Shown here piece after piece: positions 1-64,000 of a stretch of 64,000 bases of DNA. The stretch is from an uncultured delta proteobacterium (GTDB lineage Bacteria; Desulfobacterota; Zymogenia; Zymogenales; Zymogenaceae): positions 256,001 through 320,000 of the forward strand of contig CAVTLK010000004.1 in assembly GCA_963735595.1 (NCBI GenBank), in the 5' to 3' direction. The translations under genes and the position numbers were made by a program. Under the pieces are notes generated by a model that searched no databases, had not been told where the DNA came from, and saw nothing but the letters and a program-made list of their open reading frames with translations. The first letter of the stretch is position 1. The number at the start of each line of letters is the position of its first letter.

Positions 1-769
1 CAACTTCTGCTGGTGCGATCCCGTCGAGTCCGAAAAGAACCCTGACGGCCGGTACAAGCTTGCCCAGCTGGTCAGGGCCAACCGGGGTCTCTCGGACGTC
101 GCGGTCGGCTACGGCGTGCCGCTGATATCGGGGAAAGACAGCATGAAAAACGACTACCAGATCGGCGACACGAAGATATCGATCCCCCCCACGATCCTCT
201 TCTCGGTCATCGGGAGGATGGCCGACGTCAACCGGGCGGTCACCATGGACGCCAAGCGCCCGGGGGACCTCGTCTACGTCCTGGGAACCACGAAAAGCGA
301 GCTCGGCGGCTCGGAGTATTTCGCGTCCAGGGGGAGTATCGGAAACGCCGTCCCGACGGTGGATATCGAGGGCAACCTGACGCGCTATCGGGCGCTCACC
401 CGGGCGATCGGCCGGGGGCTTGCCGCCTCGGCGCACGACCTTTCGGACGCGGGGTTGGGGACGGCGCTTGCCGAGACGGCGCTGGCCGGCAGCCTTGGGA
501 TGGAGATCGAGCTTACCTCCGTCGTTAGGGAAGGGGTGGATCGGGACGACTTTCTCCTCTTCTCGGAGTCCGCCGGCCGCTTCGTGGTGACGGTTAAGCC
601 GGATGCCGCCGGGGCGTTCGAGGAGGTCATGGCGGGGACGACCTACGCCCGGGTCGGCCGGGTTACGGAACAAAGGCGCCTGGTCATCCGGGGGCTCTCG
701 GGGGCGGTCGTTATCGACTGCTCTCTTGACGACCTCCAGGAGGCCTGGCGGCGCCCGCTCATGTTTTAG
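1..769 (+). CDS. purL: Phosphoribosylformylglycinamidine synthase PurL, C-terminal part (5' truncated by window)
   Basis: Open from base 2 (NFCWCDP...PLISGKDSMKND); AHDLSDAGL and LFSESAGR motifs; upstream of purQ. Confidence 0.93.
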   Translation, partial: NFCWCDPVESEKNPDGRYKLAQLVRANRGLSDVAVGYGVPLISGKDSMKNDYQIGDTKISIPPTILFSVIGRMADVNRAVTMDAKRPGDLVYVLGTTKSELGGSEYFASRGSIGNAVPTVDIEGNLTRYRALTRAIGRGLAASAHDLSDAGLGTALAETALAGSLGMEIELTSVVREGVDRDDFLLFSESAGRFVVTVKPDAAGAFEEVMAGTTYARVGRVTEQRRLVIRGLSGAVVIDCSLDDLQEAWRRPLMF

Positions 770-824
770 GTACGCGCGAAAACGGCCGGTGCTTTTTCGG
801 CCCCGGCGTATTGATTGAGTACGT

Positions 825-1655
825 ATGAAAAACGCGGTACGCGCAATCACCATATCCGGAAACGGAACCAACTGCGAGATAGAGACGGCCTTTGCCTTCA
901 GGCTGGCGGGAGCCGAGGTATCCGATATCGTCCACATCAGCCGGATAGTAACCGGCCAGGTGAACCTCGACGACTACCATATACTGGCGCTGGCGGGGGG
1001 GTTCCTGGACGGCGACGATCTCGGGGCGGCCAAGGCGATGGCAAACCGGGTAAAGTTCGCGCATATCGCGGGCACCGACCGGCGGCTGCTGGACGCGATC
1101 CTGAAATTCGTTGATGACAAAAAGCTCATCATAGGGATCTGCAACGGCTTCCAGCTGATGGTCAAGATCGGACTCCTTCCGGCCCTCGGCGGCGCGTACG
1201 GGATGCAATCGGTCACGATCACCAATAACGACTCCGGCCGATTTGAGGATCGCTGGGTGCGGCTCTCCGTCGAGACGGGCTCCCCGTCGATCTTCACCCG
1301 GGGGATAGGGCGCCTGATGTTTCCGGTTCGGCACGGCGAAGGGAAGTTCGTCGCACCGCCGGCCGTCCTTTCGGCGATGGAGGCCCAACAGCTCGTTGTC
1401 CTGAGATACGCGGATGAGGACTACGCCCCCACCATGGTCTACCCCCTCAACCCGAACGGATCGCTCTCTTCCATCGCGGGTATCTGTGACCCTACGGGCC
1501 GGCTCATGGCCCTCATGCCCCACCCGGAGGGATACCTCCTTCGGACGCAGCACCCGACCTGGACGCGGGGCGAGGTCCCCGCGGAAGGGATGGGGCTTAT
1601 GATGTTCAGAAACGCCGTGGCCTACGTACGGGAAACCCTTCTCGAGGGGCGGTGA
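825..1655 (+). CDS. purQ: FGAM synthase glutaminase subunit PurQ
   Basis: GTNCE, GGFLDGD, GICNGFQ (catalytic Cys) and MPHPE motifs. Confidence 0.95.
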   Translation: MKNAVRAITISGNGTNCEIETAFAFRLAGAEVSDIVHISRIVTGQVNLDDYHILALAGGFLDGDDLGAAKAMANRVKFAHIAGTDRRLLDAILKFVDDKKLIIGICNGFQLMVKIGLLPALGGAYGMQSVTITNNDSGRFEDRWVRLSVETGSPSIFTRGIGRLMFPVRHGEGKFVAPPAVLSAMEAQQLVVLRYADEDYAPTMVYPLNPNGSLSSIAGICDPTGRLMALMPHPEGYLLRTQHPTWTRGEVPAEGMGLMMFRNAVAYVRETLLEGR

Positions 1656-1933
1656 TGTTTCGCCCGGAGGCAACAAAGCGGCCGGGGCATCGCCGTGACC
1701 GGCCCTCCGGCGCGATAACGGACTGACTTTTTTTCGGCGCGGACGTTTAAATACTTGACAGAGTTCACTTTTTATGTTTTATTTAAACATTATGCCTTTT
1801 TTGGACTTTAGCGGGGGAATCCCCCAGTAATATACCCATCGGAGCCCACCGGGGCTCATCGGGTTTTTGGGTCTTTCGGACCGATAGGGCCCACCGATTA
1901 CGCGGTGATGGGCATGCACAAAGGAACTGAGCC

Positions 1934-2068
1934 ATGAAGAGAACTTTTCAACCGAGCAGACTGAAGCGCAAGAGGACCCACGGGTTCCTGAAACGTATGA
2001 GCACGCCCGGCGGACGAAACGTTATTCGCCGCAGAAGGGCCAAGGGAAGGAAGAGACTGTCCGCATAA
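1934..2068 (+). CDS. rpmH: 50S ribosomal protein L34 (missed by ORF track)
   Basis: Manual translation [44 protein letters not shown], 44 aa, with AAGGA RBS. Confidence 0.97.
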
Positions 2069-2460
2069 CCGGTACGCTCGTCGGGAGACCGAGGAGCCCT
2101 TGTCCTTTCGCCGGGTAAGCCGTCTTTCGTGATGGGAACATCCGCCGTATAGAATTGATCGGCGGGTGCCCGATTGGCGGGAATACCGGTGGTTACCCGA
2201 GTTTACCGGCTTCATACCCCCCTTCTTTTCACCTCGTCTTTTCTCCCGTTTTGCCTGCTGGATCACTTGCCGGGGGGGCTCCCGTTTCGAGAAGGGAATG
2301 CGGGGCTGATAGGGCCGGCCCTTAGCCCGGACGTGATCGACATGAGAGCCGCGGTTTACCTGACGGATCCTTGAGCCGCACGGGGACTATCCCGGGGGCC
2401 GGGCGATCCAAGGCGGCCGCAAGCCGCAGAGGCTTTTGCGGCTCGGGCGAAACACTATCG

Positions 2461-2895
2461 GTGGAAAAGAAGACCTTTACCAAGAAAGACCGCATCAGGG
2501 ACAAGCTCGACTTTGACCGGCTCAAGAAGTGCGGAACGAAATTTACCGACGGCGTTTTTCTCGCGGTTATCCTGCCAAACGATACCGGTTTTTCCAGGCT
2601 GGGGATAGCCGTACCCAAGCGGGTTGGAAGCGCGGTGGCGCGCAACAGGATGAAGCGGCTGATTAGGGAGGCCTTCCGCCTCAACCGGGACTCTCTACCC
2701 GGCTCGGTTGATCTCCTGATTATCGTGAGAAGATCGCCCGACCTTATGACCCTCGGTGAATTCAGCGCGAGAATCCTCTCTCGCGGGCCGGTATGTACCG
2801 GTCAAACGGGCGGAGGGATCGGCGCCGGACGGAGGACATACGTAAAAATGATACTGCTGCGGCTAAAAGCCGTTATCGTACTAAGTACCGCATAA
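2461..2895 (+). CDS. rnpA: RNase P protein component
   Basis: RLGIAVPKRVGSAVARNRMKRLIREAFR (RNR motif); GTG start at 2461 inferred. Confidence 0.9.
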   Translation: MEKKTFTKKDRIRDKLDFDRLKKCGTKFTDGVFLAVILPNDTGFSRLGIAVPKRVGSAVARNRMKRLIREAFRLNRDSLPGSVDLLIIVRRSPDLMTLGEFSARILSRGPVCTGQTGGGIGAGRRTYVKMILLRLKAVIVLSTA

Positions 2896-2917
2896 TAAAC
2901 TCACAGGCAGGTGTTAC

Positions 2918-4555
2918 ATGGATAAGAAGACACTGTTGGCTATCGCCCTCTCTTTCCTGATACTGGTCGTGTGGCAGCTCTTTTTTACGAAGCCTGCCCC
3001 GAAACCGGCGGGTGAGGAAGTAATGACGCCCCAGGGGGAGATAGAAGAAGTTACCCCCACCGGGCCGGCCGCATCCCTGCCGGAGGAGATCGCCGTTGTC
3101 GAAGAACAGCCGTCCGCGCCTGCCGGGGAAACGGCCGCACCGCGGGATATCATCGTGGAGGGTCCGCTCTATACGGCAACCATCAGCACGGCGGGCGGAA
3201 GGATCGCCCATTTTACCCTGACGAAATACGCCAACACGATAGACGACGATTCACCCCCGGTCGACCTCGTCAGTGAAAATACGTCGGTGCTCTCGCCCCG
3301 GGCCGACTTCGATACGCCGATCGGCAGCTTTTCCGATGACGTCGTCTACACGTCATTATCGGAAGGCGCCGTTGTCATCAACGGGGACGAGAAGAAGGCC
3401 GTTACGCTCACCTACGTGGGAAAGCAATTCAAGGTCGAGAAGACCTATACCTTCGATCCGAAGGAATACGGCGTCGGATTCACGGTGACGGTGACAAACC
3501 TTACCGCGCAGGATTCAGCAGGCGACATGAGCGTTTCACTGTTTGACTACGTCGACGTGACCAAGAAATCGTGGAGCATCTTCGGCAGCTACGATTATCC
3601 CTCAAACTATATGGTCTTCGTCGATAAATCGCTCAAAAAAGACATCGCCAAGGACGTGAAGGCCGACAAGGCCGAGAAAATACCGGGCAACGCCACCTGG
3701 TTCGGTTTCGACACGAAGTACTTCATGATGGCCCTCATCACCGAGAAACTGTCCGGAGGAGAGGTCGAGATAAGCCGATTGAGTAATGACACCGCCGCCG
3801 GCACCGTCACCATGGAGGACGTTTCCTTTCCGGCGGGTGGGGCCGTAAAGAAAGATATGGTCATGTACCTTGGCCCAAAACAGGTCGACGTGATGGATTC
3901 GGCAGGTTATTCGCTATCATCGGCCATCGACTACGGCTTTTTCGGCTTTCTGTCCATCCCGCTGGTGTGGCTCCTGAGCTTCTTCTTCTCGGTGTTTAAA
4001 AACTACGGCATCGCGATTATCCTCTTGACCGTGGTCGTCAGAATTGTCCTGTTTCCTTTTACCTACAAATCGATGAAGTCGATGAAACAGATGCAGAAGC
4101 TGCAGCCCCTGATGGCGGAGCTTCGAGAGAAATACAAGAACGACAAAGAGAAAATGAATCAGGAGGTCATGCGCCTCTACCAGACGCAAAAGATCAATCC
4201 GCTCGGCGGGTGCCTGCCGCTGCTGTTGCAGCTGCCGGTCTTTATTGCCCTCTACAAGGCCCTCTACGTGGCCATTGAGCTCAGGCACTCACCGTTCATC
4301 TTCTGGATCAAGGATCTGTCCGAGATGGACCCCTACTACGTCACCCCTATTATCATGGGGGCGTCGTATTTTATTCAGCAGAAGCTGACCCCCTCGACCA
4401 TGGATCCCACTCAGCAGAAGATCATGCTCCTTATGCCCGTTATCTTTACCGTGATATTTCTCAATCTGCCGGCGGGATTGGTGCTCTACTTCTTTGTGAG
4501 CAACCTCCTGTCTATTGCCCAGCAGCTCTATATGAACAAGTTTGTGAAGGATTAG
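2918..4555 (+). CDS. yidC: Membrane protein insertase YidC
   Basis: N-terminal TM, periplasmic domain, NPLGGCLPLLLQLPVFIALY. Confidence 0.97.
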   Translation: MDKKTLLAIALSFLILVVWQLFFTKPAPKPAGEEVMTPQGEIEEVTPTGPAASLPEEIAVVEEQPSAPAGETAAPRDIIVEGPLYTATISTAGGRIAHFTLTKYANTIDDDSPPVDLVSENTSVLSPRADFDTPIGSFSDDVVYTSLSEGAVVINGDEKKAVTLTYVGKQFKVEKTYTFDPKEYGVGFTVTVTNLTAQDSAGDMSVSLFDYVDVTKKSWSIFGSYDYPSNYMVFVDKSLKKDIAKDVKADKAEKIPGNATWFGFDTKYFMMALITEKLSGGEVEISRLSNDTAAGTVTMEDVSFPAGGAVKKDMVMYLGPKQVDVMDSAGYSLSSAIDYGFFGFLSIPLVWLLSFFFSVFKNYGIAIILLTVVVRIVLFPFTYKSMKSMKQMQKLQPLMAELREKYKNDKEKMNQEVMRLYQTQKINPLGGCLPLLLQLPVFIALYKALYVAIELRHSPFIFWIKDLSEMDPYYVTPIIMGASYFIQQKLTPSTMDPTQQKIMLLMPVIFTVIFLNLPAGLVLYFFVSNLLSIAQQLYMNKFVKD

Positions 4556-4563
4556 GTTTTTCT

Positions 4564-5208
4564 ATGGCGCACGCAACCCAACCCGAAATCATCATTGAGG
4601 GAAATGATCTGGAAGACGCCCTGGCCGCTGCTTCGGAGCGGCTCGGAATCGGCCGAAACGACCTCGAGTATAGGGTAGTCGACTCGGATGCCGGCGGTAT
4701 ATTCGGGCTATTTAAGAAGAGAAAGATAACTATCAAGGCGTGGCACAAAGACGGCGGCCGACCGTTACTGGCGCCCGATCAGTTTCTTTTGGGAATTCTT
4801 TCCCGCATGGGGATCGATGCCCGCGTTACGGTCCGGGAGACCGCCGAGGGAATCACGCTCACCATCGATGGGGACAGGGGCGAGATTATCATCGGAAAGC
4901 GTGGGCAAACGCTTGACGCGCTCCAGTATATCACTAACCGGTGCTTCCAGCGCGATCAGTCGCAGACTACCAGGGTCGTGCTTGACTGCGAGGGGTATCG
5001 CCGAAAGCGGGAACAGATCATCACGCGGATGGCCCAGAACATCGCGCGAAGGGTGAAACGGACGGGAAAACCGATTGCCGCGCAGCCGATGGATTCCAGC
5101 GAGCGGCGCCTTTTTCACCTGGCGCTCAAGTCCGACCGGGACCTGTCTACCGAGAGCCACGGGGAGGGCGATAAGCGCCGGGTGGTGGTCTACCCCGCCA
5201 AGAAGTAG
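4564..5208 (+). CDS. jag: Jag/KhpB/EloR RNA-binding protein (Jag-N, KH, R3H)
   Basis: IIGKRGQTLDALQ KH motif, ERRLFH R3H motif, synteny. Confidence 0.92.
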   Translation: MAHATQPEIIIEGNDLEDALAAASERLGIGRNDLEYRVVDSDAGGIFGLFKKRKITIKAWHKDGGRPLLAPDQFLLGILSRMGIDARVTVRETAEGITLTIDGDRGEIIIGKRGQTLDALQYITNRCFQRDQSQTTRVVLDCEGYRRKREQIITRMAQNIARRVKRTGKPIAAQPMDSSERRLFHLALKSDRDLSTESHGEGDKRRVVVYPAKK

Positions 5209-5237
5209 ACGGCTATTACCGTTCGAGTTGTGCATAA

Positions 5238-5268
5238 AGTCCCCTGTGCCATGCAGGGGCTTTTTTGT
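5238..5268 (+). terminator. Hairpin plus T-tract between jag and mnmE
   Basis: AAGTCCCCTG-TGCCATG-CAGGGGCTT followed by TTTTG. Confidence 0.55.
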
Positions 5269-5276
5269 TTAGGACC

Positions 5277-6749
5277 ATGAAACAGAAAGAGAACACAATG
5301 ACCGGCGGCGAGACCATCGTCGCAATCGCAACGCCCCCGGGAGAGGGGGGGATCGGGATCGTGCGGCTTTCCGGCCCCCTGGCCCTGGAGATCGGGAAAC
5401 GGCTCTTCCGGTTTGCCCAGGGACCCGACGAGATCGAGTCCCACCGGCTCTACCCGGGTACTGTCGCAGCGCCCCTCGACCCGCCCGGGAGCAGCGGGGA
5501 GACCCCCGGCGGCGCGGCCGGCCTGGGGCGGCACCGGGCGGCCGATGGTGACGACGGTGCGATCGTCGATCGCGCCTTCTTCGCCGTAATGCGGGCACCC
5601 CGTTCCTATACCGGCGAGGATGTGGTCGAGCTTCAATGCCACGGGTCGCCGCTGATGCTGGCGTGGCTTGTGACGGCCGCGGTATCGCTGGGTGCGCGAC
5701 CCGCGCGGCCCGGCGAGTTCACCCAGCGCGGGTTCATGAACGGGAAAATCGACCTCATCCAGGCCGAGGCGGTGGCCGACCTCATTGCCGCCAAGACAAT
5801 CGGCGGCCTTTCGATATTTTCACGGCACCTTATGGGGGGGCTTTCCGGGGGCCTTTCAGAGCTACGGGCCCGCCTTATTTCTCTCCTTGCCGACATCGAG
5901 GCAGCCGTCGACTTTTCGGACCAGGAAATCGACCCGCCCGCGATGGAGGCGCTCTCCCGGGATATTGAGGTATCGCGCGATTCGGTCGACCGGCTGCTCG
6001 GGTCGTACCGGGTGGGCAGAATCTACCGGGAGGGCGCGCAGCTGGTCATCGCGGGACGCCCCAACGTGGGAAAATCAAGCCTGCTCAACCGTCTCGTCGG
6101 CCGCCCGCGGGCCATCGTCGCACCCGAGCCGGGGACAACCACCGACACGATCGAGGATATCATGGATATCGGCGGGGTTCCGGTCAGGGTCGTGGACACG
6201 TGTGGGCTTCGGGAGGCGTCGGGGGCAGTCGAACGGGAGGGGGTGGAGCGGACGCGGTTGGCCCTGGATACGGCCGACATGATACTGCTGGTCGCCGAGG
6301 CGGCAGGAGATCTCGGGCCCGAAGAACGCGACGTTATCGAAACGGCGACACGGGCCTGCCGCCCGGTGGTGCTGGTGATGAACAAGGTCGATCTCGTTGA
6401 CGGAGACATTCCCGCGCCGCCGGACACGGCGGCGCGGGCCGTTTTCACGTCGGCGCTGACGGGAACCGGCCTCGGGGATCTGAAGGATGTTATCCATTCC
6501 CTGGTTGTCGTCGGCGCGGGCCGCGGCGGCCGGGACGAGATGATCACCAGCGCGAGGCACTACGCGGCGCTCATCTCGGTCCAGAAATCCCTCCAGGAGG
6601 CGCACCGGGGGGCGGCCGGGGGCGTTTCGCCGGAATTTATCGCCCTGGATATTCGCGGCGCCCTTTCGGCCCTCGGGGAGCTGATGGGAGACGTGACCAC
6701 GGAGGAGGTCCTCGAAGCGATTTTTTCCCGTTTCTGCGTCGGGAAATAG
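5277..6749 (+). CDS. mnmE: tRNA modification GTPase MnmE/TrmE
   Basis: TIVAIATPPGEGGIGIVRLSG, GRPNVGKSS, NKVD and C-terminal FCVGK. Confidence 0.97.
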   Translation: MKQKENTMTGGETIVAIATPPGEGGIGIVRLSGPLALEIGKRLFRFAQGPDEIESHRLYPGTVAAPLDPPGSSGETPGGAAGLGRHRAADGDDGAIVDRAFFAVMRAPRSYTGEDVVELQCHGSPLMLAWLVTAAVSLGARPARPGEFTQRGFMNGKIDLIQAEAVADLIAAKTIGGLSIFSRHLMGGLSGGLSELRARLISLLADIEAAVDFSDQEIDPPAMEALSRDIEVSRDSVDRLLGSYRVGRIYREGAQLVIAGRPNVGKSSLLNRLVGRPRAIVAPEPGTTTDTIEDIMDIGGVPVRVVDTCGLREASGAVEREGVERTRLALDTADMILLVAEAAGDLGPEERDVIETATRACRPVVLVMNKVDLVDGDIPAPPDTAARAVFTSALTGTGLGDLKDVIHSLVVVGAGRGGRDEMITSARHYAALISVQKSLQEAHRGAAGGVSPEFIALDIRGALSALGELMGDVTTEEVLEAIFSRFCVGK

Positions 6750-6796
6750 CGTTCGACGGCCGTACCGGCATACCGGCGCCCGAGTTCACGGCAGAA

Positions 6797-6812
6797 TGTT
6801 TCACGTGGAACG
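6797..6812. promoter_or_regulatory. parS site 1 (imperfect)
   Basis: TGTTTCACGTGGAACG, near the parS consensus. Confidence 0.85.
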
Positions 6813-6830
6813 GATGAACCGCGGCGGCCT

Positions 6831-6846
6831 TGTTTCACGTGAAACA
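6831..6846. promoter_or_regulatory. parS site 2 (perfect palindrome)
   Basis: TGTTTCACGTGAAACA directly upstream of parA. Confidence 0.95.
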
Positions 6847-6961
6847 TACGAAGAAATCTGCCGGACGGGACGCGGCTTTTTGATCATTCGTTACATTTTG
6901 TCCTTTTTTAAAAAATGCAGGTATGCTATAGTTCTCTGGGCTTTCGCGAGGGAACAGGGTA

Positions 6962-7738
6962 ATGGCGGCCAAAATCATCTGCATCGCAAACCAGAAAGGG
7001 GGAGTCGGCAAGACCACCACCGCCGTAAACCTTTCCGCGTCGCTGGCGGCGGCCGAAAAACCCACCCTCGTCATAGATGCCGACCCACAGGCCAACGCAG
7101 GCAGCGGACTGGGGGTCGATAAGAACACGATCAAGCAGAGCATCTACCAGGTCATCATTGACCAGATACCGCTATCAAAGATATTGATAAAACCCCAGAA
7201 ACAGCTCCCGTTTTTATCACTGGCGCCCGCCAACACGGATCTAATCGGCGCCGAAGTCGAGTTGATCGGGGCGCTGGCCCGGGAGACGAAGCTCAAAAAG
7301 GCGATTGAAGAGGTCATGGACCAGTTTTCCTACATTCTCATCGATTGCCCCCCGTCCCTCGGCCTCCTGACGGTCAATTCGCTGACCTGCGCCCACAGCG
7401 TGATCGTGCCGCTCCAGTGCGAGTATTTCGCGATGGAGGGGTTGGGCCAGCTCCTCTCGACCATCAGCATCATCAAGAAGAACCTCAATAAGGAACTGGC
7501 GATCGAGGGGATACTCCTGACGATGTTCGACATGCGTAACAATCTCTCCCACCAGGTTCAGGAGGAAGTGACCACGCATTTCAAGAACGAGGTCTTTTCG
7601 ACCGTCATACCGCGCAACGTGCGCCTCTCGGAGTGTTCGAGCTTCGGTCTGCCTATAATCCTCTACGACATAGACTCCAAGGGCGCGCAGAGCTATCTCG
7701 ATCTGGCCCAGGAGATCATCAAGCGGGAGCCCACATGA
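6962..7738 (+). CDS. parA: Chromosome partitioning ATPase ParA/Soj
   Basis: NQKGGVGKTT deviant Walker A, DADPQAN, DCPPSLG. Confidence 0.97.
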   Translation: MAAKIICIANQKGGVGKTTTAVNLSASLAAAEKPTLVIDADPQANAGSGLGVDKNTIKQSIYQVIIDQIPLSKILIKPQKQLPFLSLAPANTDLIGAEVELIGALARETKLKKAIEEVMDQFSYILIDCPPSLGLLTVNSLTCAHSVIVPLQCEYFAMEGLGQLLSTISIIKKNLNKELAIEGILLTMFDMRNNLSHQVQEEVTTHFKNEVFSTVIPRNVRLSECSSFGLPIILYDIDSKGAQSYLDLAQEIIKREPT

Positions 7739-8586
7739 GCAAGAGAAAAGTCCTCGGCAAGGGGCTCTCCGCCCTGATTCCGGACGCCGCCGTGACTGCC
7801 GACGGGGCGGGTGGAAACCTCGCCTCCATCACCATCGATGAAATTTCTCCGAACCGCTTTCAGCCCCGAAGGGATTTCGATGACGTAAAGATCGAGGAAC
7901 TGGCCGCCTCCATCCGGGAGAAGGGCATCATCCAGCCGCTCATCGTCCGGGAGACCGAAGAAGGGTATGAACTGATAGCCGGGGAGCGCCGCCTGCGCGC
8001 GGCCAAGCTGGCGGGCCTGGCCTCGGTCCCCGCAGTCATCCGGGACGTCACCGACGGGGAGGCGCTGGAGCTGGCCCTCATCGAGAATATCCAGCGGGAA
8101 AACCTCAACCCCATCGAGGAGGCCCAGGCCTATCAACGGCTCATCGAGGAATTCTCCCTGACTCAGGAAGAGATGGGCCAGAAGGTGGGGAGGGACCGCA
8201 CCACGATTACCAACAGCCTGCGATTGTTGACGTTGCCGGCGATCGTGCGCAACGATCTGGCCGCCGGCGACCTGACCTCCGGCCACGGCAGGGCGCTGCT
8301 GGGCCTGGGCGTCGAGCGCCAGATCCTGATCGCCCGGGATAAATTCATCGCCAAGGGGATGTCGGTCCGTGAGGCGGAGGCCTATGTCAAGCGGATCAAG
8401 GAGGGGGAAGGCGCGGAAAAGGAAAAGCCCGCGATCGACCCGGCGATCCTCGATATCGAGGAGGACCTTACCCGCACCCTCGGCACAAAAGTCAGGATCG
8501 TTACCAAGGGGGCGGGCGGCTCGATCGTGATCGAGTACTACTCTGAACAGGAGTTGGACCGGCTGGCGGAAATCCTCCGTCCCTGA
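7735..8586 (+). CDS. parB: Chromosome partitioning protein ParB/Spo0J
   Basis: LGKGLSALI, GERRLRA, ENIQRENLN; ATGA overlap with parA stop. Confidence 0.97.
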   Translation: MSKRKVLGKGLSALIPDAAVTADGAGGNLASITIDEISPNRFQPRRDFDDVKIEELAASIREKGIIQPLIVRETEEGYELIAGERRLRAAKLAGLASVPAVIRDVTDGEALELALIENIQRENLNPIEEAQAYQRLIEEFSLTQEEMGQKVGRDRTTITNSLRLLTLPAIVRNDLAAGDLTSGHGRALLGLGVERQILIARDKFIAKGMSVREAEAYVKRIKEGEGAEKEKPAIDPAILDIEEDLTRTLGTKVRIVTKGAGGSIVIEYYSEQELDRLAEILRP

Positions 8587-8672
8587 ACGGAGCGCCGGGG
8601 GCCCCGTATGAACTGTCTCACAGTAACGGGTTTTGGTAGACCCGGTTATAAATCAAGAATAAAGGTGAAACA

Positions 8673-9152
8673 ATGTTTGGAAAACTAAAGATGATCGGCG
8701 GCAAAGCGCCGGAGCATTTTGACAGGACGGCCGACCTCAACGCGTTTCTGGGGATTGGCACGGAATTCGAGGGCAAGCTTACGTTTACCGGCACCGTCCG
8801 GGTGGAGGGGAAACTGAAGGGCAGGGTCTTCGCCAAGGACGTCCTTATCATCGGAAATAACGGCTTCGTCGACGGCGAGATAGAGGTTGACACCATCATC
8901 ATCGACGGGACCGTCAAGGGCACTATCCGGGCTGCCAATAAGCTCATCATCGCGCCCACCGGCCGATTCTACGGAAACGTCGAGACGCCTACCTTTATCA
9001 TTGAGGACGGGGGAGTCTTCGAGGGGAGCTGCCGTATGGAGGAGATCAAGGAGATGCTCTCAACCACGAAGTTTACCTCCGCCGATAAAGAGAGCGGGCA
9101 CACGTTGATCAAAATCGTCGACAGAAAGGCGAACGGAGGAACACTCAACTAA
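8673..9152 (+). CDS. Bactofilin (polymer-forming cytoskeletal protein)
   Basis: GTEFEGKLTFTGTVRVEG...IEDGGVFEGSC beta-helix pattern. Confidence 0.9.
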   Translation: MFGKLKMIGGKAPEHFDRTADLNAFLGIGTEFEGKLTFTGTVRVEGKLKGRVFAKDVLIIGNNGFVDGEIEVDTIIIDGTVKGTIRAANKLIIAPTGRFYGNVETPTFIIEDGGVFEGSCRMEEIKEMLSTTKFTSADKESGHTLIKIVDRKANGGTLN

Positions 9153-9280
9153 ATAGGGACGGCAACGCTCTGCCGGTCAGGATTTCGCTTTACTCCCCCT
9201 GTTACCGTTACCGAGGATCGCCGGCGGGCTGCCGGCGGGATGATAGCGACCCCTGAGAGACTCCAACGACGCCCCAAATG

Positions 9281-9350
9281 AAAATCCCGTCCGATTACCC
9301 ATCATTGAACCGGCTCCTACAATCCCGCCAATCGGACGGGATTTTTATTT
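9281..9350. repeat. Perfect 16-bp inverted repeat with 33-nt loop and T-tract (terminator-like)
   Basis: AAAATCCCGTCCGATT (9281-9296) / AATCGGACGGGATTTT (9330-9345). Confidence 0.7.
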
Positions 9351-9355
9351 TTCCC

Positions 9356-9412
9356 TTGACAGAAAAAATACCCTGTGATAAATTCCACGGTGTTGAATGA
9401 ATAATCATTCAT
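9356..9412 (+). promoter_or_regulatory. Probable atp promoter with Rex-like (9373-9390) and FadR/TetR-like (9393-9412) palindromes
   Basis: TTGACA at 9356; CTGTGATAAATTCCACGG; TTGAATGAATAATCATTCAT. Confidence 0.6.
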
Positions 9413-9527
9413 TCGACTCGATTGGTTCATCGAATCGAATTAACCGCCGCCCCGGCAACGGCCGGGTGGAGACGGAAGCGGCGGGGCGAGCTACATCTGA
9501 TTCAGACAATACCGGAGCGGTGCAGCC

Positions 9528-9953
9528 GTGCTTAACATAGACGCAACATTCTTCATCCAGGTAATCAACTTCCTTATTCTCATTGCCGTCCTCAACTGGC
9601 TGTTAGTCAAGCCGACCCTGAGGGTACTTGAGGAACGCAGGGTGCGTGTCGAGGGTTCCGAAGAAGAGGCCCGGCGCCTGACGGCCGAGGCCGACAAGAA
9701 TATAGAGGAATATGAGCGGGGCCTGGCCGAGGCCCGGATTGAAGCCGGCAAACAAAAGGAACGTATCAGGGCCGAGGGCTTAGAGCGGGAAAACGAGATA
9801 ATCAGGGCCGCCCGCGAGCAATCCCGAAAAACCGTGGAAGACATGAAGCAAAGGATAGAGAAGGAGGCGCACGAGGCCTCTTCGGTGATGAAGAACGAGG
9901 TTAAGGCCCTCTCGGCCCAGATCGCCGAGAAGGTGCTGGGGAGGTCGATATAG
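9528..9953 (+). CDS. atpF2: ATP synthase F0 subunit b'
   Basis: TFFIQVINFLILIAVLNWLLVKP..ER plus coiled coil. Confidence 0.9.
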   Translation: MLNIDATFFIQVINFLILIAVLNWLLVKPTLRVLEERRVRVEGSEEEARRLTAEADKNIEEYERGLAEARIEAGKQKERIRAEGLERENEIIRAAREQSRKTVEDMKQRIEKEAHEASSVMKNEVKALSAQIAEKVLGRSI

Positions 9954-9957
9954 TCGT

Positions 9958-10578
9958 ATGGCTCCTTCAGTATCAAAGCGAAAGATTTCCCCGGTCCTCG
10001 TCGTGATGATCATCATCTCCTGCCTGGCGATCGGCGTCGCCGTCGTCGTGACGCTTGCCGCGCAGGGTGTAATTTCGCTCACGCTGCCGGGCGAAACGGC
10101 GCGGTTGCAGGACCTGGTCTGGCGGATCGCCAACTTCAGCGTACTTATTATCATACTCCATGTCACATTAACGCGGCGCGCCGTTACCTTCTTTTCCGAC
10201 CGGAAGAAGGCCATCCGGGAGGCCCTTGAAGACGCGGTGAAGGCCCGGCGGGAGGCGCAGAAGAAATACGAGGAAGTCAATAAGCTCCTCAAGAAGGCCA
10301 AGGAAGAGATGGAGGAAATACATTTCTCGTTTAACGCCGAGGGCCAGAGAGAGCGCGACCGGATAATTAAAAACGCCGAACGGGAGGCCGATAAAATCAA
10401 GAAACAGGCCGAGCATACGGCGGTCCAGGAGGTCAGGAAAGCGCGGTTTGCGCTCAGGGCCGAGGCCGTGGACCTGGCGGTCTCGATGGCCGAAGAGATC
10501 CTTACCAAGAAGATCACCAAGGACGATCAGAAAAAGATCACCCAGGACTTCATTGAAAAGGCGTCGGAAGCCAAATGA
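9958..10578 (+). CDS. atpF: ATP synthase F0 subunit b
   Basis: WRIANF TM, coiled coil, operon position. Confidence 0.88.
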   Translation: MAPSVSKRKISPVLVVMIIISCLAIGVAVVVTLAAQGVISLTLPGETARLQDLVWRIANFSVLIIILHVTLTRRAVTFFSDRKKAIREALEDAVKARREAQKKYEEVNKLLKKAKEEMEEIHFSFNAEGQRERDRIIKNAEREADKIKKQAEHTAVQEVRKARFALRAEAVDLAVSMAEEILTKKITKDDQKKITQDFIEKASEAK

Positions 10579-11126
10579 TACACGAAACGATTGCACGAAA
10601 GTATGCGCGGGCCCTCATCGAGCTGGCGCTGGAAGATAAACAGCAGGTACGATGCGGACGCGAGATCGAATCGTTCGCTATTCTCATCAGGGAAAACGAG
10701 CAGCTGTGGGGGCTCTTCACGGGGCCTGCCGGAGATACGGAACTCAGGCGCTCCGCGCTGGATGCCGTCCTTTCAAAAACGCAGTACCTCGGGGTTGTGG
10801 CGAATTTTATCCGCCTCTTGATGGATAAAGAGCGCCTGGTCCTTATCACCGACATTTCCCGTGCGTACGGCCGGCTCCTGGATGATCATGAAGGCAAGAT
10901 GAAGGCACGGCTGGTGAGCGCGGCTCCACTTTCGGATGGGGAGACGGCCGAGATCACGAAACGACTGTCTGCCTCGCTCAAACGGGAGATAATCCTGGAG
11001 ACCTCGGTTGATCCATCGCTCATCGGCGGGGCGGTCGCCTACGTCGGGGGGCTCATATTTGACGGAAGTATACGTACGCAGTTGAGCACTATTCGCGATA
11101 ACCTTAAGAAGGGGCATATAAGCTGA
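10575..11126 (+). CDS. atpH: ATP synthase F1 subunit delta
   Basis: [25 protein letters not shown]. Confidence 0.95.
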
Positions 11127-11127
11127 A

Positions 11128-12636
11128 ATGGAAATCAGGGCTGAAGAGATAAGCAGTATACTTAAGAGGCAGATAAAGGAATACGAGAAGCGCCTCGAGA
11201 TCAGCGAGACCGGGACCATCCTCTACGTGGGCGACGGCATCGCCCGTATCTACGGCCTCGAAAAGGCAATGGCCGGGGAGCTTCTGGAGTTTCCCGGAGA
11301 GATCTACGGGATGGTTCTGAACCTCGAGGAGGATAACGTCGGCTCGGCCATCTTCGGCGAGGATTGGCACATCAAGGAGGGCGACGTCGTCAAGCGGACG
11401 GGCCGTATCGCCGAGGTGCCGGTCGGGGAAGCGCTGCTGGGCCGGGTTGTTAACGCCCTCGGCCAGCCGATCGACGGGAAGGGCCCCATCGAGACCAAGG
11501 AGTATCGCCCCATCGAGGTCAAGGCCCCCGGTATCGTCTACCGCCAGCCGGTCAAGGAGCCCCTCCAGACCGGGATCAAGGCCATCGATTCCATGACCCC
11601 CATCGGCAGGGGCCAGCGGGAGCTTATCATCGGCGACCGGCAGACCGGCAAGACGTCCATCGCGCTGGATACCATCATCAACCAGCGGGAGAATGACGTC
11701 ATCTCGATCTATGTCGCGATCGGCCAGAAACGCTCCACGGTGGCGCGGGTCGTGGATACCCTCAATAAGTTCGGGGCCCTGGAAAAGACCATCGTCGTGG
11801 CGGCATCGGCCGCCGAGCCCGCGCCGATGCAGTACATCGCTCCCTACTCGGGCGTCACCTTTGGGGAGTATTTCCGGGACAACGGCAAGCACGCGCTCGT
11901 CGTCTACGATGACCTCAGCAAGCACGCGGTGGCCTACCGGCAGCTTTCGCTGCTGCTTCGGCGGCCGCCGGGACGCGAGGCCTATCCGGGCGACGTATTC
12001 TACCTCCACTCGCGGCTCCTGGAGCGTGCGGCCAAGCTGTCGGACGACAAGGGCGGCGGGTCGCTGACAGCGCTACCGATCATCGAGACCCAGGCGGGCG
12101 ACGTTTCGGCTTATATCCCCACGAACGTCATCTCCATTACCGACGGGCAGATCTTTCTCGAGTCCGACCTGTTCTACTCTGGCGTTCGGCCGGCCATCAA
12201 CGTGGGACTGTCGGTCTCGCGGGTCGGCGGAAAGGCCCAGATCAAGGGCATGAAGCAGGTTGCGGGCTCGCTCCGGCTGGATCTCGCCCAGTATCGCGAG
12301 ATGGCCGCCTTTGCGCAGTTCGGCTCCGACCTCGATAGGGCGACCCAGGCACAGCTTGCCCGGGGCAGCCGCCTCGTCGAGATCCTCAAGCAGCCCCAGT
12401 ATCAGCCGCTCCCGGTCGAAAAGCAGGTTCTCATTATCTACGCCGCGACCAGGGGATTTGTGGACCAATACCCGGAGGGGGCGCTCAGGAAATATGAACA
12501 GGAGCTCTACACGTTCTTCGAGTCCAAGTACGCCCACATACTCGAAGAGATCAAGCAAAAGGGGACTATCTCGACCGATCTCGAGCGGCAGGTCACCAAG
12601 GCGCTCGATGATTTCAAGGAGCATTTCGTTATATAA
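11128..12636 (+). CDS. atpA: ATP synthase F1 subunit alpha
   Basis: [29 protein letters not shown]. Confidence 0.99.
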
Positions 12637-12651
12637 CGGCAAGGGACGGGC

Positions 12652-13512
12652 ATGGCAAACCTGAAGGAAATACGCAAACGGATACAGTCCGTCAAGAATA
12701 CGCAGCAGATCACGAGCGCCATGAAAATGGTGGCCGCGGCAAAGCTCAAGAAGGCCCAGGAGCGTATCGAGAAGGCACGGCCCTATGCCGAGAAGATGGG
12801 CGACGTCCTGGCGAGCCTCGCGCTGAGGACCCACGAGAAGGCGCACCCGCTGCTGGTACGCCGGGAGGTCAAGAACGTCGCGCTGGTCGTGGTCAGCTCC
12901 GACCGCGGGCTCTGCGGCGCGTTCAACCAGAACATTATTAAAACGGCCGAGCAGTTCATCCGGCAAAACCGCTCGCGTTATTCGGAAATTCTCTTTACGA
13001 TGATCGGCAAGAAGGGATACGATTATTTTAAGATACGCCCGATCACCATCCAACGGGAGTATCTCAATATAACCGGTAAACTCTCCTACGAGCTTGCCCA
13101 GTCGATCGCCGACAACCTCCGCGAGCTTTTCCTCTCCGCAAACGTAGATGAGGTGTATATCCTCTATAACCGGTTCAAGACGACCATCAGTCAGGAGCTC
13201 GTCTTCACGAGGATCTTGCCGATCACCCCGCTGGAAGCGGCGGAAGGCCAGACGGTGCCCGGATACGTCTTTGAGCCGTCCGATGAGGACGTCCTGGAGG
13301 ATATCATCAGGAAGAACCTCGAAGTGCAGATCTTCCGGGCGCTGCTGGAATCCGAGGCGTCCGAGTTTGGGGCGCGGATGACGGCGATGGACAGCGCCAC
13401 CTCCAATGCCGGGGAAATGATCAAGAAACTCACGCTCAAGTATAACCGGGCACGGCAGGAGACCATTACCAAGGAGCTCATGGAGATTATCGCCGGCGCC
13501 GAGGCCCTGTAG
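12652..13512 (+). CDS. atpG: ATP synthase F1 subunit gamma
   Basis: ITSAMKMVAAAK, DRGLCG, RQETITKEL. Confidence 0.99.
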   Translation: MANLKEIRKRIQSVKNTQQITSAMKMVAAAKLKKAQERIEKARPYAEKMGDVLASLALRTHEKAHPLLVRREVKNVALVVVSSDRGLCGAFNQNIIKTAEQFIRQNRSRYSEILFTMIGKKGYDYFKIRPITIQREYLNITGKLSYELAQSIADNLRELFLSANVDEVYILYNRFKTTISQELVFTRILPITPLEAAEGQTVPGYVFEPSDEDVLEDIIRKNLEVQIFRALLESEASEFGARMTAMDSATSNAGEMIKKLTLKYNRARQETITKELMEIIAGAEAL

Positions 13513-13646
13513 GGCACGATACCGATGCGGAACGAATCCGCAAAGAGGTTATGAGGGAAGTCGCGGAATATAATAGTAGAATTATCGTATATTCGGACGC
13601 GAAAACGCGCCGTAGTTATAGCGGAACCGAAAACGAATGCGGTTAG

Positions 13647-15080
<1,434 letters not shown>

Positions 15081-15101
15081 CGCGGGACGAACGAAGGAGT
15101 C

Positions 15102-15518
15102 ATGCTCATGGGATTTGCCCTTGAAATTGTCACCCCCGACCGGCTGGTTATCAGCGACGAGGTTGAAAAGGTCGTCTGCCCCGGCGCAGAGGGGGAATTC
15201 GGTGTCCTGCCGAACCATGTCCCGCTCATCACGAAGATGAAGATTGGGGAGGTTCGGTATATTGACTCGACCATGAAAAACGAGCATATCCTCGTGGTTA
15301 CCGGGGGGTACGTGGAAGTGACCGATCAGAAGGTCATCGTCCTTGCCGACCAGTGCATCAGGGCGCGGGACATCGACAAGGTCCAGGAGGAGCTCAACCT
15401 TCAGAAATCCGAGGAAATCCTCAAGGCGGCCGAGAAGAACACCGACGAATACCGCAACGCAAAAAGGACCAATGACCTGGCCAAGGCGCAGCTCAAGGTC
15501 CTGGAAAAAACCGGGTAG
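15102..15518 (+). CDS. atpC: ATP synthase F1 subunit epsilon
   Basis: LEIVTPD, GEFGVLPNH. Confidence 0.96.
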   Translation: MLMGFALEIVTPDRLVISDEVEKVVCPGAEGEFGVLPNHVPLITKMKIGEVRYIDSTMKNEHILVVTGGYVEVTDQKVIVLADQCIRARDIDKVQEELNLQKSEEILKAAEKNTDEYRNAKRTNDLAKAQLKVLEKTG

Positions 15519-15584
15519 CCAATAGACAGGGATTCAGGCGGGGCCGAACGGCCCGCCGCAGATGATGAAAAACGATGAAAAACT

Positions 15585-15614
15585 AAGGGGAGCGGAAAGA
15601 CCGCTCCCTTTTTT
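15585..15614. terminator. Probable bidirectional terminator between atpC and the TetR gene
   Basis: AAGGGGAGCGG-AAAGA-CCGCTCCCTTTTTT. Confidence 0.75.
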
Positions 15615-15661
15615 GTTTCTGAGCCGCGTTGTGAAGACAGGCGGGGCCGAGGGGACGCCCG

Positions 15662-16261
15662 CTACCGCTCCATGATCCCGTAGAGCATCAGGTCGGATAC
15701 GGTCTTCTTCCACTCGGCCAGCATCTCCGGGGAGAGCTGGTCTTTGCCCTCCAGCAGGTCGAAGAGAGGGGCGATGGTGAAATAGATGATGCACAACCCG
15801 ATACCGGAGATCAAGAGGTGCTTCGGCTCGATCTGCCGAACGCCCGTATCGGCCCTGCGCGCGGCAAGCATCTCCTCGGCGATCTTGAAGAATTTGTTGT
15901 AGAACTTCGTGGCGACATCGGCCACGATATCGGTTTCGAGGTTGAACTCGTGGACGAGGATCTTGAGGATATCCCGGTGGTCCTTGATGAAGTCGATATA
16001 GCGGTCGATGGCAAACCTGAGCAGCGGCTCGGGCTCCATTTCCGTTTGCGATATCTCGTGGAGGATTTCCACGAGCTGGTCGAACGTGCGCTCGAGGACG
16101 GTGGCGTAGATGCCTTCCTTGTTTTCAAAGTAATGGTAGAGTGTGGCGGAGTTGAGCCCCGCCTCCCGGGCGATCTCCCGGATGCCGACGGCCGCAAACC
16201 CCTTTTCCGCAAAGGCGTGGGTGGCCGCCTGCAGGATGATCTCTCTCTTTTCCTCGGACAT
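15662..16261 (-). CDS. TetR/AcrR family regulator
   Basis: FAEKGFAAVGIREIAREAGLNSATLYHYFENKE HTH. Confidence 0.93.
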   Translation of the reverse strand: MSEEKREIILQAATHAFAEKGFAAVGIREIAREAGLNSATLYHYFENKEGIYATVLERTFDQLVEILHEISQTEMEPEPLLRFAIDRYIDFIKDHRDILKILVHEFNLETDIVADVATKFYNKFFKIAEEMLAARRADTGVRQIEPKHLLISGIGLCIIYFTIAPLFDLLEGKDQLSPEMLAEWKKTVSDLMLYGIMER

Positions 16262-16274
16262 CGGTACATCGCCT

Positions 16275-16288
16275 ATCAATCGTTTGAT
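16275..16288. promoter_or_regulatory. Putative TetR autoregulatory operator
   Basis: Near-palindrome ATCAATCGTTTGAT between a minus-strand TTGACT/TACAGT promoter and the TetR start. Confidence 0.5.
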
Positions 16289-16436
16289 TAACTGTATCAC
16301 TTTTTGTTCCGGCAAGTCAACAGGTTTCGGTAAGGTATTGAACTATATCTCCGGGTGTATTAAGATATTACAGTAACCGCGGCGGGCAAATGGAGAAGTC
16401 CGCTGATTACCTGAACGATAACCAGAGGGGGAACCC

Positions 16437-16829
16437 ATGAAAACAGACGCGCTCTACCGGGTCATCGGGGGACTGGTCCTGGCGGTCTTTGCCATCGTGA
16501 TTGCTGCCGTGAAACTCCACTGGGCGGGCGGTATCGGTGCCGTGGTTGCGGCCGACCCGGTGCTAATCGTCGGGTGCGCAGCGATCGCGCTCCTGGGGGC
16601 GCTGGTTACGGCCGACGGGGTGAGGTCGTTCAAACGTGTCGGGACTATGACGCGCCTCATCGGCTCGATGGCAAACGAGAAGAACCTGGTAGCCACCGCC
16701 GAAATTGCCAAGGTAGTCGGCGTCCACGAGACCGAGGTTCGGGAGCGCGTCGACGAGATGATCAAGGGGCGCCTGATCGGGTCGGGAACCCGGATTATAT
16801 ACACCGGGGGGGAGAAGGTCGTCAGGTAG
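16437..16829 (+). CDS. Hypothetical membrane protein (2 TM plus possible C-terminal HTH)
   Basis: RBS, hydrophobic segments, TAEIAKVVGVHETEVRE. Confidence 0.65.
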   Translation: MKTDALYRVIGGLVLAVFAIVIAAVKLHWAGGIGAVVAADPVLIVGCAAIALLGALVTADGVRSFKRVGTMTRLIGSMANEKNLVATAEIAKVVGVHETEVRERVDEMIKGRLIGSGTRIIYTGGEKVVR

Positions 16830-16841
16830 AAGGGGACCGCC

Positions 16842-17171
16842 GTGGAAAACAGGACACGCGCCGGAATTGTGGATATAGTAGTCGGCACGCTGATGACCGT
16901 CTTTTTCCTCTTCGGCCTCGGGCTGGCGTGGCTCGTGCCGGTGCTGATAGCCGATCCCGGAAAGGTACTCGAAACGGTCAGGTGGTTTTCCGTGGGCGAA
17001 ATCGTGCTCCTCTCGTTCGCCGCATTTCTCTTTTTTCTCGGGTTATTCACGATCTACCGCGGGGTATCGATACTGACGGGGTGGCGGCTCTCGTACGCCG
17101 CGCGGGCGTTTTTCCACGAGGCGAAGGGAATAGCGAGAGGCAAGGACCCGCCGGATACCCCCCGCCGGTAA
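16842..17171 (+). CDS. Hypothetical 2-TM membrane protein
   Basis: Hydrophobic ORF, operon-like spacing. Confidence 0.6.
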   Translation: MENRTRAGIVDIVVGTLMTVFFLFGLGLAWLVPVLIADPGKVLETVRWFSVGEIVLLSFAAFLFFLGLFTIYRGVSILTGWRLSYAARAFFHEAKGIARGKDPPDTPRR

Positions 17172-17239
17172 GACCGGAAGGCCTGAATCGAATATCGAGC
17201 CCTGAAGAAGGCCGTCCGTCTTCCGCTTTCCTGTCAATC

Positions 17240-18478
17240 CTACTTCGGGTCCACCCGCCTTGTCCCCGCCGGCCGCCAGGCCGGGGAGATGACGCCCGCC
17301 TCCATGGGGCGGTCGGCGGCCGAGGCGGCGGTCAGGATATCGTCGCCGTAGCGGTCCTTGATGCTGTCCACCGCGCCTGCCAGCAGGAACTCCCGCCGCT
17401 CGCCGGCAAACAGCGGCACCTGCCCGCCGGAATAAACGAGATTCGTCATGCTCACGCCCAAGAGCCGCACCGGCATGATGATCTCGATGGTCGCAAGGAC
17501 GTCGGCCGCCGCGCGATAGATGTCGAGATCCAGCCGGATCGGCTTGGGCAGGGTATGCCGCCGGCCCATGCCGGAAAAGTCGGCAAAGCGGACGTAGAGA
17601 TAGACCGTCCTGCCGGAGCAGTGCGCCTTTCTCATGCGCCTTCCGACCTTGGCCGACAGGTGCAGCAGGTAGCGGTGGATGCCGGGCTGATCCTCGATGT
17701 CGTAGGGAAACGTCATGGAATGCCCGATGCTCTTTGCCGCGTCTTCCTGCCCGAGGGGGACGATGGGCGTCTCGTCCACGCCCAGGCCCATGTAGTGGAG
17801 CCGCTCCCCCACGACCCCGAATTTCTGCTTGAGGACGGAAACGGGGTAGCGGCCGAGCTCCCCGCAGGTGACGATCCCCAGCCCCTTGAGGATTTTTCCC
17901 AGCCGCGAGCCGATCCCGCAGATCTCCTCGATGGGCATCGTCTCCATGAGCGGCCCGACCCCGTCCTCGGTCACGATGGTCAGCCCGTCGGGCTTCATGG
18001 TCCCGGAGACGAGCTTTGCCACCAGTTTGTTGGGGGCCACCCCAACCGAGCAGGTGATGTTGAGGTCTTCCTTGATGCGCCGCTTGATCTCCCGCGAGAT
18101 GGCCTCGGCCCCGCCGAAGAGCCTGAGAGACCCCGTCACATCCATAAAGGCCTCGTCGATGGAAAAGACCTCCACGTCGGGGCTGTAGTCGCGCATGATC
18201 GTGAGTATCCTGACCGAGGCGTCGATGTACCTCCGGTTGTTGCCGGGCACGAGGATCAGGTCGGGGCAGGCGCGCTTGCCCTCGGTCGCGGTCATGCCGG
18301 TCTTGACGCCGTGCTTTCTCGCCTCGTAGGATGAGGTCACGATGACGGTGCGCTTCTTGCTGCCGACCACCGCGATGGGCTTGCCCACGAGGGCGGGGTT
18401 TGTGGCCTGCTCGATGGAGGCGAAGAACGCGTCCATGTCGATATGCAGGATCGTGCGGGGCCCCGGGGAGCGTGCCAT
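17240..18478 (-). CDS. dinB: DNA polymerase IV (Y family)
   Basis: HIDMDAFFASIE, SYEAR, SIDEAF, clamp-binding-like QVPLF; start at MARSPG inferred. Confidence 0.95.
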   Translation of the reverse strand: MARSPGPRTILHIDMDAFFASIEQATNPALVGKPIAVVGSKKRTVIVTSSYEARKHGVKTGMTATEGKRACPDLILVPGNNRRYIDASVRILTIMRDYSPDVEVFSIDEAFMDVTGSLRLFGGAEAISREIKRRIKEDLNITCSVGVAPNKLVAKLVSGTMKPDGLTIVTEDGVGPLMETMPIEEICGIGSRLGKILKGLGIVTCGELGRYPVSVLKQKFGVVGERLHYMGLGVDETPIVPLGQEDAAKSIGHSMTFPYDIEDQPGIHRYLLHLSAKVGRRMRKAHCSGRTVYLYVRFADFSGMGRRHTLPKPIRLDLDIYRAAADVLATIEIIMPVRLLGVSMTNLVYSGGQVPLFAGERREFLLAGAVDSIKDRYGDDILTAASAADRPMEAGVISPAWRPAGTRRVDPK

Positions 18479-18585
18479 CCGCCGCGGGGAGATAAAGGAG
18501 TTTGTGGGGGGGACGAGAGACATGGTTGACATCACTCCAAAGGAAGAGGACTCATGCGCTTCTTTCGTAGGGGCTGCGGCCTATT

Positions 18586-19100
18586 TCCACCACAAAGGCA
18601 CGAAGTCACAAAGGCTTGCTTTCCGTTCCCCCTTCGTGTCTTTGTGGTTACACCGGTTCTCCTGTACGCCGGGCACGACATCTCGTGCCCCTACGGATAC
18701 CAACACGGCGCGTCCATAACAGCCGTAGGGACCCACATGCGGTGTCCGTCCTGCTCGCGCACTGACAAGCTGGTTGCCGCGTCGGCCTTCGGCCTCCTCG
18801 CAATGACAATAGTAATCGCCGCCGGAGGCGGCATCGTTACGTATTGTCAGTGGCACCCGACACACCGGACGCCATACATGGCGTCCCTGCGGGTTCTAAC
18901 ACAAATCGGGCTTATATCCCGTAGGGGCGCGATTCATCGCGCCCTTGCCCTTCGCCACTTCGCCGTCATTGCGAGGCCCTGTAGGGGCCGTGGCAATCTC
19001 CTGACTGTCACCGTACAACAAGGGGATAGACTATCACCCCACAAAGCAGGTTTCGTGGGGACCCCGATGAAGAGCCTAACGGCCTCCTCGCATGACAGCG
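18586..19100. repeat. Nested cluster of several REP-like palindrome families
   Basis: CCACAAAGGCACGAAG/CTTCGTGTCTTTGTGG, GTAGGG hairpins, CACTGACAA..TTGTCAGTG and GTCATTGCGAGG units. Confidence 0.85.
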
Positions 19101-19109
19101 GTGCGGCAT

Positions 19110-19355
19110 TCACTCCCCCTGGATCGCCGCCAGGTACCAGTTCATCGCCCGCTCCAGGTAGCAGAGCTCAAACAGCGTCGCGCCGTCGGAGACGGCGAAG
19201 TGGTGGCGGGTCTCCCGGCCCTCGGCGTCTTTCCAGGTGTGGGTCACGCGCTGGACGGTGTATTTCCTGCCCCTCCAGTAAAACCACTTGGGCTGGACCT
19301 TGCCGCCGCCGAAGACGGCCCCTACCTTTATCGGTTCTTCTATGACGGTAATCAT
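19110..19355 (-). CDS. 81-aa DUF6504/ImuB-C-like protein
   Basis: PKWFYWRGRKYTV..THTW..HFAVSDG..FEL..W pattern; lies between lexA and dinB. Confidence 0.75.
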   Translation of the reverse strand: MITVIEEPIKVGAVFGGGKVQPKWFYWRGRKYTVQRVTHTWKDAEGRETRHHFAVSDGATLFELCYLERAMNWYLAAIQGE

Positions 19356-19457
19356 GGTTGTCACCCCAAAAGGCAGGCCTTCTGGGGGCTCCGACGGGAG
19401 AGACCCCTCCCCGCGATGACGGTGAATAGAAAACCTTTTGGGTGCCTCCGGCATCCC

Positions 19458-20093
19458 TCATTCCGGCACCACCAGGCCCCCCTCGAGGTCACGGACGACC
19501 CCGACGACCTTGCCGATGATCGTCAGGAACGAGGCCGCCTCACCCACGAAGAAGATCGGCTCCATGGCGCTGTTTTCGGGAAAGAGGGTCACGCCGTCGG
19601 CGTCGCGCCGGTAGCGCTTCACGGTGGCCTCGTTGTCGATGAGCGCCACGACGATGTCCCCGTTTTCGGCCGTCTCCTGCGGCCGGACCAGCACCAGGTC
19701 GCCCGGGGCGATATGGGCGCCGATCATGCTGTCTCCCCGGACCTTCAAAAAGAAGAGGTCATTTTTGCCGCGCGCGCCGGAGAGCGACACGTAGCCCTCC
19801 AGGTTTTCCACGGCGGTGACGGGGCTGCCCGCCGCGACGTGCCCGATCACCGGGATTCCGGGGGGTTTCCCCTCCCCGGGCGACCCGACCACCCGGATGG
19901 CGCGGGCGTTTTCGGGCTCGCGCCGGATGTAGCCCTTGGCGGCCAGCGCGTCCAGGAACTGCTTTGCCCCCTTGGGGCCGGAGATCCCGAGGGCCGAGGC
20001 CAGCTCCCGGACGGTGGGCGGGTAGCCGTGCCGTTCCGTGTAGGCGGCCACGAAGTCCAGCGCCTCTTTCTGCCGCTTGGTCAATCCTTCCAC
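19458..20093 (-). CDS. lexA: SOS repressor LexA
   Basis: LTKRQ, YPPTVREL, VAAG cleavage site, GDSM Ser, TVKR Lys. Confidence 0.96.
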   Translation of the reverse strand: MEGLTKRQKEALDFVAAYTERHGYPPTVRELASALGISGPKGAKQFLDALAAKGYIRREPENARAIRVVGSPGEGKPPGIPVIGHVAAGSPVTAVENLEGYVSLSGARGKNDLFFLKVRGDSMIGAHIAPGDLVLVRPQETAENGDIVVALIDNEATVKRYRRDADGVTLFPENSAMEPIFFVGEAASFLTIIGKVVGVVRDLEGGLVVPE

Positions 20094-20209
20094 GATGTCG
20101 ATGCCTCCGATCAGGGGGAAAAGACCCCCGGCGCCGGGAGATTTCCGGCACGCGATGAATCATGCACCCACGGGTAGCGGGGTTTTGTGCGTTGCCCTGA
20201 TTTCACTGT

Positions 20210-20560
20210 GCGCCGGGTGGCACTGACAATACGTAACGATGCCGCCTCCGGCGGCGATTACTATTGTCATTGCGAGGAGGCCGAAGGCCGACGCGGCAAC
20301 CCGCTTGTCAGTGTGAGGGACGGACGGACACGACACGTCCGAGTCCCTACAGTGTGTAAGTCCGTCTCGTGTTTGAACCCGTAGCGGCGGGCCTCGTCAT
20401 GCCCGTCCTCCATCTCGTCATTGCGAGGAGGCCGTCAGGCCGACGAAGCAATCTCCTCGCCGCCGGAGGCCATGTCCTGAAACGGGAAATACAGCCCCAC
20501 GAGAGCCAAGCGCGATGATGAGATTGCTTCGGTCGCTCATGCTCCCTCGCAATGACGAGT
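20210..20560. repeat. REP-like cluster including an inverted copy of 18760-18859
   Basis: 20214-20313 is the reverse complement of 18760-18859 with 2 mismatches; further GTCATTGCG/CGCAATGAC units. Confidence 0.88.
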
Positions 20561-20636
20561 GAGGTAACGGCGAAAACAAGGACTCCGGGTCTCTTCGGGC
20601 AATCTATGTCCCGAATACCCAACAAACGTTACCTAT

Positions 20637-20666
20637 ACTATACCGGGGGGGCGGGGGGCGTGTCAA
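20637..20666 (-). promoter_or_regulatory. sigma70-type promoter oriented toward lexA
   Basis: Minus strand TTGACA-N18-TATAGT. Confidence 0.55.
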
Positions 20667-20894
20667 GGGAAAAGTGTCGGCAGGGCGCTCGCTTTTTCGG
20701 GCGTTGTCGCGAGGGAGTGAAACGGCCGAAATAGTCCCCTGCTCGTCGGTGACAGTCGGGGGATTGCCACGTCGGGCTACGCCCTCCTCGCAATGACGGT
20801 GAAGTGACGGTGATAGCGTGGTTGCCACGGGCGCTTCCGCGCCCTCGCGATGACGGTAGAGTGGCGGAAAGAGATCTAACGCCGAGCGGCGGGC

Positions 20895-21806
20895 CTACAC
20901 CTTCGGGGTATCGGCGGGCTCGAACAAGAGCCGGCACGTCCCGCAGGGGGAGCGCAGCAGCAGCTCGTCGCGGGGTGACTCTATGCGGCGGCCCGTCTTG
21001 TCCGTCTTTTCCCATAAGGCGCGGGGGCCGATCGTGTAGATCGCGCTCAGCGTCGGGTCGGTCTCGTATTTCCTGACCAGCTCGGAAAGCCGCGTCTCGT
21101 TGAGGTTCCCCAAAAAGAGGGGGTGGCCGCCATCGATGTTGGCCGCCTCGCCGCAGCAGGCGTAGACGTCCCCGTTGGGGAAGATGAAGGGCATCCTCAG
21201 CGACAGGCAGGGGGCGTGCGGGTTTTCGTCCGGGAAATCGGCGGGGTCGATCTTTTCCCTGGCCTGCCCGATGTACATCACCGGGGCATACGCGATTTTG
21301 CCCGGGTCGGGCAGCCCCGCGGCCACGAGCCCCTTTTCGATCTCCTCCCGGTTGTCGGACGTGCGCATCGTGGCCCGCACCACGTAGGGGATGCCGAGGC
21401 TCTCCGCCGCCCGGGCGGCGTTGACGACCCGGTCTATCGGGATGAACTCCTGGTGGAAGGAATCGGCCGAGAGGCCCATCCCGAGGGTCCCCACGTAGCA
21501 GGAGAGGCGCCCGCGCGCAACCGCCTCGGTCTTTGCCCAGGAGGCGTTGGTGACGAAGGTGAAGGGCAGGCCGAGGCGCCTGGCCTCATCCACGGCAAAA
21601 TCGAAGACGTCCTTCACGACGAAGACCTCGCCGCCCGAAAGCCCCACCGCCTGTATGCCGGGAGTCCCGGCAACGTCGGCAATGAAGCGGGCAAGGTCGT
21701 CCCGCGTAAAGTCCCGGTCGGCCGACTTCGTGTACCACGCGCCGCAGTGGCGGCAGCGGCTGGTGCACCGGCGGGTCAGAAAAAAGGATACGGTCAGGTG
21801 ATCCAC
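20895..21806 (-). CDS. Radical SAM protein with C-terminal Cys-containing (twitch/SPASM-like) extension
   Basis: CTSRCRHC, SGGE, VTNASWA, PC..GDVYACC, CGTC. Confidence 0.88.
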   Translation of the reverse strand: MDHLTVSFFLTRRCTSRCRHCGAWYTKSADRDFTRDDLARFIADVAGTPGIQAVGLSGGEVFVVKDVFDFAVDEARRLGLPFTFVTNASWAKTEAVARGRLSCYVGTLGMGLSADSFHQEFIPIDRVVNAARAAESLGIPYVVRATMRTSDNREEIEKGLVAAGLPDPGKIAYAPVMYIGQAREKIDPADFPDENPHAPCLSLRMPFIFPNGDVYACCGEAANIDGGHPLFLGNLNETRLSELVRKYETDPTLSAIYTIGPRALWEKTDKTGRRIESPRDELLLRSPCGTCRLLFEPADTPKV

Positions 21807-21809
21807 CGG

Positions 21810-22274
21810 CTATTTCTCCGCTTTCTTGAGCTGGGGGGGGAGGTAATCGTTGAAGATGGTGAACTTGTGTTCGACGAACCTGAAGGAGTTGATCTTCGTG
21901 AAGGCCATGCGGCCCTGTTCGTCCGGCTCGGTCCAGTTGAGCCCCTCGGGGAACATGCAGTCCTGGTAAAAACCGGGGCCCAGCGGCGGCATGATGACGT
22001 CCCGCCCGGCGGCGTCCGGCGTCCTGATTCCCGTATACTTGCACCCCTTCTCGACGAAGAAGCGCGCCTGCCAGTAGGCCGGCGACGTCTTGTCCTCGCT
22101 CATCATATAGTCCGGGCCCGCGTAGAGCGTGAAGGAGCAGGGGACGAAGCCGCCGAGCTCCGCCTTCAGGTCGTCCACCCGGTCGGTGAAGACGCGCGGG
22201 TTGCCCTGCCACATGGGCTGGTCCCAGAAGACGAGGATCAGCGGCGTTACGGTGAGCTTGCGGGGCGGTTTCAT
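21810..22274 (-). CDS. Hypothetical 154-aa protein tightly coupled to the radical SAM gene
   Basis: AAGG RBS before MKPPRK; 3 bp from the rSAM start; upstream TTGACA-N17-TATATG promoter. Confidence 0.7.
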   Translation of the reverse strand: MKPPRKLTVTPLILVFWDQPMWQGNPRVFTDRVDDLKAELGGFVPCSFTLYAGPDYMMSEDKTSPAYWQARFFVEKGCKYTGIRTPDAAGRDVIMPPLGPGFYQDCMFPEGLNWTEPDEQGRMAFTKINSFRFVEHKFTIFNDYLPPQLKKAEK

Positions 22275-22597
22275 GCGGTTTTCCTTACCGATTGCCGGGG
22301 ACGCAGAGCGCCCCGGCGGGCTTTCCTTTGTGCCTTCGTGGTGATAATCGTCCGCTACGGTCCGGGAGGAAGACATTTACCACAAAGGCACGAAGACACG
22401 AAGGCGAAAGGATATAGGCGACACGAAGGGCTCGTCAGTAGGCCCGCGAATACCCTTTTTAATAGTATCCCCCTTCGTACTGCAACGGTGAACGCACTTT
22501 TTACATATAGCACCGCGCCGGGCCGTTGTCAATCGGAAGCCGCCGCGCCCCATCAATCGCCTTGACAATGTCCAAAATAATGGTACGATAGACAAAT

Positions 22598-23314
22598 ATG
22601 AGGAACTGGTTTAAGAAAACGTTCGAGAAAAAACCGGCAGGTCCAAAAACCGGGGAAGAACAGCAAAAAGAGCATACTATCTCCTCCCTCTACGAGATCG
22701 TCGAAGACCACCTCAAATCGCTCGACCACGATCAGCTCAAGGGCATCAGCAGCGATTTCGCCGAGCGCTTTGCCGCCCACCAGGAGATCATCTCCGAGAT
22801 CGTAAAAACCCCCACGCCCCGCGGCAAACGCGGGCTGGCGGCAGTCCGCACTGACGACGGCCCGGACGATTACGTCATGATCGACGCCAGGGCGCGCGTC
22901 GCGGCGGGCCTTCCCGTGCACAGCGCCGCCGGCGACCACCCGGACGAGATAATCCTCTCCCATTACGACCGGATGATCCGGTCGCAGTATGACCGCCTTA
23001 TCGACCTGACGATGGATTTCCTCCGGGGGGTCACGGACGCGGAGATCGGCAGGCTCGACGCCGAGACGGCCAGGATCGCCTCCGCTATCGGCGAGCTTCG
23101 CGACGCCCTGGCCGGACAGATCGAGCAGCTCGACGAAGACCTCGAAAACACCCGGCAGCTCCACCACAACCTCATCTTTTCCCTCGAAAAGCGGATAGTC
23201 GAGCAGAACCGGAGGGCCGACCTGGCGTGGCGGCGGATAAAGATCCTGATCGCCGCCGTCATTGGCGCGGGTCTCGTGGGCGCGGTCGCCCTTGTCCTTT
23301 CGCTTATCAGATAA
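22598..23314 (+). CDS. Hypothetical coiled-coil protein with C-terminal membrane anchor
   Basis: Helical heptads, hydrophobic C-terminus, TTGACA promoter at 22562. Confidence 0.7.
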   Translation: MRNWFKKTFEKKPAGPKTGEEQQKEHTISSLYEIVEDHLKSLDHDQLKGISSDFAERFAAHQEIISEIVKTPTPRGKRGLAAVRTDDGPDDYVMIDARARVAAGLPVHSAAGDHPDEIILSHYDRMIRSQYDRLIDLTMDFLRGVTDAEIGRLDAETARIASAIGELRDALAGQIEQLDEDLENTRQLHHNLIFSLEKRIVEQNRRADLAWRRIKILIAAVIGAGLVGAVALVLSLIR

Positions 23315-23359
23315 CCGCTACGGCCTTTCCTCGGGCGGTTTTCACAGCGGGCCTCATAC

Positions 23360-25696
23360 ATGGCGATTCGGATAAAAAGACCGAGAATCGGCATCACCCT
23401 CAGGTTCTTTCTGCTTTTTGCCTCCGTAGGCCTCATCCCCATCGGGTTCATGTCGTTTTACGCATTCTGGCAGATCAACCGGCAGGTCGCCTTCGAGGTC
23501 GAAAACAACCTGACCAACGTCGGTCTCCGTTTCAGGGACGACGTGAGCCGGACGATCGACGAGGCGACGCGGATAGACGACTCGATCGCCGCCGACCCGG
23601 TCTTTTCCGACGGGAGGGCGCGCCGGGCCGACATCGAGCGCGAGATGGAGCTGCTGCGGGACGAATCCCCGGAGATCAGGGGCCTCTACCTGCTGAAGGG
23701 AAGGGAGGTGCTGTCTTCCAGCGGGCCGCGGGCGTTTGTCAGCGGCGACCCGGGAATCCTGGACTTTTCCACCGCCGCCCCGTACGTTTCGGCCCCCCGC
23801 CCGTTTCCCGATAACGTAAACCCGGCGTTTCTCGTGTCTGTCCCGGTCAAAACGGGGGCGGGCGGCATGCCGACGGTGCTGGTCGCCGCCGTGGACGCGC
23901 GCGCCCTGATGGACGCGGCGCGCCTGGTCAGGATCGGGGAGACGGGGCGCGCCTACGTCATCGACGATTCGGGAAACGTCGTGGCGGGGCCGGACGCGGC
24001 CGGCCTCTTCATGCCGTTTGCCGACGAGGCAGTCACGCGGCGGATAGCCACCGTGGGAGAGGGCATCATCCACTACACCGTCCACAATACCGACGGGCCG
24101 GACCTGCGCCACATCGCCTTTGTCGCGTCGGTGCCGGAGAGGGAGCGGCCGTTGCCCCGGGGCCTCCGGGTGCTGGTCACCTACGGTGAGGACGAGGCCT
24201 ACCTGGTCGCCGATCAAATCGGCGACAGCATCGGCGTCGCCCTCATCATGATACTCGCGGCAACCTCGCTCTTTTCCTTCCTGCTCTCCCGGACGATAAC
24301 GCGTCCCATCAGGGAGATCAGCCGGGGCACCGAGCGGATCAGGGCGGGGGATTTTTCGCGGGAGATCACGGTGCGCTCCCGCGACGAAATCGGCGAGCTT
24401 GCCCGGTCGTTCAACCGCATGGCCGGGGAGCTTTCGATCTCCCGGGAATTCATGGAGAACTACAACCGGGAGCTGGAGCGGCAGGTGCAGGAGCGGAGCC
24501 AAAAGCTCGAAGACTCCGAGCGGAAGTACCGGATGGTGGTGGAGGGGTCGGGCGACGGCTGGACGATCCTGGGGGAGGACCTCTCGATCCTGTTTGCCAA
24601 CGATACGCTGGCCCGGATGCTGGGCGTGCGGCCGACCAAACTCGCCCGCACGAACCTCTCGGAATTCCTCTCGCGCGGCGAAGAGGTGCGGGTGCGCGAA
24701 GCGGTAGCCCGGGTGATCGGGCGGGCCGGGTCCGTCCGGGCGCTCACCTTTGAGGCCGAGGGGGCCGGCGAAAGGCGGATCGTTTTTTCGGGGACGTTTT
24801 CGGCAATGCCGGCCGACACGGACGGCCGGGTCATCGCGCACCTGGTTGACCAGACCGGGCTTGTGGAGCTCGAGGCGCAGAAGGAACGGCTCCAATTGGA
24901 GCTGATGGAGCGGTCCAAGCACTCCCAGATCGGGATCATGACCGAGGGCCTGTTCCACAACCTCAACAACCCCCTGCAGGGGCTCCTCGGCCTGTTGCGT
25001 GTCATACAGCAGGATATCGGCCGGACGCTCGGGGGGCGGGACGCGCCCGGGGACGCGCAGATTGAGGCGTCCGGCCAGATCGTCCGCGACGTGGACGAGA
25101 CCTACGCCATCGCCCGGCGTCTTTCCGACCAGGTCAAGAACCTGTTGATGAAGATCAGGAAAGAATCCAGGCGCAAGGTCGAGGACCTCGACCTCAACGC
25201 GATCGTACGGGCGGAGGTGGCGTTCCTGGAGGCCGACCTCTTCTTCAAGCACAAGGTGGAAAAACGGCTCTCGCTGGCCGACCGGCTCCCCCTGCTCCCC
25301 GGGGTCTATTCGGACATCTCGCAGAGCTTCGTGAACATCATCCTCAACGCGACCGACGCCATGCGCGAGTCGGCCGAGCGGCGGCTCACCATCACCACGG
25401 CGCTCGAAAAAAAGAGGATCGCCGTGACCTTTCACGACACCGGCAGCGGGATAGACGAAGCGAGCCTGCCCCACATCTTTGACCCCTTCTTTACCACCAA
25501 GTACGAAAAGGAGCAGGGGACGGGGCTGGGGCTCTATACCGTCGATTTTCTCCTGAAACCCTACCGGGTGGGCTACCGGGTCACGTCACGGCCGGGAGAC
25601 ACGTCCATTTCGCTGCTCTTTCCCACGAAAGGGCTGGGCAGGAAAAAGGAGAAGGCCGGCGCCGAAACGGCCCTTGCCGAAGAAACGGCCGGATGA
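23360..25696 (+). CDS. Sensor histidine kinase (TM-Cache-like-TM-HAMP-PAS-HisKA-HATPase)
   Basis: DEIGELARSFNRM, HNLNNPL, NIILNA, DTGSGI, FDPFFTTK, GTGLGL. Confidence 0.93.
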   Translation: MAIRIKRPRIGITLRFFLLFASVGLIPIGFMSFYAFWQINRQVAFEVENNLTNVGLRFRDDVSRTIDEATRIDDSIAADPVFSDGRARRADIEREMELLRDESPEIRGLYLLKGREVLSSSGPRAFVSGDPGILDFSTAAPYVSAPRPFPDNVNPAFLVSVPVKTGAGGMPTVLVAAVDARALMDAARLVRIGETGRAYVIDDSGNVVAGPDAAGLFMPFADEAVTRRIATVGEGIIHYTVHNTDGPDLRHIAFVASVPERERPLPRGLRVLVTYGEDEAYLVADQIGDSIGVALIMILAATSLFSFLLSRTITRPIREISRGTERIRAGDFSREITVRSRDEIGELARSFNRMAGELSISREFMENYNRELERQVQERSQKLEDSERKYRMVVEGSGDGWTILGEDLSILFANDTLARMLGVRPTKLARTNLSEFLSRGEEVRVREAVARVIGRAGSVRALTFEAEGAGERRIVFSGTFSAMPADTDGRVIAHLVDQTGLVELEAQKERLQLELMERSKHSQIGIMTEGLFHNLNNPLQGLLGLLRVIQQDIGRTLGGRDAPGDAQIEASGQIVRDVDETYAIARRLSDQVKNLLMKIRKESRRKVEDLDLNAIVRAEVAFLEADLFFKHKVEKRLSLADRLPLLPGVYSDISQSFVNIILNATDAMRESAERRLTITTALEKKRIAVTFHDTGSGIDEASLPHIFDPFFTTKYEKEQGTGLGLYTVDFLLKPYRVGYRVTSRPGDTSISLLFPTKGLGRKKEKAGAETALAEETAG

Positions 25697-25812
25697 TCCC
25701 GGCGGTGTCGTTCCGGGTTAGAAGGAATAGGTGCGGTACGTAAGACACGCTTCTTCCCTCTCGTTCACCCCACGTGTTCTACTATTAAGTAACGCGGATT
25801 TTCCTAGCGGGA

Positions 25813-26433
25813 TTAACTGATCGCGGCAGAAAACAACAAATATATGATCGACGCCACGAGAGTAAGGCTGAAGTAGATCAGCAATGCTATCAGACAGCCT
25901 TTACCCTTTTGCGGGAGCCCGGTCGCCCTTTGATTCTTTGAGGCTTCGCCGAGGAAGACGCCGACCAGCACGAAACATACCAGAAAGACGATAAAGCCCA
26001 GAATGGGCACTATTCCTACGAAGGCCACTAGACCGGGCGAGGCGATGCTGGCGATTGCCATGATAAAGGCGAGAAAAGACGGCACCAGGTAGGAGACAAG
26101 GATGAGAACGCTCACCTTTACGTAGTTTCTGGAGGCGGCGGGTGGTGGTGTGAAACGGGGAGAGGGAGTCTCTCTTTTCGATTCCGAGCCGGGTGACGTA
26201 TCCTCGAAACCGGGGACGACGTTTCGCTCGATGACCATCTCCGGCTCGGCTTCGGTCCTCGTTTCTCTATTGGCTTCCCCGATCGGGAAGGAGACGCCGA
26301 TCCGGGGATCGTCCGTCTTCAGGATTTTAAACTTCCGTTTGCACGTCGGGCATCCGACAATGCGGCCCTCCTCCGGGACAAGCTTCTCGCTTATATTCCC
26401 GCTATAGTGGCAATAGGGACACGTTATTTTCAT
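25813..26433 (-). CDS. Zinc-ribbon (MJ0042-like) membrane protein
   Basis: CPYC...CPTC plus 3 TM segments. Confidence 0.8.
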   Translation of the reverse strand: MKITCPYCHYSGNISEKLVPEEGRIVGCPTCKRKFKILKTDDPRIGVSFPIGEANRETRTEAEPEMVIERNVVPGFEDTSPGSESKRETPSPRFTPPPAASRNYVKVSVLILVSYLVPSFLAFIMAIASIASPGLVAFVGIVPILGFIVFLVCFVLVGVFLGEASKNQRATGLPQKGKGCLIALLIYFSLTLVASIIYLLFSAAIS

Positions 26434-26492
26434 ACGTCGCTCATGTCATATTTGCACGTTTCAGGGAGGATTATAAGGACCGGGTCGGGTCG

Positions 26493-26927
26493 TCACGAGA
26501 ACCTAGTCCCTAGGGGATTTCCATAGGCGTCCTGTTTCATGACGTCAGCCAGTATCAGTATCCCCTCGATAAAACCCCAGACGGCGCCGATTCCGCATGT
26601 CAAGCACGTTACGACGATCTGGACGATGCCGATACCGATATACCCCAGGTAGAAGCGATGTATGCCTATTCCCCCCAGGAAGATCCCGAATAGACCTGCG
26701 GCGATCTTCGATTTCCCGACCACTTGCTTGTCCCGGAGCTCCTGCGCGGTGGGGAACACCTCCTTGGCCATGCCGTCTGTGACAACAAAATCTACCTGCA
26801 TCCCGGCGCGGGGGGGGAACGTGTATTTCCAGTCATGTACCTTGAATGGAAAGCGCCTTTCTCCGGTACTGATGACTCCCGAAAGGGTATTCATGTCGTA
26901 GCCCAACACGTATCCGATCTCACCCAT
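26493..26927 (-). CDS. TM2 domain protein with N-terminal OB/cold-shock-like domain
   Basis: KSKIAAGLFGIFLGGIGIHRFYLG. Confidence 0.88.
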   Translation of the reverse strand: MGEIGYVLGYDMNTLSGVISTGERRFPFKVHDWKYTFPPRAGMQVDFVVTDGMAKEVFPTAQELRDKQVVGKSKIAAGLFGIFLGGIGIHRFYLGYIGIGIVQIVVTCLTCGIGAVWGFIEGILILADVMKQDAYGNPLGTRFS

Positions 26928-27410
26928 TACCCGACCTCCTTAACGCCCTTATCATTTTCCGGCTCTCAGGGATTCATTTGAGCCGATCCGCCTAGCCGAA
27001 GGATCTAAGCATTGACAATAAAAGTACATTAAACAAAGAGCGTTTGTCAATGAAAAACCCGAGAGTACAGCATAAAGGTTTTCTATATACTTGCTAATTT
27101 ACTCGCCTGGGGGAAATGACGCATACGAGCGGATTACTTCGATGCGAAGGGGGGCCGGTGGCCCCCCTTTTTATTGCCCGCCGCGTTTCCGTCGTCACTT
27201 CGCCGTCATTGACGGGAGGCGTGCGTCTCCCATCGGGGCCCCCGCGGAGCCTGCTCCGTGGGGCGACGGTCTATCCCCTGACTACGGGGGAGGGACGTGA
27301 GGCCGGCCGGCGTTCGCGCGAGACAGTGAGGGGATTGCCACGGGCCCTTCAGGCCCTCGCAAAGACGTTGGAAACGAGACGGCCGCTCCTTCAATTCGCC
27401 CTTTGCCGTA

Positions 27411-28073
27411 CTACCGGTCGAGGAGGCCGACGACGATCCGGCAGTGATCGTTGCCCTTTTGCGCCTGGCAGTATTCCTCCTTCCCCTTTATCGCCGAGAT
27501 GACCTTTTCGTCCGCGCCCTTTTCTTTCAAAATGAGGCGCAGCATCGAGACGAGCCAGCCCACCTGGTAGTCGCAGAAGGTCTGCTTGTAGTCTATCTTC
27601 AGCCCCGTGTTCCTCTCGGCGGCCGATTCCATTATCCGCACCACGGTCGTGGAGGAGGGGTGGTTCTTCAGCAGGCACACGATCCTCGGGTTCCCGGGGT
27701 TTAAGTCTATCTCCGGGTGCTGGTAGATTCCCCAGCCGGTCGCAAGCCCGATCGTCCCATAGTAATTGATGAGGCTCTCGTCCCACTTCGCATATCCCGC
27801 CTGGACCGTCTCGATGGAAAACAGCTCCGAAGCGTAGTACCCGCCGTGGTACATGAGGTTCTTCATGCCGTTCTGGCCCATCATTTCGAAGATGGCCAGC
27901 GTCATCGGGGCGAACATAAGATCGCGGGTCGTGAAGATCGCGTTGAGGCCCATGGTCTTGAGCATTGCCACGTCGGCCCCGTCCCGCTGGTGCTTGAGGT
28001 CCTGCAGAATAGTGCCGAGGAGACCCGAAGCGGTCTCAAAGATGTTGTTGTCGATCGCCAGCTTGTCGCTCAT
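27411..28073 (-). CDS. Stand-alone XylR-N/V4R-like ligand-binding protein
   Basis: GWG, FCDYQVGW, EEYCQAQKGNDHCRI. Confidence 0.75.
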   Translation of the reverse strand: MSDKLAIDNNIFETASGLLGTILQDLKHQRDGADVAMLKTMGLNAIFTTRDLMFAPMTLAIFEMMGQNGMKNLMYHGGYYASELFSIETVQAGYAKWDESLINYYGTIGLATGWGIYQHPEIDLNPGNPRIVCLLKNHPSSTTVVRIMESAAERNTGLKIDYKQTFCDYQVGWLVSMLRLILKEKGADEKVISAIKGKEEYCQAQKGNDHCRIVVGLLDR

Positions 28074-28282
28074 CAGTAACTCCAAAAAGAGGTGTTGAAT
28101 GCACTTTGAATGTACTTGAAGGTAACAGGCCGATCGCCCCCGCGTCAAGCGAATAGATACGCGTTTGCGCAATATGCAAATTATTATTTGTACTTATCTC
28201 TGCTTTTGTTACAGAAATGAATCGCGGGCCATTTTTCAATGGGACGGCCGGCGGGAACGGCGTGTCGTGTCCGTCTCCGGCG

Positions 28283-29206
28283 TTACTCCCCCGCTATCGC
28301 GGGCCGGCTTCCGGCGGCCCCCCGGGGAGCGGGGCGGCGGGCGTCATTATAAAACCAGATGTGGCGGGCGCGGCGGGCGTCGCGACGGTCTCCTTCTCCC
28401 ACGGGGATGAGAATTTCGCGGACCGGGACCCTGTTCCTGTGGTAGGTGTAGCCCCCGAAAAAGCCGATGACCAGAAATACCAGCGCGGTGACGACGGGTA
28501 TCATCAGCGTCGCGAGATCGAGGCCCGGGGACGCCTTCTTCGGGACGAGGATGGGCCTGGGCGGGGCGGCGGCGTCCCGGCGCGGGGCGGCGTCTTCGGG
28601 CGGCGCGGTACCCTTCCGGGCGTCCTCCCGGCCTTCCGCCGGCGCACCGGCGGCCGGGGGCGGGGGAGGCGCGGGCTGATCGGGGGCCGTCGTTCCGTCC
28701 GGGACGGGGTCGGACGCCGGAGGAGGGGAGGCCGTGGCGCGGCTCCTCTTTCTTTACCGGTGCCGCATCGTGTGCCGGGGGCGGGGCGACGAGCGGCGGC
28801 GTCCTTCGGTTTTGGCGGGGGGCGGGTGCGGTCCCGTCGGCCGCGGGAGGCGCGCCGTCCTTTGGTTTTTCGGCAGGGGCCGCCGTTGCGGCCGGGACGG
28901 GGTCGGGCGCCGGTGGAGGGGAGGCCGTGACGGGCTCCTTTTTCTTCACGGGGGCGGCGGGGCGTGACGGCGGGGGCGCGGGCCCGGCGGGGGCCGTCTT
29001 TGGCCTATCGACGGGTGGGGCGGCGGTCGCCTTGGGGGCCGGGTGGACACCGGCCAGGGCATCGGGGGCGATCCCGACGCCGTCCTGCCCCTTTTCACGA
29101 AAAACGGTTTCTTGCACTGGAGGCAATCGACGGTGCGGCCCGCATCCGGGACCATGCTGTCCTTCAGAGTGCCCGTGAACCCGCAATGTGGACAAATAGC
29201 CTGCAT
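28283..29206 (-). CDS. Zinc-ribbon protein with Pro/Ala-rich linker and C-terminal TM; several frameshifts
   Basis: MQAICPHC..CLQC start, PA-rich middle in another frame, TM (28283-28504) in a third. Confidence 0.6.
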
Positions 29207-29303
29207 CTATGAACCTCGCGTGATCCCGAAGGGTGACAGTAGAAGGATAAACGTATGCTGAAACCGTGTCAAGCCTATTAATAGGCGTTCCGGGGGCGGC
29301 GGG

Positions 29304-29321
29304 GTGTGATTTATATCACAC
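29304..29321. promoter_or_regulatory. CRP/FNR-family binding site
   Basis: GTGTGATTTATATCACAC contains a perfect TGTGA-N6-TCACA. Confidence 0.65.
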
Positions 29322-29465
29322 TTTGGCGTCATTGCGGGGGAATCCGATTCTGTTACGGAAATGAGTCAAAAGGGGACTTTACTCTTTTCCTTCTTGTTTA
29401 CAGGAAACCGGCGGGGTGCTATATTCCCGGTCATGGAAACGGTGCGGACCGTACAGGAAGGACGA

Positions 29466-30338
29466 ATGAATAAAAGGCACATATCCGTGGTGATTACCGA
29501 CCTGGACAACACCCTGTTCGACTGGTTCGGGATCTGGTACCGGTGCTTTCGGCCGATGCTGGGCGAGATCGTGAGGATAAGCGGCGTGCCGGAGGAGACG
29601 ATCATCGGGGAGATACAAGCGGTCCACCGGAAATACGGGACCACGGAATACGCGTTCCTCATCGAGGAGCTCCCGTCGGTCAGGCAGCGGCACCCCGGCG
29701 GGAACATACCCGAGATCTACGCGAGCGCCATCGAGGCCTACCGGGAAAACCGGCGGCGGCACCTGAGGCTCTACCCCACGGTGATGGAGACGCTCGCCGC
29801 GATAAAGGAGGCGGGCTGCCTGCTGGTGGCCTACACGGAATCGGTGGAATTCTACACGAATTACCGGGTCAGGAAGCTCGGGCTGGACGGCGTGATCGAT
29901 ATCGTCTATTCCCCGAAAGACCACGAGGTGCCGGAGGGCTTCGCGCGCGCCTACCCGCCGGAGGCCTACGCGTTTGCCCGGACGGTGCAGCGGCACACGC
30001 CCGAAAACGAATACAAGCCCAACCCGGAGGTCCTGCTGGGCATCATCGGCGACATCGGCGCCCCGAAGGACGAGGTGCTCTACGTGGGCGACAGCCTGGC
30101 CAAGGACGTGCTGATGGCCCGGGCCGCCGGCGTGCTGGACGTGTTCGCCGCGTACGGCCGGGCGCAGGAACGGGAGGTGTATGACCTGCTGGCGCGCGTC
30201 ACCCACTGGACGGCGGAGATGGTCGAGAGGGAACGGTCCGTCGGCGCGAAAGACGTTGCGCCGAGCATTACGCTGGCGGGGGAATTCGCCGAGATACGCG
30301 AGCACGTCGATTTCGCGGGGTTTGGGGGGAGGGGGTGA
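29466..30338 (+). CDS. HAD-superfamily hydrolase
   Basis: DLDNTL motif I, KPNP, YVGDSLAKD motif IV. Confidence 0.9.
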   Translation: MNKRHISVVITDLDNTLFDWFGIWYRCFRPMLGEIVRISGVPEETIIGEIQAVHRKYGTTEYAFLIEELPSVRQRHPGGNIPEIYASAIEAYRENRRRHLRLYPTVMETLAAIKEAGCLLVAYTESVEFYTNYRVRKLGLDGVIDIVYSPKDHEVPEGFARAYPPEAYAFARTVQRHTPENEYKPNPEVLLGIIGDIGAPKDEVLYVGDSLAKDVLMARAAGVLDVFAAYGRAQEREVYDLLARVTHWTAEMVERERSVGAKDVAPSITLAGEFAEIREHVDFAGFGGRG

Positions 30339-30564
30339 GGGCTCCCGCTCGATTCACCGTCATTGCGAGGAGGCCCCGACGGGGCGTGGCAATCCCCTGA
30401 CTGTCACCGGGAGTCGTGTAAGTGTTTCTATTTGCTTAAGTAAGCTTGTAAGGCTTCAAACTTAGCAAAGTTAATCTGGGGGATAGAAAAGGAGGCGTGG
30501 GTTTACGATTCCGCGGTTGTCAGGAGTGTAGACCTGACCTTATGGGCCTTACAATTGAGGGGGG

Positions 30565-31513
30565 TTATGTTACCTTTTTGATTGAATTTCTTCTATCCGC
30601 TTTAGACAGTTCATCAACATATCCGACTGTTTCAGAAAGTCCCGGTCTATAATTCGTTGGATGCGCACATTCATTTCTCTTGCTTAAAAGGCCATGGATT
30701 GAATTCATTTCTGATTTTGAAAATACTTTTATTTCACGTAACATTATTATGATTGCATGCTCAGTTACATTTTCTCTCAAATCATCTATATTTTCTATCT
30801 TCAATTTTGATAAGTTCTCTTTGTCGGCAATAATTTTCTTTATTCCATAAGCAGTCAATTGGTCTCCCAGGTAATCCATAAATCCTATCCAGGCAACAAC
30901 GTGTGCCGCACCAAAAATCCCATTTTCAATGCATACTTGAGCCTGTCTAAACAACTCACTTTGCTGATCAGAGAGCTTATTGCCTTGCTTTTTAGTATCA
31001 TCTGAGATCGTTTTAGCTTCAACTTTATTTTCACTTTTCTTAGGAACTGTTGCTTCCTGTTTTTTTTCTTCACTTTTCGGTTTATCACCAAAATCGGCTA
31101 AAGAGCACAAATATAAAAATGTTCTTTTAGCTTTAGTAATATCTTCACCTTCCAAGGATGAATTTTCTCGGAAATAATCGGCTAATTCTAATTTACTTTT
31201 CGTATGTGCGTCCGGGAATTTTGCAAACAATTCTTGATAGTTCTTTTTTATTGCTTTTGCCAAAGCCTTTTTAGGGCTCTTCGAAGATTTATATCCAATC
31301 CAAACGGAAGTAGGTTTTTTAGCGTCATCAATAAAACCTGTGAATTTAAGTATTTGAAACATACCCGAGCTGATCTTCATTATCCAAATCAAGAAAATTA
31401 AACCACGCACCATTTACCTCTTTCGGGACATCTACTTTCCTTATTTCCGACATTAGTTTATTAAGTTTATTAAGTTTCCCCACTGATTCAATATACGGAA
31501 ATGTTTCACTCAT
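30565..31513 (-). CDS. AT-rich DUF5343-like N-domain fused to a HEPN-like C-domain; one frameshift near 31365
   Basis: Manual start MSETFPYIESVGKL at 31513 joins MFQILKFTGFID after removing one base; RNECAH motif. Confidence 0.65.
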
Positions 31514-31819
31514 TATTCACCTGGAGGTTGTCTTAGTTCTTAGGACAGGGAACAGGGGTTTAAAAGTGGGAGACTGCTCTGTGTTAAGGTTCATGCCGTA
31601 GCCTGTTTCTGCGATTCTATGCCGTGGTAAACCATAGTCGGGTCTTTCTGTAAAAAGTTGTTACGTCAAATACCCCGGTTAGCCAGAAGGATAAATCCAT
31701 ACTAAACAAGTGTCAAGCATTTTTCGATAAGGAAATCTATCTGTATGAATAGAGTGGAAGAATGTATTAAGAGTTCTCTTTATACCAGTCTCGGGCGTCG
31801 TATACAGCACAAACCACAC

Positions 31820-32005
31820 TCGTCGTTGCGAGGGAGTGAAACGACCGCGGCAATCTCATCACCGTCGGAGACAATAAGGAGTTAATGGCCTTTGGCAACT
31901 GAGAGATTGCCGCGTCGGGCTTTCGCCCTCCTCGCAATGACGGGATGGGTACTCGGTGAAAGTCAGAAAGGTTGCTTCGTCACTTCCCTCCTCGCAATGA
32001 CGGAG
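31820..32005. repeat. GTCATTGCG-family REP-like units
   Basis: GTCGTTGCGAGGGAG..GCAATC; GATTGCC..CCTCGCAATGAC and a second CCTCGCAATGAC. Confidence 0.8.
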
Positions 32006-32064
32006 AAGCGCCAACCGGCGCATTACCCGCTGTCACCGGCGCCCGCAGCCGCGGCCGATTCGTC

Positions 32065-32349
32065 CTATTCGTCCCCGTCCGGCTCCGGGCTGGCGTCCTC
32101 GTCCCGTGGCGGGGCGGCGGCCGGCATGTCCGTGTACCTGTTTCTTCTCAGCAGCGCGTTGGAGATGAGGTATATCACCAGCTGGACCATGGCTAAAAAG
32201 AGCAATAGGGCCAGCAAGAGGAAGCCGGCCAGGGCCAGATTTTCCGTCAACCGGCCGGAAATCATCAGCACCACGAATACGCCGCCCGTTAAAAAGGCGA
32301 CGGACAGAAACGTCACGATATAAAATCTCTCTCTGTTTAACGGGCTCAT
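32065..32349 (-). CDS. Small 2-TM membrane protein
   Basis: Hydrophobic 94-aa ORF with RBS. Confidence 0.6.
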   Translation of the reverse strand: MSPLNRERFYIVTFLSVAFLTGGVFVVLMISGRLTENLALAGFLLLALLLFLAMVQLVIYLISNALLRRNRYTDMPAAAPPRDEDASPEPDGDE

Positions 32350-32474
32350 CGGAAAACCTTCTTCTCATGGAGGATAAAATCGCCGACTCGCGCGATAGTG
32401 TATGTGAAAGGGCCGTGAGAGTCAAATATAAACGTGGGGCGCGGGCGGCGAAGAGACCGATGCGGCAGTCTATA

Positions 32475-32885
32475 ACGGCCTCGCAATGACGGCGAAGTGA
32501 CGTAAACGGAGGACGGGCACGACATGTCGTGCCCCTACGGATTCAAACGGGTAACGTCCATAACACCCGTAGGGGTCGCATATATGCGACCCGTCCGATA
32601 CGATGATCTTACACCGGGCGGGTGTTTGCCACGTCGCCTTCGGCTCCTCGCGATGACGGGTCAGGTTCCCGGAGTTAGTCAGGGGATTGCCACGTCGGCC
32701 CCGCAGGGCCTCCTCGCAATGACGGAGAAGTGCAATCCCAACCCGCCACGCCCTTCACTAAGACGGGCACGACGTGTCGTGCCCCTACAAATTCTAACAC
32801 GGTACGTCCTTAACACCCGTAGGGACACCACATGTGGTGTCCGTCCGATCCCGCCCACGGGCAACCTGTCGGTTCGCCCGTGCCC
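32475..32885. repeat. REP-like cluster (GTAG doublets and CGCAATGAC units)
   Basis: GGGCACGACATGTCGTGCCCCTAC, GTAGGGGTCGCATATATGCGACCC and related units. Confidence 0.85.
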
Positions 32886-32990
32886 CCCTCTTTTCCCCTT
32901 GACATTGCTGCGTTTTTCGTGGTATCAAATTACATTTATTTCCTTTGAAAAATCAAGGAGATATGAGAACGCGTGCACCCGGAGACAACG

Positions 32991-35778
32991 ATGGACTATA
33001 AAGAAACGCTCAACCTTCCCAAGACCGAATTCCCCATGAAGGCCGACCTCACCAGGCGGGAGCCGATGTTCCTTGACCGCTGGACCGAGATGGGCCTCTA
33101 CGACCAGATCAAGAAGGCCTCGGAGGGCCGCGAAAAATACATCCTGCACGACGGGCCGCCGTATGCCAACGGGCACATACACCTGGGCACGGCGCTCAAC
33201 AAGATCCTCAAAGACATCATCGTCAAGTCCCGCTTCAAGATGGGGTTCGACAGCTACTACGTGCCGGGGTGGGACTGCCACGGCCTTCCCATCGAGCACC
33301 AGGTGGATAAGGAGCTGGGGGCGGCCAAGGCCACGATGAGCAAGACCGACATCCGGCGCAAGTGCCGCGCCTTTGCCGAGCAGTTCATCGACATCCAGCG
33401 CGCGGAGTTCATCCGGCTGGGCGTGCTCGGCGAGTGGTTTGACCCCTACCTGACGATGGCCTACGACTACGAGGCGACCATCGTGCGCGAGCTTGCGAAG
33501 TTCGCGCTCTCGGGCGCGGTCTACCGCGGCAAGAAGCCGGTCTACTGGTGCTCGACCTGCGTGACGGCGCTGGCCGAGGCCGAGGTGGAATACCACGACC
33601 ACGTGTCCCCCTCGATCTACGTCAAGTTCCCGATGATCGACGACCTCTCGGCAGACTTCCCGGCGCTCAAGGGGAAATCCGTATATGTCGTCATCTGGAC
33701 CACGACCCCCTGGACGATCCCGGCAAACCTCGCCGTGGCGCTCTCCCCCGAATATACCTACGTCGCCGCCGAAGTGAAGGGCGGCGAAGTCTACATCCTG
33801 GCCGAGGACCTGGCCGACCGCGTGCTGCATTCCTTCGGGATGGGCGACTACACGGTCCTGGCGACGTTTTCCGGCAAAGCGCTCGAAGGCAAAAAGGCGA
33901 AGCACCCGATCTACGACCGTCCGTCGGTCGGGATACTGGCAGATTACGTGACGCTGGAGGCCGGCACCGGCATCGTCCATACCGCGCCCGGCCACGGCCA
34001 GGAGGACTACGAGTCCGGCCTGAAATACGGCCTTGAGATCTACGCCCCGGTGGACGACCACGGCAAGTTCACCGACGACGTGGAGTTTTTCGCGGGGAAG
34101 TTCGTCTTCGACACCAACGGCGAGGTGATCAAGAAGCTCGACGACCTGGGCATGCTGCTCTTGAAGAGCGACTATTCCCACCAGTACCCGAGCTGTTGGC
34201 GCTGCAAGAACCCGATCGTCTTCCGCTCCACGCCGCAGTGGTTCATCTCGATGGAGACCAACGACCTGCGCAAGAACGCGATGGCCGAGATCGACCGGGT
34301 GCGCTGGATACCCAAGTGGGGGCGGGAGCGCATCTCCGGGATGATCGAGAACCGGCCCGACTGGTGCATCAGCCGGCAGCGCTCGTGGGGCGTGCCGATA
34401 ACCTTCTTTTATTGCGCCTCCTGCGGCAAGGAGATCATCGACGCACAGAGCCTGGAGCGCGTCGCCGAATTCGTCGCCAAGGAAGGCGCCGACGCCTGGT
34501 TTGACCGCTCCGTGAAAGAGCTCGCCGCGCCGGGGCTGACCTGCCCCGCCTGCAAGGGGACGGAGTTCACCAAGGAAGAGGACATCCTCGACGTCTGGTT
34601 TGACTCCGGCGTGAGCTACGCCGCGGTCTGCGAAAAGCGCCCGGGCCTCAAGGCGCTGCCCGACATGTACCTCGAGGGCAGCGACCAGCACCGCGGGTGG
34701 TTTCACTCGTCGCTGCTGGCGTCGGTCGGGACACGGGGGCACGCGCCCTACAAGGAGGTCCTCACGCACGGGTTCCTCGTGGACGGCGAGGGCAAGAAGA
34801 TGAGCAAATCCCTGGGCAACTTCATCGCCCCCGAGGAGGTCATCGACAAGTTCGGGGCCGAGGTGCTGCGCCTCTGGGTGAGCGCCGAGGACTACCGGGA
34901 CGACATCCGCATATCCCAGGAGATCCTCCAGCGGCAGTCCGAGGCCTACCGGCGCATCAGGAACACGGCGCGGTTCATCCTGGGTAATCTGTATGATTTC
35001 GACCCGAAAAAGGACCTCGTTGCGGCGGCCGACATGCCCGAGATCGACCGGTATATCCTCATCAAGTTCACGAAGCTGGCCAAGCGGATCGTCGAGGCCT
35101 ACACGGCCTTCGAGTTTCACGCCATCTACCACAGCATCCACAACTTCTGCACGGTGACGCTGTCTGCCTTCTACCTCGATATCCTCAAGGACCGGCTCTA
35201 CACCGAGCCCGCGGGATCGGCCAAGCGCCGGGCGGCCCAGAGCGCGATGTTCATCATCCTCTCCGGCATGACCCGGCTCATGGCGCCGATCCTCTCGTTT
35301 ACCGCAGACGAGATCTGGGAGATGCTGCCGGGCGACGGCAAAGAGGCCAGTGTCCATCTGGCGGCATTCCCGCCGGTCGACGATTCGCTGTTGGACGACG
35401 GCTTAGAGGCCGCGTGGGACAAGCTCATCGAGGTCAGGGAGCAGGTGCAGAAGACGCTGGAGGAGGCGCGGCGGGGCAAGGTCATCGGGCATTCGCTGGA
35501 CGCCGTGGTGACGCTCGCGCGCGAAGGGCAAGGAGAAAGACCTGCTGGCGAAATACGCGGACCAGCTGTCCGATATCTTTATCGTCTCCAAGGTCGTGCT
35601 GGCCGATACCGCGCCCGCGGGGGCGACGGCAAGCGAGACGGTCCCGGGGCTTTCCGTGGCCGTGGCCAAGGCGGCGGGCGCCAAGTGCCCCCGCTGCTGG
35701 AACTATACCGAGGATATCGGCACGGACGCCGCCCATCCCGAGGTCTGCGGGTCGTGCGCGGGAAATTTGAAAGGTTGA
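32991..35778 (+). CDS. ileS: Isoleucyl-tRNA synthetase (apparent frameshift near 35520, likely an assembly error)
   Basis: [21 protein letters not shown]-terminal CPRC..CGSC Zn finger in the shifted frame. Confidence 0.96.
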
Positions 35779-35814
35779 AAGGCTGAGGGCCGAAGGCCCG
35801 TAGGAGCAAACCGG

Positions 35815-36333
35815 ATGAAGAGTGCGTTGGCAAAATATCTCCTGTTCGGGGTGGTGAACCTCGTTATCGTGGCGTCCGACCAGTGGACCAAGCTTATCGT
35901 CGAGCGGCATATGTTCCTCAACGAGTTCATCACGATCGTCCCGAACTTCTTCGACATCCGCTACATCAGGAACACCGGGGCCGCCTTCGGGCTGATGGCG
36001 CGCCTGCCGGACGGCGCGCGACTGCCGTTTTTAGTCGGCGTGTCGCTGGTGGCCATCGGGATGATCTTCTTTCTCTTCGTGAAGGCCGAAAAGGAGCGGG
36101 TGGCATATCTCTTATCACTCTCGCTGGTCTTCGCCGGGGCGATCGGAAACCTGGTCGACCGGGTCATGTTCGGCGAGGTGCGGGACTTCCTGCACATGCA
36201 CATCTATAACCTCTCCTGGCCGATATTCAACATCGCCGATTCGGCCATCACCGTGGGCATCGTGCTGCTGTCGTGGCAGCTACTCATCGTCGAGCCGAGG
36301 CTCGAAAAACTGCGGGAGGGGAAGGCCGCCTGA
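35815..36333 (+). CDS. lspA: Signal peptidase II
   Basis: DQWTK, NTGAAFG, GNLVDR, FNIADSAI. Confidence 0.96.
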   Translation: MKSALAKYLLFGVVNLVIVASDQWTKLIVERHMFLNEFITIVPNFFDIRYIRNTGAAFGLMARLPDGARLPFLVGVSLVAIGMIFFLFVKAEKERVAYLLSLSLVFAGAIGNLVDRVMFGEVRDFLHMHIYNLSWPIFNIADSAITVGIVLLSWQLLIVEPRLEKLREGKAA

Positions 36334-37181
36334 TGCATCCAATCCTTTATTCATTCGGCGGGGTCACGCTCTATACGTACGGCATGATGCTCTCGATCGG
36401 GTTTCTCACGGGCTTCGCGCTGTTTCTCTTCGACCTGAAGCGGCGGTCGCTCTCGGTCGACACGGGTATCGACCTCGCCTTCTGGGTGCTGCTGTCGTCC
36501 ATCGCGGGGTCGCGGCTGGTCTACGTCCTGTTGAACCTCTCCTATTTCGGGAAGAACCCGGTGAAGATATTCATGCTCTGGGAGGGGGGGCTGGTCTGGT
36601 ACGGGGCCTTTTTGGGGGCGCTGGCGGCCGTCGTCATATACTTTCGCGTAAAGAAACTGGACGGCTGGCTCTGGGCGGATATCGCCATCCCCTACGTGGC
36701 GCTGGGCCAGGCCATCGGGCGGATCGGCTGCTTCATGGCGGGCTGCTGCTACGGCATGCCCACGGACCTGCCGTGGGGGGTCACGTTTACCCAGTCGGAG
36801 ATCGCGCCCCTCGGCGTTGCGCTGCACCCCACCCAGCTCTACGAGATGCTCTTTAACCTTATAATATTTGCGGTCCTCTTTTTCAGGAGAAACCGGGTCT
36901 CGTTCCGGGGCGAGCAGTTCCTCTCGTACCTCTTTCTCTACGGCGCGGCGCGCGGCATCGTCGAGATCTTCCGGGGCGACCCGCGGGGGTTCTGGCTCTG
37001 GGGTACGGTCAGCACGTCCCAGCTCATCGGCGCGGCGATGATGGCGGCCGGGATTGTCCTTTACTTCAGGATTCGGGTGAAAAACCGGATCAGTCCCGCG
37101 GATGCGGTCCCGGCGGCCGGGCGGGGCGTCCCCGCGAAGGGCGCGGGGAAGAATTCTCCCAAAAAGAGCGATAGGAGTTGA
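36333..37181 (+). CDS. lgt: Prolipoprotein diacylglyceryl transferase
   Basis: GRIGCFMAGCCYG, HPTQLYE. Confidence 0.95.
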   Translation: MHPILYSFGGVTLYTYGMMLSIGFLTGFALFLFDLKRRSLSVDTGIDLAFWVLLSSIAGSRLVYVLLNLSYFGKNPVKIFMLWEGGLVWYGAFLGALAAVVIYFRVKKLDGWLWADIAIPYVALGQAIGRIGCFMAGCCYGMPTDLPWGVTFTQSEIAPLGVALHPTQLYEMLFNLIIFAVLFFRRNRVSFRGEQFLSYLFLYGAARGIVEIFRGDPRGFWLWGTVSTSQLIGAAMMAAGIVLYFRIRVKNRISPADAVPAAGRGVPAKGAGKNSPKKSDRS

Positions 37182-37183
37182 TC

Positions 37184-37690
37184 ATGGCGCACGGGAAAAA
37201 ATTCATGGAAGTCCTCTTCCCGCCCTACCGGCTCACCGACGAGGTCCCCTTCGGGTTCTGGTACGTCGGGTTTTTCGGCATGGTGGCGGCGTTCTTCAAC
37301 CTCTCGATCAATTTCTTTTCCCACCTCTCGGTCGCCCTGGGCAGCTTTACCGGCACCCTTGCGCTGTCCGGCATACCGCGCGACCCGACGGGGCTGGATA
37401 TCACGCTCTCGATCGTGTTCGCGCTCTACTACCTGGTCAGCGCGCCGCTGTTCGTCCGGCTATCGTCGGCCTACTGGAACTTCAAGCCGAAGGCGAAACA
37501 AAGGCTCCTGATCCTGGTCTCGATAGACGTCTTCATCTTCTGCCTCTACAACGTCCTCTTCTTCACGGGGATCTACCTCTACCGGAACCACTACCTGATG
37601 CCCAAGCTCCCCTTGTACGCGGTGCTGGCGGCGGTCGCCGTCTATTTTTTGATGGGGAAGTCGGACGAGGAGGCCAAAAAGGCCGTGTAG
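37184..37690 (+). CDS. Hypothetical 4-TM membrane protein
   Basis: Hydrophobic ORF with AGGAG RBS and host-like codon usage. Confidence 0.7.
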   Translation: MAHGKKFMEVLFPPYRLTDEVPFGFWYVGFFGMVAAFFNLSINFFSHLSVALGSFTGTLALSGIPRDPTGLDITLSIVFALYYLVSAPLFVRLSSAYWNFKPKAKQRLLILVSIDVFIFCLYNVLFFTGIYLYRNHYLMPKLPLYAVLAAVAVYFLMGKSDEEAKKAV

Positions 37691-38401
37691 GGGTAGGGAT
37701 ACTACGTATCACCCGTACGTGTATCTAACACGGTACGGTTTAGCACCCGTAGGGGCGGCAACTCTCAACCCTGTCGCCATTGGCGACGATTATTATTGTC
37801 ATTGCGAGCCCACGAAGTGGGCGTGGCAAACACCGCCCGTTTTGAGTTTACCTCACTTCACCGTCATTGCGGGGGCCCGAAAGGGGGCGCGGCAAACAGC
37901 GCCCGTTTTGCGTTTACGCCACTTCACCGTCATTGCGAGCGGCCGTTCTACACTTCGGCTGTCATTGCGAGGAGCGTAGCGACGTGGCAATCCCCTCACT
38001 GTCACCGTAGACCGATCGCGTCATTGCGACGGCGCGGCAGCGCCCGTGGCAAACACCGCCCGTTTTGCGTTTACCTCACTTCACCGTCATTGCGGGGGCC
38101 CAAAGGGGGCGCGGCAAATCACCCCCCGAAGCGATGGGTGCCACCGACAAGCAAGGCTTGTCGGTGTCCCTCCCGGCACGGGCAACCTGGCGGTTAGCCC
38201 GTGGCACCCGGCCCGCCGGTTTATACTCTTGATTCCACCGTCATTGCGAGCCGCCGCCCGACACTTCGGCTGTCATTGCGAGGAGGCCCGAGCGGGCCGA
38301 CGTGGCAATCCCCTGACTACGTCCCGTAAACGCCGTTAAACCGCACGTCTTTCCTCCGTTGTATGGGGATTGCTTCGGTCGTTTCACTCCCTCGCAATGA
38401 C
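37690..38401. repeat. Dense array of GTCATTGCG-family palindromic units
   Basis: GTCATTGCG at 37798, 37863, 37929, 37961, 38020, 38086, 38240 and 38272; inverted copy at 38393. Confidence 0.92.
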
Positions 38402-38464
38402 GGTTGGAACGCCGTATCCCTCCCTTTCCTCCCCTCCCTTCCATTCATAAATTCGTTATCGCCC

Positions 38465-38500
38465 CCCGCCCTGCCGTACGATGGTCGGGCGGGTTTTTTT
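38465..38500 (+). terminator. Intrinsic terminator-like hairpin just upstream of the Zn-finger gene
   Basis: CCCGCCC..GGGCGGG followed by a T7 tract. Confidence 0.6.
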
Positions 38501-38516
38501 ATTTTGGGGGACGACT

Positions 38517-39113
38517 ATGACGTTTGATTCGCGTCGGGGTGGATACGTCTCGTTTGCCGCCGTCAAGGCGGCGACCGGCCTCACCGACCTGGTGCTCGAA
38601 TGCGGCGTGGAGATAAGCCGGTCGGGGATGGCGCTCTGCCCCTTCCACGACGACTGGCGGCCGTCGCTCTCGATCCGGGGGGAGCGCTGGCACTGCTTCG
38701 GGTGCGGAGCGCACGGGGACGTGTTTGACTGGTGCGAGCGCTTCCACCGGATGGACACGGGCGGGGCGCTCCGGTACCTGGCGGCGCGGGCCGGGTTCGC
38801 GCGCGTTTCGTCCGGGGGGGCGGCGGCCCCCGTGCCCACGCCGGAGGAGGCGGCCGCGCGAAGGCGGAGGGAGCTGCGGGACCGCTTCTTTTCGTGGATG
38901 CACGACGGGCGGGGCAAAAACGCCGAGCTCATCCGGCGGCTGGATAGCATCATCGGCGCTTTAATCAAGACGCCGGAGGACCTCGCCACGGAGACGGCGG
39001 AGTATCTGTATGACAAACGGACGCGGGCCGAGGGGGCAAAGGAGACGCTGTGGGACCGGGACTGGGAGGTGCTGGCGGAATACTATCGGGAGGAGACGAT
39101 TGGCAAAGTATAG
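38517..39113 (+). CDS. CHC2 (DnaG-type) zinc-finger protein without a TOPRIM domain
   Basis: CPFHDDWRPSLSI..WHCFGCGAHGDVF. Confidence 0.85.
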   Translation: MTFDSRRGGYVSFAAVKAATGLTDLVLECGVEISRSGMALCPFHDDWRPSLSIRGERWHCFGCGAHGDVFDWCERFHRMDTGGALRYLAARAGFARVSSGGAAAPVPTPEEAAARRRRELRDRFFSWMHDGRGKNAELIRRLDSIIGALIKTPEDLATETAEYLYDKRTRAEGAKETLWDRDWEVLAEYYREETIGKV

Positions 39114-40263
39114 GAACCCCTACGGGGATATCGACGTGCGGTTAGAGGTGATCGAGGTGGAGCGGGAGGAGCGGGCGGCGATTGATCATAAACGGCAGGA
39201 ACACGCTGCCGTTGTGTATGAACGGCGGGAGGAGCGGGAGGCGATAGAGAGCGAAGGGGGCGACGCGATCGACGGGCTGATCTCCGCGGACGCGATCCTT
39301 TCGACGGCCTGGCCGGAGCCGCGGTGGGCGGTGCCCGGGCTGCTGCCGGCGGGGCTGACCATCTGCGGGGGCAGGCCCAAGGTCGGCAAGAGCTGGCTGG
39401 GCCTCCAGCTGGCGCTGGCGGTGGCCGGCGGCGGGCAGGTGCTGGACACGCGGGCCAAGGAGGGCAGGGTGCTCGTCCTTGCGCTGGAGGACCCGCCCCG
39501 GAGGCTGAAGGAGCGGATGGACAGGCAGCGCTGGCCCCGGGGCCTGCCGGTGGAAGTCCTGCCGCTGGGCAAATTCCAGGAAAAGGTCGGGGACCTGGGC
39601 CGGGGCGGGGCCGGGCGGCTCGCCGACCAGATGGAGCGCGGGCAGTACCGGCTCGTGGTGATCGATACGTTTTCCCGCGCGTTTGCCGGCGACCAGAACG
39701 ACCACGTGGAGATGACGACGGCGCTCTCCCCCATCCAGGAGATCGCCCAGACGCTCAACACGGCGGTGCTGATCATCGACCATTTGCGCAAAGGCGTGGG
39801 GGGCGACGCGGACGCGGTGGTGGACCTGCTGGGCTCCACGGCGAAAGCGGCACTGTGCGACGCGGTGATGGGGCTCTACCGGGAGCGGGGCAAGACGGCG
39901 GCGCGGCTCCTGGTGACCGGGCGGGATATCGAGGAGCGAAGCCTCGCGCTCACGATGGACTGGCAGACGGGGCTGTGGCGGTGCGAGGGCAGGGCCGACG
40001 CGCTGGAGCTTGCCGGCCGGCAGGCCGAGATCGTGGCGGTGATCCGGGAGATGGGAAATGTAGGAATTATGGAGATTTCAGCCGCCGTCGGCCTTAACAG
40101 GGGCGTCGTCTACCGGACGTGCGCCGAGCTATGCGAGACGGGCGTGCTCGTTAAGGGCGGGACCCGCAGCAGCGGTGTACGGTATACGCTTGCGGATGAT
40201 CCACGGGAAGAGATAGAGGGTGATATAGATACGGGATACGGCGGGTATGCCCTGAAACAGTGA
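39100..40263 (+). CDS. AAA_25/RepA-like (RecA-fold) helicase with C-terminal winged HTH
   Basis: GRPKVGKS Walker A, LALED, LVVIDT Walker B, IIDHLRK; TTG start with GGAGG RBS. Confidence 0.87.
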   Translation: MAKYRNPYGDIDVRLEVIEVEREERAAIDHKRQEHAAVVYERREEREAIESEGGDAIDGLISADAILSTAWPEPRWAVPGLLPAGLTICGGRPKVGKSWLGLQLALAVAGGGQVLDTRAKEGRVLVLALEDPPRRLKERMDRQRWPRGLPVEVLPLGKFQEKVGDLGRGGAGRLADQMERGQYRLVVIDTFSRAFAGDQNDHVEMTTALSPIQEIAQTLNTAVLIIDHLRKGVGGDADAVVDLLGSTAKAALCDAVMGLYRERGKTAARLLVTGRDIEERSLALTMDWQTGLWRCEGRADALELAGRQAEIVAVIREMGNVGIMEISAAVGLNRGVVYRTCAELCETGVLVKGGTRSSGVRYTLADDPREEIEGDIDTGYGGYALKQ

Positions 40264-40421
40264 AACAGTGAAACAGTGAAACAGCGAAACAACCCTGTAT
40301 ATAAGTAGTGGGAGGTGTGTGGGGGGGGTGTTTCACCAGTTTCATCCTTCAAGGGGTCTCTGAAACAACGTAAGTATATAGTATCGTTATAAATACGGAG
40401 TTGTTTCAGTTGTTTCAGGTT
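40253..40421. repeat. Iteron-like cluster, putative origin
   Basis: (TGAAACAG)x4 plus CGAAACAA at 40253-40292; inverted GTTTCA copies near 40330, 40340, 40403 and 40412; direct copy at 40361. Confidence 0.8.
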
Positions 40422-40465
40422 TATATGCCGGGCCGCATGTATGCCGCCCGTCTTGAGGCTTGTAC

Positions 40466-40726
40466 GTGGCAATAAATAGTGTGACCTCTTCCGAACCGCA
40501 CAGGGCCCGGATCGTCGAGGCGCTCGGGCGGATGGGGCCTTCCAGGATCGTGGAGATCGCCGGGGCGGCGGGGATGAGCAACGGGGCCGCCTTCCGGTAC
40601 TGCTACGGGATGTACGAGAAGGGCATCCTCTCGCGGATGACAAACGGCAACGCGCCGGTGCGGTATTGCCTTGCCGACGGCGGTGATTATGGTCATTGCG
40701 AGGAGGGCGTAGCCCGACGTGGCTAA
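40466..40726 (+). CDS. Stand-alone winged-HTH protein, paralog of the helicase C-terminus
   Basis: Aligns without gaps to the helicase C-terminal ~60 aa; 3' end runs into a REP unit. Confidence 0.7.
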   Translation: MAINSVTSSEPHRARIVEALGRMGPSRIVEIAGAAGMSNGAAFRYCYGMYEKGILSRMTNGNAPVRYCLADGGDYGHCEEGVARRG

Positions 40727-40830
40727 GCCTAGCAATGTCGCCTCCGGCGACGATTGCTATTGTCATTGCGAGGAGCAAAGCGACGTGGCAACCTACTGTT
40801 ACCGAGAACGCCCCCCCGTCATTGCGAGGG
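40690..40830. repeat. GTCATTGCG-family units
   Basis: Three GTCATTGCGAGG copies. Confidence 0.85.
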
Positions 40831-41077
40831 CGTTAAACGGAAAACCGAAACGTTTCCCTCGGTGAATAAGGGTCAAACGGGGATTTGGCCCCCTTTCTTG
40901 TTGACCCCCTTTCTTGCTTGGCCTCTTTTATCGACTTTAGTGGTATCGGTCAAAAAAGGCTTAAATGATAATAGATAGTACAGTATTTGTTGCTGGATTT
41001 TCGATCAGTTTTAAGATATAGTCTAGATGCAAGACTAAAAGGCGTTAGCGATATTCACATCAGTTTTCAAGCCGGCC

Positions 41078-41962
41078 ATGAAAAGCACTCAAGCGACATT
41101 TCCAATACAATCATCAAACGCGATTGACCTTAACGATGACGCGTGTCGTATTCTAGTCGGCGATTCGCTTAAGATACTCGGAGAGTTCCCTGACAAAGTG
41201 TTCCAATGTTGTATTACATCTCCACCATATTGGGGTCTTCGGGATTACGGTATTGAAGGGCAGGTTGGCGCCGAGATGGATGTTAATGATTACATCGGGC
41301 ACCTGGTAAAAGTATTCCAAGAAGTTAGGCGAACACTTCGGAATGACGGCACGCTCTGGCTGAATATAGGCGATTCATACACAAGTGGGGGGCGGACTTG
41401 GAGACAGAAAGATTCAAAGAATAAAGGCCGCCAGATGGATTACAGGCCTCCGACGCCAAGAGGGTTGAAACCTAAGGACTTAATTGGCGTTCCATGGAAA
41501 ATTGCTTTCGCCCTTCAAGAAGACGGTTGGTATCTTAGGTCTGATATCATTTGGTATAAGCCGAACTGTCAACCTGAATCTGTCAAGGATCGTCCGACCC
41601 GAGCACACGAATATCTATTCTTGTTTTCAAAGACGGAAAAAGGGTATGTATATAATTATGAGGCTATTCTAGAGTCTACTAAAGAAGGAAATGGTAAGAA
41701 GAACCGAAGGACTGTTTGGGCCATAAATACCAACGGGTTCAAGGGCGACCACTTCGCGGTGTTCCCTCCTTCCCTTGTCGAGCCGTGTATGCTGGCAGGT
41801 TCAAATGAAGGCTCCACAGTTTTAGACCCCTTTTTTGGAACGGGAACTGTTGGCGAAGTAGCAATAAGAAAGAAACGAAAGTGCGTAGGCGTTGAGCTTA
41901 AGCCCGAATATGCCGAAATAGCTATAAAAAGATTGAAATCAGCAACACCGGAATTATTCTGA
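41078..41962 (+). CDS. N4-cytosine-type (beta class) DNA methyltransferase, M.SmaI-like
   Basis: TSPPYWGLRDY motif IV precedes DPFFGTGT motif I; AT-rich. Confidence 0.9.
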   Translation: MKSTQATFPIQSSNAIDLNDDACRILVGDSLKILGEFPDKVFQCCITSPPYWGLRDYGIEGQVGAEMDVNDYIGHLVKVFQEVRRTLRNDGTLWLNIGDSYTSGGRTWRQKDSKNKGRQMDYRPPTPRGLKPKDLIGVPWKIAFALQEDGWYLRSDIIWYKPNCQPESVKDRPTRAHEYLFLFSKTEKGYVYNYEAILESTKEGNGKKNRRTVWAINTNGFKGDHFAVFPPSLVEPCMLAGSNEGSTVLDPFFGTGTVGEVAIRKKRKCVGVELKPEYAEIAIKRLKSATPELF

Positions 41963-42736
41963 GTTACCCACCGGTGAGAATTTCCATTCCGCATGTATAA
42001 TACAGTACTTCTTATCTAAATTTTTTATCTGAAGTTTCCTTTCTGTCCCACCATCAAAGTAAAGAGAGAATTTAAGTTTCCCCTTTTCATAGACATAGCA
42101 ATATCCGGGTTTCGGGAATTGGGAGCTACTATGCATCATTTCGAGTTCCCCTTGCATTGCTTCGAGGAGCAAGTCTTTTGGAATTTCCACTAGTTCATAG
42201 CTCCAGTAAATCGGGGGTTTGTCGAGTAGTCGCAAAACCAGTATTCGGTCATATCCCTTCATATGCTTAAAAAACTGGTTTCTTAGACCTACTAGTTCTT
42301 CTTCCTTATTAGTCCATACACCTTTCCCTAGCTCATGGAACTTAGAGATATGAATATGACTAGCTTTTGTACTTTTCTCGGCCTGGGTCTTTAACGAAAA
42401 ACGTTGCGTACTGATTTCAATATCATGGCCAGGGTTTCCGGTTTCGGCTTTTTTTGCCGGGATATGATTTTCATTAAGGACCGCTACTAGGGCGAATTCA
42501 AATTTATCTTTAGTAAATGGTTCAATTGAGGAACTATGATGACTTCTCAGGGCGTCAGCAAAGGCATTTAGGATATCTTCATTTACGACTAAATCTGATT
42601 TTTCATTCCGAAAAAAGCTGTGATCGCTTGTGAATTGGTCGACCAGTTGATTTATCTTTTTAAGTTGATTTATTGTAAGTTTCAGGAGTTTTTCGCCAAT
42701 GATCCGTATTAAATTATCCTTCTCATTTAGAGCCAT
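41954..42736 (-). CDS. Type II restriction endonuclease, SmaI-like (CCCGGG predicted)
   Basis: NPGHDI, SLKT, ELGKG, LVEIPK.LLLEA, PKPGY and FSLYFDGG.ERKLQIK blocks recalled from R.SmaI; convergent with the MTase. Confidence 0.8.
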   Translation of the reverse strand: MALNEKDNLIRIIGEKLLKLTINQLKKINQLVDQFTSDHSFFRNEKSDLVVNEDILNAFADALRSHHSSSIEPFTKDKFEFALVAVLNENHIPAKKAETGNPGHDIEISTQRFSLKTQAEKSTKASHIHISKFHELGKGVWTNKEEELVGLRNQFFKHMKGYDRILVLRLLDKPPIYWSYELVEIPKDLLLEAMQGELEMMHSSSQFPKPGYCYVYEKGKLKFSLYFDGGTERKLQIKNLDKKYCIIHAEWKFSPVGNSE

Positions 42737-43009
42737 ATATTAACCTCTATGGTAATTAGCTTTCTTTTCGGATTTCTTTATAACATCCTTTTCGAATAGA
42801 CTCAAGGCCGAAGAAGATAATTACAGTCCTATTTAAATGATAGTCTATTACAATCATTTTCTTGTCGTTATACCTCTATTGTTTGTTGGATTGGCCCCCT
42901 CCTCTCTCACCTCGATTCTCTCCCCATAGGGGCCCGACGAGGCCTGTTTTGTGAGGTGTCAGTCGGGCGGCATTAATACCGTCCCTACATTTCGTACACG
43001 GTGACAGTC

Positions 43010-43148
43010 AGAAGGTTGCTTCGGCCCCTAAAGGGGCCTCGCAATGACAATAGTAATCGTCGCCGGAGGCGACATCATTATGCTTTGCCACGTCGGCTAC
43101 GCCTCCTCGCAATGACAGCCGAAGTGTAGGACGGCGGCTCGCAATGAC
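43010..43148. repeat. Inverted REP-like modules closing the island
   Basis: CCTCGCAATGACAATAGTAATCGTCGCCGG; 43085-43148 mirrors 38240-38309. Confidence 0.85.
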
Positions 43149-43246
43149 TGCCAGATCGAGGGAAGGAGTAAAAAGCAAAGGGGGCGCTCCCAAGCGGGAA
43201 GGCCCCCTTTTCCGTAACCGTGCCGGATACCCGGCGTTACCCGGTA

Positions 43247-43777
43247 CTATTTCAGGTTCTTGTTGAGGTCGTCGGCCGTGATCCCCGCGGGGCTGTAGAT
43301 GCCCGCGCCGACGGTATACTTGGCGCCCGGCGCCCGGTAGATGTAGGAAAGCTTCGGCTTCACCACTTTGGTCTCCGGATTTATCCAGTCGAACTGGATC
43401 CACCAGCCGTTCGGCTTGCTTGCATCAGCCGCGATCTCGCAGAGGTGGAGGCCGACGGGCTTCCCCTCGGTGTCAACGGTCTTGATATCCTCGATCTTTT
43501 TTCCTACCATGCCCGGCGTGATGTTGCCGACGCATTCGCCCACCGCGCAGTCATAGACGAACACGTAGGTATCCTTCCAGACCCAGCGGGTGTTGTTCGG
43601 GTCGCTGAATTCGGCAACCGCCGCGTCTCCCTTTTCGAGCAGGTAGGCGGAGGCTTCCTTGCACTTGGCCACGATCTCGTCGGGCGTGACGGTTTCCGCG
43701 GCAAACGCGGGGACCGCGATTAGAGCAGTCAGCGCCACCAGAGACGCCAGTAAAACGAACAGTGAAACTTTTTTCAT
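43247..43777 (-). CDS. Exported single Cache-domain protein
   Basis: Signal peptide; WKDTYVFVYDC, GWWIQFDW, VGAGIY. Confidence 0.85.
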   Translation of the reverse strand: MKKVSLFVLLASLVALTALIAVPAFAAETVTPDEIVAKCKEASAYLLEKGDAAVAEFSDPNNTRWVWKDTYVFVYDCAVGECVGNITPGMVGKKIEDIKTVDTEGKPVGLHLCEIAADASKPNGWWIQFDWINPETKVVKPKLSYIYRAPGAKYTVGAGIYSPAGITADDLNKNLK

Positions 43778-43886
43778 GTCTGTCTCCACATGATAATGAG
43801 GTTAAAAGAGACATCCGCCGGTTGCGGATGTATATAGATGTATCTACGTCGGCCTGCGCCGTCCCGGTTACGAAACGCGGCCGCCT

Positions 43887-44411
43887 TTATTTGGCAAGCA
43901 TCTTGTTGAGCTCGTCGATGGTCAGCGTCGGCTCATAGATACCGGCGCCCACTTCCATCGACTGGCCGGGCACCTTGAGGATATAGGATATCTTGCGGCG
44001 GTATTCGGCGGCGCCGGACGCATCGACGGCGTCGGTCGGCCTCCAGTACTCTACCCAGCCGCCCGAGGGTTTTTGGGACTCCCCGCAGAGGGCGACGTTG
44101 AACTTGAAACCGTTCTTATCGGCCCGCGTGGTCAGGTCCGTGCCGACCAGCTCCTTGCTGGGGTGGCCGATGATGGTGCCCTTGCTGCAGTCAAACACGA
44201 AGACGTAGGTATCCTTCCACGACCAGGGGCCTTTCGGGTCGTTAAACTGGGGCAGCCCCGCCTCACCCTTCTCGGAAAGGAAGGCCGCCGCCTCTTTTAC
44301 CTTGGCGACCACCTCGGCGGGGGTAACGGCCTCCCCGGCCGCCGCCGGGAGCACCCAGGCCGCCGTGCATAGAAATGTAACCGCTATCAGTATCCCGAAC
44401 GTTCGCTTCAT
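43887..44411 (-). CDS. Exported single Cache-domain protein (paralog)
   Basis: Signal peptide; WKDTYVFVFDC..GHP, GWVEYW, VGAGIY. Confidence 0.87.
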   Translation of the reverse strand: MKRTFGILIAVTFLCTAAWVLPAAAGEAVTPAEVVAKVKEAAAFLSEKGEAGLPQFNDPKGPWSWKDTYVFVFDCSKGTIIGHPSKELVGTDLTTRADKNGFKFNVALCGESQKPSGGWVEYWRPTDAVDASGAAEYRRKISYILKVPGQSMEVGAGIYEPTLTIDELNKMLAK

Positions 44412-44591
44412 AGATTTTCTCCTGATATATTCGATAACTTTTCTTATTATCATCATACGCCGCCGATGTCAAGGGGAAGGCGATGGAGCGGGCGGCCGGA
44501 GCAGCCGATGAATTTCACCGAAGAAAAGTTATTGGTGTAAAACGCATTGTTTCCTGCTATAATAACTTAATTTACAACACGCGGGATTACC

Positions 44592-45515
44592 ATGGAAGTC
44601 GTTGCCCTCCTGCTATTGGCCGTCGCCCCCGGTTTTTTTATCCTGTGGTACGTCTACCACAAGGATAAATACGAGCGCGAACCCAAAGGGCTCATCGTGG
44701 CCACCTTTTTCCTCGGCGTGGCGGTCGCCGTTCCGGCCGGCATCATCGAATACCTGTTCGAATGGGGGACGGGCATCCCCATGACCGGCAACCTGCTCGG
44801 GGCCTTTATCGGCTCGTTCTTCGTCGTCGCGCCGGTCGAGGAGGTCGCCAAGTACTTCGCGGTCCGCGTCAAGGCCTACCGGGCGGACTCGTTCAACGAG
44901 GTTATGGACGGCATCGTCTATTCCGTAGCGGCGGCCCTCGGCTTTGCGACAATTGAAAATGTCTTTTACGTATTTCAATTCGGGGCGGCCACCGGGCTCT
45001 TCCGCGCGTTCCTCTCCGTGCCGCTGCACGCGATGTGCGGGGCGATCATCGGGTATTACCTGGGCATGAAAAAGGTGTATAAGGAAGATAAAAAATACTT
45101 CGTCGGCGCCGGCCTGTTGATCGCGATCCTGTTTCACGGCGCGTACGACTTCGTCCTCTTTTCCGAGACGTTCCTGGGCGTCCTGATCGTCCCGATCATG
45201 ATCTGGCTCTTTATCGTGTACAAAAAGCGGCTCTTTGTCGCCCTCAAAGATTCCCCCTTCAGGGGCGGGAGAGACGACGCGCTGTTTGCCGCCGTCAGCC
45301 GGCACCACACCCCCGCCGGGATCATCAAGCTGGTCGCCGCGGTCGTTTCCCTTACCTTCAGCGCGGTGATGGTGGCCGGGTGGGTGGCCACGGTCAACCA
45401 GGGGCAATCGTTTACGGCCCAGCAGTACGGCTATTTGATCGTACTGATCCTGGCGCCGCTTGGCGCGGGGATCGCGTTTCTCCTTTTTTCCCGAAAAGAC
45501 GTGGTGGCGCGATGA
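44592..45515 (+). CDS. PrsW-family intramembrane protease
   Basis: DKYEREP, VEEVAK, GFATIEN, LHA, HGAYD. Confidence 0.9.
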   Translation: MEVVALLLLAVAPGFFILWYVYHKDKYEREPKGLIVATFFLGVAVAVPAGIIEYLFEWGTGIPMTGNLLGAFIGSFFVVAPVEEVAKYFAVRVKAYRADSFNEVMDGIVYSVAAALGFATIENVFYVFQFGAATGLFRAFLSVPLHAMCGAIIGYYLGMKKVYKEDKKYFVGAGLLIAILFHGAYDFVLFSETFLGVLIVPIMIWLFIVYKKRLFVALKDSPFRGGRDDALFAAVSRHHTPAGIIKLVAAVVSLTFSAVMVAGWVATVNQGQSFTAQQYGYLIVLILAPLGAGIAFLLFSRKDVVAR

Positions 45516-46040
45516 CGCGGCGTTGGGCAATTTCTCTCGGTTTTCTCTGTATCCTTGCGGCCGGCTGCGTCCACGGCCGGGTTTCGGACGGCGCGTTTGT
45601 CTCCGACGACTACGGCTTTTCCGTCAGTCTGCCGGGCCCGCCCTACGAGCGGATCGCCCCGAAAGACGCCCTCGTGGCGCTTACCGACCCCGATACGGGA
45701 GTGTCGTTCGCGGTTGCGGTAAGCCCCGATCCCTACCCGGACCTGGCCGAGCAGGATAAGGTCCTTGACTACCTGGCGCGGGACCTCCTGTTCTTTCTCA
45801 CGAAAAAGGAGTACCGGGCCTTTGAGGACGCGACGCTCGGCGGGGCGCCCGCAAAATTTATTACCGTCACCGGGCTTACGGATGATACCGAGCTGATCGT
45901 CTCGGCCTACGTGGCCCGTTACGAGGGGGCGGTCTACGACATTCTTACTGTGGTGCCCGCCAGCCTATTTCGAAACGGGGCGGCCGGTGTTCCAGGAAAT
46001 GGTCGAGACGTTCAGGTTCCAGCGGGAGACGGGCCAATGA
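45512..46040 (+). CDS. Putative lipoprotein (PsbP-like); frameshift near 45945
   Basis: LAAGC lipobox; alternate frame ends WCPPAYFETGRPVFQEMVETFRFQRETGQ with ATGA overlap to mlaE. Confidence 0.6.
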
Positions 46041-46822
46041 AAGAATTCCTGGAGCTGTTGGGGCGCCGATTCATAAAGGCCGTGATCTATTTTGACGGCT
46101 CCACCCGGATGCTGGTGCGCGCGGCGGCGGTCCTCATTACGCCGCCGTTTAACGTCTCGAGCGTCGTCGAGCAGATCGAATACATCGGCATAAAGTCGAC
46201 CCTGATTGCGACCTTCACCGCGCTCTTCACGGGGCTGGTGATGGCGCTCCAGCTTGCCTTTTCGCTGCAGCGGTTCGGCGCCCAGTCGTTTGCGGCAAAC
46301 GTGCTGGCGGTCTCGCTGGTGCGCGAGCTGGGGCCGGTGCTGACGGGGCTGCTGGTCGGCGGCAGGGTCGGGGCCGGCATCACCGCCGAGGTGGGCTCCA
46401 TGAACGTCACCGAGCAGATCGACGCCGTCAGGGCGCTCGGCGCCGACCCCATCCGGGAGCTGGTGCTCCCGAAGATCCTGGCGTGCGCCATCGTGCTGCC
46501 GGTCCTGACGGTCTATTCCATCGTGGTGGGGATCCTCGCGGGGATGCTCATCACCATGACCGAACTCGGCGTAAACGCGACCTTCTACATGAACCAGGTC
46601 TACGCGGTCCTCGAGGTCAGCGACTTTGCCGGGGGCGTGGGCAAGTCGGTCTTCTTCGGCGTCATTATCGGGCTGGTTGGGTGCTACCGCGGGTTCACCA
46701 CTGTCGGGGGCACCGTGGGCGTGGGACGCGCCACGACGGAGTCGGTGGTTACGATATCGCTCTCGATCCTCGTGGCCGATTTCTTCTTAACCAAACTCTT
46801 TATCCTGCTGTTTCAGGCGTAA
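46037..46822 (+). CDS. mlaE: MlaE-family ABC permease
   Basis: RELGPVL, GRVGAGITAEVGSM..TEQIDA. Confidence 0.92.
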   Translation: MKEFLELLGRRFIKAVIYFDGSTRMLVRAAAVLITPPFNVSSVVEQIEYIGIKSTLIATFTALFTGLVMALQLAFSLQRFGAQSFAANVLAVSLVRELGPVLTGLLVGGRVGAGITAEVGSMNVTEQIDAVRALGADPIRELVLPKILACAIVLPVLTVYSIVVGILAGMLITMTELGVNATFYMNQVYAVLEVSDFAGGVGKSVFFGVIIGLVGCYRGFTTVGGTVGVGRATTESVVTISLSILVADFFLTKLFILLFQA

Positions 46823-46828
46823 TATACT

Positions 46829-47569
46829 ATGTCGTTCATCGAATTTACCGGGATCAGGAAGTCGTTCGACGAGAAGGTGGTATATACCGGGCTTGACCTT
46901 TCAATCGAAAAGGGAGAGACGATCACCATTATCGGCGGCAGCGGCTCGGGCAAGAGCGTTCTTCTCAAACTAATGGTCGGCCTGATGAAGCCGGACAAGG
47001 GATCGATCACGATAGGCGGGATCGACATCGTCCCCCTTTCCGAGCACGACCTCGTCTCGGTCCGCAAGCGTATCGGCATGCTGTTCCAGGGGGGCGCGCT
47101 GTTTGACTCAATCTCGGTCGGCGAAAACGTCGGATACGGGCTGGTAATGCACAAGGGGATGAGCGAGAAGGCGATCGGCAAGAAAGTGGCGCAGTGCCTC
47201 GATATGGTGGGGCTGCCGGGAATCGAGCAGATGATGCCCCCTGACCTCTCCGGCGGGATGAAAAAACGGGTGGCGCTGGCCAGGGCGATCGCCTACGACC
47301 CGGAGGTCATCCTCTATGACGAGCCGACGACGGGCCTGGACCCGACCAATTCAAACCGCATCAATCACCTCATCAACGAGATGAGGGAGATCCTCAAGGT
47401 CACCTCGGTCGTCGTGACCCACGATATGAGATCGGCATTTGCCGTATCGGACCGGCTCGCCATGCTCTTCAAGGGCAAGATCGAGGCGGTGGGGACGCCG
47501 AAAGAAATCGAGCGGTCCAAAAACCCGGTCGTGAGGGGGTTTATCGAGGGCAATATCGGGGAACTGTAA
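46829..47569 (+). CDS. mlaF: MlaF-family ABC ATPase
   Basis: GGSGSGKS, LSGGMKKR, YDEPTTGLDP. Confidence 0.92.
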   Translation: MSFIEFTGIRKSFDEKVVYTGLDLSIEKGETITIIGGSGSGKSVLLKLMVGLMKPDKGSITIGGIDIVPLSEHDLVSVRKRIGMLFQGGALFDSISVGENVGYGLVMHKGMSEKAIGKKVAQCLDMVGLPGIEQMMPPDLSGGMKKRVALARAIAYDPEVILYDEPTTGLDPTNSNRINHLINEMREILKVTSVVVTHDMRSAFAVSDRLAMLFKGKIEAVGTPKEIERSKNPVVRGFIEGNIGEL

Positions 47570-47727
47570 GGGGCGGGGAGGTAACGGGCGGAGCTGTAAC
47601 GATCGAAGGACGCGCCGGCGGCACGACCGGCGCGGCATGTACGAGAGGCGCACGGCCCGGCCTCGGACGAAAAACGCGCCGGGCGGCGGCTTCTCCATAC
47701 ACGAGTGAGTAACAGTAGAGGCAGATT

Positions 47728-48594
47728 ATGGCCAAGAAGACGTCGCAGGAAATCAGGGTCGGGCTTTTTATTTTCATCGGGCTTATCCTCGCCTTTGTCG
47801 CCGTGTTCGCCATCGGGAGCAAGAGCCAGCTCTTCAGGGAGCAGTATACCCTCTATACCAATTTCAAGGACGTCGGCGGGTTGATCGCCGGCTCTCCCGT
47901 GAGGCTGGCCGGCGTTGAGGTGGGCACGGTATCCCGGATATGGTTTCTGACCGAGCGGGACAAGAAGCTGGTGGGCGTGGAGATGAAAATCAATACGAGC
48001 GTCATGGAGCGGATCCATACCGACAGTACCGCGAGCATCCGTACGATGGGCGTGCTGGGCGATAAGTATATCGCGGTAACCATCGGGAGCCCCGACAAAC
48101 CGGTGCTGGCCGACGGGGATTACCTCACCGCCGTCGAGACGGCCGAGCTCTTCTCGTACCTGGAAAAGGCCGATAAGATCGTCGATGATATCGAGGAGAT
48201 TACCGATTCCCTCAACGTATTCCTGACCCCCCTCAAGGAACGGGAGTCGGGCGAAGACGTGGCGCGGATTCTCAAAAACACCGATATGATCGTCACCGAG
48301 ATCAAGGAGGGGGACGGAACGTTGCATTCCCTCGTCTACGGGGACTCCGAAGGCGGGGAAAACACGATGGAAAGCCTCGATAACTCGGCGGAGCGGCTCG
48401 GCAGCATCCTGAAAAAGATCGACAGCGGGGAGGGAACCTTCGGCGCGCTGGTGAACGACCCGACGCTCTACGAAGACCTCAAGACGCTCATGGGCGGGGC
48501 GAAACGGAGCAAGGTTATCAAGGCCGTCGTTGATCTCAGCATAAAGAAGGGGAGGAAAACGCCGCCAGACATGAAAGAAGAGAAAGAGGAGTAG
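47728..48594 (+). CDS. mlaD: MCE/MlaD-family protein
   Basis: N-terminal TM, GLIAGSPVRLAGVEVG, GVLGDKYI. Confidence 0.9.
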   Translation: MAKKTSQEIRVGLFIFIGLILAFVAVFAIGSKSQLFREQYTLYTNFKDVGGLIAGSPVRLAGVEVGTVSRIWFLTERDKKLVGVEMKINTSVMERIHTDSTASIRTMGVLGDKYIAVTIGSPDKPVLADGDYLTAVETAELFSYLEKADKIVDDIEEITDSLNVFLTPLKERESGEDVARILKNTDMIVTEIKEGDGTLHSLVYGDSEGGENTMESLDNSAERLGSILKKIDSGEGTFGALVNDPTLYEDLKTLMGGAKRSKVIKAVVDLSIKKGRKTPPDMKEEKEE

Positions 48595-48601
48595 CGGCAC
48601 C

Positions 48602-49108
48602 ATGACAGAGGCGATTCTAACGGGAAAGGCGTTTATTTTCGGGGACGATATCTCCACCGACCACATAGCCCCGGGGAGATATTTCCACCTGCGGTCAAAC
48701 CTCCCGGAGCTTGCCAGGCACGTCCTGGAAGACGCGCGGACCGATTTCGCGGGGAAGCTCTCCCCGGGCGATTTCGTGGTCGCGGGCAAAAACTTCGGCC
48801 TGGGCTCCTCGCGCGAGCACGCCCCGCGCATCATCAGGATGGCAGGGGTCGGCGCGGTCCTGGCGCAGTCGTTTGCGCGGATATTCTTCAGAAACGCGAT
48901 CAACGTGGGGCTCCCGGCGATCATCGTGGATACAACCCGTATCAAGGAGGGCGACCTGCTCGAGGTGGACCTCGCGCAGGGCGTCGTCAGGAACGTGACG
49001 CAGGCAATCGAGCTTACCTTCCCGGCCCTGCCGAACGTCATGCAGAAGATTCTCGAAGACGGGGGGCTGGTCGATCACATCAAGCGGCACGGCAGGATCG
49101 CGGTATAG
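48602..49108 (+). CDS. LeuD/HacB/DmdB-type dehydratase small subunit
   Basis: FGDDISTDHI, NFGLGSSREHA, FARIFFRNAIN. Confidence 0.9.
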   Translation: MTEAILTGKAFIFGDDISTDHIAPGRYFHLRSNLPELARHVLEDARTDFAGKLSPGDFVVAGKNFGLGSSREHAPRIIRMAGVGAVLAQSFARIFFRNAINVGLPAIIVDTTRIKEGDLLEVDLAQGVVRNVTQAIELTFPALPNVMQKILEDGGLVDHIKRHGRIAV

Positions 49109-49195
49109 CCTATAGCGGCGCGGGCGTGATGTCGGCGTGCGGGACCCCTGCCGACCGTCGGCTATTCGTTTTATTCAGGAAGGATACGATTACTC

Positions 49196-50440
49196 ATGGC
49201 GCATGACACCTATCTTACCCCCCCCGACGGCTCCACCATAACCGTCAACCCCGACAGGGGGCTCTCCGTCCCCGACGACCCCATCATCCCCTTTATCCGG
49301 GGCGACGGCACCGGCCCCGATATCTGGCACGCCACAGAGATGGTGGTGGCAGAGGCCGTGAAGCGGGCCTACGGCGGCAGGCGCGAGATCCGCTGGTTTG
49401 AGGTCGCCGCGGGAGAGGCCGCCTACAAGAAGACCGGCTCCTGGCTGCCGGACGAGACCGTTGAGGCCATCAGGAAATACGTGGTGGCAATCAAGGGGCC
49501 GCTGACCACACCGGTGGGCGGGGGCATGCGGAGCATCAACGTGGCGCTGAGGCAGCTCCTGGACCTCTATGCCTGCGTGAGGCCGGTTCGCTACATCCCG
49601 GGCGTCCCCTCACCCGTGAAACACCCCGAGCGGGTGGACATGGTGATCTTCCGCGAAAACATGGAGGACGTCTACGCGGGCATCGAGTGGAAACGGGACA
49701 GCGACGAGGCCAGGCGGATGATCGCTATCCTCAAGGACCAGTTCGGCGTCGCTATCGCCCCCGATTCGGGCATCGGCATAAAGCCGATGAGCGAGACCGG
49801 GACCAAAAGGCTGGTGCGCCGCGCGGTCAGGTACGCCGTGGACACCGGGCGGGACTCGGTGACGCTCGTGCACAAGGGTAACATCATGAAGTTCACGGAG
49901 GGGGCGTTCCGTGACTGGGGCTACGAGGTAGCCCGCAACGAGTTTTCGGACCTGACCGTTACCGAATCCGACCTTAACGGCCCGAACGCCAAGGGCACAA
50001 AGGGCCGGGTCGTCATCAAGGACCGTATCGCCGATGCGATGTTCCAGCAGGTGCTTCTCAGGCCCGAGGAATATTCGGTCATCGCCACTCCCAACCTCAA
50101 CGGCGACTACCTCTCGGACGCGCTTGCCGCGCAGATCGGCGGGCTGGGCATGGCGCCGGGGGCCAACATCGGGGACCACGCGGCGCTGTTCGAGGCGACC
50201 CACGGCACGGCGCCCAAGTACGCCGGCCAGGATAAGGTCAACCCCGGCTCGCTGATACTCTCGGCCTCGCTGATGCTGGAGCACATGGGGTGGAAAGAGG
50301 CGGCCGAGATGATCTATTACTCGCTGGAGGCGACGGTGGCAAAAAAGACCGTTACCTACGACCTGGCGCGCCAGATGGACGGGGCCGTGGAGGTCTCGTG
50401 CTCCGGCTTCGCGAAGTCGATGATCGAATCGATGGGGTGA
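49196..50440 (+). CDS. icd: Isocitrate dehydrogenase (NADP, E. coli type)
   Basis: [37 protein letters not shown]. Confidence 0.97.
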
Positions 50441-50469
50441 TACAAAATAGTGGGGCGGGGTGGAATATC

Positions 50470-50725
50470 CACCGTCATTACGAGTAAGCGAAGCGACCGA
50501 AGCAATCCCCTTACTATACGGTGACAATTGGGTTGCCGCGCCCCTTCGGGGCTCGCAATGACAATAACAATCGTCGCCGGTGGCGATAGGGTTTAGCTTT
50601 GCCGCGTCGGCCTCACGGCCTCCTCTATAGTGACGGTAGGGTTGGGTGCCACTGACAAGCTTCGCTTGTCAGTGCGCCTTAAAGACGGGCCGCATGAATG
50701 CGGTCCCTACGGGTGTTAAGGACGT
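50470..50725. repeat. REP-like cluster between icd and mdh
   Basis: GTCATTACGAG, CTCGCAATGAC, CACTGACAAGCTTCGCTTGTCAGTG and a GTAG-type unit. Confidence 0.85.
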
Positions 50726-50810
50726 TCCGCGTCTATCATACATAGACGTATTATAACGTGCCGTGCAGAGTATACTCTATAGCGTCGGCTTTGTTCGAGG
50801 ATTGACTGAC

Positions 50811-51752
50811 ATGCCACAACGCAAGAAGATCGCTATCATCGGGGCCGGAAACGTGGGCAGCTCCTGTGCGCTGTTTGCCGCCCAGAAAAATCTCGGGGAT
50901 ATCACGCTGATCGACATCGTCACCGGGATGCCCGAGGGCAAGGCCCTGGACATCATGGAGGCGACGCCCGTCGGTGGGTTTGACGCGCGCGTTTGCGGCA
51001 CGAACGACATGGGGGCGCTTTCCGGGGCGGACGTCGTGATCGTGACGGCGGGGCTGGCCCGCAAGCCCGGGATGAGCCGGGGGGACCTCGCGAAGGTCAA
51101 TACGGGGATCGTGAAGGGGGCCGCCGAGAAGATCCGATCTCTTTCGCCGGAGGCCTTCGTCATCGTCGTGACAAATCCGCTGGATACCATGACCTGGGTG
51201 ATAAAACAGGTCACCGGTTTTCCGCGCGGGCAAATCGTGGGGATGGCCGGCGCGCTCGACGCCGCGCGGTTTTCGGCCTTTATCGCAGACGCCCTGGGCG
51301 TCTCGGTCTCCGACGTGTCCGCGATGGTGCTGGGCGGCCACGGCGATACGATGGTGCCGCTGGTCCGGTGCGCGTCGGTCGCCGGCATCCCGGTCACCGA
51401 GCTTCTCTCCGCCGAAACAATCGAAGGGCTGGTGACGCGGACGCGGCACGCCGGGGGCGAGATCGTCAAGCTCCTCGGTACGGGCAGCGCCTATATCTCG
51501 CCGGCGGCGTCCGCCGTGATGATGGCCGAAAGCTACCTGTTTGACCGGGGGCGGGTGACCGGGGCGTCGGCATACCTCGAGGGCGAATACGGCTTTTCGG
51601 GTATCTGCCTGGGGGTCCCCGTGAAGATAACGGGAAAGGGTGTAGAGCAGATCATCGAGATCGGGCTTTCCGCCGACGAAACGCGGATGCTCGCCGAATC
51701 CGCCGCCGCGGTCGCCAAAGAGATAGACGAGATCAGGGGGGAGATCGGGTGA
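50811..51752 (+). CDS. mdh: Malate dehydrogenase (LDH-like)
   Basis: GAGNVG, ARKPGMSR, LGGHGD. Confidence 0.94.
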   Translation: MPQRKKIAIIGAGNVGSSCALFAAQKNLGDITLIDIVTGMPEGKALDIMEATPVGGFDARVCGTNDMGALSGADVVIVTAGLARKPGMSRGDLAKVNTGIVKGAAEKIRSLSPEAFVIVVTNPLDTMTWVIKQVTGFPRGQIVGMAGALDAARFSAFIADALGVSVSDVSAMVLGGHGDTMVPLVRCASVAGIPVTELLSAETIEGLVTRTRHAGGEIVKLLGTGSAYISPAASAVMMAESYLFDRGRVTGASAYLEGEYGFSGICLGVPVKITGKGVEQIIEIGLSADETRMLAESAAAVAKEIDEIRGEIG

Positions 51753-52588
51753 GGCAAATTCCCGCGTCCCTCATCGCCGAGCGGGTCAGGCAGCTGGTCG
51801 TCAAGGCAAATATCGAGCTCGGCGCCGACGTCACGGCCGCGCTCGAGGGGGCGCTTGGGCGCGAGGAGTCCGAGGCGGGCAGGCTGGTGATCGAGGAAAT
51901 CCTCGAAAACCGCAAGACCGCGGCGCGCGAACGGATGCCGCTGTGCCAGGATACCGGGACGGCAATATTCTTTGCCGATATCGGGTCCGAGGCCCTCGTC
52001 GGGGGGGGAGACCTTGAATCGGCAATCACCGAGGGGATGCGGCGGGGTTACCGGGACGGGCTGTTCAGGACGTCCATGGCCGACCCCCTGACCCGCGTGA
52101 ACACGGGGGACAACGCGCCGGCCGTCATCCATATCCGGCATGTCCCCGGGGATACATTGACCATAACGTTTCTTGCCAAGGGGGGCGGGGCGGAGAACGC
52201 CTCCCGCCTGTTGATGCTTGGGCCGTCGGAACGGGAAGACGCCGTCGCGGCGCGGGTCGCGTCCGTCGTGGACGAGGCCGGGGCCCGTGCCTGCCCGCCG
52301 CTGATCGTGGGGGTGGGGCTGGGGGGGACGTTTGACACCGCGCCGATCATGGCGCGCCGGGCGCTGCTGCGGCCGGTCGGCGCGCCGCACCCGGAGCCGC
52401 GGATCGCCGAGCTCGAGGCGCGGATGCTCGGGGCCGTCAACGACCTGGGCATCGGGCCGATGGGCCTGGGGGGGAGCGTCACTGCGCTCGCGGTCCATGT
52501 CGAGATCGCCCCGTGCCACATCGCCAGCCTGCCGCTTGCCGTCAACCTCCAGTGCCACAGCGCGCGGCACGGGGAGATAGTGCTGTAG
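51749..52588 (+). CDS. Fe-S fumarate hydratase/tartrate dehydratase alpha subunit
   Basis: PLCQDTG, KGGGAEN, ACPP, QCH. Confidence 0.92.
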   Translation: MRQIPASLIAERVRQLVVKANIELGADVTAALEGALGREESEAGRLVIEEILENRKTAARERMPLCQDTGTAIFFADIGSEALVGGGDLESAITEGMRRGYRDGLFRTSMADPLTRVNTGDNAPAVIHIRHVPGDTLTITFLAKGGGAENASRLLMLGPSEREDAVAARVASVVDEAGARACPPLIVGVGLGGTFDTAPIMARRALLRPVGAPHPEPRIAELEARMLGAVNDLGIGPMGLGGSVTALAVHVEIAPCHIASLPLAVNLQCHSARHGEIVL

Positions 52589-52603
52589 AAAACCGCGAAG
52601 ACC

Positions 52604-53082
52604 TTACCCCCCGAATACTTTCCCGATCCAGGCCCCCACGAAGTGCGTCGTGACGATGACCAGCGCCGCTATCGTCAGGTGCTCGGCGATGACCACGGCG
52701 GGCTTTTTGCCCTGCATCCGGGCGATGACGAAGCTCAGGAACCCCAGCGCGATACCCCCCAGGCAATGCTGACGGCGATTGCCCACGAGAGGTCCAGCAG
52801 GAACACCGGGACGAGAAACGTGGAGGCAAACAGGAACTTGGAGGCGAGGGTGGAGATCGTCGAGGTCCAGATCTCGGCCTCGGTGTGCATGTCCTCGGAT
52901 TCCTCGGAGATGTGGACGCCCAGCGCGTCGGAAAAGGCGTCGGCTATCGCGATGGTCAATACGCCGCCGATGACGACGAGCTTCGAGTGGGTGCTGGAGG
53001 AGAGCCCCATCATCAGGCCGAGGGTGGTGATGATGCCCGAGGTCAGCCCGAAGCTCATGCCGGAAAGGATTGATTTCTTCAT
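52604..53082 (-). CDS. VIT1/CCC1-like membrane protein; frameshift near 52755
   Basis: FGLTSGIITTLG, ADAFSDALG.HISEE. Confidence 0.78.
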
Positions 53083-53088
53083 AATTAA

Positions 53089-54538
53089 TTACTGCCTTTT
53101 CTTACCCGCCGGCCTGTTGTGCTCCCCGTAGGCCGCGAGGTTGCGTGCCGCGGCCCCTGCCGCCTCGATCGACGGGTGGGTGGAGATCCCCCTCTCGTTG
53201 AGGTAGACAAAGGACCTCAGCCACTCGTCGCCGGAATAGTAGAGCGGCATCACCACCATGAACATCTTTTTTACACCCGCGGCGACGTTGACCATCGCGT
53301 CCAGGAGGTACTGGTTGTAGCCCTCCTTGAAGAGGTGGGCGAACTCGATCTGGTGCTGATATATGATCATATCGGTCTCGGGGTCGTCGTCTATGATCCC
53401 GAACATCTTCTCGAAGACGCCGGGCAGCCCCCCCACGAGGGAAAAATCGACCGGGTTTATAAAGCCGGTGCCCTCCGACGGAATAATGGAGGCAAGGGCC
53501 TCCTGCGTCTCCTTCGCGAAGGGGGGGACGGCCAGGCCCATGCCCGGCAGGACGTCCGCCGCGACGACCCCCTCGCCCCCGCCCCGGTTGACCAGCGCGA
53601 CGCGCCGGCCCACGGTGCCGCGCCGCTTGGTGAAGGCGGAAACCGTCCCGACCAGCTCCTCGAAGGTCGGGACACGGACAGCCCCCGCCTGGCGAAGGGC
53701 CGCGTCCCATAGCCGCGCGCTTCCGGCCATGATGCCGGTGTGCGACGAGGCCGCCTTGGCCCCCGCCTCGCTCATCCCGACCTTGAGCACAACGATCGGC
53801 TTTACCGCCGAGCCGCGTTTGACCAGCTCCGTGAAGCGGCCCGTGTCCGCCGACCCCTCGAGGTAGACGGCGATAACCTCCACGGTTTGATCTGCAATCA
53901 TATATTCCAGGAAATCCTCGACCGAGAGATCGACGGTATTGCCCAGGCTCACGGCCTTGTTTACCCGGTAGGCATAGTGCGCCCCGCACCAGATGAGCGC
54001 CTGGGTCGTGCCGCCGCTCTGGGAAACCACCCCGACGGTGCCCACCCCTTTCGGGAAGATGCCGGGGGGAAAGGCGATACCCACCGCGGGGGAATAGACT
54101 CCCAGGCAGTTGGGCCCGATCACGCGGAGGCCCGTCTCCCGAGCCGCCCGCCTCAACTCGGCTTCAAGCTGCCTGCCCTTGTCGTTTTCCAGGTCGCCGA
54201 AGCCGGAGGAAAAGACATGGGCGGCCTTGACCCCCCTTTGTGCGAGGCGCCGCACGGCGTCAGGCACCTCGCGGGACGGAACGCAGAGGATTGCGTAGTC
54301 TATCCCGGCCGGCAGCGCTTCGATCGAATCGCACGGCTCGTAGTCTCCGACACGGGCCGCCGTTCGTGGAAATGACATATACCTTCCCGGAATAACCCTG
54401 GTTGACCAGGGCATCGAGAAACATGGAGCCGCCCTTTGCGGGGCCCGTCTTTCCCACGAGGGCGATGGTTTGCGGCAGGAAAACGGCGTTCCAGAAGGGG
54501 TCGGAGGGGGGTGGTGTCGGTGTCACGTCAATCTCCAT
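53089..54538 (-). CDS. ADP-forming acyl-CoA synthetase alpha-like (CoA-binding) subunit; frameshift near 54355
   Basis: IGPNCLG, SQSGG, AASSHTG phospho-His; N-terminus in another frame. Confidence 0.82.
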
Positions 54539-54962
54539 TATTAGGCCATTATGTTGGCCATCAGTTGGCCATCGGTTAGGCATCGGTCTCGGGTCGTAGC
54601 GGGCCGCGGTGCAGGCATCGTTCTTTTTACTCCATATCTGCCGGCGGATCGGGGCGGCTCTATCCGGCGTTCGCCGGGCTACCGGGTAAATACCGTATCA
54701 TCTGCCCCTTTTTTGTCAAGTATTTTCGTTATTTTCCCGAGATTGGCAAATAAATGAAGCGAACAGTAATAAAACATTTGACAAATCATAATCGTAACGT
54801 TATATAGTATAGTAGCTTTTACTATTTGCTATGGGAAGTGCTCCGTAAGAAGATGCGAAGGGAAGGAACCGCTTATAATACCGTTCGCCGTGTTTGCCCG
54901 CCACGCCCACTATCGTTTTCCCTGTGTGTTTACTATAGAAACTACCTAGTTATGGAGGATTT

Positions 54963-56528
54963 ATGAAATCAAGGAAATTACTTTATGCGGGGTTGATCCT
55001 CGTGTTGGCCGTAGGCCTCGTCTGGGCCGCCGGCTGTGAGAAGAAACCCCCGAAGACCGCCGGCGGTGAGATTGTCATCGGCACTACCGAAAAGATCACG
55101 AAGCTTGATCCGGCAGAGGCCTACGACTTCTACACCTGGGAGATCTTCCAGAACATCTACCAGACGCTCCTGGCCTACAAGCCCGGCACGACCGAACTGG
55201 TCCCGGGGCTGGCCGCCGAGATGCCCGTCGCATCTGCGGACAACAAGGAGTGGACCTTCAAGCTCAGAGAGGGCCTCATGTTCTCCGACGGCACCCCTCT
55301 GACGGCCGACACGGTCAAGTATCAGATCGACCGGGTTATGCTTACCAAGTCCGACCCGTCGTGGCTGGTGGATGACTTCGTCGATCACGTCGAAGTAATC
55401 GACCCGCTGACCGTCAAGTTCGTCCTCAAGACGCCGGTCGCCTACTTCCCGTCACTGGTTGCGACCCCGCCGTATATGCCGGTGGATCCGAAGATCTATC
55501 CTGCCGATAAGACCATCGCCGATCCTACCGCGTTTAACTGCGCGGGCGCCTACATGGTGGAGAAGTTCGTGCGTGACGTGGAGCTGGTTCTCGTGAAGAA
55601 CCCGAACTACTACGGCGACGCAGCGCTCAACGACAAGATCATCATCAAGTTCTACAAGGACGCCACGACGCTTCGCCTCGCCGTCGAAAAGGGCGAGATC
55701 GACATCGCGTGGAAGGCCCTCAACCCCTCCGACATCAAGGACCTGAAGGCCAACCCGAACCTGAAGGTCGTCGAGGCATCCGGCGCCCAGATCAGGTATC
55801 TCTGCTTTGTCTGCAACGGCGATCCCTTCAAGGAGAAAATCCTGAGGGCGGCGGTTGCGGCGGCCGTTGACCGCGCCTCCATTGTCGACAAGATCTTCCT
55901 CGGCACGGTGGAACCCCTCTACTCCATGGTCCCCATCGGGATGTGGAGCCACAAGGATTCCTTCAAGACCGAATACGGCGACGCCAACATCGAAAAGGCC
56001 AAAGAGCTCCTCAAGGGGCTGGGCTTTGACGAAGCCAATCCGTTTACCTTCGAGCTGTGGTACTCGCCGAGCCACTACGGCGATACCGAGGCCGACGTGG
56101 CCCTGCTCCTCAAGCAGGCCCTGGAAGCCACCGGCGTCATGAAGGTCGAGATCAAGAGCGCCGAATGGGGCACGTACAACGAGAACTTCGACAAAGGCAA
56201 CATGAGCGTCTTCCTCCTCGGCTGGTATCCGGATTACATCGACCCGGATGATTACACCTCGGTCTTTGCCCTGTCCTCTGCTTCCGACAGCATGGGGATC
56301 TTCTATGCCGATCCCAAGATGGACGAGCTGCTCCTGAAGGCCCAGGTTACGCCGGACCTGAAAGAGCGGACCAAGATCTACGAAGAGGTCCAGGACTACT
56401 GGGCAAAAGAAGTCCCGACCTGCCCGCTTTTCCAGGGCAAGCTCACGCTTGTGACCCAGCCCTATATCGAGGGCATCAACATTGGCGCGACCATGATCTT
56501 CAACTACGACGTGGTCTACCGCAAATAG
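54963..56528 (+). CDS. Peptide/nickel-family ABC substrate-binding lipoprotein
   Basis: AAGC lipobox, LDPA, FSDGTP, LGWYPDY.DPD. Confidence 0.92.
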   Translation: MKSRKLLYAGLILVLAVGLVWAAGCEKKPPKTAGGEIVIGTTEKITKLDPAEAYDFYTWEIFQNIYQTLLAYKPGTTELVPGLAAEMPVASADNKEWTFKLREGLMFSDGTPLTADTVKYQIDRVMLTKSDPSWLVDDFVDHVEVIDPLTVKFVLKTPVAYFPSLVATPPYMPVDPKIYPADKTIADPTAFNCAGAYMVEKFVRDVELVLVKNPNYYGDAALNDKIIIKFYKDATTLRLAVEKGEIDIAWKALNPSDIKDLKANPNLKVVEASGAQIRYLCFVCNGDPFKEKILRAAVAAAVDRASIVDKIFLGTVEPLYSMVPIGMWSHKDSFKTEYGDANIEKAKELLKGLGFDEANPFTFELWYSPSHYGDTEADVALLLKQALEATGVMKVEIKSAEWGTYNENFDKGNMSVFLLGWYPDYIDPDDYTSVFALSSASDSMGIFYADPKMDELLLKAQVTPDLKERTKIYEEVQDYWAKEVPTCPLFQGKLTLVTQPYIEGINIGATMIFNYDVVYRK

Positions 56529-56545
56529 CGACAATCTGATGCACC

Positions 56546-56582
56546 GGGGGGGAAGGCCAAACGCCTTCCCCCTCCTTTTTTC
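56546..56582 (+). terminator. Hairpin and T-tract after the substrate-binding gene
   Basis: GGGGGAAGGC-CAAAC-GCCTTCCCCC followed by a T-run. Confidence 0.65.
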
Positions 56583-56599
56583 ATCCGGGCGGTTTGCCA

Positions 56600-57639
56600 A
56601 TGAGAGCTCTCTTATCATATATACTGACGCGCATCCTTCTGACGATCCCGATGATCCTCATCCTGCTGACCCTGGTCTTTTTCATCATCAGGGTTATGCC
56701 CGGCGATCCCGTCAAGTCGATGCTGGGGGCGCACGCTCCCAAGGAGACGATGGACGAGATCCGCCACCAGCTCGGGCTGGACAAACCTATCATCGACTTT
56801 TCCACGAACAACCAGTTCGTTGATTATATGTCGGCGCTGCTCCACGGCGATTTCGGAATGTCGCTCTGGTATAAAGTGCCCGTAACCAAGAAGATAGCCC
56901 AGTATTTTCCCGCAACCCTTGAGCTGACGATCTTTGCGCTCCTGTTCGCGGTGGGCCTGGGGGTCGCCACGGGGGCATTTGCGGCCCACAAGCGGAAAAG
57001 CGCCGCCGACTATGCGATCAGGCTCTTCGGGATCACGACCTATTCCATCCCGGTCTTCTGGCTGGGACTGATGCTCCAGATGTTTCTGGGCGTCGGGATC
57101 GGCTGGTTTCCCAGCTGGTTTCCGATCGCCGGCAGGATCGGCGCGCGGATATCGCCGAACGTCGTTACCGGGCTCTACGTCGCTGGACGGGATTATCACC
57201 CTCAATTTCGAACAGGTGATAAGCGCGCTGTGGCACCTGGCGCTGCCGGCCACCGCGCTGGGCCTTATCCTCTGCGGGATCTTTATCAGGCTCACCCGGG
57301 CCAATATGCTCGATGTCCTCAAGCAGGACTACGTCCTGGCGGCCAATGCACGGGGCATCCCCAAACGGAGGGTCGTCTATAAACACGCCCTGAAAAACGC
57401 CTTCGTCCCGATCCTGACCATGATGGGCCTCGAGTTCGCCTACCTCATGTCCGGGGCGGTCTCTGACCGAGACTACCTTCTCGTGGCCGGGGATGGGCAG
57501 CTTCCTGGTCGAGTCGGTCAATTATCGCGATTTCCCGGCCCTGCAGGGGACGATTATTTTTATTGCAATGCTGGTGATGGGAATATCGCTGTTGGTCGAT
57601 ATCCTGTACGCGATCATCGATCCGCGGGTGAGGTACTGA
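56600..57639 (+). CDS. DppB-like permease; frameshifts near 57185 and 57460
   Basis: MPGDP, PATLEL, ARGI..HALKNA, DPRVRY. Confidence 0.82.
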
Positions 57640-57641
57640 CA

Positions 57642-58517
57642 ATGCGGTACGGCTTTTTATCACGCCCCATCCGCTATTTCATCGAAATGGCCAGGGAACA
57701 CAAGGCCGAATGGTACATCGTTGTGGCCGGCGCCATAATCCTGACCATTATCGTGCTTTCCTCGGTGTTCGCGCCCCTGATCGCCCCGTACGGTCCGCTG
57801 GTGGAAGCCGGAGAGCGGTTCTCGCCGCCGAGCCGTGAATTCATCATGGGGACTAACAACCTCGGGTTCGACGTCTTTTCCCGGATTCTCTACGGCTCCC
57901 GGACGGTGCTCCTGATCTCGATCGCGGCATCGATATTCTCCGCCTTTTTCGGGATACCTATCGGTCTGCTTTCCGGATATTACGGCGGAAAGCTGGACCG
58001 CACCCTCTCGCTGGTCATGGACTCGATCTACTCCTTCCCGGGGCTGATCCTGGCGATCGCCATGGCGGCGATGCTCGGCCCCGGCGTCATGAACATCTCG
58101 CTGGCCATCGCGGTGATCTACGTCCCGACCTATTTTCGTATCGTTCGCGGCCAGGTGCTTTCCGTCAAAGCAGGAGCTCTACGTGGAGGCCGCCCGCTCC
58201 ATCGGGGCAAGCCGGTGACCATCATGAGCGAAATACGTCTTTCCCAACGTGATCGCCTCGGTTGTCGTCATATTTTCGCTGAACGTCGCCGACGCCATCC
58301 TTACCGAGGCGGGCCTCTCGTACCTGGGTCTGGGTCTTCCCCCGGATCTGCCCGGACTGGGGGATCGACCTGTCAAAGGGAAAGGTATTCGTGCCCAGCG
58401 GTATGTGGTGGATCGTTACGTTCCCCGGCCTTATGATCACTGATGGTGGCCCTCTCGTTTACGATGATCGGCGAGGGGCTCAACGAGATCCTCAATCCCC
58501 GGCTCAAGGAGAAATGA
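57642..58517 (+). CDS. DppC-like permease; several frameshifts at 58170-58445
   Basis: MGTNNLGFDVFSR, EAGLSYLGLG. Confidence 0.8.
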
Positions 58518-59484
58518 GTGGACGACGCTATCCTGACTATCAAGGGTCTCTCTATCCATTACCCGACCTCGTCGGGCATTGTTAGGGCCGTCGACAGCGT
58601 CGATCTTTCTCTGCCGCGGGGCGGCGTCGTGGGGCTGGTGGGGGAAAGCGGCTGCGGAAAATCGACGCTGGGGCTGGCGATCCTCAAGCTGATGCGTCCC
58701 CCGGGTCAGATCGTATCGGGGGATATCGTCCTTGACGGAGAAAACCTGATAGACAAAGACGAAGCCGAGATGAGGAAGGTCCGCGGGCCGAAGGTATCCA
58801 TGGTCTTCCAGGACCCGATGACATCGCTCAACCCCCTGATACGGCTCGACCGGCATTTCCTCGAGACAATCGCGCCCATGAAAACGGCGTCGAGCAAAAA
58901 GGCCGCCATGGCGCGGGTCAATTCGCTGGTGGAGCACCTCGGCATCTCTCCTCGCGCCTCAAGGAATTCCCCCATGAGCTGTCCGGCGGGATGCGGCAGC
59001 GGATCATGATCGGGCTTGCCCTCATCCTCAACCCGCGGCTGATCATCGCCGACGAGCCGACGAACTCGCTGGACGTGATCGTCGAGGCCCACTTCCTCGA
59101 CCTGCTCAAGAGCCTTCAGAAGGAATATAACCTGACGATTCTCCTGATCACCCACAACATGGGGATCGTGGCGCAGCTGGCCGACCGCGTGGCGGTCATG
59201 TACGCCGGCAGGATCGTCGAGGAGGCCGACGTGATGGACCTGTTCGGCAACCCGCTGCACCCCTACACGAGGGGTCTCCTCTCGTCGATCCCGAACATAG
59301 AGGTGGATCAGATGCACCTCTACACGATGCCCGGCTCCCCGCCCGACCTGACGGACCTCCCGCCGGGTTGTCCGTTTCACCCCCGCTGCCCCAGCAGGAT
59401 GAAGATCTGCGACAAGAAATTACCCAACGATATCACCACCGACGGACGGCAGAGTGGAATGCTTCCTCTACGGGGGGGAAATAA
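58518..59484 (+). CDS. DppD-like ABC ATPase; frameshifts near 58950 and 59450
   Basis: GESGCGKS, ADEPT, HPYT, CPFHPRC. Confidence 0.85.
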
Positions 59485-60497
59485 TGCCTGAACGCGAGAC
59501 GCTTGTGAGCGTTAAGAATCTTAAGAAATATTTCCCGACCCACGGGGGACTTATCGAGGGCCTGTTTACGCCCGAGAAGCGCTACGTCAGGGCCGTGGAC
59601 GACGTATCCTTTGATATCGAGAAGGGCGAGGTAATGGGCCTTGCGGGCGAGAGCGGGTGCGGTAAGACAACGACGGGACGGCTCGTTATGCGGCTCGTTG
59701 ACCCGACCGAAGGCGAGATCAGGTTTGAGGGAAAAGATATCACGCATCTGACGGGCGAGGCGCTGCGGCGGTTCCGCCCGCATATGCAGATGGTTTTCCA
59801 GGACCCCCATGCGTCGCTCAACCCCCGCATGACCGTGGGAGAAAATATCGGGTATTCGCTGGTCATCCAGTCAATCGGAACAAAGAAAGAACAGGAAGAG
59901 CGGGTCAAGGAGGTCATGCAGCGGGTGGCGCTTACCCCCGTGAACGATATCTATAACCGGTACCCGCACCTGCTGTCCGGAGGACAAAAGCAGCGGGTCG
60001 TCCTGGCGCGGGCGCTGGTCCTCTCGCCCAAGCTGGTTGTGGCCGATGAGCCGATCGCCATGGCCGACGTGTCGGTTCGGGCGCTCATCCTCGAGATGAT
60101 GATCAAGCTAAAGGAAGAGCTGAAGCTGACGTACCTGTTCGTCACGCACGACCTGGCCACGGCCAAATATATCTGCAGCCGAATCGCGGTGATGTACCTG
60201 GGCGTTATCGTCGAGATCGGGACGGTGGATCAGGTCTTCCATAACCCGATGCACCCCTACACCAGGGCGCTTCTTGCGGCGGTCCCGGTCCCGAACCCCA
60301 CGCTGCGCCGGCGCCATGCCATAGCGCGGGGAGAGATCCCCTCGGCTATCGCCCCGCCGCCCGGGTGCCGCTTTCACACCCGCTGCCCCATCTCCGACAA
60401 GGGCTGCTGCGAGTATATTCCGCCGATGGTGGAGGTAGAACCGGGCCACCTGGTTGGCTGCTGCAGGCTGGATGAGTGGAAAAAAAGGGGGATGTGA
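59484..60497 (+). CDS. DppF-like ABC ATPase
   Basis: GESGCGKT, LSGGQKQR, CRFHTRC. Confidence 0.92.
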   Translation: MPERETLVSVKNLKKYFPTHGGLIEGLFTPEKRYVRAVDDVSFDIEKGEVMGLAGESGCGKTTTGRLVMRLVDPTEGEIRFEGKDITHLTGEALRRFRPHMQMVFQDPHASLNPRMTVGENIGYSLVIQSIGTKKEQEERVKEVMQRVALTPVNDIYNRYPHLLSGGQKQRVVLARALVLSPKLVVADEPIAMADVSVRALILEMMIKLKEELKLTYLFVTHDLATAKYICSRIAVMYLGVIVEIGTVDQVFHNPMHPYTRALLAAVPVPNPTLRRRHAIARGEIPSAIAPPPGCRFHTRCPISDKGCCEYIPPMVEVEPGHLVGCCRLDEWKKRGM

Positions 60498-60656
60498 GAC
60501 CGTCTGTCGCCTTCTCTTGCCCCCGGCGGCTCTCCGTACCGGGGCACCGTTTTCTGCCGAGAGGGCTTCGCTTTCCCCACCGTATCGTGCGCCCAACGGC
60601 CACCGGCCAAAAATACCGGCGGCCGTTTTGGTTTTCCGGAAAGTCCCGGCGGGGTG

Positions 60657-61352
60657 TCAGCTGGCCAGCCGGTGATGCGCCTTTCTGATTTCCTTGGGAG
60701 TGAAGTGGTAGACCCGCTTGAATTCCCTGCAGAAATAGCCGAAGTGATTGTACCCGACGGCCTTGGCGATCCGGTAGATGGCCAGGTTCGACGTCTCGAG
60801 GAGCTCCTGGGCCTTTTGCATCCTGATGTCTCGCAGGTAGGACTTGATACCCTTTCCGTAGCGCTTTTTGAAATGGTAGAATATCTTCTGCCTGCGGATG
60901 CCAACCGAGTCGGAGAGGTCATTGACCGAGATATCCTTCATGTAATTCTCCAGAAGGAAAAACCGCACCCGGTCGATGGGGTCCATTTCGGTATTGGGAT
61001 TTCCGGTGACCCGCGCGATTGCGGCGGTCAGGTCCTCGAGGTGAACCGGCTTCTTGAGGTAGTATGCTGCGCCGGCGTTGAGGGCCTCAATTGCCATCTC
61101 CTCGGTGGACAGATGCGTCACGACGATAGAGGGAACACCCCATTTCTTTGATTCCCGGATGACCGAGAAGGATTCCTCGGCCCCCACCGCAAAATTGACG
61201 AGTGCCACGTCGGCCTTGCAGGAGCGAATCGTATCAAGCGCACCGACGGCCTCCTTGGTCCATGCCACCTCATAGGCCTTGCCCAGCGCGGAAATGAGGG
61301 AGCTGACGAATTGAGAATCATTGTCGAACACCATAAGACGTTTACTTATCAT
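60657..61352 (-). CDS. Receiver-like domain plus AraC HTH regulator
   Basis: REC fold (LMVFDND, ALVN, YYLKKP) and IAKAVGYNHFGYFCREFK. Confidence 0.88.
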   Translation of the reverse strand: MISKRLMVFDNDSQFVSSLISALGKAYEVAWTKEAVGALDTIRSCKADVALVNFAVGAEESFSVIRESKKWGVPSIVVTHLSTEEMAIEALNAGAAYYLKKPVHLEDLTAAIARVTGNPNTEMDPIDRVRFFLLENYMKDISVNDLSDSVGIRRQKIFYHFKKRYGKGIKSYLRDIRMQKAQELLETSNLAIYRIAKAVGYNHFGYFCREFKRVYHFTPKEIRKAHHRLAS

Positions 61353-61444
61353 GGTTGTCTCCTTTCCCCTTCAAGGATACGTATAACTTGTGTTAGGACG
61401 CCCGTTTGGACGGGGGGTACCGGCTCCGTCCGCATAGTGTTTAT

Positions 61445-61460
61445 AGCAATAAGCATGCCT
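61445..61460 (-). promoter_or_regulatory. sigma54-type -24/-12 promoter
   Basis: AGGCATGCTTATTGCT (GG-N10-GC) on the minus strand. Confidence 0.65.
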
Positions 61461-61650
61461 ATTCGAGGATTGCGCGGCATTCTTTTTCAAGTGGACAAAT
61501 GAAGCAAATACAATGAGTTACGGCCCGACAGGTGCGTTGCCCTCATTCGAGAGGCCAAAACTGACTAAAAGTGCCAAATAGTTATACAAAAGAGCGAACG
61601 TATTACGTATCGCTACCGATATTTCGAATAATAACGGCATCTTTCAGAGG

Positions 61651-61667
61651 TGTAAAATTTTTTTACA
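61651..61667. promoter_or_regulatory. Putative enhancer-binding-protein site
   Basis: Palindrome TGTAAAA-TTT-TTTTACA (TGT-N11-ACA). Confidence 0.5.
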
Positions 61668-61898
61668 GATGGATTGCGCCCGCAAAATATTCATCACGCG
61701 TCGCCTGTCCGCCCCCAATTCCGGCGCACGGGAGCGCGTCGGACCGATAGGCCCGGGCACCGCCCGGTTCTCTTGTGCCGCCCGCGCCGATTCGCGATTC
61801 ACGGCATGTCCCTTCGACGCTTAGACCTTGACGCTTAGACCTTGACAGATACCGGGCGAATCGGTATCATCTACCCTCACTTCTATCGGGGAGCGTGC

Positions 61899-62666
61899 GT
61901 GAAAACAACGAGAAACAACAGGCCGGTCGATTGGCTCCGGCGGAACGGACGGCAGTTTAACGCCATCCGTCCGGTTACAATGACCAAGAACTATATCCCG
62001 TATGCCGAGGGCAGCGTGCTCATCGAGATGGGGATGACGAGGGTCATCGCCACGGCCTCCGTGGAGGACCGGGTCCCCGGCTTCCTCAAGGGAACCGGCG
62101 GCGGTTGGGTCACCGCGGAATACGGGATGCTGCCACGCTCCACCGAGACCAGGATGACCCGCGAGGTCACGCAGGGGAGGGCCGGCGGCAGGACGCTGGA
62201 GATACAGCGGCTCATCGGCAGGGCGCTCAGGGCAGTCGTCGACCTCAGGGCGCTGGGCGAGCGCACGATCTGGATAGACTGCGACGTGATCTGCGCCGAC
62301 GGGGGAACGCGCACCGCGTCCATCACCGGGGGTTTTGTGGCCCTGGCAGAATGCCTCATGAAGATGAAAAAGACCGGCCAGATATCCCGCGTGCCGATCA
62401 GGGACTACATCGCGGCGGTCAGCGCCGGCGTCGTGGACGGAAAGACCCTGCTCGACCTGGACTACAAGGAAGATTCGGCGGCGGAGGTCGACATGAACTT
62501 CGTCATAACGGGCTCCGGCCTCTTCGTGGAGGTGCAGGGCACGGCCGAAAACCACCCCTTCGATCAGAATACGCTCGATACCATGATGGGGCTTGCCCGG
62601 GACGGGATTGCCCTGCTCATCGAAAAGCAGAAAGAGCTCCTCGGGGAGATCAGTGACAAGACCTGA
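61899..62666 (+). CDS. rph: Ribonuclease PH
   Basis: [34 protein letters not shown]. Confidence 0.97.
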
Positions 62667-63264
62667 GATCGTGATTGCCACCAAGAACCGGGGCAAGCTC
62701 GCGGAATTCCGGCAGATCATGGACGAGCTGGGGCTGACGGACAGCGTGGAGGTGACGTCGCTCCTCGATGTTGCCGATTACCCCGACGTCGAGGAGACGG
62801 GCGGCACCTTCGAGGAAAACGCCCTGATCAAGGCGCGGGCGGCGGCGGCTTTCACGGGCCTGCTTTCCGCGGCAGACGACTCGGGGCTGGAGGTGGAGGC
62901 GCTGAATGGGGCGCCGGGGGTGCTGTCGGCCCGCTTTGCGGGCCCTTCGTCCACGGACGCGGCCAACAACGAAAAGCTGCTGGGGCTCCTCGCCGGCGTT
63001 TCTCCCGAGCGGCGGTCGGCCCGGTTCGTGGCGGTGATCGCGCTGGTCACCCCGGACGGGCGGGAGGCCATCGTGCGCGGGGAGTGCCGGGGCGCTATCG
63101 CCGATGCGCCCCGGGGCGGCGGCGGGTTCGGGTATGACCCGGTTTTCTTTTATCCCCCCCTCGGCAAGACCTACGCCGAGATGAGCGACCCCGAGAAAAA
63201 CCGGATCAGCCACCGCAGGCGCGCGATCGAGGCGCTGTGCGGCGTGCTGCCGGAGTTTCTGTAA
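62653..63264 (+). CDS. rdgB: Non-canonical purine NTP pyrophosphatase
   Basis: ATKNRGK, ADDSGL, GFGYDP, SHR. Confidence 0.96.
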
Positions 63265-63290
63265 TCTGCCAATCAAGCGGGGGTTGCGGC

Positions 63291-63740
63291 ATGGCGAGGC
63301 AGCTTTCCCTTTACCGTATCTGCTCGTATCTCTTGATCGTCTTTTGTGCCCTCCACACGTTCGGCCTGCTGAGCCGCGCAAGCTACGGGACGGGAGTCGA
63401 TACCGTACGGTCGCTGATGGACTCGGCCGGGTTCACGGTTATGGGCTCGAACGTCACCTGGGGCGGGATGTATCTCGGGCTCGGCCTCCTCTTTTCGGTC
63501 TTTCTTCTCTTTTCCGCATTTCTGGCCTGGTACATGGGCGGGTTCACGGGAAAGCTCGCAGCCCCGTTCCTGCCGATAGGGTGGGCGCTGCTGGCGACCT
63601 TCGCGCTCGTGGCCGGCGTGAGCTGGGCCTACTTTTTTACCGCACCGGGGATTATGGCGACCCTGATTGCGCTGCTGATGGCGGCGGCAAACGTCCTGAT
63701 ATACGCGGGGATAAACAATAAGGGTGTAAGCAAGAGGTGA
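63291..63740 (+). CDS. Hypothetical 4-TM membrane protein
   Basis: Hydrophobic ORF, LHTFG motif. Confidence 0.7.
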   Translation: MARQLSLYRICSYLLIVFCALHTFGLLSRASYGTGVDTVRSLMDSAGFTVMGSNVTWGGMYLGLGLLFSVFLLFSAFLAWYMGGFTGKLAAPFLPIGWALLATFALVAGVSWAYFFTAPGIMATLIALLMAAANVLIYAGINNKGVSKR

Positions 63741-63791
63741 AGCGTAAAGCGTTACCGAGGGTTTACGCCGGATATCATTGAGGAGGGAATA

Positions 63792-64000
63792 ATGCATAAG
63801 AGGTCTTTCCTATTAGCTTTGATTTGTACGTTCTTACCTTTAGTCGTTTCGTGCTATACAATGCCACCAGTTAAGCCAGAAAAAGTACAGATTGATAACA
63901 TATTTACTGTTGATATTCCCTCTGATAAGGTTTTCGATGCCTTTATAGATTACTTTAGGGACAAGAATCTTACCTTGATAACGTCTGACGACTTTACTGG
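63792..64000 (+). CDS. Putative lipoprotein, 3' truncated, AT-richer
   Basis: GGAGG RBS; MHKRSFLLALICTFLPLVVSC signal/lipobox. Confidence 0.6.
   Translation, partial: MHKRSFLLALICTFLPLVVSCYTMPPVKPEKVQIDNIFTVDIPSDKVFDAFIDYFRDKNLTLITSDDFT

Follow-up and report, generated by a model that had tools for sequence, protein, structure and literature searches.

A zinc-finger, helicase and iteron module with a restriction-modification pair in a host REP mosaic: a probable remnant of a phage satellite

Introduction

IncQ plasmids encode a separate RepB primase and RepC initiator and carry mob genes, and the IncQ plasmid RSF1010 has a RepA helicase and an iteron origin. In SaPI satellites, the origin is arranged with iterons directly downstream of rep, opposed across an AT-rich core, as laid out in PMC9371898, and the PICMI type of satellite requires int, alpA and prim according to PMC10803314. 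A plasmid helicase with a fused CHC2 domain is known from C. difficile. Regarding the chromosomal surroundings of such elements, the CGTC/GTAG REP families consist of palindromes that lie between genes and have an end of the CGTC type (PMC3733652). The Neisseria phage Nf1 integrates at dRS3, which are repeats of the CGTC type, by means of its own IS110 transposase (PMC7058167 and PMC3733652).

The subject of the present analysis is a chromosomal insert of 5.5 kb from a bacterium. Genes for a zinc-finger (ZnF) protein and a helicase are combined in it with a predicted replication origin and a restriction-modification (R-M) pair, and it is flanked and interspersed by the host's own palindromic repeats. 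The insert is located on contig C4 of a genome, G000, that is 93% complete, and all coordinates refer to the window, the whole 64-kb stretch of DNA analyzed. No account of this ZnF-helicase-origin-R-M arrangement was found in the main article texts searched.

Results

Organization of the insert

The left end is occupied by a host REP mosaic (37772..38403) of CGTC-type palindromes with the core GTCATTGCGAG, which has 151 copies in the genome and is not specific to the element. The ZnF gene (38517..39113, + strand, 198 aa) encodes a stand-alone CHC2 zinc-binding domain and a helical hairpin with no TOPRIM, as assigned from PF01807, phrog_11992, a structural model and a fold search. The helicase gene (39100..40263, + strand) probably starts at TTG 39100, the database call being 387 aa, and overlaps the ZnF gene by 14 bp. 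Its product is an AAA_25 helicase (E 3.5e-31) with intact Walker A/B and SF4-type motifs, whose closest solved relative is RSF1010 RepA (PDB 1g8y, E 2e-13) and whose C-terminal winged helix-turn-helix (wHTH) weakly matches HTH_IclR, so that it is likely an initiator-helicase. The predicted origin (40253..40418) displays five direct iterons with an 8-bp period, inverted copies, one direct copy, an AT-rich core (~40369-40397) and two inverted copies. Nine GAAACA hexamers lie within 200 bp, forming the densest such cluster in the genome (the next best elsewhere has 3), and their order, direct and then inverted round the AT-rich core, is that of the SaPI layout. A promoter scan remained at chance level (5 vs 3.5). 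A GTAG-type REP half (40430..40453), recognized from its sequence as an inverted-repeat pair, lies between the origin and a solo wHTH gene (40466..40726, + strand, 86 aa). The solo wHTH is a paralog of the helicase C-terminus (37% identical), has 2 other stand-alone homologs (65-70%) and is possibly an iteron-binding regulator or a relic. A middle REP cluster with a GGGTCA-type inverted repeat follows (40692..40910).

Beyond this cluster, an N4/N6 DNA methyltransferase gene (41078..41962, + strand; PF01555 E 2e-51, TSPPY motif) converges with the gene of a SmaI-family type II restriction endonuclease (41954..42736, - strand; PF17411 E 3e-81, 272.7 bits vs a cut-off of 27.3; PADLOC REase_II), for which no solved relative was found. 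Both genes are low in GC (0.45/0.38 vs ~0.62 in flanking genes). By sequence, the two constitute a SmaI-family type II system, with the endonuclease and a cognate N4-C-type methyltransferase. The sequence CCCGGG, a candidate target of the pair, is only mildly avoided in G000: its observed/expected ratio is 0.84, and among 64 palindromes it does not rank in the 12 with the strongest avoidance. A right REP mosaic of GTAG and CGTC types (42960..43150), identified from repeat counts and sequence, closes the insert.

Every part listed by the first-pass annotation, namely the ZnF, the helicase-wHTH, the iterons, the solo wHTH and the R-M pair, was thus recovered, and its description of the block as free of integrase, tRNA and capsid genes also holds. 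No PF00589 or PF00239 match is present on C4, the four PF00589 matches of G000 being located on C1, C2 and C5, and our own integrase profile returned none in 28000-53000. The 64-kb window contains zero tRNA genes. A capsid morphogenesis gene and a small terminase are absent, other functions having been assigned to each of the five genes that the insert contains. Furthermore, the stretch that separates the ZnF gene from the REP mosaic shows no ORF for a regulation module (alpA, merR, stl). Recombinases acting in trans were also considered. A profile search of the 93% complete genome found neither IS110 (PF02371) nor resolvase (PF00239), so both were rejected as candidates. The integrase at the tRNA-Arg gene of G000 was rejected as well, since that site holds a different large island; no copy of the tRNA-Arg end or att site lies near the insert, and the repeats on either side of it are exclusively host REPs.

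Three stretches of repeats (37772-38403, 40692-40840 and 43000-43150), on which the first-pass annotation had not remarked, are members of a genome-wide REP family with 151-165 copies (151 of the 11-mer core) in 92 clusters. These small palindromes lie between genes, have a CGTC/TGTC end and occur in many copies as dimers or clusters, as is typical of the CGTC type, and they are assigned at the level of that type. Because they are genome-wide REPs, the flanking repeats were rejected as candidates for att sites, for transposon termini or for the ends of the element.

Comparison with described systems

As PICI/SaPI elements are presented in PMC9371898 and PMC10085698, the insert shares with them a primase-like gene upstream of an initiator-helicase with a C-terminal winged helix, opposed iterons immediately 3' with an AT-rich core, and adjoining defence cargo. 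However, it is without integrase, regulator, capsid-modifying gene and terS; its helicase is RepA/SF4-like (AAA_25) rather than SF3 or MCM-like, and its "pri" gene is a zinc-binding domain only. Set against the PICI core used by SatelliteFinder (PMC10085698), the insert has the primase-replicase module, with the primase catalytic domain missing, and a downstream origin, while integrase, regulation, capsid/small terminase and att direct repeats are lacking. It resembles PICMI in having very few genes, among them one for replication, in its defence cargo and in its lack of capsid genes, but int and alpA of the int, alpA and prim set are absent (PMC10803314). As in RSF1010, a RepA helicase accompanies an iteron origin; unlike in IncQ, the RepA-like helicase is the only such replication protein, and the predicted origin-binding wHTH is fused to it. 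Among plasmid records, none contains the ZnF-helicase pair, and the best small one of 5 weak matches is a Prim-Pol-fused Rep. Like the Neisseria Nf1/dRS3 case and other CGTC/GTAG REPs, the present mosaics host foreign DNA (PMC7058167 and PMC3733652); Nf1, however, brings its own IS110 transposase (PMC7058167), an enzyme found neither in the insert nor in G000.

The zinc-finger protein

Residues 15-94 of the ZnF protein match PF01807 (E 5e-13), and the best PHROG is 11992. The AlphaFold model (pLDDT 80.7) predicts a zinc-binding domain with long helices. When this model was searched against PDB folds, the sole match at E<=0.001, 1 of 240, was a primase zinc-binding domain (1d0q, E 1e-4), and no TOPRIM was found in either the model or the fold search. 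Fused ZnF-TOPRIM-helicase and Prim-Pol-helicase forms occur among distant homologs only. Among the best 150 profile matches, 139 are <=300 aa, representing stand-alone primase zinc-binding proteins as counted by eye, and 25 of 80 viral loci have a ZnF of <=300 aa without TOPRIM. The gene 3' of the viral ZnF is DUF927/Cch in 10 of 14 loci scanned, VapE in 3 and AAA_25 in 1. These phage proteins of PHROG 11992 resemble that of the insert in being short, with a zinc-binding domain and helices, and in overlapping the helicase gene, but they are situated in phage contigs or integrase-bearing elements. The loss of TOPRIM was rejected as a mark of the insert, being common to many phage contigs and to the satellite described below.

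Integrase-bearing relatives

A complete satellite of ~10.4 kb is present at tRNA-Arg(TCT) in the genome of a family member, G007 (contig C20; L032:4922-15335). It contains an integrase (PF00589 E 2e-26), cargo including Panacea, a small HTH, TerL (phrog_9 E 2e-51) and a 52-bp att duplicate. Its helicase (51% identical to that of the insert) branches as sister of the high-GC clade to which the window helicase belongs (support 98/99; 47 rows). The same stand-alone ZnF (37-39%), the overlap arrangement and downstream iterons are shared. What sets the G007 satellite apart from the insert is the presence of integrase, att repeat, HTH regulators and TerL, along with a small gene at the place of terS; its GC3 is low (0.4-0.5), and neither the R-M pair nor the solo wHTH was found there. 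The G007 HTH gave no tblastn match in G000. A viral contig (L157) displays the order integrase-XRE-ZnF-AAA_25-direct repeats. By these two arrangements, the ZnF-helicase-iteron module is a satellite part, its TOPRIM-less state included.

Among distant helicase homologs, a tyrosine integrase accompanies 31 of 79 loci, and 18 of the 35 with >=6 kb on both sides. Direct and inverted iterons lie downstream in 31 of 72, vs 4.6 on average and 10 at most in random windows. No close relative of the helicase was found in viral contigs by a single-helicase search, and a scan of metagenome contigs gave 1 distant match among 193 candidates. By our own profile, 17 of the 35 well-flanked loci are without tyrosine integrase. 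In the high-GC clade, no integrase-bearing member was observed among those with readable context, all but one being in REP mosaics. Both of these counts speak against a satellite end.

The site in related genomes

An empty site had been proposed as a check, and the block is indeed absent in 4 of 4 relatives with kept synteny. Of the 10 family genomes, 3 contain the helicase, and in one of these it is truncated. The congener G001 retains only the 3' half of the helicase, the origin and the R-M pair (94%/75-79% aa). Its copy is upstream of ileS and that of G000 downstream, in the same orientation, a difference that local REP-mediated permutation would explain. G002 and G005 contain broken solo-wHTH relics in REP mosaics. 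G000 itself holds a second, gene-less origin on C2, in another REP mosaic and with different iterons. It has no counterpart in 5 relatives, and an orphan-origin search of 10 genomes returned only the 3 training copies. The three origins share their layout and differ in iteron sequence.

The module genes of G000 are intact, with a GC3 of 0.79-0.87 vs 0.86-0.87 in the host, and comparison with G001 indicates purifying selection (dN/dS 0.21 at dS 0.86; host genes 0.33-1.1). In a soil metagenome, at least 3 helicase variants were observed, with the REP-to-ZnF upstream junction kept and the R-M pair missing. Like the divergence of iterons under a kept layout, as in active competing replicons, these features run counter to a satellite end. 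Circular joints were sought in relatives' contigs from 4 runs (word shares 0.11, 0.05, 0.00 and 0.00), from samples other than the source, and none was seen; joints skipping the module were left uncounted, their short sides being REP-derived, and the result is uninformative either way.

Discussion

The insert is likely the right end of a PICI-like phage satellite, a variant of an already known element type. This end would comprise the replication module, the predicted origin and R-M cargo, stripped of the integrase, the regulators and the genes for packaging, and it is now situated in a mosaic of host REPs. That the insert is a stranded, host-adapted end, moved and eroded by REP-REP recombination, is the reading we prefer, with some reserve. 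Of the two readings offered by the first-pass annotation, the eroded satellite is better supported than a minimal element mobilised in trans, because a sister helicase with ZnF and iterons occurs in an integrase-bearing, tRNA-integrated element and because remnants of the module are decaying both in G000 and in three further genomes. The imperfect direct REP repeats on both sides of the module, of which G003 has one copy, also agree with this reading. By analogy with SaPI Rep, the helicase would attach to the GAAACA iterons through its wHTH, open the AT core and then load itself. The ZnF protein, without a catalytic domain, may serve as an adaptor through which a primase of the host or of a helper recognizes the template, and the solo wHTH would compete for iterons. 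A high-GC satellite lineage, long adapted to the genus, may have carried the R-M pair beside the origin; a piece would have been fixed beside the ileS operon, probably kept by the R-M pair, and recombination between REP copies would have moved it across the operon or led to its loss.

A possible but rather doubtful alternative is an integrase-free mini-replicon, in which a circle of ~2.5 kb (ZnF-helicase-ori-wHTH) is excised between REPs, replicates by means of the host primase, acquires defence cassettes, enters other REP arrays through RecA or a host HUH/GIY-YIG enzyme and spreads inside helper phage particles or in the form of naked DNA, with the orphan origin as a non-autonomous derivative. 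In its full form, a genus-specific replicon with host REP arrays as its att, a catalytically empty ZnF adaptor on host DnaG in trans, a cassette-shuttle role and gene-less origin satellites spawned from it, the proposal is equally tentative. It would account for 4 of 5 genus-level traces lying in REP mosaics, with 0 adjoining an integrase, when 4.6% of the genome is within 300 bp of a REP core, and for the imperfect direct REP repeats that bracket the module, the middle cluster repeating the left one and matching the single copy in G003. The diverging iterons, host-like GC3, purifying selection and the kept REP-ZnF junction agree with it, as do 4 Y1_Tnp genes and 3 small GIY-YIG genes flanked in G000 by REPs of the insert's type. 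Nf1 at dRS3 offers a precedent, though by its own IS110 transposase (PMC7058167 and PMC3733652), which was not found in G000. However, the traces in G001, G002 and G005 are at or near one orthologous region, leaving only 2-3 independent sites, and REP mosaics draw foreign cassettes generally (low-GC islets with REPs on both sides, 4 of 143 vs 0.36 expected, with intergenic position uncontrolled). Moreover, most copies are broken, plasmid records yielded the 5 weak matches and no pair, and the sister lineage has an integrase.

It is improbable that a satellite replication relic and the R-M pair are unrelated cassettes that reached a REP hotspot separately and are neighbours without functional meaning. 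The sharp GC3 break (0.85 vs 0.40), the REP cluster between module and R-M pair in G000, and two metagenome runs that cover the module and not the R-M genes would fit such an origin, as would G003, where the same REP tail is followed by a different low-GC cassette (XRE and ImmA/IrrE-like, with a frameshift). In G001, however, the R-M pair stands directly 3' of the helicase end and origin at another site, with no REP between, and among the 10 family genomes the SmaI family is limited to 2, G000 and G001. Domestication of the module at the locus, for example for local amplification of ileS-lspA-lgt or R-M from the origin, is most improbable, for in spite of intact genes, host-like codon use and copies adjoining the ileS operon in both G000 and G001, the helicase is confined to those 3 of 10 genomes and absent from the closest relative, G003 (flanks 94% nt).

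If the ZnF-helicase-ori-wHTH unit did hop by REP recombination, it would represent a replicon that is mobile while encoding no recombinase of its own. Stand-alone zinc-binding proteins of the primase type form a large uncharacterised family, and the compact module offers a clean system for examining whether such a protein can redirect the host primase in trans; the three aligned origins with different iterons provide a natural series of wHTH-iteron specificity. As the relic of a satellite, the insert documents stepwise decay, from a complete element through an integrase-less module with R-M, half a helicase with origin and R-M, and a lone wHTH to a lone origin. It also shows REP mosaics collecting and shuffling defence cassettes in an uncultured lineage, which is useful and unsurprising.

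Organization of the insert

In the source genome (G000; 3.63 Mb, 93% complete), the insert is flanked on one side by ileS-lspA-lgt with a membrane ORF (ending at 37690) and on the other by two Cache-domain genes (from 43247), and all parts named by the first-pass annotation were recovered. A CHC2 zinc-finger (ZnF) gene without TOPRIM (38517-39113; PF01807 at residues 15-94; best PHROG phrog_11992) overlaps an AAA_25 helicase gene with a C-terminal wHTH (39100-40263), followed by a GAAACA iteron cluster, a solo wHTH gene and a low-GC, convergent R-M pair of MTase and SmaI-family REase. The AlphaFold model of the ZnF protein (10-row alignment, pLDDT 80.7) displays a ZBD followed by long helices; the Bacillus primase ZBD was its sole PDB match at E<=0.001 in a fold search, and its best viral matches were 169-190-aa proteins of the same build. 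The closest solved relative of the helicase is RSF1010 RepA (E 2e-13). A duplicated acidic N-terminal motif (39183-39251) in the helicase is absent from homologs and from a contig of soil run X1. The solo wHTH, 3' of the iterons, matches the helicase C-terminus at 37%, and its search returned three hits, two stand-alone homologs among them.

Nine GAAACA hexamers occur within 200 bp directly 3' of the helicase stop, against at most three per place elsewhere in the genome. Five are direct at an 8-bp period, followed by inverted and direct copies opposed over an AT-rich core. The predicted origin has the layout of SaPI origins as described in the available text of PMC9371898, in which iterons facing one another over an AT-rich region are bound by a Rep whose C-terminus is a winged helix. 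A second predicted origin of G000 (C2:524545-524750; L241:2046-2251), gene-less and with GAAACC/T iterons, is located in another REP mosaic, followed by two single-gene cassettes of low GC, while that of relative G001 carries GCAACC iterons. The three align block by block; a search of the ten family genomes with a model built from them found no fourth. Since iteron sequences vary between copies while the layout is constant, each copy appears to descend from an active replicon.

A variable site bounded by host repeats

In the empty-site comparison proposed with the initial reading, the block is absent from all four relatives that keep lgt-to-Cache synteny. The gap, 5.56 kb in G000, measures ~1.0 kb in G001 (REPs); in G002 and G005 it is 0.39 kb and 0.11 kb, respectively. 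In G003 it spans 1.75 kb, and REPs there accompany another low-GC cassette (XRE and ImmA/IrrE-like, frameshifted), which is preceded by the REP tail also seen in G000. G004 and G006-G008 lack this synteny; the region-level comparison covered G000 to G008. The helicase (E<=1e-20) occurs in 3/10 family and 6/401 phylum genomes, and the SmaI family in 2/10 family genomes.

The repeats at both insert ends and between module (ZnF to solo wHTH) and R-M pair are host REPs, whose core numbers 151 copies in 92 clusters. They belong to the CGTC type (PMC3733652) and are intermixed with GTAG-type and GGGTCA-type repeats; imperfect direct REP repeats bracket the module, where G003 has one copy. Because CGTC REPs lack a dedicated transposase according to PMC3733652, three small stand-alone GIY-YIG genes of G000 in CGTC-type REP flanks (C2:850433, C5:408606, C5:428832) are candidate REP-associated enzymes. 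A second cassette hotspot lies upstream of ileS, where a low-GC DUF5343/PADLOC PDC-M34A-like gene (30360-31990), also present in G003, is placed between two REP clusters; an adjoining, genus-conserved HAD hydrolase gene (29361-30338) strongly matches PADLOC 'Hydrolase' (PDLC03008, E 1e-89).

Integrase-bearing relatives and decay traces

An apparently complete 10.4-kb satellite at tRNA-Arg(TCT) in G007:C20 (L032:4847-15335) shares with the module the ZnF (37-39%), the helicase (51%) and downstream iterons. It further holds an integrase, zinc-ribbon and Panacea cargo, TerL and HTH regulators; the terS position is taken by a small gene without family match, and the tRNA end recurs as a 52-bp duplicate. 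With TerL and no recognised capsid gene, the element fits neither PICI nor cf-PICI neatly. In the helicase tree (47 rows, including as context 21 of 111 other listed homologs and 15 locus proteins), the G007 helicase branches as sister (98/99) to ten proteins that form one clade (100/99), namely the window helicase, the G001 fragment and P0122-P0129. Phage contig L157 has the order integrase-XRE-ZnF-AAA_25-direct repeats. Among distant genome loci, a tyrosine integrase was present at 31/79 (18/35 of those with >=6 kb each side), and direct-plus-inverted iterons lay downstream at 31/72 testable loci versus 4.6 in random windows. A short TOPRIM-less ZnF occurs at 25/80 viral loci, followed in the 14 scanned by DUF927/Cch, VapE or AAA_25. 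Hence both the ZnF-helicase pair and the absence of TOPRIM have precedents. The literature searched yielded no description of the arrangement in the insert. Separately, a large low-GC island with an intact integrase (C5:908461-941710) stands at tRNA-Arg(TCT) in G000 and extends to the end of its contig; its other att site may be a 49-bp duplicate of the tRNA end (C1:1018424-1018472). A TerL-like gene and the next, unknown gene (C5:710979-713900) lie in high-GC host context with no other phage genes seen.

In G001, the helicase 3' half and an origin are joined, without an intervening REP, to the same R-M pair (94% and 75-79% aa). This trace lies upstream of ileS, whereas the G000 copy lies downstream in identical orientation. 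Broken solo-wHTH relics occupy REP mosaics beside low-GC cargo in two further genomes: in G005 after AKR and, in the noisy assembly of G002, between HAD-AKR and a frameshifted copy of ileS. That second ileS copy (L229:3745-6148, G002:C1) is joined to unrelated fragments and is probably an assembly overlap with C9. The first-pass annotation had proposed an integrase-less mini-replicon or an eroded satellite, and homology searches gave integrase-bearing kin of the module in G007:C20 and L157. No integrase lies beside any trace (G000 insert and C2 origin, G001, G002, G005).

Origin and proposed function

Membership was rejected on defining genes for PICI (as set out in the available text of PMC10085698), PICMI (likewise PMC10803314) and IncQ. 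An eroded satellite is the reading we favour, with modest confidence, in view of the integrase-bearing kin and the relics. Simple decay is opposed by several observations. The G000 module genes are intact; their GC3 is 0.79-0.87 versus 0.86-0.87 in the host and 0.4-0.5 in G007; between G000 and G001 dN/dS is 0.21, with dS 0.86 inside the host-gene range of 0.33-1.1; and iterons vary on a kept layout. Relatives' contigs from two studies add to this: in soil run X1 the helicase occurs in at least three variants and one contig spans the REP-to-ZnF upstream junction, and run X2 contains the solo wHTH; the R-M genes are uncovered in both, gaps that prove nothing. An integrase-free replicon hopping between REPs, consistent with these data and with the REP-bracketed module, is nonetheless improbable beside the satellite kinship. 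That module and R-M pair are chance neighbours is more doubtful still: a REP separates them in G000, but they adjoin without one in G001. Domestication of the module by the host, which intact genes and host-like GC3 would suit, is very improbable.

The insert likely descends from a PICI-type replication module and, by analogy, would work like one. The helicase wHTH would direct origin binding and the helicase would load itself. The ZnF protein may help the primase core of the host or of a helper to recognise its template sequence; according to the available text of PMC2978363, the catalytic domain of one primase can be acted on in trans by the ZBD of another. REP-REP recombination, which keeps orientation, probably accounts for the switch of sides at ileS, by excision and re-entry or by duplication and loss; two independent landings flanking one operon among 92 REP clusters are less likely. 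Of all 6-bp palindromes, GGATCC is avoided most strongly genome-wide in G000 (observed/expected 0.42), which points to another, older R-M system. The R-M pair of the insert, for its part, likely slowed the loss of the insert.
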